DNA of 63,617 bases, counting the filler, from Trichomonas gallinae (lineage: Eukaryota), in the NCBI GenBank assembly GCA_008369845.1. It is 10 parts of 10 records of this genome, joined end to end, with 100 filler letters (N's around TTAATTAATTAA, not from the genome) between each part and the next. Parts side by side here need not be neighbours in the genome. Positions count along the whole stretch, not along the records: positions 23,050 to 29,274 come from MRSU01000495.1; 9 more parts are not named here. One strand, 5' to 3'. Numbering within the stretch: position 1 is the first letter of the stretch; each line of letters begins with the position of its first letter. The notes below the pieces were generated by a model. It saw nothing but the letters and a program-made list of their open reading frames with translations. It did no database searches and was not told the origin of the DNA. The translations under genes and the position numbers were made by a program. Positions 1 to 63,617 of this stretch are shown in pieces.

Positions 1-84
1 GCTGTCTTCGCTGAGGCCGTCGCTGCTCAGCCACGCACACCAGAGAACCTTTCCACACAGATCATCAACCACCTTCCACTCTAA
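1..84 (+). CDS. 3' end of a gene truncated by the window edge (..AVFAEAVAAQPRTPENLSTQIINHLPL*), product unknown
   Basis: Open frame 1 to TAA at 82-84. C-ending codon bias suggests high expression. The stop lies within TAAA, the trichomonad polyadenylation signal. Confidence 0.7.
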   Translation, partial: AVFAEAVAAQPRTPENLSTQIINHLPL

Positions 85-659
85 ACACATACAGTTGGGT
101 TCAAGACAACTCTTGGAGTCCAAATTTTATAATCTAACCGTATTTATACTCCAAACTAGAAATAATAAAAAAATTTTATTTCAATTGCAAATTATTCATT
201 AGCATTAAACATCTCTTATCTCTTTATTTCTATAATCTTTTACATTCCTTCGATCAAAATTTGCAATTTTGTAAGCATTATTATGCCTCATAGTGAATAT
301 TATCACATTAATGCCATGTCAGTTAACAGAATTTACTATCCATTTCTTGTGAAATCAAAAAAACGAAGTAAAATTAATCGAATAAACAAGGAAAATACTA
401 AAAATATATTGAGTATAGATTTATGATTAATTTAAAATCACGTTTTAAAATTTAGTTTTTCGAAATTTTGAGAATTTCACTATAATTTTGTACATTTTTA
501 TAAAACCTATAACTTTTTTATCAAAAAATAACTCTGGATAAAAATTTTACACGCGATTTTTTTATTGTATAAATCGAAGTATTTGACATTCTAAATAAAG
601 AAAAGCAAATAAAATCGATTGCATAAACCAGTGAAGAAAAAAATAAAGTTTTCAGAATA

Positions 660-1739
660 ATGAAATGCACGCCTGAGGCTAAGCAGCTGGTTATACAGCT
701 CGCCACTTTGCCAGAGAATGCGTTATGTGCTGATTGTCAGGCTAATGTATCGAAATGGGCAAGTTCCAATATTGGAATCTTTATTTGCTATCAATGCAGT
801 GCAATACACAAGTCTTTGGGCACTCACATATCGTTTGTCAGAGCCATTGCACTGGATAATTGGACACCAGAACAGTCAAGACTTATGAAACGCGTTGGAA
901 ACAAAGTCGCAAATGAATATTACGAAAAGAATCTACCAGCTGATTTCGTTCGTCCATCAGCATTCGACACACCCGCAATGGAGCAGTTTATTCGTCAGAA
1001 ATACATAGAGAAGCGTTGGGCTGATTCAGGTGAGCCGCCGCAAAATAGAAGGACAAGATACATTTCTGCATCACGTAGTATGATTTCTGCATCATCGCCA
1101 CAGCTATCGGATATCTTAAACGCGCCGCCACGCCAACTTAATAATCTTCCTGGTATAGGACCTGCGACAGCCGATTACTTGAATGCTAGGCGCCAGAGAA
1201 GGGTCGTTCAGATTGGCCCGGAGAAGCCTATAGGATCTGATTTCATGAATGAGCCGAAAAAAGAAGAAAAGAAAGATCCACCGAAACAGGAAGGAGAAAA
1301 ACCATCTGCATCCGACTCAATGAACTCTACACTGGAAAAGAAAGATAATCCACCACCGACACAAGAAAAAACAGAAGAAATCGAAAAATCAGTTAAACAA
1401 GATAAACAACAAAAATCTCAACCTACAGAGAATACAACACCACAGGCGAAGATCACTGAGAATACAACTGCAAAGCAAGAAAAATCTACACAGCCGCAAG
1501 AAGAAAAGAGTAATTTCGATTTGATCAATGAAACAAACCGTCAACCGGCAGCTTTCACCTCCAAATCTAAGGCAAATACAAAGAAATTCATAAAGAAACC
1601 AACAGGAGATCAAGTTCTTGAGCAAATGATCGGAGCGACTAATTCTCCACGTCCTACGTCAGCACCAGTTAAACCGAAATATGCTGCCGATGTTGCGAGT
1701 ATGCTTGCCAATTTAGACTTCTCCCAAGCTAATCATTGA
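660..1739 (+). CDS. ArfGAP domain protein (SMAP/AGD-like) with low-complexity C-terminus
   Basis: CADC-x16-CYQC zinc finger, followed by HKSLGTHISFVRAIALDNW, GNKVANEYYE and FIRQKYIEKRW. Confidence 0.95.
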   Translation: MKCTPEAKQLVIQLATLPENALCADCQANVSKWASSNIGIFICYQCSAIHKSLGTHISFVRAIALDNWTPEQSRLMKRVGNKVANEYYEKNLPADFVRPSAFDTPAMEQFIRQKYIEKRWADSGEPPQNRRTRYISASRSMISASSPQLSDILNAPPRQLNNLPGIGPATADYLNARRQRRVVQIGPEKPIGSDFMNEPKKEEKKDPPKQEGEKPSASDSMNSTLEKKDNPPPTQEKTEEIEKSVKQDKQQKSQPTENTTPQAKITENTTAKQEKSTQPQEEKSNFDLINETNRQPAAFTSKSKANTKKFIKKPTGDQVLEQMIGATNSPRPTSAPVKPKYAADVASMLANLDFSQANH

Positions 1740-2370
1740 AGATTCATGTAATTTTTTTGTATTTATTTTGTACTTTCTCTGTTAAGTTTTAAAATTTTTA
1801 TTAATCCTATCATTATCAACCATGGATTCAACTCTTTACCAACTTCAAAAATAAAATAATTATTAATAATATGCTAATATAATAAGAAAAATCATGGCAT
1901 TAACGAATGCGAAATCCATATTCTAATTAAATGATTTGAATAAAAATGAATTTTAATTTTAACGATAGTTAGACATCTTATTTAAATAATTACATTATTT
2001 ATGCTGTAGTGAATCTAAACATACTTTACCTTAATCAAAAATAGTGTTATTCAAAAAATCTGGAAATATATCTTAGAAATCTGAAATTTTAATGAGATGA
2101 ATCAGAAGCTTATAGGCAACTGAAGCCATATTCAAAATTAATGTTTTTGTTTTTATTATGAAATTTGACTTTAACAAAATTGAGCATTTTCCTTTAAGCA
2201 TTAGATTATATTGGATAATATGAATCTAAAACTACATTATCAAGCTTAAATCTCCAAAATGTTTGATTTTGGGAAATCTAGCTTTGAAATGTGATATTTT
2301 AAAGATAAAAAACAAAAAACTATAGGCTGTAGAAGCTATATATTGATTAGGAAATTAATAATAATAAAAT

Positions 2371-3105
2371 ATGAAAGCAACAGTTAAACAGACTCTGCTT
2401 GATATCGTGAAGAAAATCAAGCAGCGGCCATCAGCGAGGTGGTTCATAGAACCAGTGGACTCGTCCAATGATGATTTTTCGGATTATTATGATGTAATTG
2501 AAAATCCGATGGATCTAAATACGATACAAAATAAGCTACAAACAGACCAATATAGAACAGTATCGGAATTTAAGGAAGATCTGAGTTTAATTTGGAAGAA
2601 TTGCCAAAAGTATTGGCAGGATGAATCAGTAACAACGACATTAGCTCAAGATATCAAACAATACGCAGAGAGTTTACTTATTTATGTCTCAGATCGTCCG
2701 GATATCGACTGGATTAATAAATTAATGTTTCTAGCGGATCAATTAAGTGATGCCGTGAAACCAATTAACTACAATATAGTTTTCAACAACAAAAAGAAAT
2801 CTACATCATCACCTTGCATCAAACAATATGATCAAACAGACTCTGTCGATGATGTTGAATTTACATATGATGAAATCGATCAACTAAGGAAAGACATTCA
2901 AATGCTAGACAGTGATGATGAACAACTAACACTTTTAGAATGCATAAAGAGTTGCCAGCCTAAACTTGTTGGCCAAAAATTATCACTTACTGTTAATCTT
3001 GGTAATTTGCAACCTAGAACAATCATAACTTTGATGAACAAAGTCGAACAATTGAAAGCAGCGCAAACACGCTCGTTCCAAAAATTATCGAATGAAAATG
3101 CTTGA
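2371..3105 (+). CDS. Bromodomain protein with C-terminal ET/NET-like domain (BET/GTE-like)
   Basis: WFIEPVD..DYYDVIENPMDLNTIQNKL..Y..VSEFKEDLSLIWKNC. The C-terminus FTYDEIDQLRKDIQML..LTVNLGNLQPRTI resembles an ET domain. Confidence 0.9.
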   Translation: MKATVKQTLLDIVKKIKQRPSARWFIEPVDSSNDDFSDYYDVIENPMDLNTIQNKLQTDQYRTVSEFKEDLSLIWKNCQKYWQDESVTTTLAQDIKQYAESLLIYVSDRPDIDWINKLMFLADQLSDAVKPINYNIVFNNKKKSTSSPCIKQYDQTDSVDDVEFTYDEIDQLRKDIQMLDSDDEQLTLLECIKSCQPKLVGQKLSLTVNLGNLQPRTIITLMNKVEQLKAAQTRSFQKLSNENA

Positions 3106-3553
3106 AATAAAATTTTGTGTGTATTTTCTTTATAAGCTCATGTTTTATACATCATTCATCGCTGACAAAACTAGTCATTCGCGAAAAAATTAGAAATTTT
3201 ACAAATTATGAAAATTACTATTGTATTTGGTAGTTTTTATATTATGACTCAACATCCTCTATCAAAAATACTCAGATACAAAGTTCTTATTCATTAATAA
3301 TGATTTGAAGATTTTATTTTGTGAATGTAATCAGTTTAATGATAATTTAATGAAATAATCACATGTAATTTAGTTTTATATTTTAAAGTTTAAGTTTATT
3401 GAAAGAATATAAAATTTTATATTTGTTGTTTTAATTATTTTCAAACAAAGATAGGTTTATCTTAACGGCTACGCAAGAAATATATCAGAAGCATATCAAA
3501 ATGAAATTACAATCTGATTGTGATTTGATATTATACATACAAGATGATTATAA

Positions 3554-4726
3554 TTACCAAAGACCACCTTCCTCGACTGGAAGCCTGTTTAGTGATGGTA
3601 AATCACTCTCATCTTGCTGTATTACAATATCTGTTGTTTCATGGCGCTTCAATTCGAATGGAAGCAACGGCTGTGTGCTTTCTCCATGGTTTGGCGCCAA
3701 GTAAACGAGTCTTTTCGTTGGTGGGACTTTGGCTTCGGTCTCTTCATATAATCTTTCCCAAAGCTTCTTTCTTGTTTCATTGAATTCTTTAAGCGCTTTT
3801 TCTGACATTGAGAATCTTCCGAGCTTCTTGACTTGGACTTCTGTTGCAATGTCTTTGAACATTTTTGCGGATAATGAAGAATATGGTCTTGTCATGTGGC
3901 GAAGAGACCACTCGCCTGTAACAAAGTTCCAAACAACAGATTCGCCATCGCTCAAGATGATCTTGAAGAAATGTTCGAGCATATGGCACCATAAGAAATT
4001 AATGACAGGAAGACGGCCAACATTGTAGCCATTCAACAGGAGAGTATTAGAGAGAAGTCTAAGGTGCTCTTTGGAGTTGAAAATAATGGAAGTTACTGGT
4101 GGTAAATATAAATAATTTGCCTCCTCTGGGCATTCGACGATGACAGTAATTGGAGCGTAAGCAACAATATCTGAAAGTTCAAGAGTAAACGGAATTTTCA
4201 GAACAGTGCAATTCATTTTGATTGATAAATCTTGAGCTGAGACAACGTAAGCGGTAAGTGCCATTGATTGCGGGTTCGGTGGCTGCTCTGTCTGTACCTG
4301 GATGACTTTAGGCGGATGTTTTCCGAAAGAAAACCAAGTAAATTTGATATTTCTAATAATCTTTGGCAACAAGTAGGTAAAAAGCTCTGTGAGCAAGTTG
4401 GAGAAGAACGGGCTGTATGAATCAGGGAAAACAAGTTGCCAGGCCTCTTCTAAGAAGAGATTGAGACAATGTGCTGTTTCGCCACCAGTTACTTTAACGG
4501 AATCGCTGATCCAGCTCTCGAATTCTTCTTTGCGCCTCTTGTCGATGACGGGGCCCATGAATTGACAGAAATAAATGAACAATTCTAAAAGGAGGAATAA
4601 GAAAAAGAAGAATGTGTAGCCATATGATGCGACAATACATGAGATCATGAATAATGTGGCGCGGCTGAAGTAGAAATGATCGTCAATGAACTGCAAAATG
4701 AGGCCGACTCCATACAGTTCACCCAT
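3554..4726 (-). CDS. Membrane-anchored SMP (TULIP) lipid-transfer domain protein
   Basis: N-terminal hydrophobic segments, then ETAHCLNLFLEEAW..IKFTWFSFGKHPPKV, which matches the SMP start of E-Syt/tricalbin/Mmm1 proteins. No C2 domain is visible. Confidence 0.7.
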   Translation of the reverse strand: MGELYGVGLILQFIDDHFYFSRATLFMISCIVASYGYTFFFFLFLLLELFIYFCQFMGPVIDKRRKEEFESWISDSVKVTGGETAHCLNLFLEEAWQLVFPDSYSPFFSNLLTELFTYLLPKIIRNIKFTWFSFGKHPPKVIQVQTEQPPNPQSMALTAYVVSAQDLSIKMNCTVLKIPFTLELSDIVAYAPITVIVECPEEANYLYLPPVTSIIFNSKEHLRLLSNTLLLNGYNVGRLPVINFLWCHMLEHFFKIILSDGESVVWNFVTGEWSLRHMTRPYSSLSAKMFKDIATEVQVKKLGRFSMSEKALKEFNETRKKLWERLYEETEAKVPPTKRLVYLAPNHGESTQPLLPFELKRHETTDIVIQQDESDLPSLNRLPVEEGGLW

Positions 4727-5231
4727 CTATTTTTTGGCGAGATTTTTTTATGAGTTCGATAATTTGGCCCGAAAACACGAAATTTAGAATATATGTGTTT
4801 TAAAGACATCAAAAATAATAAAACAGGCGTGATAAAAAGTGACATAATTTTTATGATTTTTTTCATCATTGCATATTTATATAGTTTATGAATTCTATTT
4901 CACTTTTTACTAAATAACTAATATCCAAAAGCTTTAATTTGAATTTGGTCTTGAAGAATGACTATTTTGCTTTTACTATTATATTTATGTTGACAACAAG
5001 TTCACTTTTTCTAATATAACCAAGACTTTAAAACGTTATTTGAGAATTTTATTTGATAATATTTACAAATATCAAATATCATATTATATATACTCTCAAT
5101 TTCACTTTTTCCAATGCAATTAAAGCTCAAAAATGAAATATTATTTCTGATTATTGTTTTTGATGGATTTGAATAGTAATTAATACCAAATTATCAATTA
5201 TTACTGAAGAAATGTCAGTTCACATGTTATA

Positions 5232-6674
5232 ATGCAAAGTGATAAACTAATCATTTCAAGAATTTTATCTGAAGATAACAAAAGAGATTCAGAACGTATA
5301 AATATAGCACATGAAAGAGACAAAGAAATGATATCAAATCTTCTTCCAGTGCTTTCGAGCATATTTAATGCTTATAACTTAATTATTCAGCTTGATGAAG
5401 AAACAACAACAACAGGACAAGATAATACAGTAAAAAAACAGGTAGCACACGATCAAATTGCAGCAGACCTCGAAACTATGAATATCACACTAAAATTATC
5501 AAATTTATTTCCAACACAGCTATTGGAACATGTAGTGTCACAAGCAATGCTGGAATATATCAAAAATGATTTTCCTTTATATTTCAAAATAATTTCTTGG
5601 AATATCATTGGATTTCATTATTGTAGAAACGAATCTGCAATTCTGTACCTTCTTCAGAATGATATAATTAATATTCTGCTCCAAAATATTTCAATGCAGT
5701 TAGATAATTCTTTATTAATTCCTATAATTTATTCTATTTCAAATTTAGCTCAATTTAGTCCAGATTCACATGTTTTTATAGAAGAAAATTCGATTTCAAA
5801 AATTAAAAATAATATTTTAGTTTTAGAATCAAATTCTGATCAAAATAACATCCAAACTAGCAATTTCCCGGTTCATAGAGTTATATCAAAGTTTGTTGCG
5901 AATTTTACGAAATATTTTAATGAATCAATGAATTTACAAGAATTAATTCAAGAATTTATTCCATTTCTTTTGGACAACATTATGGAAACAGATTTAGATC
6001 TTATTCAAGCACTTGGATTCATTAAATCAATAGAAATCATTCAGAATTGCAATATTTTTCAATTATTGACGCAAATCATGTTACAAACAAATACTGGCAC
6101 AATTTATCTTGAGTGCATCAGAACAATTAGACATTTGATCTCCAATTTCGATCTTTTGAAATTCAAATTGAATGAAGAATTTTTCTCTTCCATTTCAAAG
6201 GTTACACAGTTCGATATCAATATAATGGAGTCATTTTTAGGTAATATTGGCCAATTCATCTTAATAGATCAAAATATTTGTTCAAATTTTTTAAAATCAA
6301 GTTTATTCGATATTATTGTTGATTTAGCAATGAAGAATGAGTCAATATCTGGATTACAAGCTATTTTGATATTGATATTTTGCACATTCATTGATAATAG
6401 TTTGATTAATAGAATTTCATTTGAAATTGGAGTAATTTCAATGTTGGATGTTTTTATATCTATAGATAACGAATACGTTCAAAATATAATCCTGGAATTT
6501 TTAATTCTTAGTCTTAAATACAGTGAAAATGCAAATATTCTGAATGAATTTGATTCAATGACTAATGAATATATAAGGGACTTGATTGACATGTATATGT
6601 CATCTGATAATGAAATCATCATACAAAAAGCAACTGAACTTGGAAAATTATACAATTCACATTTGAATGTATAG
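5232..6674 (+). CDS. Hypothetical alpha-helical (ARM/HEAT-like) protein
   Basis: 480-aa ORF with Leu/Ile-rich amphipathic helical periodicity. TCACA initiator-like sequence just upstream. Confidence 0.7.
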   Translation: MQSDKLIISRILSEDNKRDSERINIAHERDKEMISNLLPVLSSIFNAYNLIIQLDEETTTTGQDNTVKKQVAHDQIAADLETMNITLKLSNLFPTQLLEHVVSQAMLEYIKNDFPLYFKIISWNIIGFHYCRNESAILYLLQNDIINILLQNISMQLDNSLLIPIIYSISNLAQFSPDSHVFIEENSISKIKNNILVLESNSDQNNIQTSNFPVHRVISKFVANFTKYFNESMNLQELIQEFIPFLLDNIMETDLDLIQALGFIKSIEIIQNCNIFQLLTQIMLQTNTGTIYLECIRTIRHLISNFDLLKFKLNEEFFSSISKVTQFDINIMESFLGNIGQFILIDQNICSNFLKSSLFDIIVDLAMKNESISGLQAILILIFCTFIDNSLINRISFEIGVISMLDVFISIDNEYVQNIILEFLILSLKYSENANILNEFDSMTNEYIRDLIDMYMSSDNEIIIQKATELGKLYNSHLNV

Positions 6675-6719
6675 AAACACAAAAATTTATTCCAAAAACT
6701 ACAAACTTAATATCAACAT

Positions 6720-8063
6720 TTATACAAATTTTCCATATGCAGCGATAGATCCTATTCTCAAACAATTTGCATATTTTGATGCAGAATTCAGCTCTATTTC
6801 GATACTTTCAACATCAACTGGATCTTCTAAGTTGTATATGCAAATTCCATTCTCAGAATTCACAATTTGTTTTTCATTTTGATTAATTCCAATTTTAAGT
6901 GACTTCGGAGGCTTCTTTACAAGTCCATTTCGTGTAATATTGCTATCGATGACTATCTTATTGCATTTAACTTTTGATTGAACAAATTTAATATTAAAAT
7001 GAGGAATTCCTTGTTCATTGATATCACTGCAGTAATAGTGCTGACTTGTAAAAGCAGAATCTGGACCAAGAGTAACCTCAATTTCAGGTGTTGCGTCAAC
7101 TTGAATAAATCCTAATTTTGAAACAGGAATCTCTTTGAAGATGCCTCCATACGTTTTAATACAATGAATTACATCGTTGTCACTTTCAGTTGGATTAGTT
7201 TCATAATTAGTTGATTTTGATAAAACTTCAATAACGCACCACCTTGAAATACTACTATCAACAGACTGAGATACTGCTTCTAATTGTTTTAATCCGTTTC
7301 TTCTATCATTAATTAATTCATTGAAAATATTTCTTTGTATTTTGATTGGAATCCAGCTGCAATCAAAACTCTGAAAACATTCAGCAACATTTTTGAATTC
7401 TAGATTCACATGTGATGCTAATAATTCCTTATCTTCATCTTTATCAATAGGATTAAATCTATTTACTTGTGAGAACATTAAAATCTTTTCTTTCTCTGAC
7501 AGTTTACTGAAATACTCCGTTTTAATTATCTTTTTTAAGTGCTTCATTCTTAAATGCTGATATATTTCAAGTCTTTTCGTATTATTTGAGTATAATAATT
7601 CTTGGACGACATCATCAAAAAATATTAACGACGATCTAATCCAATTCAAGTCAGAAAGCTTGTAAAACATTTCAACTCTTGAATTATCCCCTAATTGAGA
7701 TTCAGAATATTTATCTGTAAATGTTTTTACAATTTCATATATATGTTTACAGCCATAATGGTATGAGCATTCTAAATATAGGAAGAAATTATCAGGATTT
7801 AGGGTCAATTCGTTTGAATAAAGTACATTGATAAAAGATTCGAAAATATCTGATGGATTGTATGTGATTTCGACTTCATCTATGCTTTTTGTAGTATCAC
7901 AAAACAGATTTTTGAAATAATTGCAATATCGAGCTAAAATAATTTTATGTGCACGAATTCTTGAATGTTTTGTTACTAAAGTCACATCTGTGAACTGGTC
8001 TGTTACTTTAAATTTGTTGAAATTGTTATGTGTTCTAAAATGTAACTGAACACTATAACTCAT
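6720..8063 (-). CDS. BTB/POZ domain protein
   Basis: FTDVTLVT..IRAHKIILARYCNYFKNLF..FESFINVLYSNEL. The C-terminus is beta-rich and may be discoidin-like. Confidence 0.9.
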   Translation of the reverse strand: MSYSVQLHFRTHNNFNKFKVTDQFTDVTLVTKHSRIRAHKIILARYCNYFKNLFCDTTKSIDEVEITYNPSDIFESFINVLYSNELTLNPDNFFLYLECSYHYGCKHIYEIVKTFTDKYSESQLGDNSRVEMFYKLSDLNWIRSSLIFFDDVVQELLYSNNTKRLEIYQHLRMKHLKKIIKTEYFSKLSEKEKILMFSQVNRFNPIDKDEDKELLASHVNLEFKNVAECFQSFDCSWIPIKIQRNIFNELINDRRNGLKQLEAVSQSVDSSISRWCVIEVLSKSTNYETNPTESDNDVIHCIKTYGGIFKEIPVSKLGFIQVDATPEIEVTLGPDSAFTSQHYYCSDINEQGIPHFNIKFVQSKVKCNKIVIDSNITRNGLVKKPPKSLKIGINQNEKQIVNSENGICIYNLEDPVDVESIEIELNSASKYANCLRIGSIAAYGKFV

Positions 8064-8625
8064 TCAGACAAAATTTTGCCCCTTTCAAAATAAGGTTATT
8101 AAAATTTTGACGAGGACAAAAAGTGAGAATTTCCCCATCCAACATTCAATAATTTACTATATTAACTATATTAATTGATGCAAATTCTTCTTAGACACAT
8201 ATTATTGACAGAGATATCTACAGATATAATTATATAAAAGGGGGCAGACTCCCAATTACTGACATTCGTCAAAAATTCACCAGGTTAATCTTCGGCGCAT
8301 ATTAGCGTAGGTGATTAGAACTGAACTAACCTAGTAGATAAACATGATAATGCACTATACACTCTTATAGTATGAGAGAAGTTAAATCTTATTTATTCGA
8401 TTTTCTTGCACAATATTTTTGATTTTTCACTATTCAAAATCTAGACGAAAAATCTGACATGATAAGCATGACGCGTAAACATCAAATATGACATGTAAAG
8501 AACCAATAAGTGAATCATAATTAAGTCATTGTTATATGTAATTGATGGCTTAGTGTCTTTTATTTTTAAATTCCAAATAGATTTTATAAAAATAAATTTT
8601 GAATTTATAAAATAGACAACACAAT

Positions 8626-9876
8626 TTATTTACCTGATGTTAATAATTTAGCTAAATCTTCGAGATTTGTTCTCTTAGGAGCCTCTTTCTGCTGAGAATT
8701 ATTATTACTATTATTATTTGCTGCTGGCTGTGGAGCTGGTGGTAATGATGACTGTGGTGGAGGAGGAGTATGCTGCTGTGGAGGTGGAGGCGATTTGTAA
8801 ACATTCTGATCATTTGGTGGCATATATGGCGGCGGCTGGCCGTATTGTGGTGGAGGTGGATAGTTCTGTTGCATGTTATAAGGAGGAGGCTGGCCATAGT
8901 GGCTTTGTGGAGGAGGCTGACCATATTGCGGCGGAGGTGGCTGGTATGGCTGCTGTGGGTATGGATTATATGGTGGATATCCGTAGGGCGGTGGCTGATA
9001 AGGAGGATAACCATAAGGCGGATAAGGTGGATATTGATTATAATTTGGCGGTGGCATCTGTTGATTGTTATTGTAATGATTTCTGTTATCGTTACGGCCA
9101 TGGTTTCTGTCACGGTCTCTGCCGCCACGACGGAAATTATCATGGCTATCGCTCTTTTGGACTTTAGAGCGATCTACCTCTGGCATCTCTTGCTCCAGGC
9201 CGTCGTCTTCACCAGGCTTCAGCTTGACTTCGCATTTTTCGCCGCCAAGGAGAATCGGCTCGGTATATTCGACAGCTTTGACAGGAGACCTTAAATCATA
9301 ATATTTCACCACATACATATTTTCATTTTCTCTTCGAATCGACAGAATTTCTCCAAATTGGGAGAAAGCTTCGCGAACTTCATCTTCTGTGACATTAGAA
9401 TTCTGTATTTGGACACTCACTGTAGCACACACAGGTTCCCTACGCTGGCGTTTGGCCTTATAAGCGTAGTTCATTCTTACTGTCCTATCATTGAGTGTTT
9501 CTTTTCTATCTTGTTCAACGGCGTTGATCGCTGATCTAAGGTCATAATAAGTCACAAAATAATTTCCCTTTTCACTCTTTTTAAATATGTTCGAAACTTC
9601 ACCAAATTTCTCAACAAATTTTTCGAAAACACCCTGATCGATATCGTATGGGATACTGAAAAAGAAAACAGTATGCACAGGAATAGTATTATTTTCCTGA
9701 AAAGTCTGGCCACCTCTCACATAGTATTGTGCCTTTTTTTCCGGCTTTTGCTGTGGCGCTGGCGCAGAAGAAGCTGGAGGGGGCTCACTCATCTGATTTT
9801 CAACTATAGTTTCATTTTCGTCGGCTGGTGGCTGAATTTGTTCTTGTTCCTCATTGGAACTAGATGGATCACTCAT
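8626..9876 (-). CDS. Two-RRM RNA-binding protein with P/Y/Q-rich disordered tail
   Basis: Two RRMs (HTVFFFSIP..FVTYYDLRSA; VSVQI..VVKYYDLRSP) and YPP/QPPP repeats. Start moved from 9933 to the AAAATG-context ATG at 9876, which lies downstream of an AAAGTGAC motif. Confidence 0.9.
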   Translation of the reverse strand: MSDPSSSNEEQEQIQPPADENETIVENQMSEPPPASSAPAPQQKPEKKAQYYVRGGQTFQENNTIPVHTVFFFSIPYDIDQGVFEKFVEKFGEVSNIFKKSEKGNYFVTYYDLRSAINAVEQDRKETLNDRTVRMNYAYKAKRQRREPVCATVSVQIQNSNVTEDEVREAFSQFGEILSIRRENENMYVVKYYDLRSPVKAVEYTEPILLGGEKCEVKLKPGEDDGLEQEMPEVDRSKVQKSDSHDNFRRGGRDRDRNHGRNDNRNHYNNNQQMPPPNYNQYPPYPPYGYPPYQPPPYGYPPYNPYPQQPYQPPPPQYGQPPPQSHYGQPPPYNMQQNYPPPPQYGQPPPYMPPNDQNVYKSPPPPQQHTPPPPQSSLPPAPQPAANNNSNNNSQQKEAPKRTNLEDLAKLLTSGK

Positions 9877-10804
9877 TTTGTTCACACAAAAAAAATTTAG
9901 CCCCGTCACTTTTTGTAAAAGGGCATTTCCCATTTTTCTTCTTATTTTTGCGTTTTCTTTATCCTTTTTATGTGTTTTATTTTAAGAACACATAATTTAC
10001 GATCTGTAATGTAAAAAACATTTTTGTCATGTAAAATTCTCGACATTTTTGAATCGAAAATCATCGTCAATTCAAATTTGTTGTCAAAATTATTAATTAA
10101 ATCTAATTATTAATTCTATTAATTTTATTAAATATCAAAAATTATTACGACTTTATTTTTTTGACAAACTAGCTTTTTTTTTCCTAATGAAGATTTCGGC
10201 ATATTATAAATTACAACATGTTGAACAGTCTCTATATTTCCCCATATGCTTCCCATTTGCGCTTATGATGACGATTGGTATTTGATTATTTTTTCTGCTG
10301 CCACCAAATGTATCAATTGATAATTGTGGTTTAGTAGTTATCCGTGTTGTTTGCTACGCAATGGTTTTTGTCAATAGCAAAATGTTAGAAATGTAAAACA
10401 AAAAAGAAAGCTTCATATCCTTTTATTGTCAGATTTATGAAGGAAACTTTTAATATTGCTTTGTCCTCTATATGAAATCATGGAGTAGCATCTCTTCAAA
10501 AAGGTATCAACATGAAACTTATAGACATTTTTAAACCAAAATATTAAGATATCATGTAAAAACTGTAGATTTAGTAACTATTGTTTCAGCCTCAGCCTTT
10601 AAAACGTAGTTTACTTACAAAAGGAAATATCAAACATTTTTCATATAGAGAATATTTATTATTTCGATTTTAATGTTTCTATTAAAGTGTCATGTAAATA
10701 CCCTTTTCTGAAAACTTGAAAAAATTTGAATATCTGTTACGACTTTTATTTTTGAGAAGAAATTTTTTTAACGTTGAAATTTTCACCATTATATAGATTA
10801 CAAA

Positions 10805-11026
10805 ATGTCTTGGTTGAGTATCATTTGGTACCCAATAGCCTTTTGCGTATTTCTGTATATTCTATATTTATGTGCCGCCAAGGGTTGTTTCTATTGTTGT
10901 TTTAGCTGCAGTGATGACAATAGTGGTGGTGGTAATTATAAAGCCTCTAGTGAATCAAGCGATGATGGTGGCGTAACGGTTGTCCATGTTGTCCGTTACG
11001 TAAGGCGTGTTGAAGTTTATAATTAA
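10805..11026 (+). CDS. Small single-pass membrane protein with juxtamembrane Cys cluster
   Basis: AAAATG start, hydrophobic N-terminal helix, CAAKGCFYCCFSC cluster, short S/G/D-rich tail. Confidence 0.65.
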   Translation: MSWLSIIWYPIAFCVFLYILYLCAAKGCFYCCFSCSDDNSGGGNYKASSESSDDGGVTVVHVVRYVRRVEVYN

Positions 11027-11559
11027 TTGTTTTGGTAATAAATGTTAAAAATATATTTTTTCAATCAATAATCAACTATTTTAAAATTATTCAGAGCATC
11101 CAATTCTCTAAGATACAAAACGAAATCCTGGAAATAGAATACCTCACATTACTGAAAAATAGTTTTACAACTCATATTTTCATATTTTAATAATCATATA
11201 CTTCTCTATAAAAGTTTAATATATTACGATTAATATGTCAATTTTTTCAAATTGAATATATAATGTCTTAACAAATTCAAAGTGAACGAAAAACAGTTGG
11301 GATCGCAATATATTTTGTTTCATTAGTATTTGATACCAATGAGATCTTATATGATAATTGTACAATGAAATATTAAGATAAAACTTTTTTCTCAATAAAA
11401 TTGGATAATATATTAAAGATGATACGCAGATAACTAAAACTATATTATTTAATTCTATTTCGTATGGATAATAGCAATAATCAGAGATAAAACAACGAAA
11501 GAAAAATATATGTTTATTTTATAATAATATAGATAAATAATTTTATTAATTAATGTAAA

Positions 11560-11631
11560 GTCCCAGTAGTATATTGGTTAGAATGGATCCTTGACACGGA
11601 TCAGAGGCCAGTTCGATTCTGGCCTGGGACA
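11560..11631 (+). tRNA. tRNA-Val (anticodon GAC)
   Basis: Acceptor stem GTCCCAG/CTGGGAC plus discriminator A. Anticodon stem GATCC/GGATC with loop TT-GAC-AC. T arm GCCAG-TTCGATT-CTGGC. D loop contains TGG. Confidence 0.93.
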
Positions 11632-11731
11632 NNNNNNNNNNNNNNNNNNNNNNNNNNNNNNNNNNNNNNNNNNNNTTAATTAATTAANNNNNNNNNNNNN
11701 NNNNNNNNNNNNNNNNNNNNNNNNNNNNNNN
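11632..11731. other. Scaffold linker N44-TTAATTAATTAA-N44; identical linkers at 22950-23049, 29275-29374, 36619-36718, 44113-44212, 52958-53057, 57933-58032, 59303-59402 and 62323-62422
   Basis: The same 100-nt pattern with a six-frame stop spacer occurs at all nine gaps. Confidence 0.99.
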
Positions 11732-13167
11732 TGTGATAGAATTGACAGTGGAAGGGAACCACACGAGAATATGTAATGCGTGTGAAATTGCGTGCACTAC
11801 CTTTCTTGGGTTGTTTTTTAATTTAATTTTCATTCATGCGACATTAATTCATATAATCATAGAGTATGGCACATCTACTAAGTATTGTTGTATGCATCGT
11901 TTCAAATATTTGGATGAATAAGATCCCGAAGATATCAAATATTTGATGGATCGGAGCCAAATTCATAGTGAATATAGCTGATAAGCAATTTAGTCGATGC
12001 AAATTAATAAATTTTTTATGTTTAATTTAGAAAGTCTACTATTTCTAAGATTGCATTTTTTTGTCTGTACTAATTTATTCTCTCAATTTTTTTCAAAATT
12101 GTATTTTGCGAGTTTTTGGCTGTAAATTTGCCAATGTTAAACGATGAAACTAAATATTTTTAGATGGAGGATAATAATCATTTAATATATCTAATCATTT
12201 TTTACTCGTTTAAAATTTTAAAAGCATATGATTTGTGATCCAATCGGTATATATTTTACTGAAATGAAAATTTTATCATATAAAGTGAGGTAACTATTAA
12301 AGTGAAGTGTTTTTTTCTGACACACCTGAGTAGTGTGCGGGCAGAAAATTGTCGTAGAAAAGACTTAGAAATATGAAATTTAGATTGCAAGATATATGTT
12401 TATGAATGGATCTGCTGTTTATTTGCGGATTGCATTGACTTCACTTCATCAGATATCTATCGGACTTACCTCACTTATCGCATATAATACTTATTAAATC
12501 GAATAAGACTACATATTAACACGCATTTATCATAATTGAATGCTCTATTTGAAAAAATTCTTAGTGCCTATACAATTTTTAATTTTTAAAATTATTTTGA
12601 GTGCATGCAAAGTGTTCTAGAATCTAATGCTTTTTAATCAAATCATCATTACCTGGGTTCTCTCTGTGTAGTGTATTCAGACGTATCATTGTTTGAAGAG
12701 AAAGACTATGCCATTTTAAAAAATCAGAAATGAAAAGAATGAAATCTGTGGTCTTTGTGAATAAGATGAATAGAGTGAGCATGAAAAAGAGAAACTCACA
12801 ACTCATTCTGGAATTTGTAGCTTTACTGATAATCAATACAGAGATGGGTGTGGCATTTTAAGGTTAAATTCTGGTGAAGTTCATGAATATTAACTTTGAT
12901 GTGAAAAAATGTTGAAAAATATAATATATATTCCTACAAGATATCATATCATATAAAATAATTAGGGGTTTCTGCTGACACACTTCTCACACCTGTGAGA
13001 AATAACCCTTTGGCAGAAAATTTTCTATCCCTTTAATAGCATGAGGGATATGACAAATATAAATTACCATATATTCTTTTCAAAATTCGTCACTTTTGGG
13101 CGTTCCGGCGCCTCTTTATAAATGTTTGTATATAAATTATGTGAATAAAAATACACTTAAAACAAAA

Positions 13168-16100
13168 TTAATTTTCCTGTGGGGAATATCCAGTAAACAT
13201 GATTCCTCCTGGAGTGATTGAGACTATAACATTGAGTTTCTTTGAGTAGTGCAGAGATAGAATCCTCTCTGGAGCCTCAGCAAATAGTAGATTGCTTTGA
13301 TTAAGCTCGGCTACTTCATAATCTAACACTGACTTGCCATGAGTCTGCAGAATGTAATCGAATCCCTTAGAATCAGTGAATGTGATCGCATTTGATTCGA
13401 ATATCATATGCTTATTCATTGAGATTGAAGATACAACTGGAGCGGCGCTGTTAGTGGTAAACACACAAACTCGTCTTTCATTTTCCTGTCCAAAAAAGAC
13501 GACAATGAGCCCCCAACCAAATGTAATTAGAACCCTTCCATTGATTATATCAGATTCAGTTATATCAGGATAAATATCTTTGAGAGAAATGGTTCTAACA
13601 GTATTCTTCGAATTTAAGTTTGAAACAATCATTGTTCCGTCGAGCATCCAGCACACGAAAATCATAAATTCCTCGGATATAGCAATGCTTGTTATTCCTG
13701 CACGAAACATGTCAACTGTGGTATAAATGCTTCTGGAAACAGTATCATAGACAGTTGCGACACCTTCTGAGTCTCCAGTAATGATATAGTGTTGCGAAGA
13801 TGAGATACAAAGAATATCTGATTGAGAAATCGCAAATTTTGTGACTTTTGCATCAAGACAGATTTCATATATTTCCCTCTTGTTCTTATCGACTATGTAA
13901 AGACAATTGTTGCTAACGGCTTTCATTAAAGGGTCAAAATTGTAGCAAGAATCAGATAAACGGATTCTCTGTTGTAGACCTTTCTTTTCGCGCTCTTTCT
14001 CATCAATTATGTTTGTCGGTAATTTCATAATGCATACTCTGCAATCAGTAGTAATGAATGCAAACGTAAATTCAAGGTTGAGTTCTTCAATTATAGATCC
14101 TGTTATAATTTTGTCATCGATTCCGGATGGGATCTTGAATGATGATTTGTATGGCAAAGTATATTTGAATGATTTTTGTTGTCTTTTTGGATGAAGTGAT
14201 GAAAAAATTTTCCTTGGAATTTGCCCGCAAGTGGTTGTTTGTTCACTTATAAATTGTTCTTCATTTTTAATGTTTGGAAGATCCCAGACATTCGCATATA
14301 AAGCTTTCAGATAAACATTATTCGCTTCAATTGATTCTTGTTTCACACCAAACGTCAAATCGATCCACTCGTTAATATGCTCACTGACGTAGTCAGACTC
14401 CAAAGCCTTCCTCATTTTATAAACAAAAAGGAAAGGTGAACTGTTGGCCCATGGCGGCAGTTCGACTTCGCTAATATCTTTACCATCGCTAATGCCGAGG
14501 TCGAAGTTATTAGAATTCGACAAGAAGTCTGGTAAGAAGTAAAACTCTGGTATAAGTTCACTATATGAATTATTGTCAACAATATTAAGTTTATAGTGCA
14601 TTGCTATTGACTTGAATTGCCTATCAGGAGTATCAAATCTCCCACTCTGGTGGTCAATATGTAGCTTGGTGAATGGTTCCATTCTGACCATATAAACGTA
14701 GAGAGTCTGGTATGCCATAGGGCCATTATTGTATAAGTAAGGCATGAGCATTAAAAGGTCAGAGTTATCATTTTTAAGGTCATCATATTTTGCTCTGAGT
14801 TCCTTTAATCTCTTCTCATCCATCGCACCCATCGGTTTTGATAGAGGTCTGAATGATTTTGGATTGTTAAGATCAAGTATATCTGACTTATAGTCATCAA
14901 TAACCCATGGGAATATTGGGTATTGTGAAACATGATTAAATGAGCGTCCTGAATATTTATTTATTTCGAGAAGGTACTCAAAATTCGTAAGCTGTCGTTT
15001 CATCCATTTGTTTGTTGCTCCGCTAGACTCGAAGAATGATTGAAAATCTGATGTCTGCACAGCTGCTGTAGGTATTTTCTTTTTCAAATCTTTTAATATT
15101 GTTATTGATGAAGAGTTGGGGAAGTTGACGAAATAAGAATCTCCATTTTTGACAAAAATTTCCAAAGCTGTTAACTTGTGAAAAACAGTTCTCCAGAAAA
15201 TCGATTCTACATCTTTAAAAGGTATAATGTGAGCTCCTTTGTTCTCTCTTTGTATACAAAACTCGAAATTATTATAGTTGAATGATGCAACTGTTGTGTG
15301 GGCAACAGTGACGAGGATGCATTCGAGCCTGTTTGGATATTTTATTATAGAGTTATTTTCGTTGTTGTGCTCAGGTTGGATTGTAAGCAATTCGGATTTT
15401 TCTTTCAATCCTATTTGTTCAGCTAATTCTGCTTCTTTTACTTTCTTCATTGCTGTTGATACATTCCCTGTGTTCCTCATTTCAGATGCCATCTTGTGAA
15501 TATCAAAGTGATAATTTCGTTTAGCTTTTGCGGGGTAACCTTTGCATAAGCAGTTATCTCTCTTGTAATACGCTGTTCTTTGCGATGCTGGTAAAGACAT
15601 GAACCATGGAGCCCTATTCATTGTAAGTTCATGCCATAGTTTAGCCCAAAGTGCCTTTTGGGACAAGAGATTATTTGATTCCTCCGAACTAAATCTCATC
15701 AATAATTGCTCGGCGATGAGATGAAAGTCATTACTCAAAATATTATTGACTGAAAGATGTTCTGCTAGTTTTGTTGCATTCTTTTGATCATCATCAAGTA
15801 CTTCTACGAAAGATATAATTTCATCCAAAAAAGCAGGGAGATTTTGATATATTTCTTGAAAGAAAATGTTAATCTCATTAAAATTCTCTGTGTATGATTT
15901 TCTGTTCATTTCTGAACTTAGCACGATAGATGGAAATGCATTTGTTTGATAAGTTTTATAAATATAATCAATTGCTTTGCGATGTTTTATCAAATAATCT
16001 TTCATTTTAACGAAGAAGTCGAAATCATTCCAGCTGCCATCTTCTTCTATTGCCATGTCTGAAAACATTCTAATTGTAAAGTTCTGTATGAAATCTCTTA

Positions 16101-19100
16101 CCGTACAATCGATATCTACGTATGAAACAGATGACAACTGAAAAGTTGATATCTTGGATAATGGAATTTTGATTGTACTCCTTATCATCTCAGAAATATT
16201 CTCAAGGGACTGACTTAAACTTCTTATACATATATCACCTTTACTAGGTTTTCTAGCGTTGTTTGTAGTAAAATTGACAGAAAAAGAAGACTTTGAATAA
16301 ATAGTTTGAAGGGATGGAGATAATGAATTGTTCAAAGACTTTGATGATTCAATGATTGTATAGAAGAAATAGCGTAAAATTAATGCTTCGAATAGCTCGG
16401 AGTACTTTGGCAAAGTTGGAATTATCTCTGCGATTGTTGTGAGCATCAGACGTTGCATCTCTCGCATATTATATTCAAGTATCAATGAAATTGATATGAT
16501 TGTATTCATTATAGTATTCCATCCATCTGGTGTGCTTAAAAGAAGAAACTTCAACAATTTTATCTTTTGCTCTTGACTGGGCAAATTGAAAAGCATAAGC
16601 ACAGGCCACTCATACCAAATCATACTCTCGACAAAAAATTTTGATGATGGTTTAAAACCCAGAATAATATCATAAATTTCGTCCTGTTGTAGTTGTAGCG
16701 CCATCCAGCATAAAACTGTGAGCAATGTAGGAAGTTTCGTCCTGCACATTTCTGCTAGTTTGGTAAACAATTCTTTGCTTGGCTGGAAATCATGTTCTAT
16801 TTCGCGCAATACAATCGTGTAATAATTAAATGCTGTTATCTTCTGGGAATTTGATATTTCACCGATAATCATAAAAATAAGCATAACAATATCATTATCT
16901 GTTTCAAGAAGTAGGAATCTAAGGAGTAGAAGAGGTCGCATTGCATCAGCATATGAATTTTTGATACGAACTAATAAGTCGTATGTGAATTGAAGCAACT
17001 GTTTTCTTATCATGTTATCATTGCAACTGATTATTTCATGTGTGAGAATTTCGAAATCTTTAGAGTCAAGATTCGTTTCCTTTGAAATCCTAAGGAATGC
17101 CTTTAACAAATTTTGTCTAACAATATTAAGGTTGTATCGAGATCTTTCTGCAATTGATTCAGTACTTATTGGGTAGCAATATAGTTTCAAAAAAGTTGCA
17201 AACCACCAAAATTTCCTAATGCTTCCAAACTCTCGTGAATTAGTAATAGCAAGCCGTTCTGCCCATGAATGAGTGACATGATGGACAACTTCAGGATTGC
17301 TTCCCATCCATAATGTAGGATTTGTCAATATAATGAGTATCAGGTCCTCAATTGTCTTTTTATAAGTTAATTTGCTCAACATATTAATAAATAAATCATA
17401 CAAATTTGTTGAAATATAAACTGGAAATTGTTGAATAAAGAACGCAATGATTGAAAAACCATTATCAAACATCACTTGAGCTTGTAAATTCAATGATAGA
17501 ATTCGAAGGATAATTTGCATTGATCGCATAAACGAATCAGCAACTTTGTTTCCACGTTGGTCTTCAAGACTGCACTGAGCAAGAAGTGGAATCAACGATT
17601 TGGCACTTCCATGAGAAGCTATAATGCCAGGAAGTGATTGAATGGTGTGAACAATGAAACTTTTATACTTAATATCAAAAGATTCACCTATCATCAAATA
17701 ATTACTGGATAAAGCAGGAATTGCATACATCAAAAACTTAGCCTTATAGCTACTCAATGCTCGAGGTCCATCTTTATAATATTCTGAAAGATCTGTGTTT
17801 GGGAGGCAAATAGAGATAGGCCCAATGTAGTATTGTTCACACTCTTTGTTTTCACCAAATGTTAATCTCATCTTGCCTTCTTTGTTAAGTGGCAGTTGAG
17901 GAATTTCTATCAATGTTGCATTATTTTCATTGATGCGAACCAATATTTGAATGCTGGCTGGATTGCTTTGCGGTTGTGCTTGAATAGAGAAAGTTATGAA
18001 ATCCCAGGAATTTATTTTCATATTAATGCTTTTGTTTTCTGTTTTCTGGTCATATGATATGGAAATCAAATCATATCTGATACTGATTTTGATAGATTTG
18101 TTAGATGAGAGAGTTATTTTAAAAATTTGTACAAGGTTGGTTGTGTAACACATTGGAAGAAGCCAAACCGCAACTTTGAATCCGGAAACCAGCAAAAATT
18201 CATGGATATTCATGAACGTAATTTCAGAATTTTCTGTATAAGGAAGAGCAACACATGGTTGATGACTTATTCTCTCAAGAATATTCTCAAAACATTTTAG
18301 AGCTCGATTGTAGTAGCTTGGAAGATACGCATTCGAAATTGGACAGAAAAGTGATACAAACCTCATTGCAGTTACGATGCTCGAAGATCTAAATGAAATG
18401 GTTTCAAAAAGTAAAAAAAGAGCATCTATAGCTTTTGGATCAATAAGATTAGCATTTTCGTCTATAGGACTATCTTCTTTGATAGATATTGTTGGATCAA
18501 TCTTTGTTGATTCTATTATCTGTAGAATATCAAGATCGATCTCGTATCTGTTGCAAATAACACAATTTAACGCATCTTCAAGACAGTCATGATTGATTTC
18601 ATTAATGATATTGACAAATGCAGAAGAATATTTGAACACAGCGAATATTAAAGTTATAAATTTTGGATTGAAAAACTCTTTTCTAGGCGTAAGAGGATCA
18701 TAACGATAAAGGCATTCCTTTATCACTGTTGCAATTTCAAGTGATGGATTGAATCCATAGACATTATTGATCCACTGAGAAAGTTTCTTAACTTGCTTGT
18801 CTGTTATAAAGTTTTTTGTTTTGTGACTTAATGGATTCAGAAGAGTGAATAATTTCAAAAGTTTTTCTATTAATGAATTTTTGTTATTAGAAATATCGTG
18901 TAAATCATCCAATATCGTCGAAAAAAATTGATAGAAATAATCAGCAAGCTCGGGATGATTTCTAAGTAGTTCAATTGAGAAATTGGTGGCTATGGACATT
19001 ATCTCTTGTTGAATTGGACTTTTCTGCATGAAGTATAGCAGAACTTTAATTCGTGTATCGAATGCTGTCAGCAGTGAATTTATTTTTTCTCGACTTTGCT

Positions 19101-20736
19101 TAAATAATATCTGCAACTCATCAAGAATGTAGTTGATTAATGGTGGTTCCATTATCATGTGACATAGATCATCTGCAAGATTTGAACTATTTGACATTAA
19201 TTTGAGCAGATATCCTTTCACATTTATGAGATGTATTAAGTTAAATAGTTCGCGCCTAAAAATGTTAGCCATTTTGCATAACTCTCCAATTCCATCAAAG
19301 CAAACCATACTGTTTGATCTTTCAATCAATAAATGAAGGAAGCTTTCAATGTTTGAAGCTATGTCCGAATGAATTTGTTGTTTTTCAATTCGCGCGAACA
19401 ATTCAGGAATAATTTGTTCCAAGCTCGCAATAATATCCTTTAATGTTGTAGGAAATAGCTCGAAACATTTCATAAATGTGTTTAGATCCAATTTTGGATT
19501 GATTATAAATTGATAGATGCAATGAAAACGGAGAGAATGTATTACATCAAAGTTCTGCATGTTATCTGTGAGTCTATCGCTAAAAATCGATGAAGTGAAA
19601 AAATTGAAGGGTAGCTTCTTAATTTTAATAAATAAATCTAAGAGAAACGCTGTGTAATCGCATAATCCTACAGAAAATTCAAATGTAGGCATAAAAAGAT
19701 TTTGTACAAACTCTTCATATTTGTCATCAGATAAAGAGATCAAATATTTTGCAAGAAGATCAATTATTGGTGTGAAAGTATGGTTATATAGTTGATCTAA
19801 AGGTATTATATTATAATGATGTATATCTTCACTTACAAAATAATATGTTTCGGTAAATGTAGTCGCTGTTGGAATGGTTGATTGACGCTGCAGAGAAGAG
19901 AAAGTTGATGATTGTGGTAAATTAGTAAAATCTAATAAATTTATAGTATTAGATCCACTCATAGACTTGATAATAAAATCGGGTATGTTTCCAATTGCAT
20001 TTTTAAACATATTTGACTCTGGATACTTGCTGAATAGCTTTATAAGAAGATCTGTATAAGAATAATTGATTTCTTTCGAGCCATTGCTCAGTTCAATCAT
20101 CACATATTCGAAAATTGGAATATATATGTTTTTTTCTGCTGAATCAGCAATTTTGAAAAGGTTGTCGTATGATATTTTATTTTTAGCTGATAATGCTATA
20201 TGATTTTGTATAACTTTAAAATATAAAATAAAATCGTTTCCAATTGTTCGCGATCCAGCGATGAATGTCAATAATAAATCGATAATTTGTTGTGAATCAT
20301 CTATGAAAAGATGCTGATATGTATATAATAGCAGGTAAAATAATGAATTCACTAGCTGCAAATGAGGCCCAGACATAGTTTCGGAAGAAACACGCAAACT
20401 TATTAAAATACTAAGAAGTATTGTTATTTCTTTCTTTTTGATAGATTCTTGTTGAAATATGATGATTGTGCCATGAAATAAAATGTAATATTCGCAAAAT
20501 ATTGGATTTTCTTTATAATAATTCATTGCATTCTGAATATTTTTAATATTAAACTCTATTTTCGATTCTGAAGCGAGGCTTTTGTAATCAAATGTTCGAA
20601 AATATTGAATCGCTTGTTTATCTGGAGGAAAGTTTACACTTTCGAAGAAAGAATCTGCTGCTTTGCTGAGCCCTTTGCGAGATACTTTCATTTCGGCGAT
20701 TTCACTCGTAAACTCTTGCTCATCAATTATCAACAT
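13168..20736 (-). CDS. BEACH domain protein (ConA-like, PH, BEACH, WD40)
   Basis: KWMKRQLTNFEYLLEINKYSGRSFN..QYPIFPWVI..SELIPEFYFLPDFL..LPPWA..RKALESDYVSEHINEWIDLTFG..GQIPRKIF, with C-terminal WD-like repeats. First ATG is at 20736; the ORF track start is a TTG. Confidence 0.97.
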   Translation of the reverse strand: MLIIDEQEFTSEIAEMKVSRKGLSKAADSFFESVNFPPDKQAIQYFRTFDYKSLASESKIEFNIKNIQNAMNYYKENPIFCEYYILFHGTIIIFQQESIKKKEITILLSILISLRVSSETMSGPHLQLVNSLFYLLLYTYQHLFIDDSQQIIDLLLTFIAGSRTIGNDFILYFKVIQNHIALSAKNKISYDNLFKIADSAEKNIYIPIFEYVMIELSNGSKEINYSYTDLLIKLFSKYPESNMFKNAIGNIPDFIIKSMSGSNTINLLDFTNLPQSSTFSSLQRQSTIPTATTFTETYYFVSEDIHHYNIIPLDQLYNHTFTPIIDLLAKYLISLSDDKYEEFVQNLFMPTFEFSVGLCDYTAFLLDLFIKIKKLPFNFFTSSIFSDRLTDNMQNFDVIHSLRFHCIYQFIINPKLDLNTFMKCFELFPTTLKDIIASLEQIIPELFARIEKQQIHSDIASNIESFLHLLIERSNSMVCFDGIGELCKMANIFRRELFNLIHLINVKGYLLKLMSNSSNLADDLCHMIMEPPLINYILDELQILFKQSREKINSLLTAFDTRIKVLLYFMQKSPIQQEIMSIATNFSIELLRNHPELADYFYQFFSTILDDLHDISNNKNSLIEKLLKLFTLLNPLSHKTKNFITDKQVKKLSQWINNVYGFNPSLEIATVIKECLYRYDPLTPRKEFFNPKFITLIFAVFKYSSAFVNIINEINHDCLEDALNCVICNRYEIDLDILQIIESTKIDPTISIKEDSPIDENANLIDPKAIDALFLLFETISFRSSSIVTAMRFVSLFCPISNAYLPSYYNRALKCFENILERISHQPCVALPYTENSEITFMNIHEFLLVSGFKVAVWLLPMCYTTNLVQIFKITLSSNKSIKISIRYDLISISYDQKTENKSINMKINSWDFITFSIQAQPQSNPASIQILVRINENNATLIEIPQLPLNKEGKMRLTFGENKECEQYYIGPISICLPNTDLSEYYKDGPRALSSYKAKFLMYAIPALSSNYLMIGESFDIKYKSFIVHTIQSLPGIIASHGSAKSLIPLLAQCSLEDQRGNKVADSFMRSMQIILRILSLNLQAQVMFDNGFSIIAFFIQQFPVYISTNLYDLFINMLSKLTYKKTIEDLILIILTNPTLWMGSNPEVVHHVTHSWAERLAITNSREFGSIRKFWWFATFLKLYCYPISTESIAERSRYNLNIVRQNLLKAFLRISKETNLDSKDFEILTHEIISCNDNMIRKQLLQFTYDLLVRIKNSYADAMRPLLLLRFLLLETDNDIVMLIFMIIGEISNSQKITAFNYYTIVLREIEHDFQPSKELFTKLAEMCRTKLPTLLTVLCWMALQLQQDEIYDIILGFKPSSKFFVESMIWYEWPVLMLFNLPSQEQKIKLLKFLLLSTPDGWNTIMNTIISISLILEYNMREMQRLMLTTIAEIIPTLPKYSELFEALILRYFFYTIIESSKSLNNSLSPSLQTIYSKSSFSVNFTTNNARKPSKGDICIRSLSQSLENISEMIRSTIKIPLSKISTFQLSSVSYVDIDCTVRDFIQNFTIRMFSDMAIEEDGSWNDFDFFVKMKDYLIKHRKAIDYIYKTYQTNAFPSIVLSSEMNRKSYTENFNEINIFFQEIYQNLPAFLDEIISFVEVLDDDQKNATKLAEHLSVNNILSNDFHLIAEQLLMRFSSEESNNLLSQKALWAKLWHELTMNRAPWFMSLPASQRTAYYKRDNCLCKGYPAKAKRNYHFDIHKMASEMRNTGNVSTAMKKVKEAELAEQIGLKEKSELLTIQPEHNNENNSIIKYPNRLECILVTVAHTTVASFNYNNFEFCIQRENKGAHIIPFKDVESIFWRTVFHKLTALEIFVKNGDSYFVNFPNSSSITILKDLKKKIPTAAVQTSDFQSFFESSGATNKWMKRQLTNFEYLLEINKYSGRSFNHVSQYPIFPWVIDDYKSDILDLNNPKSFRPLSKPMGAMDEKRLKELRAKYDDLKNDNSDLLMLMPYLYNNGPMAYQTLYVYMVRMEPFTKLHIDHQSGRFDTPDRQFKSIAMHYKLNIVDNNSYSELIPEFYFLPDFLSNSNNFDLGISDGKDISEVELPPWANSSPFLFVYKMRKALESDYVSEHINEWIDLTFGVKQESIEANNVYLKALYANVWDLPNIKNEEQFISEQTTTCGQIPRKIFSSLHPKRQQKSFKYTLPYKSSFKIPSGIDDKIITGSIIEELNLEFTFAFITTDCRVCIMKLPTNIIDEKEREKKGLQQRIRLSDSCYNFDPLMKAVSNNCLYIVDKNKREIYEICLDAKVTKFAISQSDILCISSSQHYIITGDSEGVATVYDTVSRSIYTTVDMFRAGITSIAISEEFMIFVCWMLDGTMIVSNLNSKNTVRTISLKDIYPDITESDIINGRVLITFGWGLIVVFFGQENERRVCVFTTNSAAPVVSSISMNKHMIFESNAITFTDSKGFDYILQTHGKSVLDYEVAELNQSNLLFAEAPERILSLHYSKKLNVIVSITPGGIMFTGYSPQEN

Positions 20737-22904
20737 CAAATGCAAAAATCAAAAAAAAAAAATTCATTTATATTCATAAAACATCTCTTAAAATATATAT
20801 TTGAGGACTTAACTTTATTTTAGTAAACTCTCAATTGCAGTCAGGGAGGATTTGGAATGAGATAGGAATTTTAATTCGACTTCCCATGTTACAGATTAAT
20901 AAAAGTGGGATTCGTTTCGCTTAGGTTTTTAGTTACATATCAAATAAAGTCAAATGATATATATTTTGCCGTGTAAAATAGTATTTTGACGCGTAAAAAT
21001 GTCAATTTTTGATTATACGAAATATGGAAAGAAAAATGAAGTTGATACAAATGGCTAATGCTGCATCAAAACATCGCGCAAACTGCAGGATAACAATAGC
21101 ATGCTTGTACTTTTTATGATAACTCAGCTTACAATATTGAATCTCTTTTGCTGAGTCCAAAATAGTTAACTGCAAAATATTCACAAAATGGTTAACTCAC
21201 CAAAAAGTGACACCGTTTACTCATAGTGTTTTTGTCCACAATGAAAAGGGGGAAAAAAAAAAACTTTGCATGCGCGTACATGGATTTCAATATGAAACCT
21301 TGTTTTAAAAAAAATAATGCACTTTTTTGCAAAAATTTTTTCCAATTTTCTAGGCAAATTCGCATCTGTAAAAGAATATTTAATTGCATCTCTTTAAAAA
21401 AATTAATTAGACATCAATTTATAGTTCAACGCATGGCATGCACCCCCCACCCACCCATTGAAAGCGAAAGTTTCTTGTTATGAATTTCTTTCGAGAACCT
21501 GATAAGGTTATCCTGCGTCAAAGGTAAAACTTTAGAGGGAGTGTTTAACCAAATATAAAGGGTTTGCTTCTGGTAGTCACCCTTTTTTTTTTGAAAATCT
21601 AATTTCTGTTGAACGATTATAGAGATTGGATGTAATATAAGCTAATTCGTAGAGAGATTTCGCAAAAAGAAAACGAAATGTTTTGATAAAATTATGATTT
21701 CAAGTAAAAGCAAGTATTTATATAAGAATAATCGATATGGTAGATTGATTGTAATTCTGGTTAGATAAGATTAACTGCAAATAACAACAAAAAGAATTGT
21801 ATGGCGGAAGCAGTTGGGGATGTTTGGTTAGATTGGATCTTCTCATCCAAAATTGATTCATACACTAGAAAACTGCTGTTCCGGGTAATTTTTTGTGTTT
21901 TGTACTAGGCTCGAAGGATTTGCCGACAAAGCAGGCCGTGAGCTTGACGGAGCGCTGCTATTCTCGTGTGGTTTCTATATAGCTTAGCTATATAGCTAAG
22001 TATCATTTTCTTAGCTGAATGAAATAAAAGTTTCAAAATAAAAAAAAACGTGATTCTATTGTATTTCCCTTCGTTTGCGAGCAATAGGTAGACGGAAGTC
22101 TAGTAGAGTGCATATCTGGACTAAGGTTAGCCTTATGAATATGAATCTAGTAGGTGCTCATATTTGCAGGCAAATTACGACAGAATGCGTGGTGAATATG
22201 GCATCATCTCTTGAATACAGGCGAGAAATCCATAGTTTGTAATCGTGAGATCTGTCGTTGAATCTGCGTCAAATTTTCAGCAGTATAATGCATTCCATAA
22301 GCGGAATTTTAAATTGTAAACACGCATAAGTAGCTGTCCTCTCAGCAAATTAATGGAAAAAGAAAAAAATACGTCGACTAATCATATTTTAAAGATTTTT
22401 AACTTAAAAATCAAAACTGTGTAAAAGTATATGCAGTTTTCCCCATAATCTTATGAAATGAAAGCCAAGAAACCGGGGAATGAATTCTACACTACGATAA
22501 ATAATTTGAATAAGAATTGTATACGATGATTTAAAATTATTTTGGGATAGATGATAGCTTATTGTTGTAATGCTTATCATTTTCGAATTAAATGGAAGAA
22601 TGACGAGATATTGATTATTGTACTAATAAAATTGCTAATGAAAGTCATAATACTAGGTCAGATGCATTTTGCCAGCAGTTATAATCTGAGATCAGTGCAA
22701 ATTATTGGACTGCAAATGAGGGAATATCGTCTGTGAGCATTTTAAAATCTAGTTTACAAAAAAACGTTATTAAAAACAATGCTATTTAAATAGGAATTAA
22801 AGTAGAATATTAATTAGTAAAGACAACAACTCAAAAATCGAAAATCTTGATCCATTCAATTTTTCAAAATTGTTCAAATGCAGGAACACCGTTTGAATAA
22901 TTGA

Positions 22905-23153
22905 ATGGAACAAGATTGGCGATTTTTGGTAAGACTTTTGAGAGAATTGNNNNNNNNNNNNNNNNNNNNNNNNNNNNNNNNNNNNNNNNNNNNTTAATTA
23001 ATTAANNNNNNNNNNNNNNNNNNNNNNNNNNNNNNNNNNNNNNNNNNNNGCAAGAAAAGGACTGGAGATGGAGTTGCTCGTGAAGCGATTCTTCAAGTCC
23101 GAAAATTGAATACTGACATTTTTCAGCCGCCCGAGAATGTTTTCAATTTTTGA
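22905..23153 (+). CDS. Possible gene interrupted by a scaffold gap (MEQDWRFLVRLLREL ... KKRTGDGVAREAILQVRKLNTDIFQPPENVFNF*)
   Basis: An ATG-initiated frame runs into the gap and an open frame leaves it and ends at TGA 23151-23153. Continuity across the gap is unproven. Confidence 0.3.
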
Positions 23154-24010
23154 GCCCAATCTCAAGATGTTATTGTTAATTTTAACCATGATATTGTTGG
23201 TTGTAAATATCATTTAGTGAATCTTCATAATTTTCAGCTTTTTATTCAATTCAAATTTCAACATTCGTTCCACGTGCCTATCTCACTCAACAATTAACTG
23301 TTTCCCATGTGTAGATACAAATGACAGATTGTTCATGTATTATGAGCAAATTATATTTAAGATTGTCAAAAACTAATTATTTCTTATTAATTTTGGTGAT
23401 TTTATAATCTACACACTATATACATGTAAACATTAAGGTCAAAATGAAAAGAGTCTGATACCGATTTTTGAAATTTTGTTAGCCAATGTATTCATCTTAG
23501 TTCTCACACCAATGACAAATAACATCAGTGAAGATGATAATCTCAACTGTAATGATGGCCGCCCATCGAAAATTTTCTTCGACAATAAAATATAAGATGA
23601 AATAACTCATTTGGACATAAAATAATATACTTTATCTTGTTCTTAATGCGGATCTACCAGTGAAATGAAACTAATTACACATTTAATTCGAAGACATTAT
23701 AAAAATTGCTATTATAGTGGGATACAAATTAAAAATGAATCATGCACATGTAGTACTATATGTTCCCACTAAACTAGATTAAAATTAAGATTATATCATT
23801 TACCACTATAATACTCTAATAAATGATGCATCACAGGTAAGCGTAATCAAAATAAAATGTATTTTTGATGCTATTTCAATCATTTCTGCTACAGTGGGAC
23901 TACTGAATCATCGAAAAATTATACAAATTCATTTGTCTAAAAAATGAGTATAAATGTCATGTAAAATTTATTTGACATGTAAATAAAATTAAACGTACAT
24001 AATTTTTAAA

Positions 24011-24355
24011 ATGAATAGAACAGATGCAGAAGTTGCTGAATTAATGAAATGGCGTCGTGAGCACCATCTTTGTGCTGATAGAGAAGCAACAGCTGGCATT
24101 ACTATGGAATATATTGAAAGAGAGCCAAAGAACTTTCATTTCTTCAACTACGATCCGACATTAGGACCAACAGATCTCTCAAATGTCAGTCTAAAGCGCG
24201 ATGAAAATCAAGATACTGCTGTTTTTTCTATCCCACTTTCATTTACAGAATCTTCGAGAACTAAATATCGAAGCCATGGAAGATCTGAGCTTGGCTTAGA
24301 CTTACAATCTGTATTAACACCACATAATGGCACAATCTATCCTCTTGTTAAATAA
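24011..24355 (+). CDS. Hypothetical protein, 114 aa
   Basis: AAAATG start, coding-like composition, two TGWCATGTAAA motifs upstream, stop within TAAA. Confidence 0.75.
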   Translation: MNRTDAEVAELMKWRREHHLCADREATAGITMEYIEREPKNFHFFNYDPTLGPTDLSNVSLKRDENQDTAVFSIPLSFTESSRTKYRSHGRSELGLDLQSVLTPHNGTIYPLVK

Positions 24356-24572
24356 ATTATTGTTTGAAAATAAATATCATCATTGAAAAAATTCATTCTT
24401 GCTATTTTTACTTTAATACACTCCCTCATATTTATTCATACTAACTATTACATAAACAATAATACCGTTTGAGCCTCATTTATCAAATTTTCAATTAAAT
24501 AATTTAATGTATTATTAAGTTTGATTTGGTATATCATCATTTCTCATCTATTATGTTCATACTCTAGAATAT

Positions 24573-24630
24573 TTTTGTGTTATAATTTGTCGAATAAAAT
24601 ATTTTGTGTTATAATTTGTCGAATAAAATA
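24573..24630. repeat. Perfect tandem duplication, 2 x 29 bp
   Basis: TTTTGTGTTATAATTTGTCGAATAAAATA at 24573-24601 and 24602-24630. Confidence 0.9.
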
Positions 24631-24686
24631 ATTTACGTGACAGATATCAAAAAAACATTGTCACTTTTCCATGAACGTTAAAAAAA

Positions 24687-25250
24687 ATGAGTGACAATGA
24701 AAATAATAATGAGACAGCTGCTCCAGAAGCAGCACCAGCTGCAGCTCCATCATTTCCAAATGAAGGGCCTAATCCATCCAGTATTGCTGCTGGCGTTGCC
24801 GCTTTATTAAATGTTCCACCAGAAAAAAGATTGGTCGAAACTCTTCAGACAATGATCAAAACACCAGATAGAGATGTAAACTGGGATGATATCATTACAT
24901 TCTACGCATTCTTCGGACGTAAATTCGAAGGTGAAGAAGCAGAAACAGCTTTCAAGAGAAAATACAACCCAGAAAACAAACAACAGATCAAATCAGACAT
25001 TGCTACAGCTGCTATGGCGGATATTTTCAAACAACAAGAATTTTTACTCACACTTCAAGTTGATGCTAAAGTTCTTGATCAGAAAACAAAGCAGTGGAAT
25101 CACCACGCTGCTGACTTCAGATACATGCTCTCTCAACTCGGCGAGCCATTACTTGACCAAGATGCTGATGATTTCATTCGCGAAGCACTCGGAAAGAGCG
25201 ATGATCTGATTGATTTGAAGGCATACTTAGAGCTTATATGTAACCATTAA
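24687..25250 (+). CDS. Degenerate EF-hand / calmodulin- or myosin-light-chain-like protein
   Basis: DFRYMLSQLGEPLLDQDADDFIREALGKSDDLIDLKAYLELI resembles the calmodulin C-lobe, but the Ca-binding loops are degenerate. Confidence 0.75.
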   Translation: MSDNENNNETAAPEAAPAAAPSFPNEGPNPSSIAAGVAALLNVPPEKRLVETLQTMIKTPDRDVNWDDIITFYAFFGRKFEGEEAETAFKRKYNPENKQQIKSDIATAAMADIFKQQEFLLTLQVDAKVLDQKTKQWNHHAADFRYMLSQLGEPLLDQDADDFIREALGKSDDLIDLKAYLELICNH

Positions 25251-25730
25251 GAAAATTAAAGTCTTTTTTTGTTGATGAATTGAAAAAAAATTGTTTTATA
25301 TTGATTATTGATTATTCTTTTCATACTCAAAATATAGATCATACTCGTGAATTCAAAACAGTATATACTGATAAATTTAATTCAATTTGCAATTCAAAAA
25401 ACTTATTAATCAAGAAATTGCAAAAGTTTTAAAAATAGATGATATAGGAATTTATTTAAATGATTATACAAGTTTCACTCAATGATTTTCTTTATTGAAA
25501 AGAAAAAATTTGAAAATGTGTTTTCATCCAAAATCAATAATAAAATGATATGAAATGGTAATAGTTTAAACTAATAATTGTGATTAAAAGGCTCAATTTT
25601 AAATATGTTATTTGATAATTTTCTTATACAAGATTTTCATTTGATATTTTGGAATTATGCAAGATATAGCATCGAAATATGCAATAAAAGTCAATAAACG
25701 TATGAAAATCAAAAGTGACAAAGTAAATAA

Positions 25731-26852
25731 ATGAGTTTTTCGGCATCTAAGGGAGGCAGCATGTCGGGGACAACTGGACGTCGCTCGAAGACAGCTGAGA
25801 TAGGCGGATTCGAACAGGACCCAGAAGTCGCTAAATTGCATGACAAAATCGATTCTGTTGAAGAAATTATCGCGAATTATAAGGCAGAAATGAAAAACAA
25901 GACATCATTCTACGAATCAGAAATCGCAAACCTCCAAACACAAATCAAGAAGAAAAAGATCGAATCAGAAACGAAACTTTCAGCTCTCAGAGAAAACAAC
26001 GAAATTGAACTTCAAGAAGTTGATCAGACAAACGAGTTAGACGTTAAATCTATGCAAGACCAAATCAACAACTTCCAATCAAGCAGAAATGTTCATTCCA
26101 ATTATCACATGCAGACATTGAGAACTAAAAAGGAAGCTGAACTCGCAGACCTTCGCAGACAAATCGAACAGCTTAGAATTAAGAATACAGAAAACGTTTA
26201 CGAATCAACAACCAAAAATCAAACAGCAAAGATGACAAACGAAGCTCGCATTGCAGAAATTACAGCACAGATTGAGATCCTCGATGGTGAAATTAAAGAA
26301 ACAAATGCCCTTCGCCAAGAAGATTTACAATCGACAAGTCTTAAAGTCCAGCAAACATCTCAGGCATTCGAGCAACGCGCCAAGGAACAACAGGACCGCA
26401 TCAATGCTTATAGACTTGACTTCCAAAAACGAAGTGCTCAACATGAAGAATTAATCGCTTTGGCTGAGCAACAAGCTGAGGCTGAAATGCAGCAGATGGA
26501 AAACGACCTTACAGTTGCAACAGACAGATGCGCAAAAATGCAGCAGACATTAGACAAATATACAAAAAGAGCTCAAAAAGAAGAACAAATAATCAAGGAA
26601 GACATTGCTTCTTTGAAAGAAGTTATAGATCGTGCTAAGAAGCTTGAAGAAGAACAGTTAGTATCAACAAAGGACCAGATTACAAAACTTCAAGCTGCTT
26701 CTAGTGATACTATTGCAATAGATCAGGAGATTGAAGCCCTTCGTGCTGAAATCGAACAAACTAAGGCTGATAATGCTGATATGAGAAGAGAAAGGACAAG
26801 ATTAGATACAACAATGTATTCAACAAGACTTTCTAGATTCCATGGAAAGTAA
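25731..26852 (+). CDS. Coiled-coil (likely cytoskeletal) protein
   Basis: 373 aa, continuous E/Q/K-rich heptads. AAAAGTGAC at 25711. Confidence 0.85.
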   Translation: MSFSASKGGSMSGTTGRRSKTAEIGGFEQDPEVAKLHDKIDSVEEIIANYKAEMKNKTSFYESEIANLQTQIKKKKIESETKLSALRENNEIELQEVDQTNELDVKSMQDQINNFQSSRNVHSNYHMQTLRTKKEAELADLRRQIEQLRIKNTENVYESTTKNQTAKMTNEARIAEITAQIEILDGEIKETNALRQEDLQSTSLKVQQTSQAFEQRAKEQQDRINAYRLDFQKRSAQHEELIALAEQQAEAEMQQMENDLTVATDRCAKMQQTLDKYTKRAQKEEQIIKEDIASLKEVIDRAKKLEEEQLVSTKDQITKLQAASSDTIAIDQEIEALRAEIEQTKADNADMRRERTRLDTTMYSTRLSRFHGK

Positions 26853-27154
26853 AACATATGCATATGCATATTTATTTTTATATCTAAAGACTTCAGATTT
26901 GTTATACAAAACTAACTTTTTTAAATAAACAAAATTTCAAATTAAACAAATTGAAATCAGATGAATAATATTATGGTTTAACATCAAAGACCAAATCAAT
27001 CAGATATTTTTTATGATTTTTTATTTGTGCGAATTGATGATTTTGTTAGTGGCAAACAAGCAAATGGTAATGAATGTATTCAGTTTTTTAAGTATTTAGT
27101 CTTAAAACAAAAAATAAAATTATCAAAATTTATTGTTTAGTAATTACAATGTAT

Positions 27155-28054
27155 TTAGAGTTCTTCTGAATCATCAACACAGTATTGTTCTAATTCTGGA
27201 ACAGGATCACACTTAAACATTTTATTTGCTTTGCAGAAAATCTTTCCTGTGTCTCTTGTCCATAAATGCTGCTTATTTGTATATGAAGAAATAAAGCTGC
27301 AAATGTCTGGTGAAGATCTGATGAACATATCTGGTCTTTCGATGAAATATTGTGTAAGCTGATCAACTTGTTGTGCTTTTGTCTCATCTGAGAGCATCTT
27401 TACTAAACTCTTAGAAATTTTAATTGGACAAGAAGCATCTGAGGATTTAATCATTGCATTTATCAAAGATTTCGCGAATGAGAGAACATTTGCTGAGCCA
27501 ATGCATCCATTAAGTATTTTTGGAAGTGGCTGAGCATTGCAATAAGGAATTTCTCCTTGTGAAGAATTAAGAATTACGCCTGTATAGTTTAGAAGCGTAG
27601 AAATGTAGTGGTCATTGTCTCCATAGTTGCAGTATGCAGATCTTTCTTCAGCATCTCTAATTATTTCAACAACCGCGTTTGTTTTAATTGCATATTCATT
27701 AAAAAGCTTTGAAAAGTTTTCGAGTTGACCAAGTCGTCCTATTCTTTCTAATAAACGTGTTGTGATACTATCATCCTGTGTTTGTGCTGTTAATTCTTTA
27801 ATAAGTCTATTGAACGTGTAATTGAAGAACTCTACTGGACTATCTCTCAACTGATCGGATTCGTAGTTAATTGTCATCCTTCTGATCTTGAAAATGAACC
27901 AAACAAGGAAGCCAAGCCAGATCAATAAAAAGATTAGAAAGCCGATTTGGAATTCGAGCGATTGGAAGAACTCAGTCCACTTTCCGGCAGTTTTCTCAGC
28001 CTTGTTTTTGAGCTTGTCAAACTGAGAAACTTGAGCTTTTGCTTTGTTACCCAT
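27155..28054 (-). CDS. Hypothetical single-pass membrane protein
   Basis: 299-aa ORF with AAAATG start and TM helix IGFLIFLLIWLGFLVWFIF followed by KIRR. Confidence 0.8.
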   Translation of the reverse strand: MGNKAKAQVSQFDKLKNKAEKTAGKWTEFFQSLEFQIGFLIFLLIWLGFLVWFIFKIRRMTINYESDQLRDSPVEFFNYTFNRLIKELTAQTQDDSITTRLLERIGRLGQLENFSKLFNEYAIKTNAVVEIIRDAEERSAYCNYGDNDHYISTLLNYTGVILNSSQGEIPYCNAQPLPKILNGCIGSANVLSFAKSLINAMIKSSDASCPIKISKSLVKMLSDETKAQQVDQLTQYFIERPDMFIRSSPDICSFISSYTNKQHLWTRDTGKIFCKANKMFKCDPVPELEQYCVDDSEEL

Positions 28055-28895
28055 TTTTGAAGTCCCCTGTTTTATAAAAATCAGCCCCTATTTCTGATCT
28101 TAAGATTTTTAAAATCCATTGCGATAAGGTTTATATGAATGAGCAGCATAAATATATACTTTTTGTTGACATTTAGATCATATATTTATAATAAACTTGA
28201 ACTTAAGCATATATACTAAATTTGATATAATTTCTTTATTTGTGCTAGAAACTGGTTAATTCTTAGCGCATATATCTTTCAATGTTAATAATGAAATAGA
28301 TGGTTTAATTGATACGATTTAGTTATTTTATAATGTCGTAATGAATGATGCTGAAAAAATAACCTTATTTTAGTGGAAAAATACAAATGCTGGAAAAATA
28401 ACCTTGAAATAATAAAGATTCATCGGAATATTCTATATAATAAGATGCATCACAATGTAAAGTATATATTGCATTATGGGTTAAATTGTAAAACACTAAA
28501 TATTTGAACACATATGAATGAGAAATAATTATGCTACTTTTACGTAAAATATGTCTAATTTAGAGTCTATTATGAAAGGTCATTTTAATTTTACAAAAAA
28601 AATTGTAAAAACGATTATTACGGATTCAAAACGAATCCTTATTCGATATTAGATATGTGGTTAATAAAATTTCATTATTTTAATCGCAAAACGTTGACGA
28701 TAGAATTTTACAGTATTCAAAATATTTTCATAAAATATTGATATACTATATGTCTATATTAATATTCCGCGAAAATAAATAAGTGTCAGATTCTCATTTT
28801 TGAATTAAAAATTGACATTTGGCCTTTCTCATTTTTTGTTGGTGGAGAAGGGCCATTTGACTCTTAAACAACTGCAGAGAGGCTAACACTGCATA

Positions 28896-29001
28896 GTATG
28901 TATTAATGTGCGATGATGAGAAATTCTCCGCGTTCTACAACTTCGTGTTGATATTTTAACTCATCTGAGCACAACTTTTAAGCTTAATTACTAACACACA
29001 G
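28896..29001 (+). other. Spliceosomal intron, 106 nt
   Basis: 5' splice site GTATGT at 28896-28901. Exact trichomonad fused branch/3' motif ACTAACACACAG at 28990-29001, preceded by T to give TACTAAC. Confidence 0.85.
28907..28973 (+). ncRNA. Intronic box C/D snoRNA
   Basis: Terminal stem TGTGC/GCACA, box C ATGATGA at 28913-28919, box D CTGA at 28965-28968, C'-like GTGTTGA at 28945-28951. Length 67 nt. Confidence 0.85.
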
Positions 29002-29195
29002 TATTAAAATTCCTTTGGTTCCATTTACAAGATTGCAATACAGCAGTTCCCTTATCAATAGCATTATATCAATTTTTTTGATAAATAAGCGTGTTTGATC
29101 ATCTTAGATACACTTTATTGAATTAATTAGTGTTATTAGTTCATCAAATTGGGTTTTAAAGCTGCATATTATTGAGTTTACGTATTAAATTTTGT

Positions 29196-29274
29196 TACCG
29201 TACGTTTCCAATTTTTTCCCAAATTTTTTTGGTACCCAAAAATACGTATTTTGTTAATTTCTCGATGAATATAG
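29196..29274 (+). mobile_element. Probable DNA-transposon left end (TA|CCGT.., Tc1/mariner/pogo-like)
   Basis: TA+CCGT begins 79 nt before the gap, the same offset seen at other repeat-bounded contig ends. Confidence 0.45.
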
Positions 29275-29374
29275 NNNNNNNNNNNNNNNNNNNNNNNNNN
29301 NNNNNNNNNNNNNNNNNNTTAATTAATTAANNNNNNNNNNNNNNNNNNNNNNNNNNNNNNNNNNNNNNNNNNNN

Positions 29375-29452
29375 AGTTTGGGGGCTCTATTATGCTTCTA
29401 AGGTAGCGTTTGCCTATTTTTCCCGCGTTTGCCATTTTTTCTTCTGACTATA
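29375..29452 (-). mobile_element. DNA-transposon terminus, TA|TAGTCAG family, copy 1
   Basis: 29376-29452 is the exact reverse complement of 57856-57932. Identity ends at TA. Internal direct repeat GGCAAACGC x2. Confidence 0.85.
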
Positions 29453-30424
29453 ATAATAATTTTAGTGAAAAAATGTGACTAAATTTTTTGGATCATTTTT
29501 TTAATATATTATGTAAAAACATGTTTTAATCGTTATTATTCGTTATTATTAAAAAGTGACACACGGACAGTCATGTGAAAAAATTATCGTATTCAAGGAT
29601 TTTTTATTTGGCAAGGCTTTGAAAAAAACTTATTAGATTTGGTGTGCTGGGTCCTATTTATACTAAACAGTCGACCATGTCTGTGGCAAAAGTTGAAATA
29701 ATGCTCTGAATTATCAGCCGAACAGAACAAAAGTTACAAACTGTGAAGCGTTAAAATAAGGCCCATAATATGTAGATGATATTATTTTATTCATGTAGCA
29801 CTTTAATATTATTGTTGTAATCTCGTTGAAAATTGATGCTGACGATTAAAAATATTTTGATTTTGAAAATTATATGATATCTTTGAGAACACTAGCTCAT
29901 AGACCATGACTATTGTGTCATTATATTAATATTACATTCTATACCTTTTATTTAACCATCGTATATCATAAATCAATTTGAATTTCGAATTTAACATTGG
30001 AAAATCATATATAATTCTATTTGTATTTTAACAAAGCAACTCCATAAGATTATTACAGATATTGTGTATGATGGAATTGATCTTTTCAATATTTATTTAA
30101 CAAATATTTTTCAATGAAATTCGTAAATTAAGCTATTTGTCTGGACATATTATGATGTGTAGCATGCATAAGACTCAGATTTTAAAAAGCTCAAAAAATT
30201 TAAACAAAAAAAATATGAAATTTATTCTATTTAATATTTCTAGTGAGTTATAGCTGATTTACGAGGATTTGAAATAAAGAATTATGTTTTATAATAATTT
30301 ATTTATTGCTTACATCATTTTAATTCGAACAAAATTGATAATTTCCGCGTTTTCCAAATATATCTCAATAATAAATGAATCTATGACATAATTTAATACA
30401 TCAATCAAATCAATAAAAGACTAT

Positions 30425-31069
30425 ATGAAGCTTTACATTAAAACTCGTTCATTTTTAGTATTGGAGGAAACAAATAAGATTCTGATTCGAGAACTGAGAA
30501 GTAGCGACGTAGAAGAGTTGTGGAAAATTCATCTAGAGCTATTTCCAGTTCAATATCCGCTAGTGTATATTAAATCTTTCCTTGATAAATCGACTTATTG
30601 TATCGTGGCCATAGAGACCGATCAAGAAAATAAGAAACGAATTATCGCTTTCGTTACAATAAGGCTCGAATGGGTCTCCAGTTTCTCAACAGCTCGAAAA
30701 GGTTACGTTTCTACATTTGGAGTTATTCCAGAAAAGAGAAGAATGAAAATCGCGTCAGATTTAATGAACCTAATGATGGATATCATGAATAAGCATTACG
30801 ACGTCCAAACACTGCATCTTCATATGCAACAATCAAATATTGCAGCCAAAACCTTTTATGTTAATACAGGGTGGACTATAGTCGATGATATAAAGAATTA
30901 CTATCATTTACCAGGCCAATGCTGCGACGCATATTACATGGTTTATAATATTCCATATGATTTCGTCCCATTCTTTAAGAATAGAATAGAAATAGACAAA
31001 AGTATTCAAAACAAACTGAATTCCGGACAATCTCTTTCTTGGTTACAATCATTTTTCTATAACAAGTAA
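30425..31069 (+). CDS. GNAT acetyltransferase, NAA50/NAA60-like
   Basis: LFPVQYP, GYVSTFGVIPEKRRMKIASDLM, LHLHMQQSNIAAKTFY..IKNYY..DAYYM. Amphipathic C-terminus LSWLQSFF, as in NAA60. Confidence 0.88.
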   Translation: MKLYIKTRSFLVLEETNKILIRELRSSDVEELWKIHLELFPVQYPLVYIKSFLDKSTYCIVAIETDQENKKRIIAFVTIRLEWVSSFSTARKGYVSTFGVIPEKRRMKIASDLMNLMMDIMNKHYDVQTLHLHMQQSNIAAKTFYVNTGWTIVDDIKNYYHLPGQCCDAYYMVYNIPYDFVPFFKNRIEIDKSIQNKLNSGQSLSWLQSFFYNK

Positions 31070-32108
31070 AACGAAGCCGAATGACCTTTACACCTCATAC
31101 TTATATCCAGAATGCCTTGTGTGTATATATACTATCATAAAAAACTTAACTTATTGATCATTTCAAATGTATCAAAATAATTTTTTTGCAATATAAATGT
31201 CTAAAACATGATGTATATGTTATATATGGGATTATATATATGTTAGTGGAGTCTGTAGTTGTGGATAAAGAAGTAAAAAAAAAAAAAAAACGTGTAAGAT
31301 ATGAATAAAGTGACAGGCAAATGTACGTTTACTAAAAAGTGACTTTATTTTAAATTTGAATGGGTAATTTTCTGGAAATTAGATCTAAAAACATGTTTAG
31401 CAATAGTAAGGGGATCAATGAACGTTCAAAAGAAATAAAATTTTTGAAATGAAAAAATATTCTATGAGTTATCACAAAACTTGACAAATTAATAGTTCCC
31501 ATCTACAATAATCAATAAACATGAAAATGTAAAAATTTATCCAATTGTTCGGAAGATTCTCAAAAATTGTGAGAAAAATTTTATATTCTCTCAATTTATT
31601 TTATATTTGATTTTTAGTTGAAAATACTAATCTACACAGTATATATAATACGTATTTTAAATCTTGTTGTAAAATTATTAAAATCTGAGTAATGAATCGC
31701 AGAAACTAATGAGGGCATACCTGCATGATGCTATTTTCATTGTGATAGCAAATTTCCAAAAATATATTATCTTCCAAATTTCAAATAAAATCCTCAATAG
31801 AGTAAATTATATCTCGCCGCGAATATAACTTCTTTGAAGGTCATAAATGAGATCCTAGCGTCCGATAATGCTAGAGATATGAATTAAGTTTGTTTTAATC
31901 TGATATCTGCTCCATTTCGTTGTATATTCTCATCCTAATCACATCCTCAGGTTGTCTCAGGCTCAGGTAAGTTGATGGCTAACAGAAAAAGGAGAAATGG
32001 GTAAAAATGGAAATACAATGAATATCGAAAACACTAAATAAGCTTTAATTACCAATCTAAAGATAATTCATATCTAAGTAATATCTATAATAACAACAAT
32101 AGAGGGAC

Positions 32109-32504
32109 TTAGAAGTTCTCTGTTCTCATAGCATTGAGGACAACTTTAGAATCTGTGCCCTTGATCGGAAGTTCCTTTGTGTCTGGAGCATTTGGATCGA
32201 AATCTGAGATTGGAACATCAACATGTCCGATCTTAACATCGGAGCTGAAGAAATTTTTCCTGTTGTAGAGAGAAACGACGATTGATGAGCGGTCGGCGTC
32301 TGTGTAGTTGAACTGGAAGTGAGCTGGGTTGACACGAGCACCTGGCTTGAACTCGACTGTATGAGCCATTGGATTCTTTCTTGAGCCAACGCATAAGATC
32401 ATTGTGCCCTTGACGTTCTTTGGTACTTTTGGTTGAATGTCGATGTCGAATGTGTTGTGATTTGAGTGCATGAGTGGGACGTAGCTGTTATTGTTGTGGA
32501 GCAT
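32109..32504 (-). CDS. Stand-alone C2-domain-like protein
   Basis: SIVVSLYNRKNFFSSDVKIGHVDVPISDF matches the C2 strand pattern. High-expression codon bias, AAAAGTGAC and TCATT upstream. Confidence 0.75.
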   Translation of the reverse strand: MLHNNNSYVPLMHSNHNTFDIDIQPKVPKNVKGTMILCVGSRKNPMAHTVEFKPGARVNPAHFQFNYTDADRSSIVVSLYNRKNFFSSDVKIGHVDVPISDFDPNAPDTKELPIKGTDSKVVLNAMRTENF

Positions 32505-34082
32505 TGAGTAAAAATGAAGTTGTCACTTTTGGTGGAGTCTCAATTTTGATTTTTTTTTCAATCAAAATCTATTAAATCATAACAATGCGAAAGTTTGTAG
32601 TTTTGAGTTTTTTGTATAGATAACCAATATATCTAAAATTTTGGTCGCTCTCAAAAATCTAGATAGGCACTCAATTTCGAACGATATTTTTATGACTATA
32701 ACTAAAATCAACATATAAATGCAAATATCCAGAAAACAATTTTGAATAAAATATTTCGATAAAAGCAAAATACCATATACATAAAAATAATTTCAAAATA
32801 AGGAAAATCTTATCATTTGATTTTGATAAGAATTTTATTGTATCTCCTCAGAAATAATAAAAATTCAGCTAAACTATTTACGATAAGAAATGAAGTATCA
32901 CCTGGAGGATGATATTAAAAATGCTTTCAAAAGTTATGTAAATTTTTGAAATAAAATGGCTGAATGAAATAATCCATATAATATTCTCATTTCGTTTATT
33001 CGACTTATCTCGGTAAATTTAATTTTTTTTTTTTTTTGAGAGAAATATTTTGAAGAAATAAAAGAGGTTAGAAAAAATTAAATTCGAACAAATGCATTAA
33101 TTTCGATTGATTTTTTATATATGGGATTGAATACTGTTAATACGATTATATTTTTTATTAATTCGTTTAATTTTGCTGACACAGTTGTATCTGCAGCTTC
33201 AATTTTCGGTAGCAAGGAAAGCATTTGATACATATTAATACGCACTAATTTCTTCTAAAAAATTTTCAGTAAATTTAATAAAATTTTCGCTAAATCTCGT
33301 ATTTGAATAAATATTTAGCTGTTTAATAGTATTTCCAGTATTTTTCAACCAGACAATTTCATTTTTTGTTTGTAAAGTGTAATTTTTCTTGTTATGGCAT
33401 CCTTTATTTCTAAGGACTACAGATGATGTAAGTACCATATTAAAGATGTGCACATCCCATTTCATGATTCCGTCATTTAGAGATCAAATTTTGATAAGTT
33501 GTAATTAAACATTTGTCGCATTTCTACCTTTTAATATAATTAAATGTATGGAACATATTGCATAATTTCATTCCAATAAACAAAAAACACCAAATAATGT
33601 ATAAATATCGATAACAAAAATGTTAAAGCACAAGATTAGAGATCAATTAACCTTTTGAAATTATAGTAACTTTATAATGTATATATTTTATACTTTCATA
33701 ATATATGATTTCCGTATATATTTTCGGAAAATTATATAAATTTTCATCAAAATTGGAATAATTCATAATTTTATCATCGAATATGCTTTTACTTCATACG
33801 TATCTAATAAATTGAATGCAATTTTTTTTTTTGAAAATCAAAGCTTTAACAAATTTGTTTTGTTGAGTACATACATCCTGTTTCATGCATTACTTCTAGC
33901 TTATCCACATTATCAGAAATTTCTAATATTCCGTTATTTCTTATCAAATATTAACTCTTATTTTTATTTTCAATGTTTTTTAGAGATTTTTCAATGCTTC
34001 AAGATAAATAAATGTGATAAATGAGCGACAAATCATCATCTAAACCCACATGTTTGATATACAGTTAAAGTTACTGTAAAAG

Positions 34083-34959
34083 ATGAAAAATTATGAAAAA
34101 AAATGTTACAGAGAAATCATCGCGAAGATTGTTGATACAGTATCCATGCACAAGTACAACGAAGTACACACCGTACGAAGTCGATTGTGCCAGGCATTCG
34201 AAGCCTTGGTGGCTGGAATGGTGGTGGCGATGGTGGAATAGATGTATATGATGTTGAATACCCCGATAGTGGCGCAGGTGGGGGTGGTTCAGTCGATTAT
34301 CGAACAACTAATTACGACAACAAAACCTTAACAATTTGGCTGGGTTCGAACGTTCAATAAAGAGCCGCGTCATTGTTGCTGGCTCAGGAGGCTGCTGAGT
34401 GTCGACTAACATGACTTTTATACCCGAGCATACTACGAAATATGGTGGGCATGGTGGTGAGCTGGCCGCAAAAGATGTTAATGAGTATTCAAAAGGAGGA
34501 ACACAAGAATATTGTTTGTACGGAGTTGGATCCACTGGTCAAGATGATGGATTAGAAAGATCAAATGGTGGTGGTGGGTCTGGCAATAGAGGCTCGATCG
34601 ACAACCACATTGTGAACCAGTCATATTACACAAACAGTGCATCAGCAGGTGGAAGTTCATACATCAGTGGCCATCCAGGCTGCAAATCTCCATCTGAAGT
34701 CGACGGTGTGAACACACCGGTTGACACGCCTTTCCACTTCTCGAAGATATATTTTACTAGCACATTCATGATCGTCGTTTCTAAAAGCATGCCATTTGAT
34801 GAAATCATCCGCGGTCACCGTGGTCATTGTGAAGTTGCAATCACACTTTTGAGCTACACGGAGATTGGTGTCATCCAACGAATCTACGAAACATGTGTTC
34901 CAAGTCCATACTTTGGGTATGCAGTTCTTTTTGCTGTAGTTCATGTTGCTATTTATTAA
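34083..34959 (+). pseudogene. Gly-rich surface/secreted family pseudogene
   Basis: Fragments (TEKSSRRLLIQYPC; GAGGGGSVD; SRVIVAGSGG-stop; SAGGSSYISGHPGC) are broken by frameshifts, a stop and an internal deletion relative to the paralog at 35131-35492. Confidence 0.75.
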
Positions 34960-35130
34960 ATAATTTTCAAGTCTTCAAAAGATATTTTTGTTATGGTATT
35001 GTTCAATTTCAAGGAATCTGATTATTATAAATGTCAATGACTCATCTCTGTTGAAATGTATTAGGCATCTTATCTGAATTAGTCATTGAGAAGAAAATTG
35101 GTTTTATTTAATAAATAGTAACATGAACTA

Positions 35131-35492
35131 CACTTTCGGGGTAGTTTTCATCAAAGACATCATTTCCACCATCAACGCCACCGTTTCCAACCACCATGAC
35201 TTCGAATTCCGGGCTCAATCTATGTCTGGTCTTCACCGTTCGCTCCAATATATAGATATAGCTTTAAAATAGCTTTAACAGAGATGTCACCGCGGACATA
35301 TGAATCTTTGCCACCTGAGTCTGGTCTAAGTGCAGCAAGGTTCTGGTATCGGCCGTCGCCGCCTTGTGAACCCCACAATTCAAGTCGGTAATTTCCTTTA
35401 TCGAAAACGACTTCGTATGGCGTACACTTCGTTGTGCTTGTACATGGATACTGTATCAGCAGTCTTCGCGATGATTTTTCTGTAACTTTCAT
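35131..35492 (-). pseudogene. Truncated Gly-rich family pseudogene, inverted paralog of 34083-34959
   Basis: YPCTSTTKCTPYEVVFDKGNYRLELWGSQGG..LYLYIGANGEDQT* stops prematurely. Homology continues a short way and breaks off near 35131. Confidence 0.75.
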
Positions 35493-36540
35493 CTTTTAAC
35501 TTTAACTTTTGCTTGTATATCAGACATGTGGCCTTTGAGTTCGGATTCGTGTTAATTCATGTTGAAAAGTATTGAAAAAAATGAGTTTTATCACAAATAA
35601 CGGAGCAATTGAATTTTCTGATAATGTGGATGCCATAATACGACAAAGTCGTTAAAATAGTTTGCATATGAACAAATAAAAGTAAGAAATAATCGATATT
35701 TAAAATAAATTTTTTAAATTGCTTTAAATCAAACTCTAAGCAAGCCAATTCTATTTCATTTGGCTAATACACCAAGTTTAATTAATTGGATTACCATATA
35801 ATGTTTGTAATTAATTCTTGCATCAAAGTTATTTAATTTTATTGACAATCAGTGTTGGGATAAAACTATAGCGTATTAGTTTAATGAATACAAGAAACTA
35901 TGGATATTCATGAATGAATAAATTTAATAAAGAATAATATCTATGTGGTAATGATATCTTTCATAATGAAGTTTATCTTATATTCAACGCCTATATATGT
36001 TTTCATACATTGATACAGTTTAAATCCGGTAAATAAAAAAGATCAAATTATTATGCGAAAAATCATATGAAAATCTTAATATAGTCATTATATTGAGTGA
36101 ATAGATGAAGCGTCAATACAAATTACAAATATTACACCTTATAATTTTTGGCCTAAAGGATGATAACAACTCAAAGCATTATCGCTCATGACTTAAATTA
36201 GGCGCGTGAATCCACACATTAACAAAGAAGCATATATTCATATTATTTATACCATAAATTCATCAAATAATTCGACTTGATGGATTAATTATGTATTATC
36301 AAGATAAAACGAAAATTTGTTCGTGCATCCAATTTTATACATATGCATGAAAAATATAAACATGTACTAACAAACTATCTTTTCCAAGAATATGTAGTAT
36401 CAATTAACATAATTTTTCGTTAAAATAATGAAAAATCTTCAATAAACTCTAAGTGGCTTGCAGTATATTAAACGAAGCATCACATTTGCACATTTTTGTA
36501 TACAGTCGATGATCTTCTAATGCAGAGTGCAAATTAAATT

Positions 36541-36795
36541 TACTGTTGCTCATTTTTTCGATGTCAGACAGCTTTTTCGATACGTATTCAATTTTTTTGG
36601 TCGTTTTTATTGGATATTNNNNNNNNNNNNNNNNNNNNNNNNNNNNNNNNNNNNNNNNNNNNTTAATTAATTAANNNNNNNNNNNNNNNNNNNNNNNNNN
36701 NNNNNNNNNNNNNNNNNNGTCCTGCCACTTTGGGTCCCAAGAAATTGAATACGTATCGAAAAAGCTGTCTGACATCAGAAAAACGGGGGACAGTA
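36541..36795. mobile_element. TA-flanked TIR DNA transposon or MITE spanning a gap
   Basis: Both ends read TA|CTGT. A 35-bp perfect inverted repeat lies at 36560-36594 and 36742-36776, at the same offset from each TA. Confidence 0.88.
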
Positions 36796-36928
36796 TTTCA
36801 GACCTCGAGTTGGTAACTAAAAAAATCCATCAATATCATTATTTCTTAATGCTTCATATGATATTTTTGTAAGTTCTTAGATATATTATCATGGACATAG
36901 GGGTTGAATATGAATAGGCTACAATTTC

Positions 36929-36964
36929 AAGAAATTCTGACATTGTAAAGTGTCAGAATTTCTT
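36929..36964. repeat. 14-bp perfect inverted repeat with 8-nt spacer
   Basis: AAGAAATTCTGACA-N8-TGTCAGAATTTCTT. Confidence 0.85.
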
Positions 36965-37450
36965 AAAAAGTGGTGTTTTCGACAAATAATGCTTCCAGAG
37001 CTCACCACTTTAGGCCTTTTATATATAACTCTCATATTTTTGTCAGAATTTTGTAATGAAAAAGTTCTGAAAAGAACCAAAAATTTAGATTTGTGTTTTT
37101 CAGACTGGTTTAATCATGGGATAAATAATTTGTTTCAATTAATTCTTTGAATTAATAATCTCCAATTCATTATAAATTAATGAAATAAACATATGGACGG
37201 AACAAATCTTATTTTTTGCTCAAAATAACTGTACACTTTTCAGAGCGTTATTTTTATAAATGATCTAAAAATTTTAAGCTATTATGCGTAATATGCACAA
37301 AATCATCCATAAATCCGATTAACAAAAGAAATTTTCTGAAGTTTCTCTTTTTCAAAAATTGGTTTTCAATTCCAATAATTATAGTTTTAGGATACAGTTC
37401 ATCTATATTATCAATATATTTTTGAAATTCAATTTTCATTTTTCTAATAA

Positions 37451-38026
37451 ATGTTTAGCTTGTTTCTAGCTATTCACGCTAAGTCAATTCTCCAAAATGA
37501 TCTACATGGAAATACACAACCAGCAAAACCGCTTTCATATCAGAGATCCATGAATAAAAACCTAGAGCCGATCAATATTGAGATTCCTGAAAAAATTCAA
37601 CAGTTAGCTCGGAATGACACAGATGGCAAACAAGCCATTGCAAATCAATCAAATTCCAGTGAGTTTGCTTTTGCATCTGAATCAACTACAAATGATAAAC
37701 CACTCCAGACAGAGAAAACAGACAAAAAAACTATTTTAATAATTGTTGGAACGGTAGTAGCTGTGGTTTTAGCTATTGTTCTAGCTTTAATCATTTATTT
37801 ATTGATTTCTAAACGTAAAGATAAATCAGCTTCTGCATCAGCATCATCAGCAACACATTCATCAATACCAGATGAAATGGAAATGGTTGAATACACAAAA
37901 GAATTCGACTCTGAAGATACTTTGCATTTCACAATGAGTGCACCAGTGATGAAGAGCATCGCAGATAATACATATCAAGATGGATCTGATATTTCAGATG
38001 TTTATATGGAGAAATCTGAAGCATAA
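37451..38026 (+). CDS. Single-pass type I membrane protein with acidic cytoplasmic tail
   Basis: Short signal-like N-terminus MFSLFLAI. TM ILIIVGTVVAVVLAIVLALIIYLLI followed by KRK and an acidic tail. Confidence 0.85.
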   Translation: MFSLFLAIHAKSILQNDLHGNTQPAKPLSYQRSMNKNLEPINIEIPEKIQQLARNDTDGKQAIANQSNSSEFAFASESTTNDKPLQTEKTDKKTILIIVGTVVAVVLAIVLALIIYLLISKRKDKSASASASSATHSSIPDEMEMVEYTKEFDSEDTLHFTMSAPVMKSIADNTYQDGSDISDVYMEKSEA

Positions 38027-38470
38027 CAGAATTCAATAATAAAATGTTTTTGTTTTAGTATAGTTAATATCATTCTATTTATAAACTTTTTTGCCATAGC
38101 TATTAACTCTAAGATCAAACAGATATATCATCTGTGAAAACAAAATTATCAAATCGAAATCTTAATAATTTTACATGAAATTCTATATATTCATCATAAT
38201 ATATTGCTGCTTTATATATGTGCTGTGCATTACATTTGTATTCTTATCGAAAAAATCTATATTGATTGAAAATCAAAATAACTTCGAGATTATATGCGAG
38301 TTATATATGATTTTCTTTTTGTAATGAGATTAAATTCGGATAGAAATATATATTACATTAATAATATTCTTCAAGGAAAAACTAGATTTTCCATATTTTT
38401 TTCCTAACGGTAATATGGTATTATTTTGTAGGGAAAAAGCTTATATGCATGCATATATTTCTTAAATGAG

Positions 38471-41170
38471 ATGAAAAAACAAAATAAGAATCATAAATTT
38501 TCGATGTCAATTCCACCACTGCAAAATCTAATTTTTCCAAAATCATATACTCCCAAAGCCGTAATGGAGGCCAACCTGGACTCTACGAGCGTCCTATGCA
38601 CGAGAGATGATACGGATTACGAGATTAGAATTTTTGCGATCGAAGAAGTTGCATTAAAATGCAAAAAATGGAATGAAAATTTATCAAATATCGATGGTGA
38701 ATTGAAAAATCGAATTATCTTCCCGGAATTTCAAATTTTACCAAATCAAAAATATTGCTCGATAAGAAAATTTCATTCTAGGACTTTGGAAGCTCTAATT
38801 TTCTTCGAAGATACTCTTTTCCCTGAAGAAAAGCATGCTATTTGCATCCAAATCGTTAGTATTTTTTCATTATTGCCTCATGGCATCAAATTTCCATTCC
38901 TTCCTTCAAGATTTCTCGTTTATGAAGATCTTTATGTATGCCTTACTGATTTATACGAGCCAAATCCAGTAGACGAAGAAGCTTTCGAAATGGGATATTA
39001 TAAACCAAATACAACAATGATAAATCTACTTCACTCAATAATTATGAAAATATGGCGAGTAGATCTTACGACAGCCGAAAAATATCGCGAAAATTACTAC
39101 AATGCATTATTTCCTGATGAAAATCATCCAATTGATGAAAAATTCTGTCCATCATGGTGCCAACATTTTCTCAATGTCCACAGGAAGAACATGCCAATAT
39201 CTAAACTCCCTCCTCTTTTGATTTTCGACATTCACAGAGGAAACATTATATCTTCTTCACCCGCAGAAGTCGTTAAAGCTTTGTCAAACATTTCAGATGA
39301 TGTGAGCAAGATAACTGCAACACATTACAGTTCTACTAAGACAGAAAGGGAATCGCAAGAAGACGAGATTAAAAAAGATGAGATAATAAGAAAAAGAGTT
39401 TGTCCGATTATCAAAGAAATGTCAGAATCAACGAATGATTTAGTCAAAGCATTATCTTTCTTCATCATTGTCAAAATCAAGAAATACTTCGCTAATCATC
39501 GTAGAAACAACGTGGTCCAAATGCACAGATCAAACTCTGAATACCAGATTGTGAACAAAAACAATAGCGAACAAAAATTACATTTGGAGATGCTAAGGAT
39601 ATTGTATCAAATTTTGACGCACGATAATCCATCGTCCAGCTTTATAAGTCACTGCGTTTTGCCATCAATACTTGCAATGAAGCCTGATATGGCAACTGAT
39701 ATATTAGTGACTGCAATAAAGAATACAGATATAGATGAACAAGACGAATTAATCGTCCAACTATCAAATATTTTAAGAATGGTTAAATCTCGGGCAACAA
39801 AAATCCAAATTATAGACTTATTGAAAGTCACTGATGCATTGTTCAATTCATTACAGGCTGTCAATCCAGATGACTTCAATCCTGATGTTGTCATTTCAAA
39901 AATGTCTGCGCAATTATTCACACAAAGCCAACTGAGATTTTTGATACATGTGTCAAAAACTGCCTCCGTTCCACTTTTGATGCGCTTTTCGCTGAAAGAA
40001 GCAATGGACGCTCCTACTCTTCAATCCCTAGTTAGAGCATTAGTCATCAGGCTCTCAAAGAGAGTGCATCCCGCAAGTCTAGCTGCAATAGCTCCAGTAT
40101 ACAACGAAAACAATAAATTCATGATTACGCCTAAACCGCTGAAAGAAGAAGAATATGGTCCATGTGAGTCTTTGGTTTCATCATGGGCTGCACCATCTCA
40201 GAAACCACAGTTCAGACCAGTAGTTGCTGAGAACTGGAAATCATCTCCAATTATCATATCAACAGGTAATGCAAAAGCCATCGCTTTTACAACAGATTCA
40301 CGATTTTTGATTGCAGCTGGAATTAATATCGAAATGTTCAGATTAGAATCAATTAAAAATCATGCCATAGATTTCGGACGTCTGCCAACTAAAGTGACTT
40401 TGCCTGATCCGGCCACATGCATCGCTACAGTGCCAGGATACATATATATCGGAACAGAAAAAAGTTTATACAGATGTCAGGTTTTCGATAAAATAGAAAA
40501 ACCTGTTCTACAGAAACTATCTGATTTTGAATCTCCTATAACATGCATTGAGAGAATAAGTGACTCATACTTGCTGATATTTACTCTGAAGGATGGATCT
40601 GTCTACGCTTGCATGGATGATCATTTCCAGTATTACTACAAAATCCCAGAACACATGGGCCGCCCGATTTCGATCTGCAGCTTGCAACAGAAGAACGAAT
40701 ACATGATCGGCACAGATCAAGGATACATAATGTCCAGGAGCATAACATTGATGTGTCCAATAAAAATCGCTAGAGTTTCAAACATGCCCGCTTGCATCAA
40801 AAAATATGACGTGGAGAGTGTTGTAATAACAGCCGGACCATTTGCTTCCATCATTGACAGGAAGCTTTCAAAGGTAATTATCGGATTCACTCAACCTCCT
40901 TCTCATGCACGATGCTGCTGTGTTGTAGGAAGGACATTGGTGACAGCTCATTCAGACGGAAACATGTACACGTGGGTAGATGGAAAGATTTATTCTTTGA
41001 TTGACGGAAGCTATCAGAGAGCACAAAGCGAATACATCTGGCAAGCTAAGCCAAGCAGTGCGGAGCCAATACACAAGTCTTCTGTCGTTAGCTTGATCAA
41101 TATTCCAGCTCTCACAGCAGCAGTCAGCCTCGATGAAGATGGCGTCGCAATAATATGGTCAATAATATAG
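38471..41170 (+). CDS. Vps15/PIK3R4-like protein (degenerate kinase fold, HEAT, WD40)
   Basis: IRKFHSRTLEALI..EEKHAICIQIV..FLVYEDLYVCLTD resembles the Vps15 kinase region, with a helical middle and WD40-like C-terminus. The start may be 38504. Confidence 0.65.
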   Translation: MKKQNKNHKFSMSIPPLQNLIFPKSYTPKAVMEANLDSTSVLCTRDDTDYEIRIFAIEEVALKCKKWNENLSNIDGELKNRIIFPEFQILPNQKYCSIRKFHSRTLEALIFFEDTLFPEEKHAICIQIVSIFSLLPHGIKFPFLPSRFLVYEDLYVCLTDLYEPNPVDEEAFEMGYYKPNTTMINLLHSIIMKIWRVDLTTAEKYRENYYNALFPDENHPIDEKFCPSWCQHFLNVHRKNMPISKLPPLLIFDIHRGNIISSSPAEVVKALSNISDDVSKITATHYSSTKTERESQEDEIKKDEIIRKRVCPIIKEMSESTNDLVKALSFFIIVKIKKYFANHRRNNVVQMHRSNSEYQIVNKNNSEQKLHLEMLRILYQILTHDNPSSSFISHCVLPSILAMKPDMATDILVTAIKNTDIDEQDELIVQLSNILRMVKSRATKIQIIDLLKVTDALFNSLQAVNPDDFNPDVVISKMSAQLFTQSQLRFLIHVSKTASVPLLMRFSLKEAMDAPTLQSLVRALVIRLSKRVHPASLAAIAPVYNENNKFMITPKPLKEEEYGPCESLVSSWAAPSQKPQFRPVVAENWKSSPIIISTGNAKAIAFTTDSRFLIAAGINIEMFRLESIKNHAIDFGRLPTKVTLPDPATCIATVPGYIYIGTEKSLYRCQVFDKIEKPVLQKLSDFESPITCIERISDSYLLIFTLKDGSVYACMDDHFQYYYKIPEHMGRPISICSLQQKNEYMIGTDQGYIMSRSITLMCPIKIARVSNMPACIKKYDVESVVITAGPFASIIDRKLSKVIIGFTQPPSHARCCCVVGRTLVTAHSDGNMYTWVDGKIYSLIDGSYQRAQSEYIWQAKPSSAEPIHKSSVVSLINIPALTAAVSLDEDGVAIIWSII

Positions 41171-41804
41171 ATTGTAATGTTTTTATTTAAATATGTTGTT
41201 TATCTATAACTTTTGCTAATATATACCAAAAATAGCTCATATAAAGAAGAAATCAGGATCAAGAAGATCGATATATTAATCAATCATTTAAAGAGTATGA
41301 CTAGAAAATAGTCATTCTCATATTAGATTTTTTAACTTCACTAATCCATAACTGCATTATTCATCTCCACTATATTTAGACAAGGTACTTTGCATATGAA
41401 TCATCTATTTGGTACTGAACTTTATCTGGAAGTTTCATTACCATTTTTTTTTCCCCCATATAGATATTAAAGCAGACAAAGAGTGTTGATATATAGATGC
41501 TAACATTATGTCTTAAGTGTCACATCTTATAATCATTATAAAAAGAAAAACAATAAGATTTAATGTATGCGAAAAAGAGTGAGCAAAAAAGATCTATTTT
41601 TCTCAGAAATGGTGTGGACTATTTCCTCAATTCTCTAATATTAGCATATATTCATGCCTTATATTCTATATTTTAGTAGGTAATGTTTTATAATTTGCAA
41701 ATAATTTTTTGATGTGTAAACCAGATTTACAAATTGTAAACTAAAACGTGACAATATTGTAAAGGATTTTTGACATGTAAGATATATGTAAATGTCAAAT
41801 ATTC

Positions 41805-43667
41805 ATGGATGATTTGCTGAAGAAGAAAAACGTATGTTTGGATGAACTCCTTCATAACCAAGATGTGCAGTACGAATATCGAATGAAGAATCCGAAATTA
41901 CTCGCAATTATCATGAAAAAGCAAAATTTATTAAAATTAATCGAAACTTTTCAAAAATCATTAGACAAAGTCATACTAAAACGAATTATTGGGCTCTGTA
42001 TTTCACCAAACCAGATGATTATAATGGAAATCGGTCAAGATTCCGAACTAACACACGCATTTTTAAAAGTTTTAGAGTCGCCTTTAAATTATCACAGATT
42101 TATCGTAAGTTCTATATGTAACATATACACAAAGATCATAGAACTCGCAACAGACAACGTTTTTAAAATATTTTCAGTTTCAGATTTTTTATTTTCATCA
42201 ATTCTACGACAAATTCATCTGCCAGCTGTTTTCCAGCTCGCAGCAAAGCTTTGCTTATACTCTTCTAAATCAGAACCAATAATTTGGGCAATTTTACAAA
42301 GTTTATTAGGAAATCATGGCATTGGAACGAGTTTGCCTAAAAGATTTTCTTCTTTAGGCATCATTAAAGGTGGAAATGTTAATCTTTATCAAGAACAAAG
42401 AATTAGAGCAATCGAATTATTAATCATCTATTTTACATCGATAAATGGAAATTTTGTCGGCGCTGATGAATTATTCACAGCAGTAAGCGAATGTTTGCCG
42501 CTGCTTATAATGGATTCTTCAACAGATTACGAAAGATCTTTAGTTTTTCGTTTAGGACTTCTTTTGCAGCCATCATCAGCACTAGGTTACAGTGCTGTCT
42601 CCATTATCAATAGTTTTGGTTGCACAGATGTTTTACTTGTCGCAGCAATAGAATACATTACATCTTTCGACGTTTTCGTTGGCCCGCGTTCCATAGAGTT
42701 GTTCTTATACAGGCTGCTGCACAGGTATCATAAAAACAATTTTCTCTTGATTGCGTCGTGCAGGATGATAACAAAATGCGTCTCAATGCAAAGGAATAAT
42801 TCAGAATTGCTGAAAAATCTTCGCGGATTGATATTGAGATGCTATAAAACTGAGAAATTATCATTACTGGTCAGAGCATTTAAAGGACCTCTTCTTTCGG
42901 CAGCAGATGGAATAGAACTCGATCCATTATCGAAAAAGTGCACTGACGACATTTTCAATGCTAGACTCAATAACGACAAAACTAGTCCAGACATAGAGGA
43001 CAGAGTGAGAGAGTACAGGACTAAAGCGAGAGCAATCGACGAAGGAAGATCAAGTATCATGCTTATTTACGACGCAAAAACTTTGTGGAGAGATGAAGCG
43101 AAAAAATATTCCGAGAAATTTTTAAGTATCGAAAAAATCAATGTTCAAAAGATGCCAGCTGAGATTCCACCTTCTTCTCCATCTGCCCGCAGCCAAGCAA
43201 CTCTTGGAAGAAGAGGATCATCATCTTCAGATGAATTCTTTTTAGAGGAAATCGATGTAACCGATCCTTATCCATTCGACAAGATAGAATTCAGAGAAGT
43301 TCAACAGGCATCGAAAGCACCTCTTACAAAACAGTTGCCGCCTATAACAGTCTTGGAAACAACGAAAGAGCCACTTCCAGCTTCGCCAATCAAAATAGAA
43401 GAGCCAATGATTCCTAAGGCATCCAAAGTGACAACTCCAAGAGCGAAAAAGTCGGTTTTCATTGAACCAATAGAAGCAGATGATATCACACTCGATGCTC
43501 CATCGAGGCCTCCTGTCATTGTAATTCCTGATGATAAAGAAGAAGAGATTAGTGAAGATGAGTTACGAAAGTTGATAACAAAACAACTACAAAGCATTTC
43601 AGCGTCAGAGTCATCAATCACACTAATGATAAGCAACTCTGTTGAATTCTCTATCAACGAAATCTAA
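41805..43667 (+). CDS. SIT4/PP6 phosphatase-associated (SAPS-like) protein
   Basis: N-terminus DDLLKKKNVCLDELLHNQDVQYEYRMKNPKLL matches the SAPS N-terminal pattern. Disordered acidic C-terminus. Confidence 0.65.
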   Translation: MDDLLKKKNVCLDELLHNQDVQYEYRMKNPKLLAIIMKKQNLLKLIETFQKSLDKVILKRIIGLCISPNQMIIMEIGQDSELTHAFLKVLESPLNYHRFIVSSICNIYTKIIELATDNVFKIFSVSDFLFSSILRQIHLPAVFQLAAKLCLYSSKSEPIIWAILQSLLGNHGIGTSLPKRFSSLGIIKGGNVNLYQEQRIRAIELLIIYFTSINGNFVGADELFTAVSECLPLLIMDSSTDYERSLVFRLGLLLQPSSALGYSAVSIINSFGCTDVLLVAAIEYITSFDVFVGPRSIELFLYRLLHRYHKNNFLLIASCRMITKCVSMQRNNSELLKNLRGLILRCYKTEKLSLLVRAFKGPLLSAADGIELDPLSKKCTDDIFNARLNNDKTSPDIEDRVREYRTKARAIDEGRSSIMLIYDAKTLWRDEAKKYSEKFLSIEKINVQKMPAEIPPSSPSARSQATLGRRGSSSSDEFFLEEIDVTDPYPFDKIEFREVQQASKAPLTKQLPPITVLETTKEPLPASPIKIEEPMIPKASKVTTPRAKKSVFIEPIEADDITLDAPSRPPVIVIPDDKEEEISEDELRKLITKQLQSISASESSITLMISNSVEFSINEI

Positions 43668-43899
43668 TTTTATACTAATAAAAATGTTTGTTATTTATAT
43701 TATATATATTAAATAAGGTCATGATTTTTTTTTGTAATATAACAACATGTTATAATTTTCATTGTTACTGAGCATGTTATATAATTTGCTTTTCCACGTG
43801 ATATTTAGAGTGATGTATTTGATATAAAAAGTTAAATAAAAGTAATTTATTTCATGATCAAAAAATAATTGAGAAAAGATGTTCCAAGGAATATCTACA

Positions 43900-44112
43900 T
43901 CATTCTTCCACATCGCCATCAGAGACTTCCATGGTTTCTCCTGAATCTACTTCTTCGGAAAATTCATTCTCAAGCTCATCAGGTGTTGATGTTTTTGGTG
44001 ATTCTGGATCATCTGATGATATTTCGAACGTCTCGCCAGAATCCATTTGTTCTGGATATTCTTCAAGTTCACCTTCTGTTCTTGTTGATATGGATTCGGA
44101 ATATGATGATGA
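43900..44112 (-). CDS. Acidic C-terminal fragment of a gene truncated by the gap
   Basis: Minus-strand frame SSSYSESISTRTEGELEEY..VSDGDVEE* ends at TGA 43902-43900. It is absent from the ORF track because it has no start. Confidence 0.6.
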   Translation of the reverse strand, partial: SSSYSESISTRTEGELEEYPEQMDSGETFEISSDDPESPKTSTPDELENEFSEEVDSGETMEVSDGDVEE

Positions 44113-44214
44113 NNNNNNNNNNNNNNNNNNNNNNNNNNNNNNNNNNNNNNNNNNNNTTAATTAATTAANNNNNNNNNNNNNNNNNNNNNNNNNNNNNNNN
44201 NNNNNNNNNNNNCA

Positions 44215-44811
44215 TTCACACATTCATCTACTCCTTCAATAACACCTTCATCTACTCCTTCATTCACACATTCATCTACTCCTTCATTCACATATTCATT
44301 TACTCCTTCAATAACACTTTCATCTACTCCTTCAATAACACCTTCATCCACTGTAGCTATTACATTTAATGATATTCCAAAACAATCACAGAATATTGAA
44401 TACTCTCATTCTGAATTTCGCTTGCCTTCAAGAACTCCAGATGAAACGCCGACATCAAAAATAAATGCAAATATAATTGACACAAAAGGAACTAAAGAGA
44501 ATAATAGCAGCATGCAAAAGAAGAATACTCCTTGGGGTGTAGTTATTGGGGTTGCATGTGGAATAACATTATTTGCTATTGCTGCTGCAATTATTATTTT
44601 GACAATAATTAAAAGATCAGGAGAAGAGTCTGAGACTTCTGATGCTGAAATGGCTGAGGAGACAGTTGTTGGAATTAGTACAGACGGTCTATGCGTTACG
44701 GTCGACAATCCTCTTTTCTCCACTACCGTAATTCAATCTGATATTGATCCATTTATGAATGATTTCGAAGCAGACGATGTTCCAGATTTATTAAATATAG
44801 AAACTTCTTAG
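44215..44811 (+). CDS. Mucin-stalk single-pass surface protein, 5' partial (array member 1)
   Basis: The frame is open from the gap: STPS repeats, TM WGVVIGVACGITLFAIAAAIIILTII, tail with VDNPLF and DPF. Confidence 0.85.
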   Translation, partial: FTHSSTPSITPSSTPSFTHSSTPSFTYSFTPSITLSSTPSITPSSTVAITFNDIPKQSQNIEYSHSEFRLPSRTPDETPTSKINANIIDTKGTKENNSSMQKKNTPWGVVIGVACGITLFAIAAAIIILTIIKRSGEESETSDAEMAEETVVGISTDGLCVTVDNPLFSTTVIQSDIDPFMNDFEADDVPDLLNIETS

Positions 44812-45276
44812 AAGAATAAAACTACAAATTACTATCTACAGTTTAGTTTGCTTTATTGTTCTCGCTTATATGCATTTAACTTTTATTTTGTTGAAATCGG
44901 ATCACTTGTATGTTTAAATATATATGTAATTTTATTTTAAATGATAGATATACTTTATTTCAATCCATTAAAAAAAAAAAAAAAAAACATGATTGCTTCA
45001 GGATGCTTCCCAGCATTTTCCTTCAATTTCCAATATATTTAAAAATTGATTAAATGGTTACAGGAATATGTGAATAAAAATGTCATAATAAATTCAGAGT
45101 ACTTTCAAAAATTTGAATTAATATCGTTTAGTGATCCCCAATTATTTTATACATCATGTATGCTATATTTCATATCATTTATAATAAGCGGATTAAATCG
45201 GAAATAAACTGAAAAAGTTGCAACATATTTTCTAAATACAAATTTGTTTGGCCATTTGTCAGGAGCTTCGTAATTC

Positions 45277-46482
45277 ATGATTTTCCTAGCATTGGCCACA
45301 GTACTGCAGCTAAATCTACTAGATCAACCAGATAAATGTCCCGAGAATGGTGGATATTTCTTTCCTTTGCTTTATGTTACTGGTAATTTTTCCAGACAAA
45401 ATACATATGCACCGAGAACATTGATTAATGGGACAATTTATGTAACTGTTAAGACTGGAAAAAAACAGACAATAGTTCTAAATTTTCCGAATGATACGAA
45501 AGAACATTTATTAACATTTGGGAATAAAGATAAAACAAAGAATATTCCATTCAATTATACAACACCAGATATACCAAAATATTATAATGTTACTTTTAAG
45601 GCTTCTCAGAAATATATCGAAAATTGTATTACCATTGTTTCTAAAAATGTTACGGTAGTTGATATTCTTCCAGAACCAACACCAAATATAACTCCAATAA
45701 CAACTATATTAACTCCGTCAATTACTCCTTTAACAACTCCAAGTATAACACCCTCAATAACATCAAAAATAACACCAAGCATAACACCATCAATAACTCC
45801 AAGTATGACACCATCAATAACACTAAGCACAACACCATCAATAACACCAATCATAACACCATCAATAACTCCAAATATAACACCAACAATAACTCCAAGT
45901 ATGACACCATCATCAACACCAAGTCTAACACCATCAAAAACTTTCTCAGTCACACCAAGCTCAACATACTTAACGACCCCTTCAACTACCTCGTCTCCAA
46001 CAACAGGAACAACAACAACACCATCAATAACACCCAGTGCGACCAAAATAACTTCTCCATCATCAACACCGATCTCAACTTTTTCCCCAACACCAACAAC
46101 AGCTTCCAGTATAACGACACATCCAACTCAACAAACAACACCATCAATAACACCAACAGTTTTTCCAAGTATGACTTATTCTGATACAACTAGCACAGAT
46201 AGCGGACAAGATGGTTCGGCAACAAAGAAAAAGATCCGATCAATAATTGTCGTTGTAGTTGTGTGCGTTATCGCTCTTCTCATCATTGTTGGAGCTGTTC
46301 TGAGTTTTATTTATCTACGAAGCACTGTTTCAGAGTTGGAAACAGAAGCAGAAACTGAAGAGGGTGAACCAGAGACAATCATTGGTATTCGAAACACAGA
46401 TAATACGCAAACATTTGATAATCCTCTATTTTCATCTCTCAATTATGAAGATGATCCTTTCGCAACTGTTTTCTCTCAATAA
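45277..46482 (+). CDS. Ig-like + TPS mucin-stalk single-pass surface protein (member 2)
   Basis: Signal-like N-terminus, beta-rich domain, ITPS repeats, TM, tail FDNPLF..DDPF. Confidence 0.9.
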   Translation: MIFLALATVLQLNLLDQPDKCPENGGYFFPLLYVTGNFSRQNTYAPRTLINGTIYVTVKTGKKQTIVLNFPNDTKEHLLTFGNKDKTKNIPFNYTTPDIPKYYNVTFKASQKYIENCITIVSKNVTVVDILPEPTPNITPITTILTPSITPLTTPSITPSITSKITPSITPSITPSMTPSITLSTTPSITPIITPSITPNITPTITPSMTPSSTPSLTPSKTFSVTPSSTYLTTPSTTSSPTTGTTTTPSITPSATKITSPSSTPISTFSPTPTTASSITTHPTQQTTPSITPTVFPSMTYSDTTSTDSGQDGSATKKKIRSIIVVVVVCVIALLIIVGAVLSFIYLRSTVSELETEAETEEGEPETIIGIRNTDNTQTFDNPLFSSLNYEDDPFATVFSQ

Positions 46483-47161
46483 TGTTTTCCCTATTTTTGT
46501 ATTCTTTTCTTTATTCCATGTAAATATGTTAGTTTTGATCTATTTCTTCATGAAATATTATCATGTCTTGACACAATCTTGCTTTCTGACATCTTTTTTT
46601 AAACTAAAAATAAAACCATTAATATTAGGTGAAAAAGACTCAGTTATGTTAAACTCAAGCTTGCTAATCCATTTTACAGAATATGATCATGTAAATATAT
46701 ATTTTAATCTATGATAGATTTAATTCAGTCTTCAAATGGGAAATTAGTATTGGTTATTGTTATGACAGAAGAATCAAGCAAAATTGGAGTATATACGTTG
46801 GGCAGGAGTTCAAATTAATTTTTTGTGTCGTGAGTGGACAAATGAACCTGAATTTAATTTTTGCAAAAACAGCTTAATAAAACATAACTTATCGTTTAAT
46901 GAGACTATATTCATGTCATTGTAAAAATTCAGTACTCTTTCAAAAAATTTGAAAATCTATCGTTTTATGATCTCCAATTATTTTATACGTTGGAAATCCC
47001 AAATTGTTCGCTAATTAATAATGAAAAAATCGTGACAAAATTGAATGAAATTTGATCCCAAATATTTTTTGTAAAAGTTTATTAAAATCATTATTCGATA
47101 ATAATTGTTAAAAATCGGATGATTACGAATCGTTTTTGAAAGACCACTTTTTGGCAGTGAA

Positions 47162-48112
47162 ATGATGCTTTCCCTTCTTATTCGCTCATCGCGACCATTC
47201 AGTGAGAAGGTGATAGAATCTGGTGTATGCAACCCATCATTGCCACGTACATTCAAGCACTATATATTAAACTTTTCTGGAAAACAACAGGTTTCACTAA
47301 ACGAAAAATTTAATATTACTATAACGTACGGACAAACAAATGGAAACAGAAGCTTATATTTATGCAAAATTAATCCCACAGTTCAATTAGATGAAATGAA
47401 GCAAAAAGAATCAAAGACTATAGTTTATACTATAAATGATACAAGCAAATCTGGTAATTATAATATTGGATTTTATGTCCAATTTAGCAAAACAATATCC
47501 GAATATCATAGATATAACTACGTCGTTGTTGATGGTGTAGTTCCAACACCATCTCCATTCCCATCAACAATACCTATTCCAACAACAAAGCCAACAACAC
47601 AACCAACAACAATACCAACAACACAACCAACTTCAAAACCAACAGAGCAACCAACATCAAAACCAACAACACAACCAACATCAAAACCAACAACACAACC
47701 AACATCAATACCAACAACACAATCAACATCAATGCCAACAGAACAGCCAACTTCTAAACCAACAGAACAACCAAGTAAAATGCCAACAAGAAGTGCAATG
47801 TTTACAAATTCAACTAGTTCTGATAGTGATGAAGGTGGAACACCACAAAATAAGAAGTTTCGATCATTTATTCTTATTGGAATAATTTGCACAATGGCTG
47901 TTTTTATCATTATTGCTATTATTTTGATTTTCATTCATTTCAGAAACTCTAGATCACAACTTGAAACAGAGACAGAAGTCGGTGATGAGCTGTCAGAAAC
48001 ACTACTCAGAGTTCCAACTGGAGATAACACAATAACTCTCGATAATCCTCTATTTTCATCAATGAATTACGATGAAAATCCACTGAGATCTGCTTTTGAT
48101 GATGATATTTAA
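47162..48112 (+). CDS. Ig-like + PT mucin-stalk single-pass surface protein (member 3)
   Basis: PTTQ/PTSK repeats, TM, tail LDNPLF. Confidence 0.9.
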   Translation: MMLSLLIRSSRPFSEKVIESGVCNPSLPRTFKHYILNFSGKQQVSLNEKFNITITYGQTNGNRSLYLCKINPTVQLDEMKQKESKTIVYTINDTSKSGNYNIGFYVQFSKTISEYHRYNYVVVDGVVPTPSPFPSTIPIPTTKPTTQPTTIPTTQPTSKPTEQPTSKPTTQPTSKPTTQPTSIPTTQSTSMPTEQPTSKPTEQPSKMPTRSAMFTNSTSSDSDEGGTPQNKKFRSFILIGIICTMAVFIIIAIILIFIHFRNSRSQLETETEVGDELSETLLRVPTGDNTITLDNPLFSSMNYDENPLRSAFDDDI

Positions 48113-48589
48113 GCCTACATCCATAGATGCCATTAGCTTTTCAAAATATTTGTTATTCAATCTATTTATTAAATAAAACTATCATCAATGAATCATACAA
48201 ATTTTATTACACATGATGTCAAACGACATTTGAATTTCCTGTCATTTTTTACTTATTGTTTATTATTTAACAATAATTATAATATTATCTAAAAAAATTA
48301 ATTGAATAAATATCGTTTTATTATCCCCATTGATTTCAATTATTTTTCCAGATTTTAATATCACATAGACTATTTTACTGCTTATCTGAAATGCTTGATC
48401 TATATTTATTAATTTTTACAATGATGTGAAAAAATATTAAAAAATTGAATTCATTTTGATCCCCAGATCATTTTCTTTCTCAAATTATGAAATGCTTTAA
48501 TGACATAAATAAACAATAATTATTAAAATGACAACAAAAACAATTTCATTAATTTTCATGTTCGCCAAAAACCATAAATATCATTATTT

Positions 48590-49741
48590 ATGGCATTTGT
48601 TTTTCTCATTTCTATTCTTAAAATCAAGGAAATGACTCCTAGCAATGAACACCTGCATAGTTCTCGCACAACATTAGAAAACTACCAAAAATTAGTTCAA
48701 AACAAATTTCGTTCAGTTTTAGACAAATACAAACCACCTAAAATAAAACTAATCAGTAAAATAGAAAATTATTATGCGCTAAATACTACAGTACACATAG
48801 AAATAGAATATTCGAATAGAGTTCCAAAAGAAAATGTGTCTATATGAAAAAGGAAATTCACATTACATTTATTCAGAAAAAAATCACAGAAGCAAAACTT
48901 ATACATTTAATTACAAGACATCATCAAGAGGAACTTATAACTTTGTATTTTACGATGAAGATGAACATGGACATAGATCCAATGACCTTCCAACTATTAT
49001 TGTTGTTAAAGGATCTAAACCAAAAATAACAAAATATCCTAATCCAAATTATTATTATCATCCATGAGATACTGTAACATTTACAGCCCAAATATTCGAC
49101 AATGAACCAAATGAAAATGTTGTAATATCAAAACAATATGAAAATGCAAATAAAGTTAAAATAGATGAATTTCAAACTTCGAATGAATCAAAAACAATTG
49201 ATGTAACTGTAAATATTCCATCCAATGAAGCTCCAGGAACAAAAACAATTTATATTTACGCATTAGATAGTGAATTTGAAGTAAATGAAAAATTAGAAAT
49301 CACAATTCTAAAAAATCAAGATCAAACACCAACATCAACTCCAGAAATACACTACCATCACAAACAACATTTTAAATAACAGCAATTACACCTTCTAACA
49401 CAGTATATTCTGATATAGATACAAACAGCACTGAAAGTGCACAAGGTGGAGATGCAACTAAAATTAAAATTCGTACCGGCGCAATTACAGCTATTATTTT
49501 CGCAATTATCATTGTTATAGTTATTGTAGTTGCAGCGATACTTTTTCGTCTTAGAAATAATGAGCATGATTCAGAAACCGGAATTGAGATGGTGCAAGAA
49601 TCAATTGTTGGCATCCCTGCAAACAGAATAACAGTCGAAAGTTCTCTTTTTGCATCAATTATCGATGAAACAGAAACAGATGTATATAGAAATCAATCGG
49701 ATGAAATAGAAACAGCCGATGTGTTTGAAGCAGATGATTAA
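48590..49741 (+). pseudogene. Pseudogenised member 4 of the surface-protein array
   Basis: Frameshift near 48840. In-frame TGA at 49065 where the paralog has GGA (YYHP*DTV vs YYPGDTV). Frameshift and stop near 49350-49378, then an intact TM and acidic tail to TAA at 49739-49741. Confidence 0.85.
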
Positions 49742-50875
49742 GTTTTTGTTATATTAATATTATTTTCCTTTTATTAGAACAATTCAAGCTTTTCACGACG
49801 AAATAATTATACTTATATCAATTATAAGTGGAAAACAATATAGTATTAAAAGAAAAATCGAAGTTCATATTCCTTATTTAAATTGATATCAACAAATAAT
49901 CACATATTTTAGAACCAATTCATTCGAAAATGATAGATATGATATCAATAGTATATTAGACAGCTTAATGTTCAATTTAATTCAATTTTCTATATTTTTC
50001 AAATTTTAGATTTAAATTGGTGTTTTTCAAGTTAATCAAACTCCTAAAATCATATTAATTCGATATTAAACAAAATCATGAAATTAATTTTCAAAATTTA
50101 CACTAAAAATGGCAGACAGAGTAAATTATTATTTACTCGTGCATATCTCAAATATGTTTTATTGTCGTTTGCTTTTCCTTCTAAAATAACACATGTTTAG
50201 CATTGTCAAAATTTTCAAAACTATCCTTAAACTTATTTGTATCAATTTGAATTTGGCCCAACCCGGAGTTACTCCATCAAGCAATAGTATTAAATTTTCA
50301 TTAGTAGCAAATTTTTGATGAACGTTAAAATTTAGAAATTCTAAACTACTACTAAATTTTCGTTAGTAGCAATAGAAATATCTTTTTATGATATTTTAGA
50401 TATCATTATATTGAAGTGATTCAAATAAATTCTTTACAAAAATTTATTCCTTGAATTCTTTTTGATTATTTTTCCCTAATTTTTTGATTGAACTTGCTGT
50501 TACTCATTTCCCTTAGATAGAAAATCAAACTTTTTTTTCTTTATATTTTTGTCAGTAAATATCTCACAGGCAGCCATCATTTAAAATTTGCTTATATAAA
50601 CACAAAAAGATTACAACTCAATAAAAACAAGATGATTGTTCAATTCAGAAATAATTTGTATTTGCACAAAAATTGAATGCATATCGTTTAATGATCTCCA
50701 TTATTTTTTTTATTTAGTCATGATTTCACGCTATATATTAAAATATAATTCCAAAATAAATTGAAAGCGATTTGATCCCAAAACATTTCTTCACAAAAAT
50801 GAAAAACCATATTATACCATATGTATACAAGAATTAGTAAAATTATTTCTTTAAAAAAACTTTCAGTTATTTTCA

Positions 50876-52342
50876 ATGAATCGATTTTTGGTTTCAACAT
50901 CATTAATACTTATTGCAATTCTAACCGCAACAACATTATTGTTACCTACTTCTAGTACAGTGATAAACGACAAATCATCAAATCATGTACATCTCAAATC
51001 TTTTGGAGCAATTACGAAGGCTAATGTTAATTCATGTCCTACATCAGGAAAATGTTATAGTCCGAGTAATAAAGTTTGGCTAAATATTGATGAACAATAT
51101 TCTATTATTTATACCAAACTAAATTCTGAAGTTAACATCCCAATAGAATTTGGAATGACTGACACTAGTGTTAAAAATGCATATCTTTTTATTAGCAGTT
51201 CGAGCGCATCTGCTTTTACTACAAAAGGAACATTAAGCAAAACATTTAATTATAGATTTTCGGCCAAAAGAACTGGACGTGTCCCGCTACAAATACATGT
51301 ATCCGACACTGGTTCAGAAACAACACCATATAAAAACATTGATATTTATATTGAAGATATTACAATCACCAAGGAACCAAATCCATGCTATTATCCGGGA
51401 GACACTGTGAAATTTTCTGCAAATATATATATACAACCTAGTGAAATGGTTAGTGTAAAGCAACAATTTCAAAATAACGAGATCACAGATGTTACTAAAT
51501 TATCTTTACGTAATAATCCAGAGCCAGTTGATTTTACATATAAAATTCCTTTGAACGAAGTGCCAGATGAAAAGACAATAACAATTTATGCATCCAATAA
51601 TGTTGGACGAGAAATCACATATAAATTAAAAATTAAGGTGATTAAACTACCTGATCGAAGTCCATTTTTGACACCATCAACGACACCAAATTCAACTCCA
51701 TCATCGACACTAAGTTCAACTCCATCATCGACACCAAGTTCAACGCCATCATCGACACCAAGCTCAACTCCATCATCAACACAAAAATCAACTCCATCAT
51801 CGACACCAAGTTCAACACCATCATCGACACCAAGCTCAATTCCATCATCAACACCAAGTTCCACTCCAAATACAACACCAAGCTCAATTCCATCATCAAC
51901 ACCAAGTTCCACTCCAAATACAACACCATTAATAATTCCACCCAAAAAACCAGATATGAATCCTTCACGAACACCTCAAGAAAAAGCAAATTCTAGTTTG
52001 TTACAAGAATATCCTAATACTACAAAAAATAACAATAATTTTCCATTAGGTGCTATCATTGGGATTGTTTGTGGATTATTAGTTTTGGCTATTGTAATAG
52101 TTGTTTTGATTTTTGTTATTATGAGAAAATCTGATGATGATGCAAAGAGTGAAGTTACTGATGATGAATTAGCTCAAGAAACAGTAATCATTCTAAACTC
52201 GGCAGATGTAATTTCTACTGCAGATAACCCATTATTTACTACAACTGTTTGTGACTCTGAAATAGATCCTTTTGACGATGGTTTTGAAGCAGATGATATA
52301 CAAGGCTTGTTTTCTGTACGGAACGAAGACGGCATTCTATAG
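50876..52342 (+). CDS. Two Ig-like domains + STPS stalk single-pass surface protein (member 5)
   Basis: Signal peptide, beta-rich repeats, STPS repeats, TM, tail ADNPLF..IDPFDDGF. Confidence 0.92.
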   Translation: MNRFLVSTSLILIAILTATTLLLPTSSTVINDKSSNHVHLKSFGAITKANVNSCPTSGKCYSPSNKVWLNIDEQYSIIYTKLNSEVNIPIEFGMTDTSVKNAYLFISSSSASAFTTKGTLSKTFNYRFSAKRTGRVPLQIHVSDTGSETTPYKNIDIYIEDITITKEPNPCYYPGDTVKFSANIYIQPSEMVSVKQQFQNNEITDVTKLSLRNNPEPVDFTYKIPLNEVPDEKTITIYASNNVGREITYKLKIKVIKLPDRSPFLTPSTTPNSTPSSTLSSTPSSTPSSTPSSTPSSTPSSTQKSTPSSTPSSTPSSTPSSIPSSTPSSTPNTTPSSIPSSTPSSTPNTTPLIIPPKKPDMNPSRTPQEKANSSLLQEYPNTTKNNNNFPLGAIIGIVCGLLVLAIVIVVLIFVIMRKSDDDAKSEVTDDELAQETVIILNSADVISTADNPLFTTTVCDSEIDPFDDGFEADDIQGLFSVRNEDGIL

Positions 52343-52878
52343 AATGGTATATATATATATATATTCTGTTCTTGATAAATAAATGTTTCTACTATCTAGC
52401 ATATTATTATTGTTAAATCTAATTGAGAATACATCAAAGCACCAATATTTACTGTTTCGTATTGTAATCTATTGCCAAGACAAATGATTTTTTTTTACAT
52501 CTTTATTTCAAGGTATATATTTTCGTGCATTCCTTTTTATCCTGATTTGTGAGAACTCTTTGAATCGATACTGTATTGCATCTGGTATGAATATATATTT
52601 GAAGTTTCAGATTTTCCTTCAAATCCTTCAATTTATAATGCTTAAGCATGTACATTATTGTATCAAAATTGGCTAATGACTTGATACGATCTATGAATAT
52701 ATTTAGAATCGATATGATTGAGAGAATAAATGAAATCGCTTAATTTTTTATTTTGTTTTCAAATCTCACTTTAATAAAAGTCCAAGATTTAAGATTAAAA
52801 TATAGCAATCATATTGTTTATCATTAATACATAAATTATCGATTTCCTTGAATTTTAAATTATGTTTTTATTTAAATC

Positions 52879-52957
52879 TTAAGGGACCGTTCTAACCGTT
52901 TTTTGTAAACTTTACAACGGAAAAAATTTTGCATTTTTGCACCTATTTTGATCAAGA
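52879..52957 (+). mobile_element. Probable Kolobok-like transposon left end (TTAA|GGG..)
   Basis: TTAA followed by GGGACCG starts 79 nt before the gap. A TTAA target with RR termini is the Kolobok signature. Confidence 0.6.
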
Positions 52958-53368
52958 NNNNNNNNNNNNNNNNNNNNNNNNNNNNNNNNNNNNNNNNNNN
53001 NTTAATTAATTAANNNNNNNNNNNNNNNNNNNNNNNNNNNNNNNNNNNNNNNNNNNNATTTTTTAAATGATAAAATTATGACATGTAAACTAAATTTACA
53101 TAAAAAAAATATAAAAACGTGCCAAAAGCTAGTTTTTAAATAATAAATTACGAAAAAAAATATTGAATTTCAAGTAGAATGAGTATAAAAATAAGAAAAA
53201 GAAGAAAAAGGAAAAATATAAAAATAATAATGCACATTGTTGTTTGTGTGGCACCAGGGACTGAAGGCGCAGCGGCGCTATCATCGCCGGAGGCCCGATT
53301 TATTTTTTTCGACCCCCGACGTCCCCCAATATGTGAACCATATAATTTCTGATAAAATAACTCATAAT

Positions 53369-56300
53369 ATGGTTAAAGTCCAATTCGATCCCGATCTATC
53401 AGAGGATCCGAAGGACCAACCAGTTGAAAGCAACTTAACAGACTCCAACAAGCTCAATATGACAGAATTTGGCCTTTCATTCATAACATTTTACTTCTCA
53501 AGGATTTCATTCTGGTATTATTTCTCAATTTTTATATTGCAATTGTGCGTAGAGACTCCAATATACTTTGTGTCTACACTTATCCCAATGCTTTTCACAT
53601 TTGCGTCTTCTGTCGCGATCTATATTTTACAATCAGTCAGCAAAAGGAAACTAAATGCAGAAACAGATAAAAATAAAGTCATAGTTCGCAGAAATAGACA
53701 ATGGGTTGAAATATTACAGAAAAATATTAAAAGCGGTGATGTAATCAAACTTCATAACGGAGATATTGCGCCTTGTGACGTCATTTTACTAGGAACGGGC
53801 AGAAATATGCAAATAGCAGTAAACACTCGAATAATTGATGGAAAAAATCAGCTTCGTTCAAAAAAACCAATACAAACTAACACAGATATGTTTCAGCCAT
53901 CGAATATTCTAACAACAAACTTCTCAATGGACTACAAGCGAATACCAGAAGATGTTCTTCCGCCACTAACAGAAAGAGTTCAATTCGATGGTACTCTTGA
54001 ATGCGGAGAACAAACATTCCAAGTCTCAAATGAGCAATTTATCGAGAAATTTTCGATCGTTTATCACACAGATGACATCATTGTCGGTGCTGTTTACACT
54101 GGTAGTGATTGTAGATGTTCATTACACAGCAAAACTGGATATTTCCGCTCAACACTATTAGAAAAGCAACTCAACAGACAAAATATAATACAAATACTAC
54201 TGATTTTCTTCCTTTCAACAGTAGGGGCAATAGTTTCAATGTTTTATCGAAATGAAGCTGGAGATTGGGCATCAACAACATCAATGTTGCCATTACAATA
54301 CTATACAAGAAGCTTTGCCAACTTTTTAGTCCTTTTAACTCCACTTTCTCCTCTTGAATTATATATAATGATAGATATTTCATTATTTATACATTCGTTC
54401 TTCCTAAAAAATGCTACACTTTCATCTGTAAACAGATTGGATGAGTTAACTCACATAGATTCTGTTGTTGCTTCAAAATCTCTTTTACTCGGCACTCTTC
54501 CGCCAACAATCAAGCGAATTTATGTGTCAGGACAAATGTTTGGGCAATCATTAACATCACAGCAGCTTTCTGAGTCAGGATCTCCAAATCCAGAAAATAC
54601 AGTTTTCGATGAAACATTTTTCCCTGAAAATACACATGATCCGTTTATTGGGCTCTTTTTGGAGCACATCGCAGTATGCCATCAAGCAACTGTCCAATAT
54701 GATAATAATTTTATTTCATTTATTTCATCAATTCCAGCAGAAGAACCATTGCTGAGACTAGCTTATAAAAATGGTCTCACATTTATGGGAAGGGGCAAGA
54801 ATAACATGATTATCTTGAATTCAACAAATTTAACAGATATATTACTGGGAACAGGATTCACACAGTATCCGAATACATCTGATGCATTTTTCAGCCAAGT
54901 AATCTATATCCCAGCATCAAAGCAGCATCCGAGAATGTCTGCATTAATCAGAAACAAAGGTGCAAGTCTTTTATTCACACGCTGGAGTGTTGGCGAAGAT
55001 GTCAGCCTCGATGGACTTCCAATACAGATATTAAAAGATCTCCAGGGCCAAGGTTTGCAAGTTTCAATTTTTTCATACAAAGAAATTTCGAACAACGACT
55101 TGAACTTTTCCGGGCCAGATTTGATCCAGAAATTCGCCGAATTAGAGAAAACCAGCACATTCCTCGCCATGGTAGGCTTCGAGGACCCGCCAAGAGATGG
55201 TGTTCTCGCCTTTATCAACAGAGTTAGATGGAGTGGAATCCAAATAGTTTTGCCTTCTCAGTCAGGAAGATCAACATTAATAACTCACGCACTAAGTTTA
55301 GGCGTTCTAAAGAAGAACCAAGATCCAATGATACTAAGAGGCAGCACGCAGCTTGACGTTGACGCAGAGCTGGAGAGGATGTCATCAAATATAGGAGCAT
55401 TCGATGACTCTTTGCTAGCATCTGGCTCGCAGATACAATTCATTGTCGCGTCAAAAGTTAAAAACGTGATACAATTGTTGAAATTTTTCACAGTGATTTT
55501 GATAGAAAACTGTGAGTCAAATCAAGTGCAGGACCTCGTGACATACATGAGGCGGTCGGGGAAGATGACTGTCATAGGCATTGGCCAGTCTATATCGGAC
55601 AGCGCCTACATGGCTGCTTCTTCGATGTCTATAACCGTCACAGATGATTCTCCGACTCCTTGCGGCATCGTCAGCGACCTAACTGTTGAAAGGTTCGACC
55701 ATTTAAGCGAGATAATCTTCGTAACCTGCTCGTGGTTGTATGACAGAATCACAACAATGATCAACTTCACTATTCCACGCGATTCATTCATCGCTTTCAT
55801 GCAACTTTCTTACCAGTTCCAGGCAGCCTTTTCAGGCACTCCGCTCTTCACTGGGCCTCTTCTCTTATCAATTTTGCTGTTTAGTGGAGCTCCAGCTGTC
55901 TCACGGTCAGTGTTGAACAAGCGAGTTGATGAATATATACTCAGAACATCGCCGCAGCAGAGATACTTGAAGCAGAAGAAAGTAGTAAGGCTTTCTTTCT
56001 CAAGATTTGCAATTTCGACAACATTGAGTTTGCTCGGCTCTATATTCACTATTTGGTTCAAAGCGATTGTTGATCATGACGTCAGGCGCCCGTATAATGA
56101 TACAATCAGTCTCCCACAGTTCAGGTATTCTATATGCGCGACATTCATTCTGTCTTGTGTAGCGTGGACTGCGACGCAAACAGATACATGGACACTGGCT
56201 CACAATATATTTTTGTTCGGATCATTGATAATCTTCTTCATGGGGTATGGATTAGTCACAGATACACAAGGAACGGCGCCGAGCTCAGGAGTTTCTTCTT

Positions 56301-56458
56301 CGATGTCTACTTCAATAATTTCGACATTGTCAACATTTTTGTTCCCAATCATATCAGTTTTCCTTCAATTCTCTTACACACTATTCAAGAGATTCATTGA
56401 ACAAGAAAGACAGGATATACGCCACAATATTCCGCAAGAAACTATCGAATTATTATAA
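53369..56458 (+). CDS. P4-type ATPase (flippase)-like protein with degenerate catalytic motifs
   Basis: IKSGDVIKL..PCDVILL, AVYTGSD, IAVCH, LAMVGFED and a multi-TM C-terminus. ATG at 53369 follows TCATA; the ORF track start is a TTG. Confidence 0.9.
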   Translation: MVKVQFDPDLSEDPKDQPVESNLTDSNKLNMTEFGLSFITFYFSRISFWYYFSIFILQLCVETPIYFVSTLIPMLFTFASSVAIYILQSVSKRKLNAETDKNKVIVRRNRQWVEILQKNIKSGDVIKLHNGDIAPCDVILLGTGRNMQIAVNTRIIDGKNQLRSKKPIQTNTDMFQPSNILTTNFSMDYKRIPEDVLPPLTERVQFDGTLECGEQTFQVSNEQFIEKFSIVYHTDDIIVGAVYTGSDCRCSLHSKTGYFRSTLLEKQLNRQNIIQILLIFFLSTVGAIVSMFYRNEAGDWASTTSMLPLQYYTRSFANFLVLLTPLSPLELYIMIDISLFIHSFFLKNATLSSVNRLDELTHIDSVVASKSLLLGTLPPTIKRIYVSGQMFGQSLTSQQLSESGSPNPENTVFDETFFPENTHDPFIGLFLEHIAVCHQATVQYDNNFISFISSIPAEEPLLRLAYKNGLTFMGRGKNNMIILNSTNLTDILLGTGFTQYPNTSDAFFSQVIYIPASKQHPRMSALIRNKGASLLFTRWSVGEDVSLDGLPIQILKDLQGQGLQVSIFSYKEISNNDLNFSGPDLIQKFAELEKTSTFLAMVGFEDPPRDGVLAFINRVRWSGIQIVLPSQSGRSTLITHALSLGVLKKNQDPMILRGSTQLDVDAELERMSSNIGAFDDSLLASGSQIQFIVASKVKNVIQLLKFFTVILIENCESNQVQDLVTYMRRSGKMTVIGIGQSISDSAYMAASSMSITVTDDSPTPCGIVSDLTVERFDHLSEIIFVTCSWLYDRITTMINFTIPRDSFIAFMQLSYQFQAAFSGTPLFTGPLLLSILLFSGAPAVSRSVLNKRVDEYILRTSPQQRYLKQKKVVRLSFSRFAISTTLSLLGSIFTIWFKAIVDHDVRRPYNDTISLPQFRYSICATFILSCVAWTATQTDTWTLAHNIFLFGSLIIFFMGYGLVTDTQGTAPSSGVSSSMSTSIISTLSTFLFPIISVFLQFSYTLFKRFIEQERQDIRHNIPQETIELL

Positions 56459-57855
56459 TAGTTTTATTTTGTTTGTATATAATAAATATATTTTACCATT
56501 TTTCTATTTGCATCAACTCTAATCTGTATATCGATTAGTTTATCTCTTATGAAAAATTTGAATTAGTACTAAAAAATGAATATAATAGAATTATAATGAA
56601 TTGCATTGTTTGCTTTTTAATTTAAGCAGAGATTAACGAGAAATTGAACATAGTTAAGTTAACAAAAAACCTCGGAAGAAGTTTCATTAAGGCAAAGTAC
56701 CCATTTCAAGAACTAGAGAATTCTCTATGGACCAAAATCATAATATAACAGTGTCATCATCACATATATATATATATTTTGCAAAAAAATTATTAGATAT
56801 AAAACTAATATCGTAATTACGCCATAACATCGTATCCAAACCTTCTATTTTTCAATAAGATCTCGATATCCACGGGAAAATATAGGGCAAAAAATTCGAA
56901 ATTTTGGAACATAAAATGTAACACAGAACTTTTGATGAAACCTAAATAGACTCATAGTATACATGTACGTGATCAGCATACTTCACTATTGATCGACATA
57001 AAGTCAAAGAATATCATTTTATGATACTTTAAAACTCAATAATGAAGAAATTTAGAAACATTACGCAATATTTATCAAAGTCATAAATGATTCCATCAAA
57101 ATATAGAAAGTCGTATTTTAAACAAACAAAAAACTGTGAATTTTGCTCTTTTATCAAGAATTCGACTCGTAATTTGTCCATTTATTGCACAGATCATAAT
57201 AAAAACTTTGGTTTTTCAAAATAATATGATGATGAAATACATAAGACGATCCATAAACAAGTGTAATTCGAAGATGAAAAAAACATCGAGTCTGTACGCC
57301 ATCCAACAGAAAGGAATAAGAAGATCGAGATGAAACTCTGCTTGTTTCAGCGCTATTCCACGTGTATAGATCCTTAAATTATTGCATTCCCATTATACCA
57401 TCCGGTAAATTATTTTTCATGTTCAATATTTGCTATTTTTATTTTTATGTCCGTATTCAATGGCTAAAACAAACCATATAAAATCATATTGAGATCTTAT
57501 ATTTCAGGTATGATTTTTTATACAGGGGGCAACCTATTTTATTCGTCGAAAAATACAAATGTTTATAGAATGCTTATGCTTATTATATAAGGCGTCTATG
57601 CTTGCTACTTGATTAACAAAGTTTAGCATTATTCATCTCTAGGCAAATAATCCTAGGAGTCACTAAGAATTGCCTTATGGGCAAATAACAACTTGTGGAG
57701 ATGTTTGCAAAGAGATATGATACTTCCCATATGATACTTGCAAGTCAATGCTTATCATAAAAATTCGGCATAAAGTAATATATCTGACATGTAAATTATA
57801 CAAATTGATAACCGGATATGACAATATGTCATGTAAAACAGGCCTTTTTGCTTTA

Positions 57856-57932
57856 TATAGTCAGAAGAAAAAATGGCAAACGCGGGAAAAATAGGCAAAC
57901 GCTACCTTAGAAGCATAATAGAGCCCCCAAAC
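57856..57932 (+). mobile_element. DNA-transposon terminus, TA|TAGTCAG family, copy 2
   Basis: 77-nt exact reverse complement of 29376-29452, running into the gap. Confidence 0.85.
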
Positions 57933-58409
57933 NNNNNNNNNNNNNNNNNNNNNNNNNNNNNNNNNNNNNNNNNNNNTTAATTAATTAANNNNNNNNNNNN
58001 NNNNNNNNNNNNNNNNNNNNNNNNNNNNNNNNGGCCTTAGCCATTTTGGCCGATTGCCGAAATTCGAGGGGGTTAGCCGGCTACCGAAGACAATAGGACT
58101 AAAGTCCAATGTATTAAAAATTGATAGCCTCAGCAGTAATTAAAATAAAACATGCATATAGTTCCCATCATTATAGTACGATTCAAAATCAAGCAATTTT
58201 TTTTTATTGAGCAAATTTGATATCAAATCATATTTTATTTCAATAAGTCTTAAAACAATCAGATAAATAATCTCAATACAAAGCTTCAATGAGTATAATT
58301 ATTTCTATCATTGATAATTGTGATTTATAACAAATTTTGACATGTAAAATAATAATGACAGAAAATTATGTCAAATTTCAATGTGACAAAAGTGAATTAA
58401 AAATTTTAG

Positions 58410-58685
58410 ATGCACGACAAAGCAGATTCAACGCATCTTTTAGAACCACCTCTTAAAGTATTTGTTGGATACTTGAAAGAACGCGCAAGACTTCGAGTTC
58501 ATTTGAATGGAAACTCGAAAATGTACATGGAAGGAAATCTTCTTGGCTTCGATGAGTACATGAACTTAGTTCTCGGTGATTCTTATGAAGTATATCCGAA
58601 AGAAAACACACGTATACCTCTTGGAACATCAATGTTGAGAGGTGAATGTGTTGGCCTCGCTCATCCGATCCCAAACATACTATAA
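58410..58685 (+). CDS. SmE: Small nuclear ribonucleoprotein Sm E
   Basis: PLKVFVGYLKERARLRVHL..MEGNLLGFDEYMNLVL..LGTSMLRGECV aligns with the SmE Sm1/Sm2 motifs (GFDEYMNLVL). Confidence 0.9.
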   Translation: MHDKADSTHLLEPPLKVFVGYLKERARLRVHLNGNSKMYMEGNLLGFDEYMNLVLGDSYEVYPKENTRIPLGTSMLRGECVGLAHPIPNIL

Positions 58686-58723
58686 GCAACAACCTTACAA
58701 AAATATACATTTACCATATACAA

Positions 58724-58771
58724 TTTGTTTTATTGATACTTTGTTTTATTGATACTTTGTTTTATTGATAC
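58724..58771. repeat. Tandem repeat, 3 x 16 bp
   Basis: TTTGTTTTATTGATAC x3 just downstream of SmE. Confidence 0.9.
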
Positions 58772-59224
58772 TTTAATTTTGTTGTTCTAAAGCTATTTCA
58801 TATGATAATCAGCTAATCTTATCATAGCATACATTTGACAGGAAATATATATTTAATATTGAGTGCAGCTGAAGCTTCAAATAAAGGAGTTTTGTCGTTT
58901 TTATTTTTAACTTTAATATGCTCGTTATCGAAGCTAGATTTATGTTTAATTAGGCATTATATAGCTTTCATGTTATAGAATGATGTTTAATTATGCTTAA
59001 TGACTGTAGAATTCATGTTTGGAAGAAAGCTGTGTTTAATTATCACACGCACGAATATTGTATCCATGATATCGAACAAGATCACAACACATTTATTTGT
59101 TTAAAAAATTGATTCTGCTTCTATGATAGTTTTGTTGAATTGAAATGAAAACATCATATTGGAGCTGTGAGTATCAATAACATTTTCTATTAATCTGGTT
59201 ATAAATGCTGAAGATATTTTTCGA

Positions 59225-59302
59225 TACCGTCATCCGCTTTTCGGGGATCAGCTGGGTTTTCGGGGATCTATTCAATCTAGAGGGGTGCAAAGTGGCATGA
59301 CC
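59225..59302 (+). mobile_element. DNA-transposon left end related to the 36541-36795 element
   Basis: TA|CCGT lies 78 nt from the gap. TTTTCGGGGATC occurs twice. TATTCAAT is at position 45, followed 11 nt later by CAAAGTGGCA, as in the 36795 end. Confidence 0.75.
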
Positions 59303-60311
59303 NNNNNNNNNNNNNNNNNNNNNNNNNNNNNNNNNNNNNNNNNNNNTTAATTAATTAANNNNNNNNNNNNNNNNNNNNNNNNNNNNNNNNNNNNNNNNNN
59401 NNCCCATTGATCACATGACATATGAACACCTGTCAAATATCGTAATAGAGTCATTCTGATTTTAACTTTTTTGTAAAAAATGATTTTGCTTTGAATTAAA
59501 ATTTTGATGATATAAGTTCGTTATATTGTATCTGTTGACTTTAATTAACACTAGGTTTGTCTTTCCTCAGAAATGTTCGGTTGCAACGTTTTTATGATCA
59601 TAAAATTTAAAAGCGAAATTATTATTTATATAATATATGCAAGATAAAATCAATCAAAAGTTTCAATTTACATGTGTTCGAGGAACCTCAGGCTGCGTAA
59701 ACTATATAAAATATAAAATTTTAAAATTAGCATCCTTATAAACTGGTTGACCGAAGGTGGCCACTATATTTTTAAGGTTACTTTAAACGGTTAATTAATA
59801 TATTTTCTCTTTGTGTACGCTTAAAATTGAGAAATTGAGAAGACCTTCTCACAATTGGTCCTGCTAATAATAAATTTCATCGCTATCTATTTTGTCATAT
59901 TTGAATGGTTTACATGTTTTGATATTAATTGAATGCTCCTGTGAAAAATCTTGTGCCTGTAATTTACTTTTTTCTGGAAAAAATTTCCTGTATCATTTTT
60001 AACTCTTTCTTAGAGATCCTTAATTTGATATCAATGCATCATCTAAATTCAATGATGAACTATTGATTCTACGCAGTAATAAACAGAAGATATGATAATT
60101 GGCTTCCTATATACTGTTTCCCCCACGAAAACCTTTCATTTAAGCAATATTTAATAATTTTGATTGATGTAAAAAATCTGACATGAATTTTAATCGCTGA
60201 TAACTACACATCAACTTTTAAAATAATATTAGATTTAATTGAGAATACATATTATATTTAGATGAAAAATATTGATGATGAATAAAAAAAATCAAAACAA
60301 ATATTTAAAAA

Positions 60312-62042
60312 TCATACAGCGGATCCTATTTTCCTACGTTTTATCTTTCCCAATGGTTTGATTGTAATCATTGGGGACTTCTTCGTAGTTTTATAGGACG
60401 AATATCTTTGTGCGGTTCTCGCAGTCATAACAGTTTCTACATTTTCTGGTATAGGCGATAATTTAAGCGGTGCAGAAGTTTGAGTTCTTTTCATTTCTTC
60501 TATTTCACTTTCTAATTTAGTTTTTCTTGCTTCTAACGCTTGCATCTTAATATCATGGTTTCTCTGTATCTGGTTTATTATCTTCTTAGAGTGCTGCTCG
60601 AAAACGTCAAGAGCGAGTTTATGCCTCTCTTCTATCTTCTTCTGTGCCTTGTCGCGCTCTTGGTAAGCAGTTTCCTGGGCTTCTGCGCTCTCTTTCTTCT
60701 CTAGTTCTATAGATTTCTTTTTAATCTCGTCAGCTCTGTCGAACATCTTCGCGAGAATCATTTGGCGCTCGAGCTGCTTCAGCATCAACAGTTGCGAGCT
60801 CGGCTTCGCGAAATTCATCCGCAAAAATGTTTCGTCGTTCCAATGTTCTTCAAATTCGTCTAATTCTAGGTTCTGCTGGGCTATAAGTGTCTTCCTTCTG
60901 TTCTTCTGCTTGTTTTCTTCAGCTTTTAGAGCCTTTTTGAGGTCTTTGTTTGTTTTTGTAATTTCATCTTTAACAACTTCTAATTTTTCTTCTAACGATT
61001 GGAAAGCTGAGCGTGTTCTTGCCTTAGAATCTGATATAGTAAGTTCCTTAAGGAGTGTCGTAACTGTATCATGCATTTTTTGTGCTTTAACATAATCATT
61101 TTGAACAAGAGCATTGATTTTTTCGCGTTGAACATACTGAATGAGCTGCTCACGCTGGTTGTGAGGCGGAAAACGTCCAGTTGCAAGATATTTTTTAAGC
61201 ATTAAAGCATTTTCTTCATCTATCTCAGGTGTTGTAGCAAGTGGCGGAAGTTTTGTAAGAGAAGGTACCTGAGTTAAAGGCGCTGTCTTTGGAGGTTCAT
61301 CTCCACTGTAAATTTTAACTGTATCTCTTCCTGAGTTAATATCTGTATGTATATCGTCCATATTTTCATCCTCATCTTCATTATTCTGTTCGTCATCGTT
61401 GTTTTCTTCTATTTCGTTTGTTTCCGATTCTTGATTTGATCGAGGTGATAGATCTTCTTGCTCAACGTTTGGCGATTTTATTTCATGGTCTGTAGTGAAG
61501 ACGTTTTCATCTTTTTGTTCGACATTATTCTCTTCTTCTTCGTGATTTTGTTGTTCTTCTTCTTGAATTTGTTGCTCTTCTTCTTCATTGTGATGCTCAT
61601 CTTCTTCATTATGTGGTGCTTCTTCCGCTTCTGCTGGGTTTATGACTTTCTGTACGGCTTCAACGAATGCATTTGCAGGAACTAAGCCAGCAGAAACCAT
61701 GAGGCTGCCTTCATTTTCTTCTGGAGGCAGGTTAGTTTCTTCATCCTCTTTAATTGGTTCTGTTGGCTCTGGATTTTCAGTATTATCGACGTTATCTTGA
61801 TTTTCTTCTGTTTGTTCGTTATTTTCGACAATTTCTTGCGTATTTTGCTCTTCCTCATGAAATTCTTGCTCTTGAGGCTGATTTTCTGCATTTTCAGGCG
61901 CTTCTTCGAAATCATCTTCAATTATTTTCGTTATTGGCTGTGTTTTTGCATTAATTTCCGTCAAATTATACACATTGCCATCTCCACCGATAGGTGAACT
62001 GCTATCGGCAAGACTTAAAGGCCGATTTTCTTCATTATCCAT
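60312..62042 (-). CDS. Acidic disordered N-terminus plus coiled-coil protein
   Basis: 576 aa. E/N/Q-rich first half, UVR-like ALVQNDYVKA segment, long heptads. Confidence 0.85.
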   Translation of the reverse strand: MDNEENRPLSLADSSSPIGGDGNVYNLTEINAKTQPITKIIEDDFEEAPENAENQPQEQEFHEEEQNTQEIVENNEQTEENQDNVDNTENPEPTEPIKEDEETNLPPEENEGSLMVSAGLVPANAFVEAVQKVINPAEAEEAPHNEEDEHHNEEEEQQIQEEEQQNHEEEENNVEQKDENVFTTDHEIKSPNVEQEDLSPRSNQESETNEIEENNDDEQNNEDEDENMDDIHTDINSGRDTVKIYSGDEPPKTAPLTQVPSLTKLPPLATTPEIDEENALMLKKYLATGRFPPHNQREQLIQYVQREKINALVQNDYVKAQKMHDTVTTLLKELTISDSKARTRSAFQSLEEKLEVVKDEITKTNKDLKKALKAEENKQKNRRKTLIAQQNLELDEFEEHWNDETFLRMNFAKPSSQLLMLKQLERQMILAKMFDRADEIKKKSIELEKKESAEAQETAYQERDKAQKKIEERHKLALDVFEQHSKKIINQIQRNHDIKMQALEARKTKLESEIEEMKRTQTSAPLKLSPIPENVETVMTARTAQRYSSYKTTKKSPMITIKPLGKIKRRKIGSAV

Positions 62043-62249
62043 GAAATATTGTAAAAAACGAAAATAAAAAGTGACTAATTTTGCAATTATATCATAAATG
62101 AGTCATAGATTATTAGGCTATTTAATTTTCACAAAAATTGAGCAAAAATGTAAACAAATGATTTCAATAAAAAATATCAGATTTCATGAATAATTTGACC
62201 TGTAATGTAGTTTTAAAGTTATAATAATTTATAATTTAAATGAATGTAA

Positions 62250-62322
62250 GGGCCTTTAGCTCACCTGGGAGAGCGTGCGACTGAAGATCGCAAGGTACGT
62301 GGTTCAAGTCCGCGAAGGCCCA
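62250..62322 (+). tRNA. tRNA-Phe (anticodon GAA)
   Basis: Acceptor stem GGGCCTT/AAGGCCC plus A. D arm GCTC/GAGC. Anticodon arm TGCGA-CTGAAGA-TCGCA. T arm CGTGG-TTCAAGT-CCGCG. Confidence 0.96.
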
Positions 62323-62422
62323 NNNNNNNNNNNNNNNNNNNNNNNNNNNNNNNNNNNNNNNNNNNNTTAATTAATTAANNNNNNNNNNNNNNNNNNNNNN
62401 NNNNNNNNNNNNNNNNNNNNNN

Positions 62423-62501
62423 ATGGCTCAAAATTGTAAGCGCAAGTTCTAAAATTTAAAGCAGGGGCATTCAAAAAGTGAGTATGTCGGTCGACCCTTA
62501 A
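62423..62501 (-). mobile_element. Probable Kolobok-like transposon end (..CCC|TTAA)
   Basis: The reverse complement begins TTAA|GGGTCGACC and ends 79 nt from the gap. Confidence 0.6.
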
Positions 62502-63617
62502 ACGTTTGCTATTTGACTGTAAATTATTTTACATGTCATTTATTTTATGTAAAGTGATAAAATGCCAAAATAAAATATATATTTTGTTGGCCTTCAATTA
62601 TTTTTCGAATGTTTTGAAATTTTAGGCTTTAATATTATGCTTAAATTGTAGATATATTTTAAATTGTCCGTTTATTTTCAATTAAAAGTGACGTTGTAAA
62701 CTTGTTACACTAATTTTGAATTCCCTTTACCGATGGCATGATAGCCAAGGTACAATTGAATAGTCTTAGAACAACTTTCTGCGTGCTTTCAAATTTGTTT
62801 TTGGATTCAATAAAATTATATCATTATATTGATTAACATATGATATAGATTCCATTGGCACAATTTAACCTTTACATGCTAAATAAAATTCTCATTTTCA
62901 TATCCAAAAATTAAATAATATTGTTATATGAGTAGAATGCATTCATTTTTAATTTGTAACAAAAATTTTGCGGTTTAGATGCGATTTCGACATTTATTTA
63001 TCCTATAGTTCGCCATCTTTATCTGATATTGCACATAATATTAAAATATAAACAAAAAATTTTATGAAAACAAAAATCTATATTGATTTTTATGGATATT
63101 TTCATTGAATATCACAAAGCAAAAACAGAGTTTTTAAATCGCCTTTTGGTCTAAAAATTTAAAACAAGTTCTGGAGATAAAATAACGACATTCTTTTTCT
63201 TGAAAAATTAAACGGTATTTATGCATTCGCAAAAAATGTTCATAATAAGCAGATTCTATATTTGTAATTTAAACTTTAAACGTTCACTCATTTTGCTTTT
63301 TTCTTGATGAAAATCATATTCTTTTTTGCAAAAACAGATGATTACCATTTTCCGCTTACTGAAATTCGTTTAAGGGTCTCATTCAAAAAAAAATTCAACG
63401 CATTTTGATCATATTTATAATATACAATATTCTGGTAATTTTAAACATCAAATACGAATCTTAATACTAACAAAATTGAAGGCCTTATCAATCTTGTCTG
63501 AGGCTATCTCAATTGTTCTAAGGCTATCGTGCCCTCTGTATGACACTAACCTATCTAACGAGCAATGAAAATTTTTGAAGAATATTATATATTAATGTGA
63601 TACCTGTTGATCAAAAA

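Follow-up and report, generated by a model that had tools for sequence, protein, structure and literature searches.

A candidate intronic box C/D guide RNA in non-coding DNA of Trichomonas gallinae and its relatives among the "inactive" introns of T. vaginalis and T. stableri

Vertebrate snoRNA hosts such as UHG/SNHG1 and GAS5 have non-coding exons and a functional product that resides in their introns; they are multi-intron, polyadenylated hosts and their introns are long. Among the fungi, monocistronic non-coding snoRNA hosts, e.g., that of snR50, are found in Candida (PMC5033589), and fungal snoRNA clusters have been likened to UHG (PMC3596301). Single-intron fungal hosts are thus well described, at least as far as the available parts of these two papers go, and the premise of a preliminary description of the locus dealt with here, namely that non-coding snoRNA hosts are known mainly from animals, has to be abandoned.

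As to Trichomonas, eight C/D snoRNAs of T. vaginalis were reported by Chen et al. 2009 (PMC2817412) and, in the portions of their texts accessible to us, Chen et al. 2011 considered intronic snoRNAs highly unlikely in this genus and Collins 2011 expected its snoRNAs to be less tied to splicing. A single sentence of Simoes-Barbosa et al. 2008 mentions, as unpublished data, that T. vaginalis intronic snoRNAs lack TMG caps (PMC2588526); these RNAs belong to the same species as many of the relatives described below, but their sequences, loci, class and host type are not given in the accessible text. This remark suggests that specialists are already aware of such RNAs, so that the earlier statement that no parabasalid case was known must be amended on this point, while it still applies to the loci themselves: our literature search found no paper describing them, with a sizeable minority chance that one exists. 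The terms "snoRNA" and "small nucleolar" do not occur in the available text of the 2026 long-read paper, nor does "Trichomonas" occur in PMC3511168.

The locus presented here lies in a stretch of T. gallinae DNA of 63,617 nucleotides, analysed as a whole and hereafter called the window. It holds a predicted C/D guide RNA in a type A intron of non-coding DNA, and this RNA is probably freed by the splicing of a short host transcript.

The intron and its box C/D unit

The predicted trichomonad type A spliceosomal intron occupies positions 28896–29001 of the plus strand (106 nt) and is recognised by its splice signals, by a shuffle test and by the published consensus. It opens with the 5′ splice site GTATGTA (28896–28902), conforming to GTAYGT, and closes with the fused branch/3′ 12-mer ACTAACACACAG (28990–29001), which contains the type A 3′ motif ACTAACACAYAG and whose presumed branch A, deduced from the ACTAAC consensus, is nucleotide 28994. 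Both signals agree with the consensus given in the available parts of PMC12316389 and PMC13548475, and both the length of the intron and the 39 nt that it leaves outside the snoRNA stem are within the limits of type A introns (56–196 nt, with a single-stranded span of 25–44 nt). The 12-mer has its sole exact copy here on either strand of the 63.6-kb window and is expected 0.005 times per shuffled window (200 dinucleotide shuffles), the complete intron pattern being found in 0 of these 200 shuffles. It is also the only intron pattern in the entire window, as opposed to the series of introns, each with its snoRNA, that defines a host of the UHG/GAS5 type.

Wholly inside this intron, at 28907–28973 of the same strand, lies a box C/D snoRNA-like unit of 67 nt, identified from its sequence, shuffles, fold and sub-threshold Rfam matches. 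The unit is closed by a 5-bp terminal stem (TGTGC at 28907–28911 with GCACA at 28969–28973) and has a box C, ATGATGA (28913–28919), that fits the consensus RUGAUGA and a consensus box D, CTGA (28965–28968). Of its internal boxes, the C′-like GTGTTGA (28945–28951) is near consensus, while D′ is the degenerate CTAC (28935–28938), assigned by analogy with the family through a by-eye comparison with published intron rows, of which T. vaginalis row 7 carries a degenerate D′ as well. All the elements named in the preliminary description (GTATGT, the 12-mer, the intron of 106 nt, the stem and boxes C, C′ and D) were found again in their places, as was the spacing claimed there, with the stem 11 nt past the 5′ splice site and 21 nt short of the presumed branch A.

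When the 87-nt interior of the intron was shuffled 5000 times, box C, box D and a 4-bp stem in strict form never came together, and boxes C and D without a stem did so 7 times; the strict pattern was present in 3 of 12,548 overlapping real 87-mers, a count that possibly includes tiles over 28896–29001 itself. The unit is more stable than expected (fold z −3.5), with equal stability in 0 of 200 shuffles. Nine of the 15 weak Rfam matches in the region are to C/D families spanning 28907–28973, the best of them scoring 21.5 bits against a cut-off of 40; no Rfam family reached its gathering score, and the weak matches to families other than snoRNAs (XIST_intron and MIR1520) were taken as chance. 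The sub-threshold Rfam scores, together with the fact that loose splice-motif patterns sought in very large collections gave chance matches only (3 viral contigs and 3 prokaryote genomes, all bacterial), might be read as the mark of short motifs accidentally juxtaposed in AT-rich intergenic DNA. The chances of this being so are practically nil: besides the 0 of 200 shuffles for the intron and the 0 of 5000 for the C/D unit, such an accident is refuted by the homologues in two other species. We thus regard the predicted presence of a C/D RNA within a real intron layout as almost certain, and the original proposal of a C/D RNA nested in an intron, at a Trichomonas locus devoid of a coding frame, is supported.

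The flanking sequences

The putative non-coding exon 1 (28794–28895, plus strand) contains no ATG, and the three frames that run across the predicted junction, open for 35, 4 and 43 codons, include none led by Met. The putative exon 2 and its 3′ flank (29002–29274, plus strand) extend to the end of the contig; there is no ATG in 29002–29120, and TAAA is present at 29082, 29157 and 29186, UAAA being the poly(A) signal of T. vaginalis (PMC13548475, available part). Not a single ORF of at least 50 aa exists between 28054 and 30425, so that the region is indeed ORF-free as originally claimed, and the longest ATG-initiated frame in 28055–29274 has 33 aa. The nearest upstream gene (27155–28054) is on the minus strand and divergent. 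Overall, the host is probably non-coding. As to the exon claim of the preliminary description, the lack of ATG was confirmed, but the initiators cited as signals, present as they are, carry no weight: motifs of the TCAYW type number 922 across the window compared to 1000 expected. Initiator motifs being at chance level, the transcript ends 28794 and 29120 are to be regarded as guesses.

The contig ends at 29274, i.e., 273 nt past the intron, and an ATG at 29265 opens a frame of three codons that runs into the gap, the N-linker beginning at 29275. The snoRNA intron could therefore be spliced from the UTR of an mRNA that encodes a protein, the simplest case being a 5′ UTR whose gene is located past the contig end. 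Indeed, UTR introns have been found in T. vaginalis, about 10 in number and including three type A introns of 100–102 nt (PMC12316389, available part), and Candida snoRNAs are known from introns of both 5′ and 3′ UTRs (PMC5033589, available part). At this locus, however, the ATG of such an mRNA would have to be preceded by 263 nt of exon 2, compared with the short 5′ UTRs of T. vaginalis (PMC6260720, available part), the mRNA would have to run through the three TAAA signals just mentioned, and no support for it comes from the upstream gene, which is on the opposite strand. The relatives considered below bear further on this point.

A protein of a neighbouring gene is 88% identical to T. vaginalis TVAG_037640; the homologue of one neighbour protein was located on a record of 34,657,175 bases, while two other neighbours matched near-identical proteins only. 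Six contigs of a sequencing run (X1, of which the RNA origin is guessed), with 10–31 differing letters each, match four neighbouring ORFs and not 28048–29270, and have no bearing on expression; two further runs, X2 and X3, gave no matching contig. The stretch that separates the divergent gene from the snoRNA unit contains a 19-nt direct repeat (95%; 28348–28366 and 28387–28405); no other notable repeats were found. Within putative exon 1 a 14-bp hairpin (28820–28855; fold z −3.0) was considered as a possible H/ACA RNA and rejected, having neither a pocket nor an ACA tail. Just ahead of the intron, 28882–28896 presents a branch-like motif, GCTAACAC, followed by TGCATAG, whose last G is the first G of the 5′ splice site. 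This arrangement resembles the nested splice sites, joined by a shared G, that occur in snoRNA clusters of Candida; its branch-to-AG spacing is 3 nt above the canonical one and no 5′ splice site was found upstream of it. RCTAACAC occurs five times in the window (1.7 expected).

Elsewhere in the window, the tRNA genes at 11560–11631 and 62250–62322 both end exactly at N-linkers, which are 100 nt long, have a central stop-codon palindrome and are found at 11632–11731 and nine other places, revealing the window to be made up of chained contigs. Three ORFs (45277–46482, 47162–48112 and 50876–52342) look like single-pass surface proteins in that they combine repeats rich in Thr, Pro and Ser with a hydrophobic segment and an acidic tail. 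At 54538–54562, within the ORF 53369–56458, one stretch loosely and imperfectly matches the pattern of short (type B) introns, probably by chance.

Relatives among introns listed as inactive

The S3 Table of Callejas-Hernandez et al. 2025 lists introns that were found by motif and were not validated by RNA-seq, 34 for T. vaginalis and 20 for T. stableri (PMC12316389, available part). When these rows were compared with the window unit (this comparison and the control that follows were counted by eye, with no script), the succession stem–C–D′–C′–D–stem was recognised inside the splice signals in 18 of the 20 type A rows of T. vaginalis, namely rows 1–18, and the C/D layout in all 17 type A rows of T. 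stableri (rows 4–20), 13 of these 17 units closely matching T. vaginalis rows. The two T. vaginalis exceptions, rows 27 and 31, are without canonical splice motifs, overlap genes and have no C/D layout. The control consisted of 22 type A introns taken from protein genes of T. vaginalis (PMC6679479 Additional file 6), and in none of them was a box C seen to be followed by a box D with a stem. In their splice motifs, length and C/D layout the "inactive" type A introns are like the window unit, which is homologous to T. vaginalis rows 7 and 17 and to T. stableri row 14, these homologues being unlike it at three of the 10 positions of the D′ guide.

Box D is degenerate in T. vaginalis row 7 and T. 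stableri row 14. This closest homologue differs between the two species at 1 nt of 107, yet its box D is damaged, a pattern that suggests an atypical but selected C/D RNA.

None of the S3 relatives has supporting splice-junction reads according to the published table. The T. vaginalis members are labelled there "No RNAseq evidence" (14 of 18) or "Not assembled, Low coverage" (4 of 18), and those of T. stableri "No SJ reads" (7 of 17), without evidence (1 of 17) or of low coverage (9 of 17). The lack of junction reads in most family members has two possible implications. With regard to the UTR of an mRNA as the source of the intron, it is an adverse finding, for the UTR intron of an expressed mRNA should yield such reads; likewise, none of T. 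vaginalis rows 1–18 bears an "overlaps gene" remark. In T. stableri, by contrast with this, seven of the 17 units overlap an annotated gene, which speaks in favour of a UTR origin, and eight more are near one. Taken together with the evidence from the flanks, a UTR origin of the window intron appears distinctly unlikely.

The second implication is that the splice signals may be processing marks that do not lead to the joining of exons, either because only the first step takes place or because the snoRNA is released by nucleases and the signals are relics. Apart from the missing reads, such a possibility draws on splicing-independent snoRNA release and de-intronisation in yeast (PMC3596301 and PMC5033589, available parts) and on the tight spacing at the branch site. 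The sequences tell against it: every one of the 18 units of T. vaginalis and 16 of the 17 of T. stableri retain the 12-nt motif in full, the 3′ AG included, while relics would decay and an AG would be superfluous if only the first step were used; furthermore, the folded span of these introns equals that of introns that are spliced. We consider processing of this kind unlikely, and splicing of a short non-coding host remains our preferred interpretation.

The accessible main text of PMC12316389 does not contain the word "snoRNA" and mentions only in general terms that genes for small nucleolar RNAs may be located in 5′ UTR introns; to judge from this text, the C/D content of the "inactive" introns went unnoticed by its authors. 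Of the 41 introns that had been predicted in 2005, Wang et al. 2018 had already discarded 22 as lying in non-transcribed intergenic regions (PMC6260720, available part), and we infer that these 22 are largely the same set as the S3 orphans. The suspicion voiced at the outset that protein-centred intron surveys miss units of this kind is supported, and on a larger scale: the whole class was set aside in those surveys and constitutes a genus-wide family.

Guides, proposed processing and comparison with known hosts

In box C/D snoRNAs an antisense element of 10–21 nt immediately upstream of D or D′ pairs with rRNA. The rRNA used in the search for targets is that of a stand-in (locus L023) belonging to a relative, not the organism's own. 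With a trichomonad rDNA primer that appears in 22 papers, 34 metagenome loci were retrieved, 33 of which are parabasalid rDNA (L024 is not rDNA), and no viral contig matched the primer. In the SSU tree, which has 30 rows after the omission of four loci with too little SSU, L023 groups with L015, L019–L021 and L034; its position near Trichomonas is our assumption, made from the ITS1. After merging rows 8/13 and rows 9/10/12, the T. vaginalis family comprises 15 distinct units, and all 15 were found by eye to have a stretch of 10–12 nt antisense to L023 rRNA, with 0–2 G-U pairs, that stops 0–1 nt before D′, or 3 nt before it in the case of row 16. A recheck by tool of four guides, picked after the by-eye screen from among the 15, gave a match in each case on the antisense strand, where 0.00–0.01 matches are expected by chance. 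Rows 8/13 fit a universally conserved SSU site which we take to be the target of snR70/SNORD43.

The D′ guide of the homologues of the window unit (rows 7 and 17 and T. stableri row 14) pairs at 10 of 10 positions with the sarcin-ricin loop. In the window unit the three differences in this guide create two mismatches with that loop, and its candidate D′ antisense element (28924–28933, plus strand) can instead form a 10-bp duplex (nine Watson–Crick pairs and one G-U) with LSU rRNA at L023 position 4600, a pairing equalled by 46 of 600 shuffled guides. The site is near positions 2120–2130 of the Rfam LSU model and is paired in the same register, a single base being left unpaired ahead of the presumed D′; the variant of the site to which the guide is matched occurs in five of the 24 loci that hold it, all in the clade nearest Trichomonas. 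It is plausible, from these pairings, that the window guide has been retargeted to this LSU site, which as the actual target of the RNA is a tentative candidate whose prospects we put slightly short of even.

The same data allow for a less constructive interpretation, i.e., that the window copy arose by duplication of a guide for the sarcin-ricin loop, is drifting and has no methylation activity left. The altered guide and its two mismatches would fit such a history, as would the 46 shuffles that do as well on the alternative LSU match, the degenerate D′ and the damaged box D of the homologue in both T. vaginalis and T. stableri. However, the window copy is perfect in its box C, box D, stem and two splice signals, and its altered guide fits the LSU variant that is confined to five of 24 loci, all in the clade nearest Trichomonas; we hold drift to be very unlikely and continue to regard the RNA as a predicted guide.

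The D-side segment (28951–28964, plus strand) gave a different result. Its best duplex with the relative's rRNA has 7 bp and is equalled by 585 of 600 shuffles, and the segment folds against the 5′ half of its own RNA, as its row 7 counterpart also can. Hence, of the two guides proposed in the preliminary description for comparison with rRNA, the D′ one has a suggestive 10-bp match, whereas a D-side guide finds no rRNA target and has to be given up. Three other pairings were rejected: 28941–28952 has a 12-bp SSU match (two G-U) in most loci, but this match extends into C′ and is interrupted in the homologue; the D′ element reaches the same SSU helix as its second-best pairing, with an internal mismatch; and a D-side 9-bp match is present in L033 and not in L023.

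Long T. vaginalis introns are reported to fold so as to bring their splice sites to within 25–44 nt of each other, with a median of 37 (Hudson et al. 2019; PMC6679479, available part). In the window intron the two stretches that flank the snoRNA stem amount to 11 + 28 = 39 nt. Family introns of 115–135 nt have, by eye, an extra outer stem that leaves about 39–46 nt free, and this constancy of the free span suggests selection for splicing. In family members without an outer stem box D is 19–27 nt from the branch motif (by eye), and in the window unit it is 26 nt from the branch A. A distance of 26 nt is below the optimal spacing in vertebrates and counts against our interpretation. Complete splicing is favoured because of the folded geometry and the intact 3′ AG, and we rate as high the likelihood that the predicted intron is fully spliced.

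The pathway that we envisage would begin with the synthesis by RNA polymerase II of a short host precursor without a protein product. The terminal snoRNA stem would fold the intron, leaving 39 nt single-stranded, so that the guide RNA would double as the stem that long introns need; a U2-type spliceosome would then remove the lariat, and debranching and exonuclease trimming, for which there is a yeast precedent in intronic snoRNA release (PMC5033589, available part), would yield an RNA of 60–70 nt bound by the C/D proteins including fibrillarin. The D′ element could guide 2′-O-methylation of an LSU cytidine (L023 4603, by the plus-5 rule). The joined exons would likely be unstable or unpolyadenylated, which would explain the "inactive" calls made from RNA-seq. 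Every step beyond the layout of the sequence is inferred; splicing, target and host ends are predictions, and the UTR intron and processing without exon ligation are the alternatives to be kept in mind. Accordingly, the concept of a minimal host gene put forward in the preliminary description stands as regards a C/D RNA in an intron without a coding frame, and is putative as regards splicing, the ends and the non-UTR status.

If the family is viewed as a whole, the odds are somewhat better than even that about a third of the long introns of Trichomonas (in T. vaginalis 18 of 57, the total being made up of 39 active type A introns and the 18 orphans) represent snoRNA genes in their own right, each a minimal non-coding transcript with a single intron consisting of little beyond a C/D guide whose stem is the ruler for spliceability. 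If this is true, rRNA 2′-O-methylation in Trichomonas depends on the spliceosome, ribosome maturation is coupled to splicing, the orphan introns listed since 2005 are explained, and the question left open in 2025–2026, namely the identity of the perfectly conserved "inactive" intergenic introns of Trichomonas, receives a concrete answer, and a parasite of humans gains some 15 predicted guides for the methylation of its rRNA. The suggestion that such genes provide a reason to keep a spliceosome must be scaled down to an additive contribution at most, for 39 long and 24 short introns are also spliced from T. vaginalis protein-gene transcripts (PMC12316389, available part). Rows 6, 15 and 24 of the S2 Table of the same paper are RNA-seq-supported type A UTR introns of 100–102 nt (Prp18 paralogues and Lsm3; TVAGG3_0998030, TVAGG3_0105790 and TVAGG3_0535830), which is the length of a snoRNA intron.

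The arrangement as such is known from fungi and animals; the surprise is at the level of the lineage and no new mechanism is involved. Its extension to parabasalids bears on the age of non-coding intronic snoRNA hosts and on intron survival under massive loss. With UHG/SNHG1 and GAS5 the window unit, whose exons are putatively non-coding, would have in common the non-coding exons and the intronic product, but it consists of one very short intron in which box D is close to the branch A. The nearest likeness is to the Candida snR50 type, which shares with it, as far as the window unit is predicted from sequence, the single C/D snoRNA, the spliceosomal intron, the transcript lacking coding capacity, the intron-poor unicellular genome and canonical GTATGT and branch signals. 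Candida, however, belongs to a different supergroup and its splicing has been shown by RNA-seq, whereas that of the Trichomonas intron is predicted. Moreover, unlike those of Candida, the Trichomonas introns are of 100–137 nt, have a fused branch/3′ motif and are filled for the most part by the snoRNA, the stem of which appears to supply the folding.
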